Assembly (NCBI GenBank): GCA_951804945.1
Contig: OX638150.1
Span: 35,464,001-35,528,000 of the forward strand
Length of the DNA stretch: 64,000 nt
From: Podarcis cretensis
Taxonomy: Eukaryota
Reading direction: 5' to 3'
Shown here: piece by piece, positions 1 to 64,000 of the stretch
Position numbering within the stretch: the first letter of the stretch is position 1
How the letters are laid out: each line of letters starts with the position of its first letter
The notes under the pieces: generated by a model
Seen by the model: only the letters and a program-made list of their open reading frames with translations
Told to the model about the DNA's origin: nothing
Databases searched by the model: none
Position numbers and translations under genes: made by a program

Positions 1-210
1 CCAAGTCTGACAGTGTTCTGATTATTTAATAAGTTAGAAGTGGGGAAAACTATTTTCCAAATTAGCAAGCGTTTAATCACTCTAGGTTACGTAAGTACAG
101 CAAGCTTCTGCTGTAATTGGAGTTGCATACCAAGCAAGGAACAGGCTTAACTTGATTTGAGCAGGGATAGTAGAAGAAAAAATAGTAATACTACTTTCCC
201 CACAACAATG

Positions 211-376
211 NNNNNNNNNNNNNNNNNNNNNNNNNNNNNNNNNNNNNNNNNNNNNNNNNNNNNNNNNNNNNNNNNNNNNNNNNNNNNNNNNNNNNNNNNN
301 NNNNNNNNNNNNNNNNNNNNNNNNNNNNNNNNNNNNNNNNNNNNNNNNNNNNNNNNNNNNNNNNNNNNNNNNNNNN
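211..376. other. Assembly gap (166 N)
   Basis: Run of N. Confidence 1.
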
Positions 377-459
377 GAAAGTCCACATTCTATCACAGTG
401 ATGTATGGTCAGACTTAACAGCCCCAATTGTTAAACACTTGGATCAAGTTATAACCAGT

Positions 460-465
460 TTTATT
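460..465 (-). terminator. Proximal polyadenylation signal in the H3-3B 3'UTR
   Basis: AATAAA on the minus strand ~330 nt after the stop codon; the UTR probably continues through the gap. Confidence 0.5.
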
Positions 466-797
466 GCAAAAAGACCCTGTACACATTTATATCAATTCTA
501 GTACCTTACAATTTTAGCTACCCAACAAGTCATTAACATACAGAAACATGCATGAAAAGCAAGAAAGATCACCCATCCCTTCTGCATATTAGCAACTTGT
601 CACTGTTGAGCAACAAAGCTCACATCACTGAGTTTTTATGTGAACAGTCACTTTTAGCATTCATCCTGAGTGAAAGATGGAATGACTTAAGTACAAATGT
701 AACATATTATAAACAATTTCATACAAAAAAAAGTCACAAATTGAAACCAAAGTATTTTACAGAATTTACTACAAAACACCATAAAAACTGCCTCCTC

Positions 798-1612
<815 letters not shown>

Positions 1613-2132
1613 TTACTTTTTTTTACTAGGAGAAAAAAGCAAACGAGAGGTTAGCAACGGAAGCGCTAGCCCTAACACCCTCCCTTCTGACTCTTTAGTG
1701 TTTTCCCTACCACTTCGTGCCAGTTTCCACTAACCTCCTCCCTCCCCGCCACTCTTCGGAGGAACCGCAGCGCAAGACGAATAGTAGCAGATGTCTGGGC
1801 GCTGCTCCCTCCGCGGCGGCCAGCGGAGGACATTCCCCCGGGGAACAGGAACGAGGAGTCACGCTGCCTCTCGCCCACGCGCGGTAGTAGTAGTAGAACC
1901 GAAGCCACGATTCCGCTCCATTCCACCCCCGCCGGTAGTTACGTTGCCATGACTACGACTATCAGACTATTTCATCCCTCCCCCCCCCAAGGCATACACA
2001 CCGCGGGCGAAGAGGAACAAAGCGGCCTTCACCACCCCTCCCCCACCACTCACGAAACACGGCCCAAAATACGAGAAATACACGTCCACCTTCCCCGCCC
2101 CCACTCTCCGGCTGCCCCAAGCCGAAACTCAC

Positions 2133-2220
2133 CACTTTCAGGAACGGAGCCTTTAAATACACTTCCGCTCCTACCAGCCGCGAGGTACACGTCCTACTCC
2201 TTCCCCAACGAACCCACAAC
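2133..2220 (-). other. H3-3B: Probable non-coding exon 1 of H3-3B
   Basis: Begins ~30 nt downstream of the TATA box and ends at a strong GTG|GTGAGT donor (intron starts 2132). The exon 2 acceptor TTCTCCTAG opens exon 2 at 1625. TSS is approximate. Confidence 0.6.
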
Positions 2221-2247
2221 TGTCCCCTCCCCGGCGCAGGGACACTG

Positions 2248-2494
2248 TATTTATAGAGGGAGGGGGCCTAGAACGTCATGACCTCACAATACAGACACGC
2301 AGCGCACGGAGCCATTGGCGTCTACCTCCGTTGGCGCCGTGACGTTAACTGACACAAAGGCCGTTTCCCCGAATCTCGGCCGTGATTGGATGAAACCTCG
2401 ACAGCCGATTGGTTGCTAAAGCTGCACTCCGATTGGACATCGTGAGCTGAAGCAGACCAATCGGAATTGGAGCCCAGGAGAAGGTTGTGATTGG
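2248..2494 (-). promoter_or_regulatory. H3-3B promoter: TATA box, CRE/TRE-like sites, seven CCAAT boxes
   Basis: TATAAATA (minus) at 2248-2255; ACGTCA/TGACCTCA at 2273-2286; TGACGT at 2340; ATTGG/CCAAT at 2314, 2385, 2408, 2432, 2457, 2466, 2490; CpG-rich from 1700 to 2500. Confidence 0.85.
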
Positions 2495-5400
2495 CCGGCA
2501 GAAAACATAGTTTGGATCCTACTTTTTGTTGCAAAGCTCCACAATGGAAAGTCAATGGGAAAGAAAAGCTGTCCGTTTGGAGTGTCCCAGACTGAATGAG
2601 GCGGGTAAACAGAAGGAAATACTGCCACATAAATTATTGTAGGAGGGAAAATGGTAAAGCCAGGTAGGAAGGTTGCAGTCGTATTTGAATATATCTGACT
2701 GTTTAGCGTCAGACCAAGTGGTACGAATAAAGCAAATTTCAAATATAAGTCAATAATTATTTTCTAAACAATATTGCACAGAACACGGATTATTTATTAA
2801 ATAATATTGCACAGAACACAGATTAAAACGCCCCTTTAAAATACCCTTCACATAATCATAACTCAAATATACTAAGGTTACAAATTTTATATTTTTTTCA
2901 ATTTAACAGTATATAGAAGACAAATATTTCTTAATCAAATCTAGTGGGTAAAATACAAATACTTTGGTAGGAAAACTATTACTCTATTTGGTACTCTAGC
3001 TGGCTTGCATGATCAAATAAATACCTGCAATAAGTAACATATACATATTTACAAAACAAAACATTTAAAATACGAAAAGTTCCTATTTAGCAAATACACA
3101 TTATGTTAAGTGATTTTAGCTTCTTTATACAAACTCCCTGCAGCTTCTAGGATGAGGGCCTAATACTGCAGTCTGGTGTGAAATGCAATGAGAAGTATAG
3201 ACTACTGATATGTACAAAACTATTGACATATTTTCTTATACATCTTATATATGAAGTGCATCCTAAGTAAAAGCAATATACCTGATTCTATTAAAGCACA
3301 GGTATTGCAATCTCTAAATTGATGTATTACTGATCACACAATAGCTAATGATTACATTAATTAACCCTACAGTTCTAGTATTTAACAGGATGCAAATTTC
3401 TGTAAAACAAGAAAATCCTTAATAAAATAATATCAATCCAAAACAAAACAAACAAACAAAAAGGATGCAAATTTGAAAAGTCTATTATTCTTTCTAATCA
3501 TAGTGTTCTATAAGGTAATAGTACCGAAAAAGACAAGACGCTGTTGGTAAGGTTTGAAAACACCTTCAGATCCAGCAAAACCAATTACATAATCTTTACT
3601 AGCCTGGGCATTTCTGTTGAAAGGAAGACACATCTCAAAACTGTTTCACACTCAGTGCTGAAATTACATTATATGTGCAATCAAGATGAAATTGAAGATA
3701 TAAACAATGGGACATATACTGCACACCTTATGAAATCCTGCTCCCCCACTGGCTCACAGAAATTTTATTACAGTGATAAAGATTACTAATACGTGTGGCA
3801 TGAAGATGCACATTTGCATTTCCAAACAGGTGTGACCAAATGCTGTTCATTTTAAGCACTATATTTTGTTACTGATCATCAAACATAGAATATAGTTGTA
3901 CTTTTGTGTACTTGTTTTTATTTAGTTGCAGTGTATGTACTATAATCACTTTCCTGGCAGTAAACACTATTGAACTTTGTGGGACTTCTCAGTAAACATA
4001 TATATTACTGTGGTAATATAGAACACCCAAGTTTCACAGAACAGACACCATGGCACTGCCACACCCCTTCCCATTAGAAAAAAATGTCTAAGTGCTTATA
4101 AATTGATTGCACAATCAAATACTAATTATTGTTATATTGAATACCTTTAACTTTCCTCCTCTTTGCCATAGTATACTTATTTGGTCAGTCCACAATGAGA
4201 CAAACTGGACACATAGGTATGTCCCCCTTAATGATAAGAACAATGCAATAAATGATTTATTGGGTTCCTCATAGCATCTGTGTATTAGATCAAATGAACT
4301 AAATTGAAGTCTGCAGGAGTAGGACTAATGACTAGAGATTTGTGATATTTATTTATTTGACAAAACCACTTGGTTGTTATAAAACCTATACACATAAAGA
4401 GTGAGACATACAAATAAGTTAACTAACGGAGGTGGAAGACTTTCGACATACTGTATAAGATTAGTAAGTCTGTCTTTCACACCTATCAGTAAGAATATGT
4501 CTAAGAAAATCGTATTGCGATGAAACTATTGTACCAACACCCAGCCATAATCTTATGATTTGCTGCTGATAGCACAAGACTTGGTTCAGAGATCCCAGCA
4601 TCACACAAGGGCAATCTTTCACTCAAATAGCACTATCATTCATCAATGCTGCTTACGTTCAAAGAAGCATAGCCCTTACCAATAACAGAAGCATTATAAC
4701 ATGGGGGAGAGAGCCAATCAATTCCTTGTATCCCACCAGTCCAGGATATCTTTGGCTTCTAACTCCAGTACTGTATAGCTTTGCCCTGTTTAAGAACTGA
4801 ATCATAGCAATTTCCCATTTGCTTTTAAGGGCAAGCACCTTTCTGTCCTAGTTGATTTCCACACTAACATAGTTTGCATGGCTTTGTGTAAATGTGTAAG
4901 TTCCTGGAGGGCATTGGGGCTGCTGTGCTGCTTTCCTGGTCGTCCTCCTGCCATACTACCATCAGCTGAGCCATGGTTTGGCTTACTATGTCTGAACCTG
5001 GGCTCATGGTTTGTCTTGCTCTAGACAAAACTGTGGTTCTGGCTTTGGAGGACACCGCTAAGGAGGACCAGGGAAGAATGTAGCACCTGTGATCTCTCTG
5101 GGAACTCGCATGTTGTGGTGTCAGCCTGTGCTTGCATCACAAATACAATAGGAGATAGGATTAAGCTGTGTCTTTGGCCATAACCAATTTCAAACTGGGC
5201 AATAACTGAGTATTCCAGTCCTCATGTTCACTCCTTGACTCCAGATGTTAAAGGATAAGCAAGAGAAAAGCCTACTCTCACCACCATATATAACACTAAC
5301 AGGATGAAACATTGTACCTGAAATATTGCCATAAAGAGGCTAAAAGTGTGTGTGTGGGGGGGAAGATTCCAACCCTTCTAAAGGAAGTTTAAAAGGCATG

Positions 5401-5597
5401 TTCAGCCCAAAAGTTTACTTGGAAATTAGTCCAAATGGCTTCATTTCTGAATAAATATTGTAAAAGTCTGGGAGCATAAGACTTCAGTCCTATGCAAACT
5501 TTAAGCTGCATTAAACAGTGTATGGATCACTTTCAAGCCAACATGCATAGCAGTGTGCTGCATAGAAACCAGCATAATATACTTAAGTAGGAAGATA

Positions 5598-5815
5598 CAG
5601 TGGTGCCTCGGGTTACATACGCTTCAGGTTGCAGACTCCGCTAACCCAGAAATATTACCTCGGGTTAAGAACTTTGCTTCAGGATGAGAACAGAAATCGT
5701 GCAGCAGCGGCAGCAGGAGGCCCCATTAGCTAAAGTTGTGCTTCAGGTTAAGAACAGTTTCAGGTTAAGAACAGACCTCCAGAACGAATTAAGTTCTTAA
5801 CCCGAGGTACCACTG
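5598..5815. mobile_element. Tc1/mariner-type (pogo/Tigger-like) MITE
   Basis: TIRs CAGTGGTGCCTCGGGTTA / TAACCCGAGGTACCACTG flanked by TA on both sides; same subfamily as 19041-19283. Confidence 0.85.
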
Positions 5816-6329
5816 TACTCAGTACTGCATATGATTTGACTCATGCCAACTACACAACTGAAAGAGGAATTGTAAAGCACCTTGTCTTCTGAAATATTCT
5901 ATGTAAATAAATTTATGTGCAATAAAGTCATTGCATTAACAATGGCTATACATATCTAGTTATTACTGTAAAGGTTTAACCATTTTATAGGTAAGTGGCA
6001 TAGTTTATGACAAACTATTATATTTACTCAGACACCTCACAACAGCAGACAATAGTTCATCCTGTTCTAATGATAGCAAAACATTCTATGAGAAGGATTT
6101 CGTCTAATCAACTGTTTTAAAGCCCCGGTTTTCTTTCACTATAGAAGCTGTCATTGTCAACCAGAATTGCATACAGTACTGATTTGCCATCTTAAAACTA
6201 TATAAACATCCTACAGTTCTTTACCAGAAGAACGAGTGCACAAACTCCTACATCTGCACTCCTACATCTGCGCTTGCTGACATTTGCTTCCAAGTGAACA
6301 TCGTTTGGATCGGGCTGTATCAGTTTTAC

Positions 6330-7170
6330 AAGCGGCTAAATTGTTCAAAACGCTTCGAGGCTTGCATAGCGCTGCTTCTACTTAGATCCGCTTGATGGCA
6401 ATCCATGGAGGAACTCATCCGAACTACAACTCCTATGAAACCCCGCGCTGTTGCACAATCCGGGGCAGCGAGCGCAGGGCACCCCTGGAAGTTGTAGTTT
6501 CATTGGCCGGAAGCCCAGTAGAAGAAAAGGGGGACTTTCCGCCATCACCGGGACTACAAGCCCCAGCATGCTTTGGGTAACCCGGGGCGGTAATGGCGGC
6601 GGCAGCGCCTGCGCATTGCGGTCTCCGTGCGGACCGCGCAGAGTGAATAATAAAGCTCTCCTCCTCGGTGGTAGCGGGCGGCGGCGGAGGGAGTGGAAGG
6701 CAGGAGCATGTCGAAGGGCCCGGTAGCGACCGGGCCTCCCGCGACCGGGCCGGTGGCGCCCGCCAGCGCGCTCCAGGCGCAGCCCGAGAAGCCGCAGCAC
6801 TACACGTACGTAGCGAGAACACCCGCAGCCGCCACTTACTGCTGCTGCGACCGCCGCCGCCGCACCCCTCCGCCCGGCACCCGCCCGCGCGCCACACACG
6901 CCTGACGTCAGCGGGCAGCGTGCGGCTCGCGCGCACGGAAGCCAACCGCCCGCCCGGAACCGGCTGGAACCGGTCGTGGCCGGCCTGGGCCGGTGGAATT
7001 TCGCCTGAGTGGGAGGGGGCGGGGCGGGAGCTGACACCCCCCCCCGCCGCCGCGCGCTTTTCCGTTCCCGCGCGCGAGTGCGCGCGCAAGAACAACCCCA
7101 CATACATAATACACACACCCCACAAGCTGAGGCGCGCGATACCCATGATGCGTTGCGGCTCGCGCACCCC
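6330..7170 (+). promoter_or_regulatory. CpG-island promoter of UNK with three ACTACAA-type (ZNF143/THAP11) motifs, YY1-like and NRF1-like sites
   Basis: Very high GC/CpG. ACTACAACTCC at 6423; reverse ACTACAACTTCC at 6487-6498; ACTACAAGCCCCAGCATGC at 6553-6571; AATGGCGGC at 6592; TGCGCATTGCG at 6610; CRE TGACGTCA at 6903. Confidence 0.85.
6708..6805 (+). CDS. UNK: UNK coding exon 1
   Basis: [33 protein letters not shown]; donor AC|GTACGT. Confidence 0.93.
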
Positions 7171-10100
7171 ATGGCTCCTCTACGTTGACTTTAGGGGGGT
7201 AGTGGGGACCTCTTGTAATCTTCCTCGCCCCCCTTTCCCCAAATCATCCGTTTTGTACTTGGTAGTCTTTCTCTCTCTCGGCTCTGCCTTCTTCCGCCTA
7301 GTAAAACGGTAATGCGTCTTTCCATGCCGCCAAGTAGGACGGTTGTGAAGTCAAATGTTGGAAAAACAAGTGGTTTGGTTTACTATGTTTCAATATAATC
7401 TTCGCTTTCTTTCTTAAGTACTAACCTCGTGTTAATGGCTGTGGGCTTGTGGTAAACACAAATAAGGACATCCTTTCTTATTTCGAACTGTCTTTTCTAG
7501 AGTAAAGGGACCATCTCATAAAATCTAAGCTGCTCTTTGCCAGAGCTTTGACTTTCTTTGCTGTTCTTCCTTGGCACTGGGTTAGTTTGTCTTTCTCTCA
7601 GGAGATGCCCCGTTAACATTTCAAGAATAAGGGGAACTGTGGTGTGTGTTTTGTGAAGTGAAGGATGCCAAGCCCAGGAGAAACGTTATGTAGAGTAAAT
7701 TGCTATAATTCTAGGGGGGAAATGGTAACAAAAGAGAGAGCATAAAATAGTGTTTTTTCCTCAGTCGCTGTAGTACACAATGCTTTGGTAGAAAAATGTC
7801 AAAGGGATACTGAGTTCTGAAATAAATCGCCTGTTAGTGTTCTGTGGCAATTGTGTGAGGAAAGTATTGTTTTCACTCCATTCAGAAATCCTGGTAAATT
7901 CTCTTGTGACCTAATTCTGTGAATAACTGGCTAAGCAAATGCAGGTATTTTGGACCAGACAGTGAATTATGTGCCACTGGTGACATCACCAACCTCTGTA
8001 ACATTGCACTGCAGGTGCAAATCCACAAAGGATGCTAGTACCTTGGCATAGTGTTGTGGGACAGTGGTACTACGCTAGAAACAGCCTCCATTTTTGTATG
8101 TGTCTTGTGGTATAATGCAAAGCTAATATATGGCACAGAATTGGCCAGAAATGCAGTACAGCCAGGTTAGAACTGAGAAAGTGCAACCCATCTATCTTAG
8201 GCTGCAATCCTATACAGTGGGTCCTCGGGTTTAGAACAGTCCTGTTTAAGAACGATTTGGTTTACGAACTCCGCAAAACTGGAAGTAGTGTCCCGGTTTG
8301 CAAACTTTACCTTGGTCTAAGAACAGAATCCAAATGGTGGAAGGGCACCAGTGGCGGGAGGCCTCATTAGGTAAAGCGTGCCTCGGTTTAAGAACGGTTT
8401 CAGTTTAAGAACGGAATTGAGGAACGGATTAAGTTTGTAAACTGAGGTACCACTGTACCTACATTCCTTGGACTAAACCCATTGAACTCAATAGGGCATA
8501 CTTCTGATTCGACATGTGAATTGTCTCAAGGATATGGAGAAGTGGAATAAAAATGTTGTAAATCAATAAAATGCTTCAGAGCTAGTAATACCGCTACAAG
8601 CGGTCACTGTGATTTAACTGATAACAAATGTTAGTGCAGAGTTGTCTTACTTGTAACACAGAAGATCCTGCTGCTATAGCTTGCTCCAGTATACCTCCTC
8701 CATGCAAATGCTCATTTATTTAATAAGTTTTGAAATTAATGGCTTCCCAGCCAGAATGTGGTACACTCCTGAAGCAGGCAAAGTTGAACAATAAAATAAA
8801 TTGGATACATAACTGTTGTGCAAAATTGCTTGGGTATTTGTTCTGCTGGTCAATTGGGACTCAACCAATTTTAATATCAGGCCTAGTTTACAAGTATGAC
8901 TGTAACACACACACACACAAAATCAAATGGTGAAATAAATGATACCAGGAATACAGTTCATAGGTGTGTTTTTTCATTTTTGCCTTGTGGGTGCATTTTG
9001 ATTATTTTAAAGTTTACTGAACTCATCTGTGAGGTTTAAAAATCAGTTTTCTTGTAAAAATTTGCTCAGACAAGACTTGCTGGTAGACTTTGCAAATTGA
9101 TGTTTCAAATGCAGTCTATTCTTTGCATGATCACACGTATTTTATCACACGTATTTTACTATAGTAATCAGAGCTTATGCTGAAGTAAGTGTGAGCTTAC
9201 TTAGGAGTAAGTGGGGTTAAGATTGCAGCCTTAGTGCAGCAAACGCATTTGTGTTCACAGAATGTAATGCTTGGCATTTATTTGCATTCATTTGCTTATA
9301 CTTTTGGCATTTATTTGTTGTTGTTTTTGTTGTTGTTTTTGCAATGAGAGAACCATGTGTCTTCTGGTTCTGCTGACTGTAATCTGTCCTTGATCCCTTA
9401 TCTCAAAAAGTTACTAAAGTGTGCTGAATGTACTGAAGTTATTAATAAGTTAACGTCTGCTTATAAGTCTAAGGAATTTCTTGCTGGACTGTTTCTTACA
9501 TGCATATTTATGAAGTAATTAGTAATATGTGTATTTAATAGTGTGTTATGACTTTATCTACTGTGAGGAATTAAACAGTTGTCTTTGCAAAGTGAAAACT
9601 TTGAGAACTGAGATAATCGTTACTATACAAGTTGCTGATGACTGTAAATATCTCCCTGAAGAAACATTATTGTTGCTTGAATCTGCCTTCCCCAGAAAGA
9701 AAAACTGACAGCCACTTTTCACCAGCATTAGAAACTGAGATATGAAAGCTAAGAGCTAAATGGCACCTTAAACCTAGGTTATGGGTGCAACAATGGAATA
9801 TCTAGGCACACTTTTTAATAACAAGAATTGTTGTTGTTTAGTTGTTTAGTCATGTCCAACTCTTCGTGACCCCATGGACCAGAGCATGCCAGGAACTCCT
9901 GTCTTCCACTGCCTTCCGTAGTTTGGTCAAACTCATGCTGGCAGCTTTGAGAACACTGTCCAACTATCTCATCCTCTGTCGTCCCCTTCTCCTGGTGCCC
10001 TCAATCTTTCCCAACATCAGAGTCTTATAACAAGAATACAAAGCTGAAAATTAATGAACGGCAGCTAAAACATTATGTTCATTTTTCATATGATCTAGTC

Positions 10101-13100
10101 CTTCCCCTACCTACCTCCCTAATATTCTTAAGAGGGTCTCTTCCCTAGTCTTTGGAGAGTAGCTGGAAGTAAAAGGTAAAGGGACCCCTGACCATTAGGT
10201 CCAGTCGCGGACGACTCTGGGGTTGCGGCGCTCATCTTGCTTTACTGGCCGAGGGAGCTGGCGTACAGCTTCTGGGTCATGTGGCCAGCATGACTAAGCC
10301 ACTTCTGGCAAACCAGAGCAGCGCATGGAAACACCCTTTACCTTCCTGTCGGAATGGTACCTATTTATCTACTTGCACTTGATGTGCTTTCGAACTGCTA
10401 AGTGGGCAGGAGCAGGGACCGAACAACGGGAGCTCACCCCTTTGTGGGGATTCGAACTGCCGACCTTCTGATCAGCAAGCCCTAGGTTCTGTAGGGAGGC
10501 AGAAAAAGGTCTTCCTTTCCTTCCACTCCACAGTTTTAATCTGAAATCTTAGGCACAGAACTGCGCTCAGAGCTCAGAAACTGCTCACGCTAATGAAATT
10601 CCGTGTCACAAAATGCGCATAGAACAATGAGAGTTTAGAACACTGCTTTCCACATTATATTAGGGACACTGAAATATAATCAGTTATCATTTTTATGTCT
10701 AATTGTCTCATAATGAAACATGGTTAAGATGACTGAGTTCAGACATGCTGATCCACAACATACCTGTATCTTCTTTAGAGGCAGATACATATTTTCTTAA
10801 GCCTTTAAAATTTTAGGAGGGTTTTTAATCTTGGAAATTAGAAGCAAGCAAATTTCCAATTTTGATAATTGGGTAAAGCAAAATAACAACCCAGAGAGAG
10901 AGAGAGAGTGTGTGTTCCTGTGTCCTTAAGCAGCTGTACACCTTATACTGGTTAAAGTAGTTGGGCTTGAAACGGTAGCAACATTTTCTCTCTTTTATAA
11001 GATGCTGGAATGTATTGATAATGGAAGGAATATAATTATGAAGGGGTTGTTGCTGGAATGTAAAAGTAGTTTTTGTATGCCATTTAAAAAACACAAATCT
11101 AGAAATTGTGGCTGTGTGAGAAAGATAAAATGTTTAGGCATTGGGCTGCTTGAAATACAAAGCTAAACCATGGTTTTGGTGTTACTTAAACAAGCCTAAG
11201 GACCACTCTTGTACCCCTGGCACACATGATCCCACCTTCCCTTGCATGCCACAACACTTCCTTCCTGATTTTAAGCAAACCATAGTTCACCTCCCCCCCC
11301 CCAATTTTTTTTTTTGGCAAACTATGGTTTGTGCTTGTGTGTATCCCAGTTCGGTTACGTAGAAGTAAGTTTGCACTGGTGCATTGTCACCAAGGCTATG
11401 TATACTTCGCAGAACTTATATTATTATTTTAAAATGTGTAGAAAGGAAACCTAAATCCTGTGTCAGCTAAAGCTGGTTTTATTTTTATTTGGAACAATTT
11501 TGCCATTTTATGCTCTCATAAAATTCATTAGACTTCTAATTGTGGAGAGGAGCAAGAAGCTATGCAAGGTACCTATCCCTAGACCACTAGAAAATCTGTT
11601 TAACCTCTTGTCAGTTAGGCTGTTGGCTTGTTTCTCTCCAAATAATCAAGGGTTTTAAACCACAGTTAAGTTTCAACTATGGTTTAAAGAAGTGGTTCCC
11701 AAACTTTTTTGAGCCACCGTCCCCTTCATTGCATACAATCAACTCTAGGGCTTCCTACCTTACCCTTCTGTATAAAAAGCATTGCTGTACAATCATACCT
11801 TGGGTTACAGATGCTTCAGGTTGCTTTTTTTCAGGTTACGGACCGCCGAAACCCGGAAGTACCGGAACGGGTTACTTCCGGGTTTTGGCGGATGCGCAGA
11901 AGTGCCAAATTGCAGCCTGCGCAGACGGACTGCTGCGGGTTGTGAATGTGCATCCCGCATGGATCATGTTTGCAACCCGAGCGTCCACTGTATTCAGAAT
12001 AGTGGTTTGCACAAGCCACTAAGGAGTACAATAACACAAAACATCAAAACAATAACCATTAATTGCATATTTACTGAAAATGCAATTGAAACTATTTCGT
12101 TTAGATAGTGATGAACTTGATCCAGTGACACCAGTTTTTCGAAGTCATATACCGTATTTTTTGCACCATAACACTCACTTTTTTCCTCCTAGGAAGTAAG
12201 GGTTTGAAATGTCTGTGCGTGTTATGGAGGAAATGCCTACAGGTGGCATGCCTACGGATTTTCCTCCTCTAAAAACTACGTGCGTGTTATGGTCGGGTGC
12301 GTGTTATAGAGCAAAAAATACGGTAGTTATTTACATCTCCAGCACCTCCCTGCTGTCCCCATACCTCTAAGCTCCCCCCCAGGTAATCTCACCCACCCCA
12401 GAGGGCTGTACTGCACACTATGGGAGCCACTGGTTTAAAGTCATGTGTAAACAAGGCAAGAAAGTGAGTGAAATCATAGAATCATAATACACTCCTGAAT
12501 TTGCCTTCCTTTTTTGTAACACCACAAATTTGCAATAAAGTTATAAACAAAGGCGTGTCTGCTTGAGGTGATTTAACCCCAAGAGTTCAAGCAATGAGTA
12601 TGACATATTAATTCTATCAGTCAACCATTAGGTCTTCCACGTGCAGTCTGCAGAGCAGTTATTAAAAGGGAAAGCCTGAATAAGAGACAGTAAAAGTTTA
12701 CTAGACGAGAACTATAAGGAGTAATAAGCGTGAAAAGCAGTGAGATTTCCATGTGAACAAAGCTCATTGTGCTGAAGAAGCTGAAGATCAAATGTAGTTA
12801 TTGGCATGGTATGTTTGTCTCCTTTCATAGTAAAATGATCATGTGAAATATTTGCTTGAGTATTCCCATGCAAAACACTTAACTAGTGGTTTATTTTTAT
12901 AAGCAAATAGAACAATGTTGGTGTTAAAAGGATTTCAGTGAGATTTCTAAGTAATGCTTTTTTGGAATTTTGCATCTTGATCTTGGCAACAGGTTTCCTT
13001 CTAGCCAGGGGACTATGAACACAGACCTCATGGCTACCTACAGCAGACCGATTCAGGCGTAGTTTCTGTACCAAACTGAGCAAAACTTACTCCATTGCTG

Positions 13101-16100
13101 GATGTGGTTTTACTTTTGCATTGTAGCAGCCTGCTTTTACACATGGTCAAGCTGATTAACTTGCTGATTAATAGGGAAACCTGTTTGGGGCAGTTACCTG
13201 AAAATTCTGTTGATTTTAGCAATTAATTTTTTTCCTCAGAGAAGCATTTTTGGTTTCATTTTCAGTCAAGGTACTTTGGCTTAACTCTGTTATGAATCTG
13301 TCACACTAGGGCTGCAGTATCTAATTAAGTCAATGGGATTATTCAGGAGTTGGCTGCAGGCTACAAGGTTTATACTAAGACAAAATAGCTCACATACTTC
13401 CCTGTTCCTGGAGTTGAGGTGGCACCTGGAATCTGTTTACAGAGTTCTGGCTGTAGCATTGGGAAACATTCGCTGGAAATAGATATAAGGACATGCTTAT
13501 TTTGAATTGCAATTTTATAATTGCACTAAGAATATGTAGTTATTGAAATGTTTCATTGGTTCTCAAGACCCCAGAAACACACTGTGTTTTGGGTGTGTGT
13601 GTGTGTGTGTGTGTTTTCCTAGAGTTGGGTGGGGATAGAGAATCAAGAAATGTTACAAAATAACAGAATGTCATGGCAGTTGTTACATATGACAGCAGTT
13701 AGATGAGAGCTTTATACATTTGTGGCATTGTGTGAACATCTTACTGAATGTTTTCATCTTCTGTTTAGCTACTTTCCTTAATTTTTGTAAATGAATTATT
13801 AAAGGGACTAATCAGTGTCATTATTAATGCCAATACTTCCCCTCCCCCCCAACAACACCCAGAAGTAGAGTCACTGAGAGTTTGATTGCAGTTTGACATG
13901 TTCCCTGAAGTGAAGATGTTATACTGCAAGGCAATACCAGTGAGTTCCACATGATTTGAAAGTTAAACCCAAGAATCATTGGATTTTCACCTGTGTGTGG
14001 AAATTATACCTTGGAATATGTTAGTCTGAAGCAAAATAAGCATTTCTTATGACCAATTGACAAAGCTGTATTCAAAGGAAGTGAAAGCAATTGATCAGGT
14101 GTGTTAGGAAAGAAAATAGTCATTTTTTTAAAAAAGCCCTCTCCTGTGTTGACATCTGCCTCATCTCTCCTAGTAGGGGCACTCTACAGAGGACAGTGGA
14201 GTAGAAACAGCTTAACAATCAGACACATTGTTTCAGGAATAGGGAGCCCTTAAGGTACCTGAGTTCCAAGCTGTCAGGGGCTTTAAAGATCAAAACCGGT
14301 ATCTTGAACTGGGCTCAGAAGTAATCAATAGTCACTGAAGATCTTTTAAAACTGGCAGGATACATTCCCAGTGAGCCATAGTTGGCTTTTAATGATTCCA
14401 AGTACATTAGTTTTTCTGTTAGTTAAGTTGATGATACTTTAACAGTTAGTTTGAATGCCAGATTGTTATTTAATTAATTGGTAACATTTGCTTCTCATAC
14501 TTCTGCCAGAAAGGCACCCAAGGAGACCATCTTTAAGGAGTCAAGCAATATAAGGGCCAAGTTAACTGAGCGATCCTATGCATTTTTTGCTCAGAAATGA
14601 GTTCTCACTGTGTATAATAGAGCTTATTGCCAGGTTAGTGTGCATAGATTTGTAACCTTAAATCTTCAGTAAATATTTAAATGATACTGACAGATTGCAT
14701 TTCTTGAATATTTGTAAATGTTTCCTTAAAAAGAGGCACAACTTATTACAGTAACCAAGTTACAGGGAACCAGGCAGAGGGCCTTCTCGGTAGTGGCGCC
14801 CTCCCTTGGAACGCCCTCCCACCAGATGTCAAAAAGAACAACAACTACCAGACTTTTAGAAGACATCTGAAGGCAGCCCTGTTTAGGGAAGCTTTTAATG
14901 TTTGATGTATTACAGTATTTTAATATTTTTTTTGAAGCCGCCCAGAGTGGCTGGGGAGGCCCAGCCAGATGGGTGGGGTATAAATAATAAATTATTATTA
15001 TTATTATTTGCAGACATGGTTTTCTTTTTTTTGGGTGTATACAGTTTTTTTTACTAGTATCATGTACACAGCACCAATCTTGTGAAACCTTGTTATGGTT
15101 TTCACTGTTACCAGAGCTACAGCTATCCTCCAGTTTATATACTTCCTCATGGTCCTGGGCTTGTAGAAATCCCTGCCATTGGGAGATGTGTCAGGTCTGA
15201 AATCTTGGATTGTGCAGACAGGCAGTTTATGCCTTTAAGTTTAGGCGAACATTTGATCTTTAATTTGATATTTTTTCTTTCTGCTGTATTTATTGTTTTA
15301 TAGAACATAGTCTGTGTATACACAGGTTGCAGAAGCAAGAGGTTGCTTGCAGTGCAGCCTATCTTTCCTTCTCCCCTACACCCACCCAAAAAGCCAGGGT
15401 GTCCAGGGACTTTCCTGAATGGCACAATGTGTTCACCTGAATTTGGACAGTTTCCCATCCAACTGTAGCTCCGCCCCCCATGACAAAGCTCATACTCCTT
15501 GGCCACCCACATTTCTTAGTGTTTTATGGTTTTATTGTACTCTGCTTTGAGAACTGCTTGTTACACACCAAACCATAGTTAACCTGACCCAGTGTCCTTA
15601 TCACAACACAGCATTTCATTCAGATTTCTTATGAGGAGAGGAAATTGATGCAAGGACTGCCACCTCCCCTAAAATAAATGGGTAACCCATCCATAACACA
15701 GCTCTTTCTGTAAGTGAGCATGCAAGGAGCCCTAGGACCAGATACTGGTGTGGACACATTGGAATAATTGTCATTTGTATGGACAGACGCTAAATGACAC
15801 CCAGCCTAGCAAGTGTGAAAACGAAGCATTCCTGAAAGGAAAAGCTAAGTAACCAGACTTGTGTGGGCTGATCTTGCTTTCTCAGAGGTGAATTAATGGT
15901 ACTATCATTCTGATTGTGGATTTCCTGGCTGTAGGAGTATGGTATTGAAAATGTGTTTGCGGGCTAAGTTTTCCTGCGCTCTACTTCATATTAAGTCTTA
16001 CATGTGCCAGTATCTTTCAAATGAACTTGTTTTATGACAAATTAATATGGTATTTTATTCATGTAAGAGTTCTTTCAAACTGTTTATTCTTTTCTAATCT

Positions 16101-19100
16101 TGTAAAGCTGTTATAAATATATCCCTGTTTGTAGATTCAAACCTATTCACAGTATGTTACGTACTCTCTATTCATTGGGGGGGGGGCAAGTTTCTCCAAT
16201 GGTTGAGCATCCTTGATAGGAAGTACATCTGCTTCTTTTAGTTTAAAAAGTAAACCTGTAATTCAAAATAATCAAATTCAGGATTAAGCTGCAAGAAATA
16301 TGAATGATGACAAAATATAAGATGCATAGTGTATGAGTGCAAGGCAATGAATGCAGAATTTGAAGTGTGTGTCTATTTTGTGAAGCTTGGCTAGGTAGGT
16401 AATACTGTACTTGCTGGTAAAAAAATATTATACTTGTAAAAGGACCCTGTATTACTGAGAGTTTGTTTCTTTCAGGTATCAGCTTCTTAGTCATTAGCAG
16501 GAACTTCATAGCCCCAAGCTTCTTTTAATACCCAAACCAACAAAATCTGGACCAAATAAGCATTCAAAGCTGCCCTCTGTAGGCCATACTAGAGGCTGCA
16601 TAGCAGATCAGCTCCTATTAGCTGACATGAGGTTCCGCAAATAAATGTAGTGATCCCTTGAGCCTTGACCTTTAAAAAGAAAATAATTAAAAGTAGCCAC
16701 AAAAGGTTGTGAGGAGGAATAGTTTGGGGAAAGGTGCTGGCTTAAACCTTTTAGAAGAGTTTGGATTTGATATCCCGCCTTTCACTCCCCTTCAGGAGTC
16801 TCAAAGCGGCTAACAATCTCCTTTCCCTTACTCCCCCACAACAAACACTCTGTGAGGTGAGTGGGGCTAAGAGACTTCAGAGAAGTGTGACTAGCCCAAG
16901 GTCACCCAGCAGCTGCATGGGGAGGAGCGGAGACGCGAACCCGGTTCCCCAGATTACGTGACTACCGCTCTTAACCACTACACCACACTGGCTCTCACCT
17001 TCAACACTCCCTCTGCTGTTTTTCTTGGGGGGAGGGCAGAACTCTTCCACTCAAGTTCACAACTTCCTACAGCTGCTTTTCATTACAAAACTATCATGAG
17101 ATTGTTACATGTATCTGCCATGTAATTTCTAGTTTGGTCTCAATTCCGTTTTGTAACATTGTATTGTGATTTGGCTAGATGTCATGGCTGTGATTTCGAT
17201 GTTTCCAGAAATCTCTTAGGATCAAGAATTCCATTTTAAGTTCTTGAAATAATTCCATAGCAAGGGTCATTATCTTTTTTTTACTTGTGTTTCTTGATCA
17301 GTAGTGAAATGAACTCTGGTGACTTGGTGATCAGATTTAATGCCTCCTTGAAATTAGGACAGGAATTTAATTTAGTGCAGCATTACATTTACATTGTCAC
17401 AATACTTATAAGATTGCTGCAATTATTAATATACATCAGTTACAGGGCTTATAATTAAGTTAATTTTGCAGCAATAACAGATCACCAGTAAAGTGGATGA
17501 ATGCTGCACACAGTATAATGATAATTTAACTTAAGACGGTGCTTAAATATATGATGATCTGTAGGACAATTTGGTTGATTCCTTTGACAAGGATGTGCTT
17601 AGGGACACAGGCAGAGTTCCATTTCTTGCAATGAAATTATTACCCAGCACTGATTCTATTTTAGAAGTGTTGGAGTACTGAAAGGCAGAAAAAATCTCTG
17701 GGGTGGGGGGCTGTATCAGGTCCTGTATCAATCTAGCAACTGACGTTCTTCCCAGCATAAGTATGCATCAGGGCAACCAAGGCTGCTTCTGTGTAAAAAC
17801 AAAAACAAAAAAGCTTAACAGATATGAAGCTAGTTTAGAAATGAATCCAATCAGGCTCTTCCAAGATTAACCGCCACCACTCATTTGGACATCATGCCTG
17901 GGCAGGGAATGTTAGCATTAACTACATTCTTTGGGTATATGAAGATGCTTCACTTGTGTTATTTCACAAAACATTTGAAAAAGCATGGTAAACATCTCGG
18001 TCAGAGAGTTTAAAACCCCCCTGATATTTTACCTTCCCATGCTATTTTGCCCTTTTACAATCTTTAGTTGTGTTAAGTGGGAGAGCTGTTAAAATACCCA
18101 GGCAACCCCTCGTTTCCGCATGTTTAATATGTGTGCAACTGTGTTCGGCATCGCACCAACCTGGAAATGACCTGGAAACATCATAAAGATGTAACTGAAA
18201 CATCACTATAAGGGTGAGGTGGAGGTGGAATGGGGCAGAGTGGGGCGGGGTAGCGTGTTTGCAGATAACGTGATGCAGTAAATATTTCTAGAGCCTACCA
18301 GTGCTGTGTTTACGATTAATTGGTATCAAGTAAATCACTTCAAATTTAATCTCTTTGAAATCATACTAATAGTATAGTAAGAGCTGAATAAAAATGAGAG
18401 GTTTAAAATTGTGGGCAAGACTTACCTGAATGATCTTTTCGTACTAATTAGTTGATATTTATTTAGGTGCTAAAGATTATTTCAAGGCATGCCAGAACTG
18501 TCATCTTGACAGATGTACATTTATTGAAACTCTTTCCCTTTCATTTATTTGCCACACCCCTTCATTCCCAATTTCATTTGTTTCCACAAAATTTATGTTG
18601 TCTCGAGCAGCTTAAATGGTGGTTGATCTTTGCAAGGCTTGCAAAATTATGTCTTGCTGGTGGAAGGGAGATAATGGAATGGTAATCAGTGTTGTATTCA
18701 GGAAAGAGACATATTGGTCTTTTTATGCCAGGAGGTGTCTTGAGAAATTAGAATTCAGCTATTTATTAGATGGTGCCAACCAATTTACTTTGGATTGCTG
18801 ATACAGAAAATTCAAAAATTTAGTTGGATGTTACAGTGTAGGAGAATCTTAAGATAGAAGCATGTGTATATTCTCATGAAGTGATATTTTAAAGGGGGGG
18901 GGGCTGTAGTTCAGCAGTGGTTTGCATGCAAAAGCTGCTAGGTTCAACATTAGGAAGCCACCTTATACTGTCACAGACCATAATTCTATCTAGTTCAGTA
19001 TTGCCTACACAGACTCAGAGATTCTTCAAGGTTTCAGATACAGAGGTACCTCGGGTTACAGATGCTTCAGGTTACAGATGCTTCAGGTTACAGACTCCGC

Positions 19101-22100
19101 TAACCCAGAAATAGTACCTCAGATTTAAGAACTTTGCTTCAGGATGAGAACAGAAATCGTGTGGTGGCGGCGCGGTGGCAGTGGGAGGCCCCATTAGCTA
19201 AAGTGGTACCTCAGGTTAAGAACAGTTTCAGGTTAAGAACGGACCTCCAGAACAAATTAAGTTCTTAACCCGAGGTACCACTGTAGAAGCCTGGAGACTC
19301 CAGAAATTGGAGAATAGCTATGACACTGTGGTGCAGGGCATGTTTTCAGTGTAGGAGTTCCGAGCTTCAGTCACCAGCATCTGTAGTATGGGAAAGTGGA
19401 GGGTGAGAGGGAGCACTTGGAAAGCCCCCTGTTTAAAATCCCAGTGAATGTGAATGAGTCTTCTTCAACCTCATCTCTTCCCATTGCTGAGCTACAACTT
19501 CCATCATCCCTGATCATCGCTGTGCTGCTGGCAGTTGGTCCAACAACTGCCACGGACACCAGATTGGGGAAGACTGTGTAAAGAATGCTGAGCTAGATGA
19601 ATGTATTTTTTTACTCTATAAGGTAGTTTTCTATTGCTGCTGGTTATGAGTCTCATGCTCACACAAATGAACAAACAACTTGTTTTATATTTGATGCAGG
19701 AATGCCTTATTAAAGAAGAAAGAAAGTAAGCTGTGGTGCTTAGCCTAAAAATCTATAGTCTCTTGCTTATAACAAAGATTTTTAGGTATCTGGTGGAAAG
19801 AGGATTTGGGAGAACAATTAGCTTTCTGAAATGTAATGCTTTCTGTCTACCAGCCTGACTTTCTTAGCAGCTGTACATATCCAGGCATTCCAAAATTCCA
19901 TTTTGCAACATCTAGCATGCTTTGGTAAGCATTGTGGGTCCCATCTGCTTCCATTGTCTATCAGCTACTGTTCATTCTAGATATCTCACCATGAGGTTTT
20001 AGCAGATCCTATTTGCTACTCCATGCATACGGTATGGTTTATTGTCTTAGCTAGCTAGTAATCTTTGATATTTGGGCAGTTGATTCTGCTTTACAGAGCA
20101 GGTGAAAGTTTTTGATAAAATTAAATTTGGCCAAGGTGTTGATTCTTAAGCATCAGCAGCTACAAGCCAAACTTCGGAAGAGTTGGCCAGCACTGGCATT
20201 TCCACTTAACTGAGACACTGGATCATCAAATATGCACAAGCAGATGGTTAGCCTCATGTTAATTACAGAACACATTTGAGCCAAATTCAGACAGATATTC
20301 GTGGTGATTTGCATACTGCGGACTTAAGATTCCTTTTTCCAATGGAAAAGCCCTTGAATGAATGACTTATGCAGCCTACTGGATATTTCTGATAAGGCCA
20401 TCAGTTCAGAACCAATTAACACTTGGAATAACTTCCTATCACAGGGTTCTAGGCAGCATTTTATATTTTATTGAGATAAGCAGAGGAGTACAACATGTGA
20501 CTTTGCAATTGCTGTAGGTAGGTATGTAAATTAACAATTGGTTCTGTTAAACTTTTATTTCTCTGGACAAAAGTATCATATACAAAAAGGCACATTTACT
20601 TAAACTCTACTTTCAGCTGCCCTTATTTATGATCCTGCAAATGTTCCCTATATAAACAATCTTACCTATAGGTGAGTGTTCTTGGAGCAGTCTGTGCTAT
20701 CAAAGGAAGCTGCGGCCTGGAGGTTCTTACTTTTTATCTCTCCAAATGCCTAAATCAGTTGTTCCAAATTGCCGATTTACTTAAAGGATGAGTCCTGGGC
20801 TATGTGTCCTGCTCTCATTTGACTAGAGAGAGGCTGTTTGGATTACCTTAATTATCTGAGGGTCCATTGTGGGTTATGTTCCTGATTTTCAAAGCTGGAG
20901 AAACAGTTATTGAAGTGAGGCAACAGAGAGTTTTTGTAGCCTGTGAGTGACTAATTTAGCAACTAAGGGAAAATAAAAGAATAAAAAAATGTCCTGTTCT
21001 ATAAATGGAATTCTTACATACATTTAAAAATAGAGCTTCTTTGGGTTGCTTTTGAGGAAGTAGCATAATTGCAGAGTAGTGTGCCTCTCCTACTTGGTTA
21101 AGTTGCTGACGTATTAATGTAGTATCAGAAAGAAGTTGTATAGCTGTTCAGGAAAAAGGTCCTGCCATGATTAAGACAATATGCAGTGCTTTAAAACCAT
21201 ATGAACCCCAGAGGAATTGCTGCTGGTTGGCTTGTACCTGCCACTTCTACTTGCTTGACGCATTGAGTAAATATATGTTGAAATTGAGCTAGCTAGTTCA
21301 ATTTGAGGTTATCCACAGTAAAACCTAGGAACTGATTACGTTCTCTGAAGTGAAAATGTTAGGATGTATGTTGGGGTAGAAACAATGTACTTATTTCCTT
21401 AGGATCCTGACTCTGTGTGATCCTGATTGTATTTTTGTGATAACAGGGGCATGGTCTGAGATATTAAGAAGACAGATCTCCAAGTTGTGGACCTAAGACT
21501 TTCTGTGATTAAGAAATAATCCATTCTGGAATAATTTTTTGACTTTGCATGCTCTCACTCAATCCAAGACTCATTATGTGAACAGCCCTCTCTCATGCAA
21601 GGAAGCCTTTGGGACACATGTCTGATAACTACTTAGTATGTGGCTTAACTACTTGGTTTGTGGAAGGAAACTCTATTTTTGAGCCTGTGCTCATGTAGTA
21701 AAATGGATATGTGGGCATTCTTTACACATGATGGTGTATATTTGTACAATATTTGTGTATTCCTTTTCTGCTGTAATATTTCTCAAAGCAGTTCCCAATA
21801 ATAGAACTGGATTTATAGACAGGTCATATTGCCTTGGCAATTCCGAATTGCAGGTGCTGCCAATGGGATCATGTGATTCCTTGTTCTGCCCCTCTCAAAG
21901 GTGGTGGTGACAAAGAGAGGTCCTAGTAGCAGATGTTTTTCAGAGTCCTAGACTGATACCTTTTGAGAGAGGAGACCACACACATGTGCATGTCTTGTAG
22001 TGTTCACCTCACCGTTCATTGTATTTTGTGGAGTATCTAGAATTCTGAAGTTGTGTGGCAGACCCTTTTTTTTTTAAAAAAAGTATTTTTATTAAAGATT

Positions 22101-25100
22101 TCTTGGTTTACAAAAGTATGTGCAATGTCTCTTTTTTCAAGTTACATTTTCTTGATCAGTTTCATTTGTTGAGACATTAGTGTTACATTAGGAAGACAAG
22201 GGGGAAAGAGGTGGAGGGGGAATGGTAAGTGGGGGTGGAGTCGGGTGGCAATGTTTCTATTTTACTTAATGTGTGTGTGGGGGGGGGGGTTGTGTCAGTG
22301 TCACTTGTGCAGGTTCTCTTTGCTATTTGCTTGTGTTCCTTTAGTGGTGAGAGAGGTTGGGGTTGGCCTAGAGTGTGATTGTTTATTTGTGATTGGCTGT
22401 GGTGAACTTTGTTTTCATGTGTGAGTGGGGTGGGTGGATGTTTTGGATCAGGTTAGCCAAATTGATTCATATGCTGTTGGTGGATTCTTGACGTTGTCTT
22501 GTTGGGCTGTGTATGTGATAAAGGGGAGCCATACCGGGGTGAAGGCGTCATCTTCTATTTGTCCCCATATCAGTTTCAGTTTATTGGTTAATTTTTCTAG
22601 TAAGGCTGTTTCCCATGCTATTTGGTACCATTGGTCCATGCTTACTCCTGACAGGACTCTCCTGTGTCTGGTTATGATGTTTCTGGCTGCTGAGAGTGGG
22701 TGGGTTATGAGTTCTTTGTGATGTGTGGGCATTATTGTCTTGGAAGAGGCAGACCCATTCTTCATACCCTGCTTGAAACTTAACTTCAGTTCTGGGCGAC
22801 AATACAGGATTTATTCAAGTTTCTGAGCCCTGTTGGCTGGCTGGCTGTTTTTATTTAAAAAATTGTTTGTATTATTTGGAAGAAGTTGCTAATGAAAGAA
22901 TTCTGTGTTTGCAAAAAGACTGGCATGTAGCTCAGTATAATGTGTGGCATAGTGCGTCCTAGCAGCTGTTGCACCATAAACTTAAATATGCTTACCCATT
23001 GAAGGCCCAGGGGTATTCTGTATGCTTTTATCGGCATAGAGTTGATACCTTTAGGGGTCATGCTAAAATAAAATTATTTATTGTCAACAGTGAATGTTTA
23101 ATAATGTAATTTCTGGTACAGACCCAAACATTCAAGAAGAAATCTGCTGCCTTGTTCTCAGCAGATTTCTCCAGCTGCAGTTGAAGTACCATTGGTTCTG
23201 ACAGTAATCTTTTAGTGCTAGTAATCACACACTCCACGCTAACAGTTTTTATAGTAATAGCCAATGCTTGAGAATCCAAAAGTAATAATTCAACTGAAAT
23301 AGTGTGAAATGAATTAGATGCTTTCAGTTCTTTCATGTGAATAATTTCAGGCATTCATTCAGCAGTGAAGGAATGTCTGCTTAAGGGGTTTGAGGGTTTC
23401 TGTTTGTGTGTTTCTTTGTTTTGTAACTGACCCAGTATTTTCTTAGGAGAGTTCAAGTACATTTACCTATACAAGCACATGTGTATGCACGTGCTCGCAT
23501 AAGAATTGGATAGGACTGTATCTAAAAATACTGTCATCTTATTTAATATTTAACCAGTTTTCTAAACATGCAGGCAGCCCTTTTCCCAATAGGATAGAAA
23601 ATGAAACTGAACTGATTGTGGTGGCTACATTTTTAGTGTTTTCTTCTGTAATCCAAGTTTTAAAGAAAAGGCTTTGGTTACATTTATCTCAGTGCCTTAG
23701 ATAAATCAGCAGCTTCTATAGTTCAGTTTTTTATGGTAAGTTGTTTTGGAAGTTGAATGGAATCCATTCCGGAAGTCCGTTCGACTTCCAAAACGTTCGG
23801 AAACCGAAACGTGGCTTCTGATTAGCCGCAGGAAGCTCCTGCAGCCAATCGGAGGTTGCGGAAGCCCTGTTGGACATTCGAGTTCCAAAGAACGTTTGTA
23901 AACCGGAACACTCACTTCTGGGTTTGCAGCATTTGGGAGCCAAAACATCCAAGTACCAAGGCATTTGGGATCCAAGTTACGACTGTATAGCCGGGAAGGT
24001 GGCATACATAAAATGTGCTGTGCATCAGGGGAATAACAGAGTTCTGACAAGGGTGTTCAGACTTAAGGATTTGCTTCCCCACACAGTCATTTAGCAGGGG
24101 CAAAACTAAACTTTATTTCACCTGGGTCAAAGACCCAGTTTGGCACCCCATGCACATTTGCGTGTGTACACACACAGGTTGGGAGCCTCAATGGTGCTTC
24201 TCTGGAGCTTCAGCTGGGGCAAAAAACCTGGCTAGACCCCCCCCTCCCCCGGTAGCTACGGCTCTGTCTTATATTGGGTCCAATTAGTACACTTTCTTGT
24301 TCTCCATCAACTCCCATTTTCTCCTTTGAGTTATAGCAGATCCATCCAATACCAGTGTGGTGTGTTCAGGTCCAATGCCATTGTGATAACAGCAAGAGGA
24401 GTGTTAAAATTTCTATAGAAACACCAAAGTTCAAAAAGCTTGTGTTCTGCTTCCTCCGCCCCCTCTACTCACACACATTCATCTTTGGATTCAAGCCATA
24501 GTGAGTTCAGGCTGCAGGAGAGGGGCTTTTTGCTGGTGGCACCCAGGCTTTGGAACACCCTCCTGAAGTAAGTAAGACTGGTGCTAACACAATCCTCATC
24601 CCAGGGAGACTATTGAACTCCTGAATCCCTGCGTTCAGGCTGTTTTGAACAACTGAGGGGGAACAAGATGAACCTTAATCCGGATAAGACAGAGGTCCTG
24701 TGGAAGGAAAAACATACACTTTTGTATGGAGGTTTGTAACTGATTCTAGAAGGGGTTGCATTTCATCTGAATGATCAAGTTCACATTATGTGAATACTGC
24801 TAGAATCCATGCTAAATGGGGATGATGAGATGGCAGCCGTGGCCAGTGGTGCTTTTTCCAGTTTTGGCTGGTTTGTTAGCTGAAACTCTACCTGGAGAGA
24901 ATGAATGTTGTCTCAGTTATCTATGCACAAGTGAGTATCTAGGCTGGACAACTGCAATGTACATGAGGTGGCTTTTAAAAGTGGTTAAGAACTTTCATCT
25001 GGAACAAATAAAAGTTGGTTGGGGCTGGGTGGTTAAAGTGCTTTGCACCTACATTATACCAGCTGCACTGTCCCAATGTGTTTCTGAACCCAAATTAAAG

Positions 25101-28100
25101 TGCTGGTGATAATCTTAAAAGCCCTAATCATTTTGGGACTGGGTTACCTACAGGACTGTGCATGGGATGGAACCTCTGAATCTACCTTGTGGGCTCTGCT
25201 CAGGCCAGTTTCTTTCTTTTTACAGATACCTGAAGGAATTCCGCACAGAGCAGTGCCCACTCTTTGTGCAGCACAAGTGTACTCAGCATAGGCCCTATAC
25301 ATGCTTCCACTGGCACTTTGTCAACCAGCGTCGCCGCCGGTCTATCCGCCGTCGGGATGGCACCTTTAACTACAGTCCTGACATTTACTGCACCAAATAC
25401 GATGAGACCACAGGGATCTGTCCAGAAGGAGATGAGTAAGTTACTCAAGGCTGCATCTAACTTGACCAGATAGAGGTTCCAGCCTGCACTTACAGAGAGG
25501 AGAGAATTCAACAAACCAGCTTTTTAAAAATCATGCAGAAGAACCCATGAAGAATTGTGGAAACGCTGCAGTAGAAACTTGAACAAAAAATTAATTACGA
25601 TTGCACCACACCTATATATCCCCCCCCCCAAATGAAGGCTGTAATTCAAAGGTTTTTTTGCTCTGGAATAATCCTAGAGAAATTAGTGAGGTTTATTTTA
25701 AAATTAATGGCCTGAGGATCGTTTCCTCATTTTATATCCTTATTTTACAAAGGATACAAATGGGAAAAAGTGCTGGATTTGACAACTGTGAGGACTAAAA
25801 AATTTTTTTTGTTGGGCAGCATGTTTCAGCCTTTGAGTTTCTACGAGCTCTCTTTCCCCCCCTCCCCTGTAGGTGTCCATTCCTGCATAGAACTACTGGT
25901 GACACAGAACGTAGATATCACCTGCGCTACTACAAAACTGGAATCTGCATCCATGAGACTGACTCAAAAGGAAACTGCACCAAGAACGGTCTCCACTGTG
26001 CTTTTGCTCATGGGCCCCATGACCTCCGCTCTCCAGTTTATGATATCAGGTTAGTAGAGGATGAAGTTCCTTGTCTGCAGAAGTATGCTTGCTAAGCCAA
26101 AATGGAACAGATCAGAGTACAAAATGCTGCTGAATGTGTAGTGTTTAGCATCAGAAATATGATGGTGTTCTGTTTTCTCTCTTCCTCCACCCCTGCCCCC
26201 CAACCCCGCACAAAAGAATATGTTATATACAGTCCATTAAGGCCGTTTCCTGTGACTTTTTATGCATCACAAGGTGACTTGGGCAAGTATCTTGGTGCCA
26301 AGAGCCCCATTATTATGAATGGGTTTAATATAAACCAGACTATTGCTAAACCTCAACCATTGCCCTCACTAGACATAAGATAGTAAGGTGGCTAGGAAGA
26401 GGTTAAATCTGCCCCCCCTCCAACTATACCCCCCCGAGCAAATCTCCACCACCAGATGACTGTCAAAAATCACCTATCAGTTTAAAGAAAGGGATGGTAT
26501 GACTTTAATTTCTTAGAACAAGATTTGTATAGAAACAAGCAGCTTAAGTGTTTGTAAGATTGGGTGAAACTGGACATTGGCAGCAAACATTGGTCTAGGA
26601 ATTCTGGTCACCCCCATACATCTGTGAAACAGAGGGAGAGGACATGATTCGCAGGGAAGATGCTATGTTATGGGAATATGCTCTGAGAAAAAGCCCTTTT
26701 TTTTCTATCCACATTTCACCGTAGTCTACAGCCACTTTATCTGTTTTGTCCCACAATGCAGCAGATGCATATCTGAGTCCCATGACTAGGGAGGGAGTTG
26801 CAGTGGGAAAGTGGCAGTAGGGGAAGGATTAATTACCCTTCCCCTGCCTGCTGCTTCTTCCCTGCAGATCACACCCTCCCCCAGCTGATGTGTAGTTGTG
26901 TGTTACTGACTGGGGTTCCCAGCCCTGAGTCTGCAACCAAGTGTCTCTTTCAGCCCTTAGAGGTAAATATCATTTCATTAAGTATATGGGAGAGCATGTT
27001 TAAAGAGATGTTAACATTAGACCTAAGGTATTCTTTCCAATAGTTCTGTAAGATGAAAATACTTAAGCTTAGGAAATAGACATTGTATTTGATTGTTCTA
27101 TTTATGTTATTGCTATCAAAAGGGAATATGTGAAGCATGCTAGGAGTTTACTTGGGTTTGTTTTGGGAGGTGGGGAGGATGAATTATGCTATATTAACTT
27201 GCTGGAGTCACACCAGTTGAGATTCAACCAGGATCTTATTTTACCTTCTTCATGAAGCACCATGCCCCTGCGTGCAAATAAGTGTGTGTGTTGTATAGGG
27301 GATTAATAGAACAACAGTGGAAAATGGAGTGCAATATGTCTTGTAGGAGTTTTCTCCAAAATAGCAGGAGGACAGAGTGCTCATACAAATCCTGAATCTC
27401 TAAAAGTGGGCTTAGCAAAAAAAGAAATAAAGAATAAATGTATGGGAATTCCTGCATTGTGGCAACTCCTATCTGGTAGACACACATCTCTTTCTCTGAA
27501 TCTTCTCTGCCTGCCTATTGTTCATTTAACTCTGTTCCCTAAGGGAGCTTCAGGCCATGGAAGCTTTGCAGAATGGTCAGACTACAACAGAGGGTGGCAT
27601 AGAGGGTCAGTCTGCAGTTGCCGCTAGCCATGCTATGATAGAGAAAATACTCAGTGAAGAGCCAAGGTGGCAAGGTGAGTTCCTTAGGGTCTTACATAGG
27701 GCTGTCCATTGTTCTTGGACTGCCCGCTCCTCCTATCACAAGGTTCTTCATGTAGGAAGCAATATGCTTGTCACCATGAATTAACCAGCCACACCTGTCT
27801 TCACAGACACAACATATGTTTTGGGAAACTACAAAACAGAACAATGTAAGAAGCCCCCACGTCTCTGTCGCCAGGGTTATGCCTGCCCTTACTACCATAA
27901 TAGCAAAGATAGAAGAAGGAGCCCCAGGAAACACAAATACAGGTACAGTGCCTCAAGATCTGGTGTTTTGGAAGGGACCAGTAGTTTTGAGTTTTCTTCA
28001 AACCTATTGAACCCATTTATGTGATTACTTCCTTTGTTAAGACATGGATTGTAGTAAAACAAGTGGTTCTGTTTATTACAAGTGGGTCCCAATCAAATAC

Positions 28101-31100
28101 TACTGTGTGTTCTAGGTTGAAGTTCTCAAGTCCAGGGGTGAGAACCTCAGGTGCAAGCATCAAATGTGACCCTCCAGGCCTCTCTGTCCCAACCCTCAGG
28201 ACTCTCCCTGTTACCCTCTCTCAGGCACCCTTCAATGGCCCTGCTTTGCACCTTCCTCGAGTGCTTTTGCCTTGCTGGAATGTGTCCTAGAGCTGTGATA
28301 ATGCCTCCTACTTGCATAGATTGAGAAATGCATGTAGGTGTATAGCCATCTCTAACTTTTGCATGGCTGGAATATAGCTTACTGCACAAAGGTAAGTCAC
28401 ATCCATTGAACTACCCACTTTTTGCTTCTGCCTACACAACTAGCATGGAAACCTCAGAAAGTTGCCCAGGAGGAAATGCAGCTGGAAAAGACTGGAAAAG
28501 GTTCTCCACCCCTGCATTAGTCCAGTTGAAAGCAATACATTTCCTTCAAAGTTACGCTCTAAGGATTAGTTCAGATATTGTTTTTGAGAGGAATAAGGGC
28601 TGCTGGGTTGTGTGTATACTTCTGGCAACTGTTAATACTGAAAGTGATCCTAATTTTTTTATTTAAGGAAATGTTTTGGGGCAGTTTCTTAACACTGGTT
28701 ACTTGTTTTTATGCAACCTCTGAGTGTTCAGAATGGGTGGTGGTGAGAGCACCCTTAATTTTTGTAGCTGGGGTAAGCTATTTTGCTATTTCTCACTGTT
28801 CAAGCATCTAGATACTAAAAATGTGGGTTATAAGCAATATATTATAATATAATATAATATAATATAATATAATATAATATAATATAATATATGGGTGAAT
28901 AGAACACTTTTTAATCTTCTAACTTAGAAAGTTTTGCTCTTTTATTTTTCTCTGTTGTGATTTTCTTGTCTTACATTGTTTTGTTTGATTAATTTATCGT
29001 CTTTTATCATACTTCATTTTTTGTTGTATTAATATGCCATTCACCACTTTGGAGCAAGTTACTGTTGTTGTTAATAATATTAGTAGTAGTGCTTAAAGTT
29101 AGTACTTGTTGAGACAATATAACTTCAAAAACTGGTGCCGGAATTCTACTGCTGTTCTCTTCCTTCCTTTTTCCTTATGTATCATGTCTATTAGACTCTG
29201 AATCTTTTGCTTTATAGCAACATAGAATTTGCTTTATAGCAACATAGTGCTAGCACAGTTTTCAGAGTGGGAATTTCTAGTTTTAAAGTCCTTCCTTGTG
29301 AAAATTGTGTTACACATTGAGACTTAATACATCAGATAGAAAGGCCATGTGAAAAGGTATCTCTCTGAGATCACAGGTTTCCATTCAACTCCCACACTTC
29401 ATGTTCAAACTGTATTTCAAGCGTTGCTCAGTTTGTTACCTTGTCTCCTGCTGTTGTGTGCTTTCCTCTTCTGTGGGGGCCGAAGAAGACGACAGTCTTG
29501 AAACCCACCAGCTTCTGTCCTAATTCAATGTGACCTGAAATCATATGTATTTAGCTCTGCATAATGAAGTAAAACCTTTCACTGCCTTGGGAAAAGCTAC
29601 ATTGCAGGTAGCTAAGGTATTCAATGTGCAGAAGTAAGTGGCAGGGATATCTGGAAGCAGTAGACTGGGCATCCCTGTTTGGGACAATGAGATAAGTTTA
29701 TTTGATGGTACCGAGTTGGAATTGGGTTACTTATTCTATACCATTGCTGCCTTCTTTATGCAGGTCATCCCCATGCCCGAGTGTGAAACATGGAGATGAG
29801 TGGGGAGATCCCAGTAAGTGTGACAATGGAGATGCATGCCAGTACTGTCACACCCGCACAGAACAACAATTTCATCCAGAGGTACAGTGAGCAACCCTTC
29901 CTGTTGGCTGCCTGGCTAGATAAATGGAGGGGCTCCAGGGTTTATATGTGCTGATAAACAGTAACACTTCTAATAAAAAGTACAATAAGAACACTGGAAG
30001 AGAAAGAATCCAAGGGGTCCTGAGGAGCTGAAATTGCTTGAGATCTTGGATTCTTCACCCATAAGTGCTCCTATTGCCATCTAGACATGCTGGGAAGAAT
30101 GTTTCCTTGGACATTGAGAGTACAGCTGGCAGGGGCTGCAGGAACCAAGGTGAGGGGCCAAATGGGGCTTGATGGTTGGATGTAGGAGAGTGAGAAAATA
30201 TGGAGTGGAAGCCTAGAAGACACAAGAGGCTGAGGGAGGTGCATGAGATCTAAGTAGTACCCTGAAGGGTTAGGCTGACTCCTTGTCTTGTTTTTCTGAA
30301 TTTGAGACATAATTCGTCCAAAATGCGAAAAAAGAATTTTTACTGTCTCATAAGGTATTCAGAGCAAAGTCAGAACAGTGATGGGTAACTAAATGTCATG
30401 AAGGCTTTCAAAGTTGGAACAGAAGGTGTGATGAATTTGGGAACTGACACCTTCCTCCTGTGCATACAAGGGCAGCAGAGTTAGTCTTAGTGTACACAAC
30501 CCTTATTATAAGAAGACCATGTGTTTTCTAGCAACTTTTGATGTTACTGTTGGGACATGGCTGCCCTGTCTATCAGCAGAATCCTTTCAAACTCTAGTTA
30601 AACATAGTTGAAGCAGTTCAACTATGGTTCCTTTCCTCTTTCCCCAAAGACTGCTGTTCTGGCAGCATATGGTGGTAGGGGCTTTGGGAGTGATTCCCAT
30701 GGATGCATATACACATGGAAACACTTCTCTTGAATGGATACTATACACTTCTTTTGCTCAAATGTTTCCATGTGAGCCAATTCTGGATCCTTAGATAGAG
30801 CCAGTGTATGCACAGGACCATCATTCAGTAAGTTGCAAGAGTCATTAAAGCTGCAGTCCTATACACACTTATATGGGATTAAGTCCAGGCAAACTTTTGA
30901 GTAGACATGCAAAATATTGTGATGATGTTCTAATCAACTGTATTAATGTGTATTATCAATGGTAATAATGCTAAAAGTAATTCTGTGAATGTCAAATATA
31001 ATTTGGGATCAGAGTTGTATGTAAAGCATAACTGAGGCACATCAAACTCAGTTGCATTTCTTGGTATAGTTCTATTTTTTTAAAAAAACCATTATAGATA

Positions 31101-34100
31101 ACTATGTGTGCTCACGTGCATCACATTTTGTGCTTCCCCCCCAGATCTACAAATCAACAAAATGTAATGACATGCAACAGTCTGGCAGCTGCCCCCGAGG
31201 ACCCTTCTGTGCCTTTGCACATGTAGAACGTAGGTGGTCTTATCTTTATCTAGCAATAAAGTGTAAGTGAGAGAAGTGTCATCCTGGGTTCAAAGTGGGA
31301 CTTCATTTGCTGGATTAAGCAAAATTCAAAACAAATTACCCCCCTCCCCTCAGCAAGTCATGGGAAAGAATTCAAAAATAAATATTCCAGTGGATTTTAT
31401 TTTGTGTGTTGTATCTTTTACTTTGGAAAAGACGCTTTAGCCACCAGATGGTGTGCGTTCTAATTGCATTTCCTCAAAATTAAGTGACACCCAGTGGCCA
31501 CTCAAGGTATTGTACAGTTTTAAGTTTTGCTGTGGGCATTTTGGATTGCTGGTTTGTAATTTGCCTGCCTGAGGCTGTGAACACACAATTTCTTTCTGCG
31601 GAGCAAAGGAAAGAACTCATCTGTTGTAGTATTTGACCTGATCCTTTCATGAAGGAGTTTTCTGCTTTTGAGATTTCTTTTTAAGAAGCCAGATCAATGT
31701 GGCACAGATCACTTGGTTGGAGTCTTAGAAATGATGGGCAAGAATTTTTGGACACTTGATCAAGACATATTTCATAGAGGGAGGAGCAGTGATAGGATTT
31801 TCCTCTTCAGCAAGGCACTGGTGAGTATGGATGGGGGGATCTGTGACTCCCCAGGTGCTGTTGGACTTCAACTCCCAGCCTGGTCAGTGGTTGTGAATTA
31901 TGGGAGTTGTTATTCAACCACGTCTAGTGGGGCACAGATTCACCACCCCTGCTGTAGCTCAACACTGGCATTAAAAGTGAAATAAGCAGTGTCTTGGCCT
32001 AACCTGAAATATGTAAGACGAAAGCTGAAATGGTTTTTGAACTACCCACCCTCTGCAAATCACTTTGGAGGAATGAAGGTGAAGCCACCTCCACAAATCC
32101 AGTCTGAATCTGTGAAGGTCCTCTCCATTCAACCCTAACCCTAACCCTAACCCCACCCAGATCTTGTCTGCTGAGCTGAAGACTGGATCTACTTCATATT
32201 CTTTCCCTTCCAGGTGCCCCAGACATTTCAGGGTGGGCTTGCCACGCAGATTCAGAACAACTGTTAACAGCTCTTGTTTCTCCATACATAACATATTCTG
32301 CCATATGAATTGTCTAGTTTGCCCTATTGGGAACATGGGATCTTTCCGTACGTAAAAAAATCAATTCTAGTGTTCTGAAATCAAATCAGTATACTAAGGC
32401 CTTTCTGTCTCCATTCCAAAACAGAGGGATAACAACTGGGAAAGGGCTGTTGCCTTTAGGCATCACATCATGGGCGTAGCCAGGATTTATTTCAGGGAGG
32501 CAGACTTTATGTTGCGGGGGGGTGGGTCAGAACCAAGTTATCTGCAACACAATTGTTTTTATTTATTTATTTATTTATTTACTTACTTTGGGTGGGACAG
32601 CTGCCCCCCCCCGGCTCCCTGGCTACAGCCATGCCTCACACCTGGGCTTTCCAGAAGTATATGGTTGGACATAGTTGGAAATAGAATGCTGGACTGTGTA
32701 GACAGTTGGTCTGATTCAAGAGGGTTGTTGTTATAGTCTTACGTTCTTCAGGCTATGATTCTAAGCAAGCATACGAAAGAAAACATCATTGAAATTGTAA
32801 GCTTGCTCACCTAGTAAATATGCTTAGAATTGGAGTGTCAGTCATCACCGTCAAGGTATTCTTAGCCATCATTGAACATTAGAGATGGAAACCCTGATTC
32901 AGTAGGTCTTTTGAATGAATAGTTACATCTGTCATTGCTTTAAGAGTGTAATTTATAATTTTAGGAAAAGCTAAGACACTCAAGGCAACAAACCAAACAT
33001 TTACCAACTTTGTCTTATGAAAACTTTCTGTTATTTCTGTGCTGGTATGAGGATTGCTGCAAATAGATACAGATCTATGGAACCTCTGCACTTAGGAGAG
33101 CCATAAGATCCATTTTCATTTTTCTGCATACATTGTGTCATGTTTTTGTTTTGCATTTCTTACAGAACCTCCACTTAATGAAGAGTTACAATCAACATCC
33201 TCTGTTTCCAGTCCTACACAAACAGGCCCTGTAATGTATATGCCCTCGGCAGCAGGCGATTCTGTTCCCGTTAGCCCTTCTAGTCCACAAGCCCCAGACC
33301 TTAGCAATGTACGTAGAAATTTTGAAAGTTCTTCACTTTGTAGGTTTTTACTGCAGACTTCTCTAAATATGAATGCCTTCTAGAAGAAGAAGCTGCCCCC
33401 TCGGACTCAATTACATTGCGTTAAGGAAATGGTGCCTATATTTTCCCCATAAAATTTACTTTGAATTTGTGGGGGTTGGCAGAGCACTGGGATGCAAAAC
33501 AGGTTTCCATCTGTGAGCTGAGATTTTGAAGGAACATAGTGGCATGGGTTTAAATCACAACTGCCACTTTCAAACTGGATTAGACAAGCTGAGCTGCTTT
33601 AAATTTACTTGGAAGTCATTTTCAAGCTGCCATATGGAGCAGCCCAAGGCTTTTCTGTTAAATTTAATACTGTTGTAATGCTCCCTGCTTAGAATTTGTC
33701 CCATTTGGGAAGTACTCTTTCTTCATCTGAAAATGACTGCTTCTAGAACACCTATTCAAATCATTAAAATGTTTGCATGGTTTTGCTTTTCTCCTCTTGA
33801 ATAAAGTGCTCCAAGCATAAAAGGGAAAGTTCAATCTCTTGTTGTGGGTGCTGAGCTCTCTTGTATAGGTCTCATCTGAATTGCTTACCTTGTGAATAGT
33901 GGCAGCTGCTCCTAACTAAATGTTTGGGAATACAGCCTTGGAGCTTGTGTACTATGATATGTTTGAAGAATTTAACCTGGGGTAGTTGCCCTCTGTTTTC
34001 ATGTTAAGCTAAAATTAAGCTGTACTTATCCCTTGGGAGAGTCTTGCATATTTCTAGTGAATCATATCAAGTCACTGTTTAGAAGTAGACATCCTGCTGT

Positions 34101-37100
34101 CTAGTGGCAAGCTCACACTCTCACCTTTTGGCGAGCAAATTGTAATGTCTCCTTCCAAGTCCACCTGCTTTTGTCATACTGAAGACCCTTTGTCTGTTGT
34201 TACTTCAGCCTGCTCAGCTGTGTATGTAAGCTGCAAGCCGAGTGAATGATGTTTTAATTATGCCTATTACGTATGACTGATTAAAGCTAAATAAATTGCT
34301 CATCCCACATATTCTGTGTTATGTCTTTGTCTTTGACTGTAGGTATGGAATAAACCAGGAACTCTGCCAACCAGCCCCACTTCTACTACAGTAAGTATCC
34401 ACTCTAACTGGGGAGAGAGAGCATTACACAACCTGTGCTGGTTGAATGAAAATTGTTATTGTAAGAGGCTCCCAACAGTCCCCTCTTCCTTAATTCAAAC
34501 CTCATCTGTTTTACATTTCAAAACAGTTGTTATGTTTGCCACAGTCCTGTATGTTTGCAGATCAGTAGCTCCCAGCCAACATGGCGTGTTATACCTCCAC
34601 TGTTGGGAGGCAGTATGCCTCCGGATACCAGTTGCTGGGAATTGCAGATAGGCAGAGTACTGTTGTGCTCATATCCTGCTTTCAGGCTTCCCACGGGCAT
34701 CTGGTTGTCCACAGTGAGAGCAGGATGTTGTGCCAAATGGACCATTGACCTGATCCAGCAGGCTCTTCCAATGTCCTTCCATTATGTGCCATTGGGCACA
34801 TAAATTAGATTCCCTAAAAGTTTCTAGTCCTTATGGTTATGAATATCCACATAAACATCTCCTAGAAACTCTTAAGTACAGAATTCCTGACAAAGCACTC
34901 AGCCATTAAACATTTTGTCCTGAAGATACTCTCCTTTTCTTTTGTCCGTGGTTCTTTAGCAAAGCAACCTTGAATGACTGCATATGTAAAAAACAAAGCC
35001 GAGTGGCTTCTGATAATTTGGAAGTTCTCTCTCCCAGTTGTGCATAAATACTAAAGAACTCTCATTTTTCTCATTGTTGTGATGGGTCCAATAACCATAG
35101 TTATTTATGACAGGGGAGGATGGGAAGTCCCCAATAAGAGTGATGCAATCAAACATTTCAAAAAAAGTTTTTAGTTGCTTTCAATTCTGTACTTGTAAGC
35201 TGCCTTACAAGTGTAAGGCAGTAAAGGTGTAAATGTTTTAATAAATGAAAACATTATGTTAATTAAAAGTATTTATCAATTTAGGTCAAGGAAGAATGGA
35301 ACACGTGGTTCATATGGGGCTATAAATATGTAGGAAAACTGATATAAAGAATTTGGGTTATGGGAATAAGAGTAAGAAGGTGTGCTGAGTGAAAATATTT
35401 AGCACTATGATCACTATAAACCACTTCATAGAATCATAGAATCATAGAGTTGGAAGAGACCACAAGGGCCATTGAGTCCAACCCCCTGCCAAGCAGGAAA
35501 CACCATCAGAACACTCCTGACATATGGTTGTCAAGCCTCTGCTTAAAGACCTCCAAAGAAGGAGACTCCACCACACTCCTTGGCAGCAAATTCCACTGTC
35601 GAACAGCTCTTACTGTCAGGAAGTTCTTCCTAATGTTTAGGTGGAATCTTTTTTCTTGTAGTTTGGAACCATTGCTCCGTGTCCGCTTCTCTGGAGCACT
35701 TCCCAACCACCTCTGTTTTCTAAAGCACAGACTGACGTCACATTTTTTATACTTTTTTTCTTTTAAACTTGAAGCATAGAATTGTAAGATTCTGAAGAAG
35801 CAACAAGGTTTTGCACTAGAAATATGTATTCTGCTATGGGATTATGTTGGCTGTGCTGGTTTCTAAATGTCACTTGAGAGAGCATGAAGAACTTGTGAGC
35901 TGAATGAGAAGAATATGAGATTGTCTCTGGGATCAAGATACGGTTGTGCATTTCTGAGATGCTAAAGCATGAAAACTTGTGATTTATGTTCCCAGTTGAC
36001 CTAGCTGAATCTAACAACTTAGTTATCTGGAGGTTTTTCCATCGAAGGCCATCTGCAGTAGTGCAAGACAGAATGTTACAATCCTAGGAATCTGTAATTG
36101 CACACTATATGAGTTCCTCTCATGTTGTGACCTATGCTGTTTTTTCTTCCTTCTTCCATTAGATTCTCTGTAGGAATAGCAGTCTTGGAAGCCCATCTAA
36201 TATATGTGGGTCTCCTCCTGGTGCCATTGGAAAACCCCATAGTTTGGAAAGCATTGGCTTCCCCACAGATTCAGTAACTGCAGCCAGCAGCTACAAGAAG
36301 GCACCAGGATTTGAGCGGGAAGACTTGGTTGGAGCAGAGTACCTAAAGAATTTCAAATGCCAGGTAGGTGGGGAATACAGGGAAAGGGGACCTAAGGGTT
36401 TCATATTGGCTTCGAAGCCAACTGCCCAAACCACTGCAATATGTTGGTGAAACATCTTGGTACTTCCCTAAGCTACGAAATTGGCGCTAGACAAGCACGG
36501 CACAAGGGCTCCTGGTATTGTGATACATAATCAAGTAATCCAAAGAAAGAATCTGAAGCAAACTTACAGTTTTTTTACATACCACAAAATCAGCCACCTG
36601 GAATTTTCTATTGGGCTAGTCTAGAGACACATTTCTCGAAACATTTTTTTCCAGGCAAGGACCCGAGTAAGAGTTCCTTGGCATAAAGAAAACCCTTGCT
36701 ATCTGTGTTATTGCACTTATCACGGTATATTTTTAGCCTAAAGGGATTATTTTTCTTCCTGAAAAAATATCTGAAGAAGTGTACATGCACACGAAAGCTT
36801 ATACCCAGAACAAACTTAGTTGGTCTCTAAGGTGCTACTGGACTATTTTTTTATTTATTTCGACTTCGTCAGACCAACTACCTGTATCCCTGAAAAAAGG
36901 CATTTAGAATATAACTGCAATGATACTTAAAATGGACATATCTGAATATTTTCATGAAGAAATAAACTCATGCTTGCAGAGAAGCCACTGGAAATTTAAC
37001 AGCAACAACAAACTTTATTACAGTCGCAGACCAGCATAACTGGGACATTTATTCTGGAGTATTTATGGAGTAGGATTTTTCTTACCAACTTTTCCTTAAA

Positions 37101-40100
37101 TGCCCATTTTTTTCTTTACTAGGCATAGACTAAGAAAACATTCCATACTTTCTTTTCATTGTTAATCTCACCACATGAGTACAGAAAGATCACAGTGGAG
37201 TACAAAAATTACAGGGCAATCATATGCATGTTTAAAACTTGGAAAGTTTATTTCATTTACTTCAAGTTATCAGTACTTCAAGTTATCAGTTACCCACTAC
37301 CACCACCATTTATTCTCTAATTCTTTTTTTCTGTGTCTAATGGGCTCTGAACTTTCTGAGAGCAGCCAAATAGAGAAAGTTTTGTTAGAATCCCATAGCC
37401 CTCTCAAATGCTTGAAGTCAGCAATTTCACATTTGTATACTCCCCCTCCACTCGTCTTTCTTTTTGTTCTGTTTACTGCAGCAAGCAAAGATTAAATCCC
37501 ATTCCTTGGAACACAGAACCCAAGAACAGCCTCTGTTACAACCAAAACAGGTATGTTACCCCAAATTGGCCCTAGACTATTTATACCATCTCATCCATGG
37601 CTTCCAAGCCTACTTGTGGATGCTGGATGAAGCATGGGTGGGTGGTGGTATTTTCCTAAGAATTTTTTTTTTTAAATAGCCCCTAACAAATTTATATTCA
37701 GGTATGTGCAAATGCTGAGGCTGTGCATATAGAGGAGCATCCAAATTAGAAATCTAAATATGAATTGGGATGCAGAGATAATTAAAGGGTTTAGTACAGC
37801 TTACTGAACCTTATTCTGATAAAATTGTACACAATTATGATTGTATGATGCCACTGATAATGTATGAGAAGTGTTCTGAAAGAATCAAAGTTGTCCTTCA
37901 TAACTGCAGCATACATTTGTTTTGGCACTTTGTTGTATATTAACACTACTGTGAACTGCCTTGAATGTATATTGATATAGAAGTCTGTGGTATAAATTAT
38001 ATATATATGTAGAGAGAGAGAGAGACTTCTCTTTCCCAAGGGAAATGAGGAAGAGAGCCTGTTATGTGCTGTTCAAGGCTCAGATTCTACTCTGAGTCTT
38101 GAAAAGTAGATAGAGCTGGAAGAGAAAGCGGGAAAGGGTGCCATTCTTTCAACTTCCTCCTTCAGAACTATTTCCTTTTTTTAGGAGGGGGGCAGCAAAA
38201 GTTACCACCCTCTCCACCTCATGATGGAAGGGTAAGTGGGAGAGGAGGCTTTATGGGCACCAGGGAAAGTGCCCATAAGCACCATGTTGGCATCCCCAGA
38301 GCTAGGGACTTGCTCATACACTTTTTAAATTGCATGCTGAGAATGAATTATCCAGTGTTTAAATATATGTCTCCCTCTTTCAGGATATATTGGGGATTCT
38401 TCCTGTTGGCAGCCCACTGACATCTAGCATCTCTTCTAGTATCACTTCTAGTTTGGCAGCAACACCGCCAAGTCCAGCAGGCACAAGCAGTGTCCCTGGC
38501 ATGAATGCAAATGCCCTTCCATTCTACCCAACCAGTGACACAGTGGAGTCTGTGATAGGTAATACTGCCTATACTCATGGGGGCCAGCTCTGAAAGGGAA
38601 TATAATCAGCCTGGGAAATAGGAGCATGTTTTAGATCTAGATACCTGGGGAGTTTTGCAGAATCCCATCTTTCTTTTAGAGGCGGCTAATATGACATACA
38701 CAGTCTTCCATGCATCATAATTTCAGCTCTGAATTATATAAAAATGTGTCAATATGGTGAATTGGATATTATGATTGCTCTGAATTTTTTGTGTAGTGAA
38801 ATTGATGTCTTGTTTGCTATCCTTCATCTTACTCTATGCTTGCTAAATTTAAAGATCACAAATTTGGCCCAAAGTGCTACTGTATTGGGCCAGTCCAGGA
38901 CTCTATTTAATTCATGTGACAGGTGTAATTTGTGGTTGAGCAACTGTTTTCATAAATTTTACAAGGATGAAACTCTGATCTGTACACATCAAGCAGAAGT
39001 CCATAGCCAGTCTGTGCCTTAGGTGAAGATTTAAAAGGACCTTGTTTATACTTCCCTACAAGGGTGTGGTATGTCACCGTGTTTTAATCTCTTGATTTCC
39101 CAAGGAGATTAATAGCACATATTGTGCAGAGCAGGCATTTCCCCTTTTATTTTCTCCTCAGGCACAACTTTATTTACTTTTTATTATTATTTCTAAACGG
39201 AAGATATATAGTGTTGCTTCATGTTGGCCTCTCATTGTCCAGATATCACAGTGCTGTGCCACCACCCTCCCAGGAGGAGCACCATTGCTGCTTACTGGGA
39301 TGGTGCAGGGGCAGCGTGGAGGCAGGATCAGGGCTCGGATTGGCTCTGCCAGTGCACCCTTCCAACCTGAACCTCACTGCTACCCTGCCCATCCCAGAAG
39401 GCAACACTGACGTTGCTCCCAAAAGGGCAGCAGAGTGACCCCGCCCCAGCTACTTCCGCCTGGAATGATAAAAAACCAAGAGAAAATTCCCTGCTTTGAA
39501 ATGAAAAGTTTGCAGTAGTGTGGTGGAGGACAGGAAGGGCAACTTCTTTAGCCCCAAACAGGCTCTTGTTACACATTTCAATAGGCATCCTGTGGGGAAT
39601 TGCAGTCTTTTTTGTGAAAGGCTCAGAAAGCAACCTTTTGGGAAAACGCCAAACCACAATACAGGCTTTGGAGAAAAAGGGGCTGGGGAGCAACCATTTC
39701 AATACAGAAAACTGTGATCTATTTTATGGTCCACATTTCTGAAGTAACATGAATATAACACATGCCATACTATTCTTTGAGAGACAACGTTAATGGGGCA
39801 TATTTGCTGGACATAGTAAATTGGCTAGAAATGACACTTGGGAAGAACCTGTGGAGGCTTGCTTCATCTCATCCCAACTGGCAATGCCCATGCTATGTAT
39901 CACTGATCCATTGTTGGGACACTGCTGGCTATAGCCTGCTTCCTAGGGTATGCTAATCCATCCCCTTTCCCCGATGCCCCTCACCTGACTGCTGCACTCG
40001 ACTCCCTTCTTTCCACTGCCATACCTGCACCTCATTCCTACTGCCCATCTCCTCCTCCACTGAATTGCAACCCAAGTCACTGCTCCACTGTGGAATTCCT

Positions 40101-43100
40101 AAAAGAGGGAAATTCCAATCACCATGCATCATGGATACCCAGGTTACTAGGTGACTGGGATGGGCACCCTTCATTCAAGCTGTCCTTGGATGTATTTCTT
40201 CCCAAAGTCAAGCTGTACAGCAGGTGTCACTGGATGATCTGTTTTGCATTGCTGTTTATTTCTGGTGTCAATCTGTGGGAAAGAACCTGATGCTGAAAGC
40301 TTTTAGGGCTCAAAAACAATAGAAAGTGATATGAAAAGCTGCCTTGTTTAGGCAACTGTTGACTAATGGCAGTATTGTACAGTGGGGAGCAGGGCCCTAT
40401 AGATCCTCCTGTCCAGAGCAGTGTCATCTCTGCATGTAGGCTCTTTGGGCTTCCCTGTCCCTTGAAGTTGTTGGTCCTTTTTGTATTATATAATTGGTGC
40501 CTCTGTCTGGCAGAGTCTGCCTTGGATGACCTGGACCTGAACGAATTCGGAGTGGCTGCCCTGGAGAAGACATTTGACAGCAGCTCGGTGCCCCACACGA
40601 GTGGCATCATGATAGGTACATGAAAGCAACAGAGCTTTCTTTGATCTTCTGCCAAGCAGGGTTCGCCCCATCAGCTGGCTGAAGCAGCCTAACAAGCTCT
40701 CAAAACCAGTCCTAACATTATATGTTGGTTTGCGGCCAATGGGAGACCTTGGAGCAAAAGCGCTCTCATTGACTAGCAGATTGGAAATTTATTCCACTGG
40801 TTTCAGATGTCCCAGTTATGTTTATGAAATTGACATGGCTTATTTGACACACTAAACATGTTTATGAAATTATGACAAGAACATTTCACGGAGGGGGGCG
40901 GGAAGTCATTTTAAAATAATGAGAAACAAATTGGATTGTTTTCACTGTTCTGCTGTCACAGGACCATGGCAAGACATTATCGCCACACATTGACAAACTA
41001 CCGCATATGTATCTCATCATTTGTACGTGGTCATTTCAAACCAGCGTCCATTTTGTGTGTGTGTCTGGTTGTTCAGGTGAAAATAGTCCTTACAACCTTG
41101 GTCCCCTATTGTAAGAATCCCATAATGCATTTACACAGATTGTTGTTTTTTTGTGAACTAAGCCACATGCAAATTGGTAGGTGCGTGACTCGCTATTTCC
41201 GCTCACGCTGTCTGAACTCTGTCTCTGAATGGCATAGCCATCAGCTTAAACCTGATCCTCCATGGTGCCAGATGTTGTATGTTGCAGACCATTGCAGAAT
41301 GCTCCGCAATGGCCTTCCATCAATACACAATTCTATTTCACCACATCCTGCCCTCAATATTGGTTCAGATTTGAGCAGTAGCACAAATCAGAATGATTTT
41401 CCACATACCCAAGTGATCAAGTCTGCTTTCACAAAAACCAAAGAGGTAGAATTCAGCATGAGACAATTCTGCACTGGTATGGTGCCTATGCTTATTCTGG
41501 CTAAAACAATTTGGAAGTGGGTGCTGTTTACGGTGCAGACATCACAGTTCAAGATAGGAGTCAAAATAGGGTCCAAATAATGCTTCTCATGCAACGTAGA
41601 CACAGTGTTGGTTCCCGTGAAGGAACTGCCCTTTTAATGATGGTTGCAAAGACTGTGCTCCTCAGATTATCAGTAAACTGATTGAGGACTCTAGTTTTGT
41701 GGGCAGCACCTTGTATCACAGTCCTCCTGAGTCGACTTAGAATAACACGTTGGTTACTTCTATTGTAACTCTGTCTAGGTTAGAAGGAGGATGGAGAGTT
41801 CTGTGAAATATAAGAGTCCCTCCCCAGGCCATCCTAGAAGTACTCTAATTTCTGAATCTAATTTCTGAACAGGTGCTGCTGTGCATTTTCAAGCTTTATA
41901 AACATGAGGGGTAAAAAACTGAGTTTTCAAAGAATGAAACCTGAGATTCTTATTATTCTGACAACATTAGCAAATCCCATGCTACTGAGTTTGATTCCTC
42001 TGAGCTCCTCTGTTGTTCAAATTGGGAGATGATTTTCCCCATTCTCTTTCCTGTAGATCTAGCAGAAATAATTATGGTGTTGAAATTTAATGATCTGATC
42101 TTCTCAGACATCTTTTTACCAAAGAGTATAGTTTTTTACAGGTGTATTAAAAATGAAGGTTGTAATTTGCCCCATTGAATTTGTGGCTTCTCCCTTGACT
42201 TTGAATATCGAGAAACGGACCCATTTGCTGTTGTTTAACTGATATTAAGAACATAACTTTCATCCCTAATATGGGGGGGGGGGATTGAACTTACAGAAAT
42301 ATTTTTGGCAGGATATGTAATGTGATGGGGAAATATATTTCTAACTAGTACAATAGCCCTTGGAAATGTAGTTGCTTAATCCATGTGATATGATGGACAC
42401 ATGTTTTTTGTTCCTGTGAAAAGAGTCTTAAAGATGCCCATTATCACCATCGCTGGCCACTTCTTTGTTTTAGAGAAATGAAGCCTCTTGCACTCATAAA
42501 CAGTGGAGATAGTGCAAAAGCAATTTAGTTTAAACGTGCATAATATGAATTAGTGTATTGTCATTGTGGAAAGACAGATGAAAAAAGCTGTCTAAATGTC
42601 TCTCTTGACAGTCCCTTAAACTCTTAAATGACCCCCTTGTATGCTGGAGTACAGCTGACACTGTCCATATGTCCTATTTTGCATAGTTAACACCCAAGAA
42701 AGTTGCTACTCTACCTTCCTTGGCCAGAGGAACAGTTCTCATAATGCTCTTTCTGAAGGTAAAGAGGGATGGAAAGTGGAGAAAAACCCCGGACTCCCCC
42801 GTCCTTTACTGGTGCAGAGAGTGAAGCAAACACCTGCTGTTCAAATTCCTGTGCTGTGCTTCCACTCATAACTCATGGCTTCTACATTCCCATCCTTTCT
42901 GTGTGTTCTTTGTCCAGGTGGGAGTTTGCTGCAAAGTTCTGCTCCTGTAAATATCCCTGGGTCCCTTGGAAGTTCTGCCTCCTTTCACTCTGCCTCTCCT
43001 TCTCCACCGGTCAGCTTATCATCGCATTTCCTCCATCAGCCCCAGGGACACTTAAGCCAATCAGAAAACACATTCCTGGGGACATCAGCTTCTCATGGAT

Positions 43101-46100
43101 CATTAGGTAAATGCCCAGTGCGTATGTGAGAGTGTGCATGTGAACATGTACATACCTGTCTATACCATGTAAGTATTTTCCTTTTATCTTAGCTTTCATT
43201 TAAATGTCCTCATTTTGTGTTGCCACCTAACATATCTTGTGCCCAATGCCTATCAGATGAGGAAGAATTCACTAAGCCTAAGGACATCCCAGAAAGAATT
43301 TCCCCAGACAAAATAACCAAACAACAGATGAGTTAAAATAGTTTGTGATATCCATACAACAAAGAGCAAATGTAGTAAAACACAGTAGGTAAAGTTAGGC
43401 AAATTCCAAATGTGTAAGGATGACCCAAGAGTTAAATTCACAGAAGGTAGACTTTCTTCAGCTAAGAGAAGAAGGCAGATAGTCTCAACTGTAGCTCAGT
43501 AGATGGATGAGCATCTATTAACCACAGCAGTAGCGTCTCATCAACAGAGTTGCTGCTGTTTACCAGGAGAGGAAAGGGTAGAGGTGAAGTGGTGAAGTCA
43601 GGGCTGGGTGAACACACCAGCAGGAGTACTGGTTTGGCCCAACCAATTTGTCTGCACAAACCTTACTACCACTTCTCCTGGCAAACAGCACTGACTCTGC
43701 TGCTCAGAGGCTGCTGTGGCTCCATCCCACTGGGCAAGACACTCCTGCGTTACAGAGTATCAACAATCAGAAAAAGGTTCAAATACGTGATACCATTTGC
43801 AATTAGCTTCTGATGCACTTGGAATAGTTGACTTTTTCAGGTTTAGACCTCTTAGTCATACCTGGTCAGTTATAGCTAACAGACATGAGCTCTGAAAATC
43901 AGATACTTGCAAGCCTATCAGAAGCTAAATGTTTTATCTCTTCCTAAACAGTTTCCAAAAGACTCCTGGGGTTGTATCCAAAACATTTTCACTTGTACAA
44001 TGGGACTTCTCCCCACCCGCTTTGCTCCCTAAATCTGTTCTAGGGGTTTCCTCAACCCTCCAGAGTAGATTTAGGGAGCAGAGAGACAGGGGACGTCTCA
44101 TTGCGTAAGCAGAAATTCTTGCACTGACGGAATGTGTTGGTTGGACGTCAGTCACCCTTGATATTCAAAGTATAGCAAGGGCTCAGTATTCCATGTGTAA
44201 CAGACCTAACTTGAATGATGCTCCTTTAAATCATGAAAGCTGTGCAGTGATGGGAGTACCTTTGAGTTTGCTCAGAGTTCCTTCCATTACCATTACACAA
44301 CCCTACAACCAGATCTCTCACTGCAAAGATTAGTCAGACTGGGTTCCAGGAATACTTTCCATTTGCAAGACAATCCACCCCATACTGTCTGTTTAAAGGA
44401 ACATTTGGCCTGCTTTAGAACCAGGGGTGGTGTGTTCCTTTCCACCATTTGAGGTGAAACGGGAAGTATCACTTTGCCCTGCTGCCGCTCTAACCACTAC
44501 CACCTACTAGCTCCTGCCGCAGCCATGCGCCTTGCCACATCTGCCTTTGGCAGAAAAGCTGTGCCACCATTGGCACTGAGCTGGGGCAAGATCATGCTCC
44601 TTTCAGTGTTGATTGCATAGAAGCAACAGGGAAGACGGGGTACTTGTGGGCATGCCACCTAGGGGGGCTTCTGCCACCTGAAGCAGCAGCCTCACCTTGA
44701 CTGGTCCAGCTCTGTTTAGAACAGTTACATCAAATTTTGCCATGGTAGTAGGAAGGCAAGAGCAGAAGCATTCCTTTATTGTTACTTAGAATGTTCCTGG
44801 GCTGGATTCTGGCATCAAAATCAGGTTCAAAGCATTGGCTCCAGTTAAGAAGACATGATTATACAAATGAATCTTTACAACCTGGGGCGTAGCTATAGTA
44901 TCTATAAATGGAAGCACCTCAGAAAATTCAACACGGCATTTGCTGAATGTCCTATGGATGGTACAGCATAGAAGTGTGCCTGTCTCTTGTAAAAAGTTTT
45001 AAAGTCTAGGCAGGACACACAGGAGAGAATAAGGTAAATGACAAAGCAGTGTGCAGGAAGTATGTGGGAAGAATTAAGAACTAGGTACTTGTTTTTTATG
45101 TGTTTAATCATGTTTTGTCTATCATCTGTATAACCACCCGCTTGGTGCATTATATTGCAAGTGGTAAATGTGTACATGTTTTATTTTATTTACCCTGTCC
45201 TTCAACTACTATCAAGAGTAGCTTATAAAGAATTAAAATTAAACTAATTTTACAAGAAGCGTCTTGTGCATGTGTAGACTCAATTCAGATCATGGCCTAA
45301 TTGTAAGCCAAACCACGGGCATCTGCATTATTGACGCTCATTAGGCTGGCTATCAGTTGAAAATGTCTTCTCAATAAGCAGTTTTGCTATATATTTTTTA
45401 CTCCTGTATTAAAATGTATTCCTGCATAAAAATAGCATGCATATATAGAAAACAGTAACACAATAGCAAGCCAGGGTCTTTAAATAAAGCAAAACATATG
45501 ACATTTTAAGAAGCAGAGTTAGCTTTTATAAGTGATAGAGTATTTTTATTGTTTATATCATCTTCTGCAGTAGCATGTGCCCTTGACCTGGTTCCTCTGT
45601 TGTGACCTAATTTATAACACGGCTATGACTGGAATCAGGATGAGCTCACACTAGCCATGCTGCTTAATAAATCAGTATGGTGAGCAGTGCCTTAGTTCCA
45701 CAGGAAAAACTAAACTGTGGTGGGTAATTCAGTGTGAAGAAGAAAGCTTTAATAAAAACACCTAGAATAGTATTGCAGATATTTTTCTATTGCAGCTTAT
45801 TCTACCGGAGCATATTTTTGTAGGAAATACACTTTATTTTATCTATTTAACAAAATTTACATGCCATTTGATTGCAGTAAGCCCTCTAAGTGGTTTACAA
45901 GAATACATAATTTGTTATGACAGAATAAGAGCAGCAGTAGTGGTGTGTCGGGTGGGGTGGAGCTGCAAGGGCACACTTCTGGCACCAGTGTTGCTGCCTG
46001 CGAGGGGCTGGGATAGGTTGAGGCTGTGCAGGCACACCAGCAGGAGCACTCGACTGGCTCCGCTGCTGCTGCCTTCAGCCTTATCCAAAAGGAGCAGCTC

Positions 46101-49100
46101 CACAGCTCCACCCCATCACATGGAGCACTACTGGAGAGCATTCTGTTGCTCCACAGACTTTGTGGATCTATTTGCAACCTACCCTTTGTATGTGTGAGCT
46201 CTGGCAGAAAACAGCAGCAGAAGAAACTGTATCCAATTTATTCCCACCTGGTTTGAGATGGTGAGCCATTTTGCATTATTTAGAGCAGAAAAAGCAGGTG
46301 TAAGACTCAGCTGGGAACCTCAGCCAATCCCTGCCCCTGGTGTTATACAGGTGTTTTTGCAAGCACATGTTCGTTGCACAGTACATTTTTAAGCACTCTC
46401 ATAAAAATGTGAACTGTGCAGTGAGCTTTATTTCCCTTAGTATTAAACTCTGCCTTATTCTAAAAAAATAAAACAAAATCTGAGGGCCACTTGTTCTGAT
46501 GTGAAGTGCGCTGGTTCCTCAGATGAACTTCTGAGTAAGATCAGCAAAGGCACAGATTTGGACACTAAAATGGCTTAGTGCTGGTTTCTACTGAAGAACT
46601 TCACGTGGTTAATAGATCTTAAGTATTGCAATTGTAGATTCTTATACTAAAGTATTCAAATCACATATGGGTTTGGTTTGTTAAAACGGTTCTAATTCTG
46701 ATCAAAACAAAATGGTGTAATATTAGAGACAAATCTTTCAAAAGTAGAAGTGTGAATTGCAACAATGTTTGGAATAAGATCTAAGCAGATTGATTAATGA
46801 AGTCACAAGATTAATGGCTAAGGGCTTTTTAAAAACCATCCACACACAGGTTTTGCTGTTTAACCAGGCCTCTGCTTATACTGGCAGTTGCTAGCATATC
46901 TGTTTTAGTTGTGCTGTGGCCAATGTCTCATGTGGAGACCTTCCCTGTGTGGTGCATCTAAGCCTGTATCTCTCTGCACAGCAGCTATAGGTTAGATGCA
47001 GTACAAAGTGCTCAGGAGCACTCTTGGAACCAGCATGCCATGTGTCATATTTTTTAAATGTAGAGAATATTTACCGTGTTGCCATTTCTTCTCTGTAAGC
47101 CGGAGTGACAAACAGTAACTCTGCAGGTACATGAATGTCCGTCCCCAGAATCCCCAAATGAATCAATGCCCTGTGAAATATTGAACCATTTCATTCCCTT
47201 TCCAAAACAGTGCCGGGCAAGGAAAGGGGTAATCCAGGGATATATGTGACGTAACATTTCCCCCCTTCCTGTCTGCATGAAACAGGTTTAAACGGGATGA
47301 ACAGCAGCATATGGGAGCACTTTGCTTCTGGAAGTTTTTCACCCAGTACCTCGCCTGCATTTCTGTCGGGTCCAGGTGCTGCTGAGCTGGCCAGGCTGCG
47401 GCAGGAATTGGATGAAGCTAACAGCACAATAAAACAGTGGGAAGAATCTTGGAAACAAGCCAAACAGGTAGCGTCCGCTGGGAGGGGTGAGTGAGAGTGG
47501 TTTGCCAGGATACGAATGGGCAAAAGCATGCACCTAACAGCTGAATAAATAGTTTGAGGGTCCAAAAATAATATACAAAGTCAGATTTGGTGTGTGTTTA
47601 TACTGTAACATAGTTCATTCACAGCAGACACGGGGGTTTTGTTTGTTTTTCTTTTTTAGCTCTTATCAATGGAGAAACGGATTGATACCTTAGATATGTT
47701 GAGGAGTAGGTTGCAAATTGTAATAGGATTTGAAAATGTTCATGCCAAGGTTGCTAGTGTTCCTCTAGGAGTATTGGCTTTTTTCCAGTTGTATCTGAGC
47801 ACACCTTTCCAATTGTTCCAATCTTTTTGATTTATGTATCCCCTGAAAATTGATATGCTCCTCACCTTTTTGTAGTAATGCTCTAATTATTTTGAGGTTA
47901 GTAGCTGTGCACTGAAAGAATGGTAAGCCCCTCCTTCTGCATTCAAGATGCTTTGTAAATGTTCTCCCTCTGGGGATGTACGTTTCCACCCCGCTCTGGC
48001 CAGGTTGGCTAACAAGACTAGGGTGGGTGTGAATATATGCTTTTTGCCAAACTGTTCCCGTAACTAGATTGAGACAGATGGATTGCATTTAGTAAATTGT
48101 TCCTGGAGCTGGTGTTAGGCGCTGGAGTCAGGCATAGGTCAGCAATAAAACAATAAAGCACCCGATGCCAGTGAAGTTAATTCTTTATTCAAAGAAACAA
48201 AACAGCTCAGTGATCACAGCAACCCTTCCCAGTAGGTCTTGCCCTAATGAGGCAGTTGTGAGGACTGAAGGTCCCTGCCTTCCCTCTGCTCTCTAAGGCT
48301 CCTCCTCCAGTTCCTTCCCCAGCAGCCTAAGGCTCTGCCACCTTGTATCTCATTGCCCTGCCCTCTTCATTTCTCTGTGTGGTCTGGGAGACCAGCAGGG
48401 ATGGGAGCTGGTTGCAGTAGGAGAGGAAGACTCCCTGGCTTCTGCAGCCTGCCCCTACTCTGCCTCTTGACCCCATTCTGCTTCTGCCTCTGCTGCTGGA
48501 GTGTTCTCTGCCACAGCCTCTTCCTGCTCACTAAACCCTGTGGCCTCCTCCTCCTCCCAGTTTGCTCCCGCTTCTCCCTCTGACCATACATTGTTGTCCC
48601 ACCACCAATCCCCTGGCTGTGAGCTTTCTTGCCTTGGGGGTTCCTTTGGGGGTTTCCCAGCTGGTGCCACCCACCACTCTTCTGTATCCAGCCAGTCCAT
48701 AACAGCTGGGCAGGCAGGATCCTCCACTTTAAGGCACTTTGTTTTTTTCCTTTTCACATGTCAAAGCCATGTAGCTAAAATAACCTATAGAGGAGTTATG
48801 GTAAAATGTGGATACCTGGGCTAGAAAACCTTTGTGTCACTTCTGTGTGTGCGGATTGAAAGGATCTCATTAGCGCAGGGGTGTGTTTCCAAAAATCTGT
48901 CCATTCCACCTCTGGGCAATTATTGTGCCACAAGGAAAGAACAGCCCAGAGCTGGAGAAGGCTGCCTTTCAAGCTTTGGGGGAACAATTTACTAAAATAA
49001 TCTATATAAGTACCAACTACGACTACTTTTATTTTAACTGCTTTATTATGCATACAATAATAAAATACCAATTCCTCCCCCATCTCCACCAAAATAGACA

Positions 49101-50945
49101 CATGGTACCTTCTTGCCATGTGAATATATTTTTGAGAAGATAAACACTCTAGGGTCCAATGTGTGTGCACACCTTTTGCCAGTACTGTGCCCACAATGTT
49201 TGCTTGGGAAATTTGCCATATTTTGTCTCACACTGATTTCAGGAGTTTGTATAGATACAAGAAATCTGCTCCATATACAAAGCCTTTAAATAGAATGCTG
49301 GGGAAACTATTCAAGCTGCGGAGTGAAGCCAAGTGAGGAGATGAGAGAATTCACTTCACATCCTCCTCTCCCACCCCACCCCCACACTGTTTCCCAAATT
49401 ACAAATGACTTTTCCTTTGGGATACACAGGCCTGTGATGCTTGGAAAAAGGAAGCTGAGGAAGCTAATGATCGTGCCAACACGGCAACCATAGAATGTGA
49501 GCTAGCCCGGGAGCAGAGGGAGGCCTTGGAGCTGCAAGTGAAGAAACTCCAGGAGGAAGTGGAGAGGATCCACACTGGCCAGGACCCCCAGTTCCTGCGT
49601 TCGCTCTCTGATGTAGAAACCCTCTCCCTCTCCACACTCTATAATCTCCAAAAACAGCTGCGTGCCAACCTGGAAAGAGTTGATAAGGTAGGTCTGAGTG
49701 AGAAGTCTTGTCCCACAATTAACTTAGCTTCCTTTTTTGAATCCTTAATAAAAGCAGCAACTGTTCAGTTTGCATTTTTAATCCATGGTACATTTTGAAC
49801 CCCATAGACTTGGCAACCATGAAATGTCCCATTCTTTCTTGGATGAGGGGGTGCCGTTTTATACTAGAATGCTCTCAGCTAGCAGGCAAGGCTTATAACA
49901 TGGTAATAGGAAAGGGCATTTTCCTCTGGATCAGAGTATGGTATGTCTGGTACCTGAAAGCAAATCCCACATTGGGCTCCCATGTAATGACTTGGGCCTG
50001 TAGAATGTGCTGAAATGGCACACACAGACTCCCCATGTTTCCGGGTGGTTGAAGGAAGATGGAAAGGGATTTTATTTGGTAGTACCTAACTTGACACTGC
50101 CTTAAAAACATTTACGGTCCCATAGCATTGATCTTGTGGGGGGGGAGAGTCAAAATGTCATCTTGTTTCCCCCACAAAACCTATACTGCACAAGAGCTGC
50201 ATATACACATTTCCGTGTGAGATGGGGGTGGGGTGGGTGGGATTGAATTTGCGGGAATGAACACAGACAATTGGGGGGAGGGTCCTCTTGCCCACACATT
50301 CCATAGTGCTGCTTTCTAGGCAAGAGGAGTAACAGCTGTATCCTATGCATCTTGGGTCCTGGCTGCAGCCTAAGCCACTTCCTTCCTTCAGTGACTTAAC
50401 AGAGCCAGCAGGCTGGAGGAGTCACTGCCAGGAGTTCGATATATGCCAAGTTCATGAGGCATGGCTGCCATCTATGTCATTTTGCATGCCGTCTGCCCAA
50501 AGGCACTCTCAGAACAGGTGACGGGAAGAGGAGAGAGGGATGTGGGGAGGTAAGCCAGATCAGGCATAGGAACAGGGAGGCGGTTGCAGAGAGAGAGGCA
50601 AAGGACTCCTCTGCCTCTTTTGTACTCCAGTTTCTTCCACTGCCCTCCTGAAAATGTCTGTGGGTTCTCCCTTGCCTACTTCTTGTGAATGTCTCTGACC
50701 CTTTAACGGCTGCCTCCTGAGTGTACCAGGGCTCTGTTCTGTTTTGCTGACAACCCCTTTGGTTTTGCCCCCCGTTTCTTTCTTTCCAGGCAGTGTTTCA
50801 GATGCAGTCGGTGAAATGCCTCAAGTGCCAGGAAGAGAACCGGGTGGTACTCCCGTGCCAACACACTGTGCTGTGTGAAACGTGTGCTGAGGAGGGCGAA
50901 TGCCCCATCTGCCATCCCAACAGGCCACACACTCTCCAGTCGTGA
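6708..50945 (+). CDS. UNK: RING finger protein unkempt homolog (six CCCH zinc fingers, disordered region, coiled coil, C-terminal RING-like); 16 core exons, 2430 nt, 809 aa
   Basis: Exons 6708-6805, 25226-25435, 25873-26049, 27544-27674, 27807-27942, 29764-29881, 31145-31229, 33166-33308, 36163-36363, 37482-37550, 38384-38558, 40514-40615, 42918-43106, 47286-47467, 49430-49687, 50790-50945 join in frame with GT-AG introns. Sequence MSKGP...[22 protein letters not shown]...[14 protein letters not shown] matches vertebrate UNK. Confidence 0.96.
8215..8455. mobile_element. Tc1/mariner-type MITE nested in a short palindromic repeat
   Basis: TA-CAGTGGGTCCTCGG...TGAGGTACCACTG-TA; it splits a GGCTGCAATCCTATA...CCCATTGAACTCAATAGG element. 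Confidence 0.8.
9829..10026 (-). mobile_element. RTE-BovB LINE 3' fragment
   Basis: (CAA)n tail, BovB-like 3' sequence (TCATGTCCAACTCTTCGTGACCCCATGGAC), 11-bp TSD ATAACAAGAAT at 9818-9828 and 10027-10037. Confidence 0.85.
10169..10492 (-). mobile_element. Sauria SINE (5'-truncated)
   Basis: ACCTTT-type tail and tRNA-derived B-box GTTCGAATCC on the minus strand; similar to 59833-60210. Confidence 0.88.
11790..11990. mobile_element. Tc1/mariner-type MITE (nested)
   Basis: TA-CAATCATACCTTGGGTT...AACCCGAGCGTCCACTG-TA; degenerate TIRs of the same group as 5598. Confidence 0.75.
12152..12323. mobile_element. TcMar (Tc2/pogo-like) MITE (nested)
   Basis: 23-bp TIRs CCGTATTTTTTGCACCATAACAC (2 mismatches) with TA TSD. 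Confidence 0.8.
14760..15008 (+). mobile_element. L2-type LINE 3' fragment
   Basis: AGGGCCTTCTCGGTAGTGGCGCCC...TGGAACGCCCTCCC ([13 protein letters not shown]-like), 3' stem GCCGCCCAGAGTGGCTGGG, (ATT)n tail. Confidence 0.75.
16753..16995 (-). mobile_element. tRNA/CORE SINE (Squam3-like)
   Basis: Minus strand starts AGAGCCAGTGTGGTGTAGTGGTTAAGAGCGG (A box) with a GGTTCGCGTCT B-box-like motif, then the CORE sequence GGGTGACCTTGGGCTAGTCAC. Confidence 0.8.
19041..19283. mobile_element. Tc1/mariner-type MITE
   Basis: TA-CAGAGGTACCTCGGGTTA...TAACCCGAGGTACCACTG-TA; internal 16-bp tandem duplication GTTACAGATGCTTCAG. Confidence 0.85.
22066..22747 (-). mobile_element. L1-type LINE 3' fragment
   Basis: Poly(A) tail (T-run on plus), ORF2 C-terminal-like peptide ([18 protein letters not shown]...FTPVWLPF), 9-bp TSD GGCAGACCC at 22057-22065 and 22748-22756. 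Confidence 0.82.
23746..23985. mobile_element. Tc1/mariner-type MITE, left end eroded
   Basis: Right TIR CCAAGTTACGACTG-TA; internal CCGGAA/TTCCGG motifs typical of this group. Confidence 0.65.
24625..25200 (+). mobile_element. Old L2/CR1-clade ORF2 remnant
   Basis: Decayed LNPDKTEVL and QIKVLVI-KAL-LG-GYLQD motifs typical of the region downstream of L2 RT. Confidence 0.6.
25226..25435 (+). CDS. UNK: UNK exon 2 (CCCH ZnF1-2)
   Basis: [30 protein letters not shown]...CPEGDE; TTTACAG acceptor, GTAAGT donor. Confidence 0.95.
25873..26049 (+). CDS. UNK: UNK exon 3
   Basis: [58 protein letters not shown]. Confidence 0.95.
27544..27674 (+). CDS. UNK: UNK exon 4
   Basis: [13 protein letters not shown]...[11 protein letters not shown]; GTGAGT donor. 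Confidence 0.95.
27807..27942 (+). CDS. UNK: UNK exon 5
   Basis: [45 protein letters not shown]. Confidence 0.95.
28133..28514. mobile_element. hAT-type MITE
   Basis: TIRs CAGGGGTGAGAACCT / AGGTTCTCCACCCCTG; degenerate 8-bp TSD (5/8). Confidence 0.65.
28843..28892. repeat. (TATAA)n microsatellite
   Basis: About 9-10 pentamer units. Confidence 0.95.
29764..29881 (+). CDS. UNK: UNK exon 6
   Basis: [40 protein letters not shown]. Confidence 0.95.
31145..31229 (+). CDS. UNK: UNK exon 7
   Basis: [28 protein letters not shown]. Confidence 0.95.
32131..32154. repeat. Short interstitial telomeric repeat (CCCTAA)3
   Basis: AACCCTAACCCTAACCCTAACCCC. Confidence 0.8.
32469..32633. mobile_element. 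hAT-type MITE nested in an older SINE/CR1-tail fragment
   Basis: TIRs CATGGGCGTAGCCAGG / CCTGGCTACAGCCATG; 6/8 TSD CATCACAT/CCTCACAC. Confidence 0.7.
33166..33308 (+). CDS. UNK: UNK exon 8
   Basis: [48 protein letters not shown]. Confidence 0.93.
34343..34390 (+). CDS. UNK: Candidate 48-nt alternative UNK cassette exon ([16 protein letters not shown])
   Basis: Pyrimidine tract plus TGTAG acceptor, ACA|GTAAGT donor, phase 0/0 matching the flanking exons, no stop codon. Confidence 0.65.
35428..35696 (-). mobile_element. CR1 LINE 3' fragment
   Basis: (ATTCTATG)n tail, ORF2 C-terminus [35 protein letters not shown]..., 6-bp TSD CACTTC. Confidence 0.9.
36163..36363 (+). CDS. UNK: UNK exon 9
   Basis: [20 protein letters not shown]...[24 protein letters not shown]. 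Confidence 0.94.
36768..36888 (+). mobile_element. Penelope-like element pLTR fragment containing a minimal hammerhead ribozyme motif
   Basis: CTGAAGAAGTGT...ACACGAAAGCTTATACC...TTAGTTGGTCTCTAAGGTGCTAC is typical of reptile PLE termini; 10-bp TSD CCTGAAAAAA at 36758-36767 and 36889-36898. Confidence 0.8.
37482..37550 (+). CDS. UNK: UNK exon 10
   Basis: [23 protein letters not shown]; CTGCAG acceptor, GTATGT donor. Confidence 0.9.
38384..38558 (+). CDS. UNK: UNK exon 11 (contains PAM2-like motif)
   Basis: [15 protein letters not shown]...[20 protein letters not shown]. Confidence 0.94.
40514..40615 (+). CDS. UNK: UNK exon 12
   Basis: [34 protein letters not shown]. Confidence 0.94.
42918..43106 (+). 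CDS. UNK: UNK exon 13
   Basis: [31 protein letters not shown]...SASHGSL. Confidence 0.94.
44422..44714. mobile_element. hAT-type MITE
   Basis: CAGGGGTGG...CCAGCTCTG ends; perfect 8-bp TSD TTTAGAAC. Confidence 0.7.
47100..47126 (+). CDS. UNK: Candidate 27-nt UNK microexon (AGVTNSNSA)
   Basis: TGCCATTTCTTCTCTGTAAG acceptor, CAG|GTACAT donor, phase 1/1 matching exons 13 and 14, open frame. Confidence 0.6.
47286..47467 (+). CDS. UNK: UNK exon 14
   Basis: [61 protein letters not shown]. Confidence 0.95.
48113..48704 (-). mobile_element. Solo LTR (Gypsy-like), 592 bp
   Basis: Termini TGTTA...TAACA, 5-bp TSD GCTGG at 48108-48112 and 48705-48709, AATAAA on the minus strand near 48184. Confidence 0.85.
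49430..49687 (+). CDS. UNK: UNK exon 15 (coiled coil)
   Basis: [16 protein letters not shown]...[14 protein letters not shown]. Confidence 0.95.
50790..50945 (+). CDS. UNK: UNK exon 16 coding part (RING-like)
   Basis: [51 protein letters not shown]. Confidence 0.95.
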   Translation, partial: AVFQMQSVKCLKCQEENRVVLPCQHTVLCETCAEEGECPICHPNRPHTLQS

Positions 50946-50995
50946 CCCTACTAGGACATTTGGTTTAGCATATCACACATAGAACTTTTTAACTT

Positions 50996-51063
50996 TATAT
51001 ATATATATATATAAATATAATATGAATATATATATATGAATATATATATATATATATATATAC
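50996..51063. repeat. (TA)n low-complexity tract at the start of the UNK 3'UTR
   Basis: Interrupted TA dinucleotide run ~50 nt after the stop codon. Confidence 0.9.
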
Positions 51064-53808
51064 ACATAAAAACAAAAATTAGTTGCAGAGCACTTTTTAA
51101 TACTTTGCATCTCCCATTTAAAGGTTCCCCCACCCACCCAGTCCTGCTAAGTCTAACTCCTTAGGGACTTTTATGGCTGTTTTTATGTAGATCAAAGGGC
51201 AGTTTGCAGAGTTTGTTTCCCCTCTCTCCCCCCCTTTCCTATTTAGGATGTAACCCTTTTTTAGTCTTTTCTGAATAAAGATTTAGAGGGAAGGGGAAGA
51301 GGGGCTTGCAAGTGCTTTCCAGGGTGAGGACTGGATCTGTGGGAGAAGAGACACGGAAATCAAATTTCTGATCATGTCTTTGTCCTCCTTCTCTTGGCTC
51401 TTACTTCATCATCATTTTCATCTTTTTAAAGCAGCTGACATGCTCTTAGCCTAACAAGAGAATCCCCTTTGCAGTTCTTCCCCGTTGAGAGCTTCAGGCA
51501 TTCAGAACTCTTGTTGGCCTTCAGTATGGGTGAGGATCTTTGGATATCTGTTTGAAAAACAAGCATTCACTTTTTAAAAGTCTTTTTACACACTTGTAGG
51601 TTTCTACCAAAGCAACAAAAGGAGCAAAATTTCAAACAAACCAGTAATGGCAGGCCAGTAGTCACAATAGTTTTACTCAAAAGCATTACTTATCAGTGGA
51701 ACTTTGTAAAGAGGAAAAGTCAGAGTTGGTGGTCTGTATTCTCTTGGCAATTAGGATGTGCTTCAGAGCTGTGGATAATGCAAATGGAAGGCATTCTAGG
51801 TCGCAGGTAGAGGTGGAAGTGTGAAATGATGAAGACCTGCTTTGGAAAAGCCTGTGTCTTTTCTGGTTGCTTGCTGGAGGTTGGGGCGGGGGTATTCTTC
51901 CTAGGCTTTGTTTTCATTGATAATTAAATGGAGGTAGATGGAACCTTTTAAACTTTTTTAGTCTGCCTAATACAGGCCTGCATAACTTGTGGCCCACCAG
52001 TTAGGTAGGGTGGGCCTTTGGGACTAAATCAGTTTCCTGTTTTTGTCTGCCTGCCTGGGACTGCAGAAATGGGGTATTGGTCAAGTATCTGGCTAGAGGG
52101 TACAATGTTCAGTTGGTCTACATTTGGTCAGCTGGTGCCGTGTTACTCACCCTAAACCTAATACTTGGTACTTCCTGATGGGTAGAAACAATATGTCTCT
52201 TCCCCTGCTGTTCCCATACCACGAATGGTACTGTTACCAGTGTCGCGGTGTAACATATCCACCCTATAGTTCAGACAAGGGTTGGTTTTTTTGTTTTGAG
52301 TGTTAAGAAAAAATCATTCAGGTTTTTTACAGAGCAAGCTCATCTGTTTGCCCTGGACAGCACTTTGTGTTGCTAGCATACAGTAAGATGTGGTGCACCA
52401 CCATGAACTTGGGGAATGTAGAATGTGATAGAGGAGCGGGGGACATTTTCAGAAGTTAACACTGTGTGTTTCTATCTTGCTGCCAAAAATTTGGAGTTGC
52501 ATACTGAATTGAAACATGGATTTCCTTCAGATGTAATTTCTGCAAAGTAATAGCGGAGATATTGTGAGGAAGAAATAATTTTAAATTCACAGCCATGGGA
52601 CAAACACAGAATTTTGCAAATGTTCAGGGACCCCAATATGAAAATGTTTCCAGTGGCAAAAAATAGATTCACAAAATGCAGAACTGGGAGCAGGCAAACA
52701 GAGAATCCAAGATATTGGAATATCCTCTCTTGAAAGATTAGCTAGCTGCTTAGGTGTCAAGTGGAGTTACGTTCCTAATCCGCTTCACATTCTTCTGATT
52801 TATAGTGAATGCCACGAGGCCATAATTAAAGCGCTGTTCGTAGGCAAGAAAAAATGGGGTTGCCCAGAGTCCACAGTGTTTCACTTCTCAAATACATTCC
52901 TTTTCCTTCTGACTAGGGAAACCTTCTTACTCTTCTATCTTACTCCTCACTAGTTTAGGTTTCCGGTGAAGCTTGCCTGTCTTCTTTGCAGGAGGATATC
53001 GTTGGTTGTGATCCCTGTTTAGCTATAGACGATCTGGGGACACCCAAGGCTTTCTATAGTCTTAGGCTGCGTCTGGGATCAGTTGTGTTTGGTCCATTTG
53101 AATTGTGTGCAATCCAATCTTTGTAGCCCAGAGGCTTGGGACTGGTCCCCAACAGATGGGAACATTCATCAGGCATGTATGTGATACACTGTTTGCACAG
53201 CCCAGAGAGTAATTCTGGAGTTGGTGGGGGCCTGATCCTCCTGCCCTTCTGCTTTGGCATCAAAAGCACCAAGCTGAAAATGAGAGACGCTCCCATGTAG
53301 ATGTGCCCTTTCTACTGCTCTGCTCATTCTTACGAAAGATAATCTAGTTGTTCCTTTGGGTTAGCATCTCTGTTAACTCTGGGTCACCTTAGTGTAGCTG
53401 CAAATGCCCTTATTTGTCTGGGTACCTGCAGTAGACAACTTCCATGAAGATGGAGAACATTCTCCCAAAATGACCATAAATCCTGAGTCTATAAATGCAT
53501 TCCTCCTTAATACTGGGTGTGCCCTTGCTAGAGAACTACTTAGACCAGAACCATTTGTCATGGACAGCATTGACTACTATTTATATTGCCCATCTCTTAC
53601 TGGGCACAGTGCATCTAGCCTTGAGGGATACATTTCATAGGTTAGGCTTTTTATACAAATAGACAGAAATCTTTTTGGGTCCCAAGCAACCATCAGCTGG
53701 ATTATCGGAGCAATCATTAATTTATTTCTTGTGCTTTTGTAGGCCAGAATGAATAAGGTTTCCAAGCTCTGAGCAGAACTTAACTACACCTATTAAAAAA
53801 GAAACTTA

Positions 53809-53897
53809 CAGTGCAATCCTAAGCATGTTTACTCAGAAGTAAGCACCATTGAATGCAATGGGGTTTCCCCCTAGTAAATGTGTTTAGGATTGCAGCC
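53809..53897. mobile_element. Short palindromic (~90 bp) MITE-like repeat in the UNK 3'UTR
   Basis: TGCAATCCTAAGCATGTTTACT...AGTAAATGTGTTTAGGATTGCA with central CCATTG/CAATGG; degraded relatives elsewhere in the window. Confidence 0.75.
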
Positions 53898-54866
53898 TCC
53901 ACTAATAATTTCCATTGAGATTAAATTTGCACTCTTCCCAGAGTGCTTTACAAATGGTGTTAACTCACTGATTATGTGTTAACCTTTGATTATGTGTGGT
54001 AGGCTTCCAGGAATATATATTGGAGCCTAAATCCAACTGACTTTCATTGAAATTTGTGGTTTGGAATATTTTTTGTGTTAAGCTTGTATCCAGTAAATGT
54101 GTCGTCCTGCAGTTCCCGAGTGGTAGAACTCCCACTGCAGTTTGTTTTGACTTGTTCAGACATTGCAACAGCCTGTAGGTAACAAAAAGCAACGGTCCAG
54201 TCCAGAAGGACTCTAATCTGTCATTTTGAACTGGGGAGTTTGTTTAACATGTAAAAGTGTAATATTTAGATTTATAATCTCACTCCCTTGCTCACCAGTC
54301 TCTGCTTCATTTGCAGTAGTTGACCCACCTTTCCCCAACCTGGAAAAGCACTGGAAACTCTAAGTTATCATTCTTTTTCATAAGGGTAATCCAGCTACTC
54401 ACTGTCAGGTTTTTCCTCTGGAGTATTTTCATATTTAATGCAAGTACATCATTAGATTTGCTTCCACAATTCCACCCTCCCATATTTGGGGGGCTAATAT
54501 GCATTCCCAGATGATCTCAAAGTGCAGCTCTGTTTAGGATTTTTTTTTAAATTAACTTTTATGTTTGGTAAAACTGCTTTTTTCAATGTGTATATTGTAC
54601 TAGTATCTGTTGTTTTTTTAAAAGAACACCTAATTGGCTTCTTTCTTTTCTTTTTTGTATGGAGAGACGCTGCTGGCTGACTCTTGTGGTTGTGTTCGTT
54701 TTTGGTTGTAGCCTTTGAATGTCTGTGCCATGGGGCTTACCTGGTCTCTAAGGCCAGCAAACATGCCTCAGTCTTAAGGAAAGCTTGTTTGTTTAAAATA
54801 TGTGAACATTTTTAAAACATACACACACAAATTTAAATTATGGGGGAGTAATAATACTCTGCTGGA

Positions 54867-54920
54867 AATAAAATGTACTAAACTATTTTGGTAACTAACT
54901 TAAAGATCATAGGAAATAAA
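54867..54920 (+). terminator. Likely distal UNK polyadenylation signals
   Basis: AATAAA at 54867 and 54915, after a U-rich/TGTA-rich block and before GT-rich sequence. Confidence 0.55.
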
Positions 54921-57900
54921 CTCTTTGAATCGGGTCTACAGTGTTTATACAGAATTGCAGCCATTTTCAGGCTCTTTGGTGGTAACTGGTTTGTAACACT
55001 TAGTTTTGTAAACATTGTGTTTTATTGCTTCCTCTGCCTTTCTATGTGATTGTCCATAGTGAGACGATGATTTTGTGGGGGGCGATTTGTTTAGTCCTGA
55101 ATTGCCACAGCTTTGTGTAACTCCAACAGAATCCTACAGAGGGTGTTAGATGTGTCACTGGTCTCCTCAAGCGTAACTTAGAGGTAGTTTCTTTGTCCTG
55201 TTTTTAAGGCCTGGCAACTCTATAGAATCTTGCTAGTTATCAGATTCCTCTTTCCCACTCCCTGCAACACCCCCCTAGGCAAATTGCTTTGCTGGTGCGA
55301 TGCAGGGGAGAAATTATACCAGAGGCAAAAGCCTGTTTACATTTAGTGCCACAACCCAATCTGTCTGTTTTATTGTGAAGGACCAAAGAATCCAAAATGG
55401 GATTTAAAAAATAAATAAATCTCCCAACCCCACAAATTCCAGACTGCTCCCCATCCAATTATGCTTTTTCCTCTACCTCGTCTCTGTCAGTATAATGCAT
55501 AGGCACGAGGACATAGCAGCAGGCTGGTTTTATCCACACCTGGGAATCGTAGAAGCCCATGCTTCTCTATCCCATTCTTTAGCTCTTTTAAGACGCACTT
55601 TTTTTAGAAAAAAGAAAGCCTAGATTTCTATGAATTTTAATATTGAAATGAAATACCTGAAATGTGAATGCGTTTGTTAGGCACCAAATGGAAAAGCAAA
55701 ACCAATCTGTTTTGTAACTTTGGGTTAAGTTTCTGCATAGGAATTTTTTGTTTACCGGGATAGGGTGGGATGAACCATGAATGAGAGGAAATATGCATAT
55801 TTTTGTTTAACCGAAAGCAAATCTTGATTGAGCTAGTAGTTGCTGATTTGAATAATACCTGCTCAGCACTGGGGGTTTTTTTATGCCAACGGGATTATGT
55901 GATTGGGTTTTGCCTGATGCTAAAGCTATTATTTGGTGCTAGAGTAAATCATCCTAAATGGACAGCCCAAGGAGATGTGCTTGGATTATGAAGGTTCACA
56001 CACTTCTGAGCAGAATGCCTCTTGTATTCCCTCTCTGGCCTCTATGCCAAGGCGTAATGGGGGGGGGGGGGGTCATTCCAAAAGTTTGGGGAGGACCTGC
56101 TAATATGACTAATTTTACCAGCCAAGGGAATATTGTGGTTGCAAAAACCAGAGTATCCAAAAAGGCTGGTAGACTTACCTTGATTAGCAGTAGAGAACTA
56201 TCAGGTAGCTGAAGAATTAGTAGAGAAGTAAGTGTTAAGAATTAACCTGTATATGCTTCTTTTAAAATGATTGGCTTTGTGGGGCTGAGGAATTTCCACA
56301 CATTCGGGCAGATGGCCAAGTAATCATACAGCTCAGAGGTGCTGGGCTATGCTTCTCTACTGCCCTACTTCAGCAGAGGGAAAGCGGCACCTAACAATTT
56401 ATTGTGGGGAATTGCCTATATGCAGCACACAGGGTCTGGGTTTGCATGTAACACTTAAGTGATGGCTCAGTGTTATAAGGCTAAGCTGCAGCCCTGCAGT
56501 CTCTGGTGCATTCACACAGAGGACTTTGCAAGCTTTCACTTCCATTTTAGACTAACCACAGATTCTTGTGACATTTAAATCTGGATAAACTGCATTTAAT
56601 CTTAACTACAGATAGTGAAAGCAACTTCAAACCATGGTTTATAAAGCTGCCTCTCTCCACCCCCATAACCATAGATACAATTAACCTCCGTTTACGGTTT
56701 GGCTGTTCAAGCAGAAGCTTCCAGTTTCCTCCTCGTTGCAGTGCTGGAGGTGGCAAGCAGAGCATACATACCCAAGGTTTCCTTCAGCTTGTCCTTCTAA
56801 TGCTAAACCATCACTTAGCATCACATGTAAACAGAGCCAGAAACCCCACACAGAATTCTTCACAGGAAAATTCCTTTTTCTTTTTAACTTTCCATAAGTC
56901 TCCAAGCTTAACCTGAGCCACTTCAAGGGCTGCACAGCTCAGACAAATGAAGAGAATTTCCTTCCTTAGCATGGAAAGACATAAAGGACTCAACAGTTTA
57001 GTGCTGTCCCACTAGACAGACAGGACTTTCCCATATTGTTTCCTTCCCCAAAAGGGAAAAGTATTTATTATCAGTGTGGGGGGGGGGGTTTCTCATTTTT
57101 TCCCTCCTTTTGATTCCCCTCCGGGATTATATCAGCCTTTAGAGCAATGCAACCGGAAAGTAGATGTTGCTGGCGAAAAGTATTATAAGTGAAGTATTCC
57201 TGCAAACTGGTGACTGTGGATCAAAAGATCTCTGTGGGGCTTCCCCACTCTGTAGCTTCCAATGTTTGAAAGGAAAAAAATATATAAATACATTCTATAT
57301 AAATTCTTAAAATTACACACTACAGTATTTATGGTGGCAATTCTGAACCAGTCTCTCTCCTTGGATTTTCCTAGGCAGGGGAGGGTGGAGGGTGGCTGGG
57401 ACAGAGAGCCGCTCAAGTCTGTGTAGAAGTCAGCCAAAAGGTAATAGGTGGTGTGTACAATGTGGTGTTTGATTCCATTATTATAGACTGTAATGCGGAA
57501 CTGTGATTTCAGCTGTTGTTCTTTCTCGTATTCTGTATATATGTGTGTTTGGCTGTCCAGAAACCTGGTTTTAGACACTCTTTCTTGGCAAAGTGGATTT
57601 GCATGTGGAGCTTAAAAAAATGCAATCTTGTGTCACAATTTCCAAGGGCAGGATGGATTTTCTAGAAGACAATAAATTTTTTTATTTTTTTGCTAAGAAA
57701 AAAAAAAGGCAGCAGTTTTGTGTGTGCATATGTATGTGTGTTTTAGAGTGTATATGTGGTGTCCATGTGAGTTTTCTTAGTACCTTTGATCTCTACTTGA
57801 AAGCTAGAGAGGTTGGGGGGGGGGGACCTGCATAACATTCCACTAGGAAGGTCTCCTGTTCAAGCTCCATGAAGTGGATGGCAGGTATGTGAAGCATCTG

Positions 57901-59832
57901 CACCGTGGTAAAATGAACATGATCCCTTTTCTCTCATGGAACTTGTGCCGGAAGTGATTCTTTGTAGATTGTAGGCCAGGAATGCTGCACAATCACATCT
58001 TTTTTCACCTTCCAGTTGGTTATATAGAAGCAATAGCCTTTGCAGCCTAGAGGACTGCAAAGATAGAACCCACTCAATTTACTGTATTTTATATAAATAT
58101 ATCCCTCATATTGCTCAAGATACAATACAATTTCAGAGTTTTGTGAAAGATCCTTTATCTCGGAATATCTCCCAACACACCACCTGCAACAGCATCTTGG
58201 ATTCCATGGAAACAAAGTTCTAGATCTGGGAAGAATTTGCTTTTGAATAGGAACTTTTCCTCAGCTGGCTTTTTAAGGACCCAACTGGAAATGGGGAAAG
58301 CTTATCTCTTTACTTAGAACTCCTAACCCAGAGATCTCCGTATACTCTTCTCACTTCAAAATTTGTGTGCAGCAGTGTCTTGTCTCCTCTTTCTTTCCAT
58401 TAACATAAGAGAGAGAGAAACAATGACATTTTGTAATTGGCCTCCCAAAATCTTGAATCCAGAATAAAGTGAGCAAATTTGAGAATTCTGGGTTTGGACC
58501 ATGGGGAAAAAAAATGTGGAAATTTACGGTAATAATGCTAATCCAGCTATTTAGTCAGCCTTAAGACCCATTGAAATCAGCAGGACATATTCTTGATTGA
58601 ATTGAGACCCAGTGGTTGCTTAGCCCAAATTGCCCCATTGATTTCACTGGAACGTTTTGCATGATTAACTTTGTCTGAACTAGTATGTAGCTATCTCATT
58701 TGTAGTGGTAGCCAACATGGTGCTCTCCAATTCCTATCGACCCCAGTCAACATGACCAAGTAGTCAGGGATGGTTCAGCAACCTCTGTAAGTCACCACAT
58801 TGACACCCCCTAGCATAATGGTATCTGTGTTTGCTATCTGTCCAAGCTGTCTTGTTTTTGTAATTGTGTCTCCATAGTGATTCTATCCCATCCCCTGTCC
58901 TCGCTTACTAGTATTCTCCTTTGGCTGAGTAAACACAGCCCCAAAGCGTGAATGATTAGGAATAAGTAATGGGTGCAGGCTGGAGAGAGATGGGACACAC
59001 CGACAGCTTCTCAGTGCTAGAATGTAGGTTCTTTGGTCAATCACTGAACTAGAAAAGTAGTACCCACAGGCAAGCCTTTCTGGAAAAATAAAGATTCAAC
59101 CAGACACTCAACTACTCTTAATTAGATGAGGCAGAAGGATCAATCCACATTTCATGAAATCACTACATAGAAGCTGCTGCAGCGGAGGCTAGCTAGCTAG
59201 TGACTTATTTACTTGTAAGACCAGCAAATGCTGAGCTCTACACATGTGTTAATTACTATGCACATGTGCTTTCTATGCCTTGTAACAGGGATGAAGAACC
59301 ATTTTCAGTTTGAGGGCTGTCATTCCCTTCTAGGGATGACGATAAACACTAAATAGAGGGTGGGGCAGCTTATATAAATTATACCTTTGCACTGTAAATT
59401 ATTTTTACACACACTCCTCTCTGTGACCCTCTAGGTGTCACCGGAATACAACTCCCATCATCCCTGACTGTTGGCAATGCAGCCAGGGACTAATGGGGAG
59501 TTAGAGTCAAGCAGAAGCTGATGGCCACAGGTTCCCCAACCCTGACGTAGAACGAGACGCTTTATATAGGTAGCACAAGCATGGCTTGTACAAGTTGAAG
59601 TCTTGCTTCCCTAACATTTTAAGAAGCATCTGGGGGTTAACCAAATAGGTAGAGAAGTGATCTTATAGGCATCATTTACTTTTGGTGACATACCTTCCCT
59701 AAGGCCTCTGCCTGAACTTAGTTGTCTTGGGATAAAATGACAGATCCTCTTTTGCATCAAGATTTGGTTGGCGAACAGGACTCTGCACATAGAAAGAAGA
59801 GACTGTTATCACAGGAGGAGAAGGAGGTAAGT

Positions 59833-60210
59833 GGGACGCAGGTGGCGCTGTGGGTTAAAGCCTCAGCGCCTAGGGCTTGCCGATCGAAAGGTCGGCAGTT
59901 TGAATCCCTGCGGCGGGGTGCGCTCCCGTCGTTCGGTCCCAGCACCTGCCAACCTAGCAGTTCGAAAGCACCCCTGGGTGCAAGTAGATAAATAGGGACC
60001 GCTTACTAGCGGGAAGGTAAACGGCGTTTCCGTGTGCGGCTCTGGCTCTGGCTCTGGCTCTGGCCAGAGCAGCGATGTCACGCTGGCCACGTGACCCGGA
60101 AGTGTCTCCGGACAGTGCTGGCCCCCGGCCTCTTAAGTGAGATGGGCGCACAACCCCAGAGTCTGTCAAGACTGGCCCGTACGGGCAGGGGTACCTTTAC
60201 CTTTACCTTT
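59833..60210 (+). mobile_element. Full-length Sauria SINE
   Basis: GGGACGCAGGTGGCGCTGTGGGTTAA head, B-box-like GTTTGAATCC, (ACCTTT)3 tail, internal (GGCTCT)4 expansion; CpGs well retained. Confidence 0.9.
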
Positions 60211-60906
60211 TTATGCCAAAGACCTGTGATGGGAGTGCCGCTACTTCATTTACTCATAAGTGTTCTGGAGGTCAAGTCTGTGGAAGATAACAATTTTGCA
60301 GGGAGGTGACAAGTGTGAGATGCCCCAAACTGGCCTTTCTACTACATATTTTATAACCAACAGAATGGCGCATGAAATCAAAAGTAAATGTAAAGTGGCA
60401 AAAAAATAACTTCACATATATACTGATAGAATTCTAAACTGACCTGGGACTCAAACTTGCCGTCATAATGGATGGCACAATAAAAATGGCATAGCTGTGT
60501 AGGAATGAAGATTCCATGCTGGGCCCAGTTTGGAAATGGCCTGAAAATGGCCAATATAATAATGTCTTTCTTAAAACCAAGGTCAACCACCTCTAGACTA
60601 CTACATGCATGTTCTGGTCATGCCAACTCAACAAGGACATCACAAAGCTAGAAAAGAGGCAGAGAAGTACAGTCAATATGATCAAGCAATGAAAACGCCT
60701 TCCCAATTAAGAAAGGCTAAAGTGTTTGGGGTTATTAACGTAAGGAAAGAGATGACATGGAGAAAATAGGATATCAAAGGGTGCAATGGGTAGAAGGTTA
60801 GAGAGCATTTCCTCCCCTCTCCCTTTCATACTGTACTGGAGCTCAGGTTACCCACTGAAACTGATAAAGGAATAGATTCACAACAGCCAACAGGACTTCC
60901 TACAGC

Positions 60907-61547
60907 TAGGCCTGGGCGATATATGAGGAGCAAACCGCGATGTCGGTTCCACTGAGCGGTATATCGCTGGTGAAACTGCCACCGCTCCTGAGTCCGTCTG
61001 CTATCAGCATCTGCTGGAGGGAGTCAAGAGTTCGTCCAGTGGGCACTGCTTAGCAGAGGGACTCTGAAGCGGTGGTGGTTTCACCAGCGATATACCGCTC
61101 AGTGGAACTGACATCGCGGTCTGCTCCTCATACAATGCAGAGAGAGAAACAAGCTGTATTTGCGAGGCGCCGATACAGCTTGTTCCTCCCTCTGCATCTT
61201 TAAACTGTTCAACTGAGGAGTTTATAGCTGCTCTTGCCTCAGCCGAGCAGTTAGAGCCCCGATGCTGTGCCCCATTCACCTGTGAGCGGCAAGAGCGCAG
61301 GGGCTGTCTCAGCTGGGGAGGGAGAAACTTTCCCAAGCCCCAGCTGAGCTGCACAAACTGTGTTGTCCCAGCCCATGAGCGTCTGGGTGAAACCGCATCA
61401 GTTCCCAAGGTGAGAGCTGGGGCACTTTCACCAGGTGCCTCATGGGCAGAGGCCAATGCAGCTTGCTTTTCAGCATCTCGGTATATCACCACGATGTTTG
61501 GCTGGCGATAAAGCGCAATTTTGAAAAGCTGATGTTGCCCAACCCTA
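60907..61547. mobile_element. hAT (Ac-like) non-autonomous element
   Basis: TIRs TAGGCCTGGGCGATAT / ATGTTGCCCAACCCTA; perfect 8-bp TSD CCTACAGC at 60899-60906 and 61548-61555. Confidence 0.85.
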
Positions 61548-64000
61548 CCTACAGCACATGATTTATGGCACTTGAGCCACAAAATGTGCTGGCCCTTTGG
61601 TTGAATGGTTTTAATGAATTTATGGAGGCCATGTTTAGCAGCAGCCACTGTAGTCATGATGTGTATGATGGCTAAACAAAACTCCCAGGTTCAGAAGTAG
61701 TATACTGTCCTCTCAATTTTTTATTCATACAGCCACAAACCTGCACAATCTCTATGAAATAGGGATTTGGCGACACACACACAAAAGGAAACCTGATTAT
61801 CTGGGTTATCCAATTGCTGGTTCCACCCTGAGTAATTATTTTAAATGTTCCCAGTGACAAAAGTTAGAGCAGCCCATAGACTGGAATTGGGCACAAGTGT
61901 CTCCACCACCACACCAGCAACACTCCAAATGCAGGGTGGATCCAATACAGCCAATGAAGACTGAGCATGTTCCAGTGGGCTTGAAATGGTTTTAAAAGAG
62001 TGAATGGTTGGGGTAGGGCAGTCAGGGGAGGGAATGGAGTAACTGGAACACTGAACAGAAGTGCCACATTCTGTTGCACTGCCACACTTCTTAGTTACAC
62101 TTCCATTTGCAGAATTGGAGGGGGAGGCAAACAGTAAGGGAGAGCTGTTGCTTTCACACCCTGCTATGGGTTGTGCAAAACATCTTGTTGTCCATTTTTG
62201 GTACCAGGATGCTTAAAGGAGGAAGCTCTTGCTTTGAATCAATGCAGGACTTATGCTACATCCCTTCCTCCTGCAACTACCCTAGCTGTCTCTGCCAAGG
62301 TTGCTTCTACAGGCCTTTTCAAAAGGAAATGAGATTACTTCATATTCCGTTTCCCTCCCTGCTGTCAGTGCCACAGAATGCTACTGTCCCCTTCTTACAC
62401 TGTATTCACCAATTTAAACTGGAACACATTATAGAATAAGTGGTGTATAGTATGCCAATAAGTCTCCTGAGGTACACTGGAGGAAAACACACCGTTTAGC
62501 TTAAAAAAAAATCTTGAATTTTTTTGGGGGGGCGGGGTTAGTAGATAAGACATCCAGCAGCTGTGCTCTATATAGAGGATGCTCTCAGGTTTTCTCTCCT
62601 CTGCAAAGGCTGTGTAGTAAGTGACAGGCATTAAAGCACTACATATTTAAGATGCTCAAAAATGCCTCCACAAGAGCCTGTCCACTCAGCTCTACCCTCA
62701 GGAATGTATGCACATACACACAGTTGTAAAAATAGGAAACGCTTTTGCTTGCTCAGAGCTCACCCCGCCCAAACTAAACGAGAGCCTGGCTTGGTTTCTT
62801 TCACAGCCTTTAGCCTTTAGCTGCTAATGTGACAGAAATAGCATGCCTTAGCCTCACATAATCCTTTAGTTGTCCTTTTCACTTACAGGAAAGCAATTCC
62901 TCTTGATGGAAGAGGAAACCAGCTGAGAACTACAGTCTACTGAGCAAATTTCTCGTTGCACAGAAACCTTGGCTATATCTACCACCACAACACTGACAAC
63001 GATCTGCTCTAGGCTTTAGGAAAAACAGGAAAACTTAAGTTGTAGAGCAGGAGTGGGGATGGAATCTGTGGCCCTTCAGATGTCAGACTCCCAACTTGCA
63101 ACCAGCTTGGCCAATGCTATGGATGATGGGAATTGGGGTCCAGGTTCCCCATCCTTACTATAAAGACCTGGCCTCACTGGCAGTGGAAACACCTGACTGC
63201 AAAGGAGTGGAGTGGGGGGGAACAAGTCGCAAATGCTCAGAAATTGAGGGAATGCTTCCTGCAGTGCTATGATCAAAACTTACGTTAGGCTGTCTTTAGG
63301 TTTACCTGTAGGTCAGGGTTCAAAGTAACACTTCACAAGCCTTACTGCCGAAATGGAGGTGAAATTCTAACCGTGGTGGTGGTGACTGCAGTCTTATGCT
63401 CCCATCAATCCATCAAAGCCAAGCACAGCTTACAGGTATAAACAACAACACTGTTCATAGAATATGCGGCTTTTCTTTTCAATTAAATCCTCCCCTGCTT
63501 TAAAACGCAAGAGTTTCCACTCCCCAGCAACATCTGTGCCTTCTTTGTGATAATCAGAATTGTGCCCTGGAGATGAGTGGGCATAGAATCCATCACAGCG
63601 TACAGCCAGCGGCTCTTCCATTTAATTCCTTTTTAAGTCAGTGATGCTTAAATCAGAAGGAAGTGCCAGTTCCTGTAGCAGAGATTAGTGATCGCAGGTC
63701 TGGGGTGTTTGTTTTTTTTTAACTCACCAAAAGCTGCTCTCCCACCCCCACCCCACCCTTTGGCTTTCTGGTGTACCAGGCTGCCTGCTTTCCATGCCAT
63801 CTGGCGAACAGAGTAAAGCATTTCCTGGGGGAAATCCACAAGGGGCACATTACAAGCTTTGCCGGCCAAGCAGGCTCTTTCTCAGTCCTCGTGTGCACGC
63901 ATGCGTGCCAATTGTGCGCATGTGTTTGCTCGCAGCATCCCTTAGCCTGCAGTATGAAAATCAAATAGTACCACGTTTTCCATTTTTCTTAAAATAAAAT

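Follow-up and report, generated by a model that had tools for sequence, protein, structure and literature searches.

A reading frame in the U3 region of a Podarcis cretensis solo LTR is probably a remnant of the C-terminal tail of a Gypsy integrase with a chromodomain

We analysed a 64-kb stretch of Podarcis cretensis DNA (hereafter the window), which contains on its minus strand a solo LTR of 592 nt (48113..48704, TG...CA) belonging to an old, high-copy family designated family A. This LTR is the sole family A copy in the window. It is flanked by a perfect 5-bp target-site duplication, GCTGG (left copy, 48108..48112; right copy, 48705..48709; CCAGC on the minus strand), and an AATAAA polyadenylation signal on the minus strand (48184..48189), 71 nt from the LTR end, fixes its sense strand. 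Given the TG...CA ends, the duplication, the lack of an internal region, and the dispersed copies, the insertion is an ordinary dead solo LTR, and its description as a solo LTR in a sequence-only reading of this DNA was correct. A TCAGTC on the minus strand (48263..48268), which is found in many copies and which we take to resemble the initiator consensus, is a candidate transcription start. The LTR termini match the Sushi integrase-recognition motifs TGTYANR / CNTNACA, as listed in Table 3 of PMC3601003; the 5′ motif of Tf1/Sushi is also found in rGmr1, so the match is suggestive for Tf1/Sushi, not diagnostic.

The LTR is inserted in antisense in a host intron with GT..AG boundaries (47468..49429, plus strand), which is spliced out in RNA-like contigs from three studies. 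The host gene contains exons for coiled coils, ends in a RING exon (50790-50942), and is presumably of the Unkempt type. Elsewhere in the window, a dispersed repeat with internal tandem units of 16–17 nt (5593-5817, 8210-8457, and 19036-19285) is probably a non-autonomous DNA transposon, and the sequences at 10167-10491 and 59864-60209 look like SINE copies.

The U3 reading frame (48293..48703, minus strand) runs from LTR nt 2, with Val followed by Met, to a family-wide TAG at LTR nt 410-412, about 27 nt before the TCAGTC. Retranslation of 48293-48700 reproduced the earlier translation exactly, including the two internal stops. The TAG at 48455..48457 is nearly private, being present in 1 of 80 other copies, and the TGA at 48350..48352 recurs in other copies (9 of 72). 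For this copy alone, a count of no more than two stops over 136 codons is unremarkable (14% of dinucleotide shuffles). The ATG (LTR nt 5-7) is the second codon of the frame and has a good Kozak-like context, with G at −3 and +4. Codons 1-95 (48419..48703) are acidic and Trp-rich, with a net charge of about −21, and codons 96-136 (48296..48418) form a Ser/Pro-rich and basic block that contains SPR (48383-48391). The site of the HMGN-like RRSxRL motif of family A (48323..48340) reads WQSLRL in this copy, both leading arginines having been lost.

Both edges of the LTR were crossed by contigs from four other organisms. No difference was listed at the TAG in orthologous contigs from two other organisms or at the TGA in an orthologous contig from one. 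As the insertion and its stops are common to other organisms, both are older than the split of those organisms. One RNA-like contig from another organism matches both LTR ends (window 48078-48704) with only 66 other letters between them, which may point to an allele or orthologue with an internal deletion. No RNA record covering the LTR was listed among these contigs, which cannot show expression. Co-option of this insertion as a small host gene or host exon is suggested by its presence in several related organisms and by pieces of other family A copies in automatic Podarcis gene models, but is highly improbable for a sequence that carries two stops, apparently also in other organisms, lies in antisense in an intron removed in all three RNA-like studies, and diverges from other copies to an ordinary extent (0.24 versus a mean of 0.25).

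A DNA search with the LTR gave 4,532 candidates, and among the 40 that were scored the closest other family A copy was 79–80% identical. A second family A copy used as the query gave the same picture, so that no young copy was seen. First-look candidates across the genome amounted to 4,532–7,866, which are not copy numbers, and copies were dispersed over all large contigs. We collected 178 loci (172 distinct), of which 59 came from DNA searches, 29 from protein searches, and 90 from a search with a 20-mer of the non-coding LTR end, which matches the genome exactly at 246 places. Ninety-one copies with an intact 5′ end were aligned, and stops were counted in 80 of them after exclusion of the 11 protein-selected copies. 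The tree was nearly star-like with several subfamilies, and 28 of the 51 loci having both termini showed a target-site duplication with 4–5 matches. Only 2 of the 80 unselected copies kept at least 120 open codons, and 61 of 181 private indels were in frame. The solo copies of family A decay neutrally; the proposal that a small gene persists in them is not supported.

Protein searches with the family A frame returned neither a near nor a longer homologue, the latter being weak evidence, and there was no match in Pfam or in metagenome contigs. The ESM Atlas gave no usable match, and another search there gave chromodomain clusters only. A profile search with the frame returned 15 short, scattered, one-off gene predictions, all of which we read as fragments of the family. 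Fragments of other family A copies occur in automatic Podarcis gene models, and the named relatives of the family are Podarcis proteins; the family, which had been predicted to be squamate, is lacertid. One Podarcis lilfordi gene model (P0003) runs from host exons into the family A LTR frame. Its in-frame upstream part was considered as a retroelement and rejected, as it matches a host gene cluster on contig C8. This tandem cluster (0.88-1.16 Mb; L143-L151, L163, and L166) carries a family A LTR just after an exon, and the LTR has been duplicated together with that exon. Family A LTRs also occur nested or head-to-head with one another, and a family C LTR lies inside a family A LTR (L158/L159, L333, and L180).

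We examined the frame at the level of the family. In the 80 copies, which were not chosen for coding, the sense frame from LTR nt 2 had no codon column with at least 25% stops before the terminal TAG, and that TAG was present in 89% of copies, in agreement with the proposal that the frame is intact in the family. Of the other five frames, four had 2–5 internal shared-stop columns and one antisense frame was also open. In shuffled sequences, the specified frame was fully open in 0.2–0.6% of cases, any sense frame in 0.8–1.9%, and any of the six frames in 5–11%. The last value, the open antisense frame, and the 14% obtained for the window copy alone are what would be expected if the frame were a compositional artefact, that is, a purine-rich U3 lacking stops by chance, in which constraint at the DNA or RNA level mimics codon bias; the conserved TAG could then be a promoter element. 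The shared indels point the other way. Of those common to at least 6 copies, all 5 inside the U3 frame were in frame, compared with 1 of the 4 after its stop. The expectation that indels would be multiples of 3 is thus borne out for these clade-specific events, but not for the private ones or when the cut was lowered to at least 4 copies (8 of 15 in frame), where the added 1-nt events were mostly spread over several subfamilies.

The subfamily-diagnostic changes also distinguish the U3 frame. Over the whole frame there were 29 synonymous and 43 nonsynonymous changes against a within-subfamily neutral synonymous share of 0.28 (p = 0.015–0.017). The synonymous excess was significant (p<0.05) under 8 of 9 choices of threshold and remained so when the protein-selected copies were left out (p = 0.036). 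It was significant in the U3 frame only; the two other sense frames were depleted in synonymous changes, and the open antisense frame showed a weaker excess (p 0.11–0.15). The excess was located in codons 96-136 (21 synonymous and 12 nonsynonymous changes, neutral share 0.35, p = 0.0009), whereas codons 1-95 showed none (8 synonymous and 31 nonsynonymous changes). Overall constraint in family A was modest, with an omega-like value of 0.53–0.63. The predicted codon-level constraint between subfamilies therefore applies to the SPR/Arg-rich end and not to the acidic/Trp part, for which the suggested role as an activation domain lost its support. The absence of an excess in codons 1-95 is compatible with an artefact of composition. 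The restriction of the significant excess to the U3 frame is not, nor are the in-frame indels inside that frame, nor its identity with the frame in which sister families read Pol (described below); this explanation is already weakened and we regard it as quite unlikely. The U3 frame is real at the family level. The lack of common stops, the in-frame indels, and the synonymous excess indicate that source elements were translated in this frame and that its basic end was selected.

In three young chromodomain-Gypsy families of the Tf1/Sushi type with paired LTRs in the same genome (families B, C, and D), the Pol frame continues across the polypurine tract into the 3′ LTR, where it corresponds to the U3 frame of family A. 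The entry is the same as in family A; the first base of the LTR closes a codon and Val is the first full codon (nt 2). The LTR-encoded Pol tails of the young families consist of 100–120 residues and are acidic, Ser/Pro-containing, and Arg-rich. A domain search identified RT, RNase H, integrase, and a C-terminal chromodomain in families B and C, both of which have a 5-bp target-site duplication, the same length as in family A, and a self-priming site past the 5′ LTR of 11 nt (exact in 3 of 7 elements) and 10 nt, respectively.

Family B has paired LTRs of 405–435 nt that are up to 100% identical and a Pol of 1351 aa with the order SH3, chromodomain, acidic stretch, polypurine tract, and approximately 100 codons of the 3′ LTR. 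This family (L128-L136 and L321-L326) is very young and abundant, with many open Pol frames of 1333–1351 aa, and the end of its tail is invariant across subfamilies. In this family the start of the self-priming R falls within the final Pol codons, and the bases concerned therefore serve twice. Family C (L267-L294 and L315; L315 / L275 at C12:54329000-54337500) has LTRs that are 97–99% identical and a Gag-Pol of 1544 aa, with the chromodomain at residues 1358-1405 and 117 codons in the LTR. Its tail starts with Val-Met, is acidic and then basic, and contains SP..RAE..RRSARL; of 32 loci examined, 12 had a tail that was open and in frame, and 10 of these tails read RRSARL. The net charges of the acidic and basic parts are −18 and +8 in the family C tail and −22 and +8 in a natural family A copy (L047). 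The family C tail ends with Pro-stop on CCTTAG, and the self-priming R begins about 35 nt further on; the subfamily of the window LTR has the same CCTTAG ending. Family C Pol, including the RRSARL tail, is represented in UniRef by an automatic Podarcis muralis gene model (A0A670IJD3), automatically named “Gypsy retrotransposon integrase-like protein 1”, whose tail is undescribed and which belongs to this family and not to family A. No match for the family C tail was found among PDB sequences. The tails evolve under purifying selection, with dN/dS values of approximately 0.46 in family C versus 0.26 upstream and 0.35 in family B versus 0.17 upstream, from non-independent pairs and, for family B, near saturation.

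The chromodomain-to-LTR junction was also in frame in five older elements (L305, L339, L342, L344, and L350), and six further older elements had the same junction with frameshifts upstream. The LTR starts of these elements were inferred, because no LTR pair was found for 11 of the 12 fetched elements. Several of them have Trp-rich acidic runs and SP-R-x-R-R blocks. Among these loci (L337-L351 and L305) are several older chromoviral families with acidic, Trp-rich post-chromodomain extensions and read-through, and the LTR of L351 opens with the same seven letters as the family A LTR. Separately, in the Gypsy elements L257-L262 the C-terminal domain of integrase precedes RT-like sequence, an order that is Gmr1-like in the terms of PMC3601003.

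No family A copy was found attached to Pol. The flanks (about 1–2 kb) of 172 distinct family A loci contained no gag, SH3, or chromodomain in sense, and the 8–9 kb upstream of 8 candidates contained no internal region. Two pattern searches for a tract followed by the LTR and one for a guessed primer site returned only solos or unrelated matches, and none of the integrase or chromodomain matches of other families was bounded by LTR A as its own LTR; two LTR A neighbours of such matches were dismissed as coincidental. At L158, a purine run resembling the family B tract directly precedes LTR A, with no Pol remnant. A self-priming site was seen in 3 of 94 family A copies versus 2 in the control, that is, none above background. 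Profile comparison of the family A frame gave E values of 0.75 against the C tail and 0.032 against the B tail, neither significant, and the basic block gave p≤0.05 against sister tails in 11 of 60 shuffle tests, which are non-independent. The assignment of the frame to an integrase tail, which we infer, draws on the frame of entry into the LTR, the layout and charge pattern of the tail, and the LTR termini and length of the duplication, all shared with the sister families, and read-through by family A's own Pol would follow by analogy with the sister families.

The lack of an attached Pol in family A, the ATG as second codon in its good Kozak-like context, and the open frame with its constrained basic end could also reflect a stand-alone accessory gene in U3, with its own ATG and a subgenomic RNA of the full-length element, encoding a chromatin tether or trans-activator. 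Such genes exist; MMTV sag and HIV nef are LTR-overlapping accessory genes, separate retroviral genes expressed from spliced RNAs. They resemble the present case in having a reading frame in U3, but the lizard frame most likely continues Pol, and no sequence link between them and the family A frame is expected. The ATG, earlier taken as the mark of an own gene, belongs to the Sushi-type terminal motif; in family C, Pol reads through the same Val-Met start. In family A it is kept in 58 of 80 copies, approximately as expected from neutral decay. The putative promoter lies downstream of the frame, so that a solo LTR would not transcribe it. The part proposed as an activation domain has no synonymous excess, and the protein searches gave only the 15 scattered predictions. 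We therefore consider an accessory gene unlikely, though less so than an artefact of composition.

In our judgement, the frame is probably what is left of the C-terminal tail of a Tf1/Sushi-type Gypsy integrase that carried a chromodomain. The tail would have been encoded in U3, and the solo copy in the window is dead. The Pol of the parent element would have had the order integrase core, SH3, chromodomain, polypurine tract, and 3′ LTR, entering the LTR at nt 2 (Val-Met-Asp-Trp...) and terminating just before the core promoter. Recombination between LTRs would then leave the tail without its upstream gene. Since a solo LTR lacks that gene and its putative promoter lies downstream of the frame, the tail would be neither needed nor made. 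The acidic part may serve as a flexible linker, and the basic end (SPR...RRSxRL) may act in chromatin tethering or in nuclear import of the integration complex, most plausibly by arginine anchoring to the acidic patch of H2A-H2B, alongside the chromodomain.

In regards to the motif, RRSxRL was read in 5 of 71 natural family A copies, so that the motif inferred earlier is present in natural copies but not in the window copy. The two columns preceding it mix Arg, Gln, Trp, and stop among family A copies. The motif is absent from families B and D, an older relative of family C reads RRSSALL, and the family C tail contains PRRSARLKA, which is nearly the HMGN core. The HMGN RRSARL, Dsup RRSSRL, and Dot5 RRSARI cores bind the acidic patch, according to PMC12487698 and PMC13347269. 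The corresponding sequences RRSARLSA, RRSSRLTS, and RRSARIAT have the R-R-S-x-R-L/I core in common with family C PRRSARLKA and family A RRSLRL, and the motif lies in a low-complexity, presumably disordered chain, as in the lizard tails. The variable residue is Leu in family A and Ala or Ser in HMGN, Dsup, and Dot5, and the lizard motif differs in sitting on a retrotransposon frame. The tail motif may have bound nucleosomes, the family C tail being the clearest candidate, and chromatin tethering by the tail is plausible.

Pol running into the LTR is already known from plant CRM chromoviruses (PMC3059260, PMC3605345). In CRM group A, the Gag-Pol frame crosses the polypurine tract into the 3′ LTR (PMC3059260, PMC3605345), with the portion encoded in the LTR forming a putative chromatin-targeting domain at the C-terminal end of integrase, as proposed here for the lizard tails. 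The general premise that LTRs are normally non-coding thus fails both for plant CRM elements and for the chromoviruses of the Podarcis cretensis genome. In CRM group A, a CR motif replaces the chromodomain and priming is by tRNA-Met, whereas in the lizard families a canonical chromodomain is retained ahead of the LTR, self-priming is used by families B and C, and an acidic stretch of the tail is followed by an Arg-rich one. Membership of family A in the plant CRM clade, which is marked by a CR motif, a tRNA-Met primer, a plant host, and a centromeric location, was considered and rejected; the host is a lizard, and the copies are dispersed on all large contigs. The closer resemblance is to vertebrate Tf1/Sushi elements (Metaviridae), for which PMC3601003 and PMC6317226 describe LTR termini and self-priming. 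Family A shares the terminal motifs, AATAAA near the 3′ end, and an LTR of approximately 570–590 nt, and the sister families share SH3, chromodomain, and self-priming sites. The U3 of family A is purine-rich and coding, whereas that of fish Sushi is described as T-rich. In searches of the open-access literature, we came across no account of integrase tails encoded by squamate LTRs, nor of an HMGN-like motif in such a tail or in any retrotransposon integrase.

The choice and holding of chromatin targets by vertebrate Gypsy integrases have been little studied, and a basic tail that is short, under selection, encoded in the LTR, and equipped with an HMGN-like core is a candidate acidic-patch tether, paralleling the LTR-encoded CR motif of plant centromeric retrotransposons. 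Integrase tails probably account for the acidic “orphan ORFs” of lizard solo LTRs and of automatic gene models, whose reading as orphan genes is likely a common false lead. More tentatively, and with less confidence than we place in the family A assignment, lacertid chromoviruses as a group may carry the last 100–135 residues of their integrases in the LTR, with an HMGN-type RRSxRL arginine anchor in at least two families (A and C). If this is true, a vertebrate retrotransposon integrase would gain a second chromatin reader, for the acidic patch, beside its chromodomain, and the position of the tail in U3 would mean that solo LTRs, in their thousands, seed the genome with acidic/nucleosome-binding coding cassettes.
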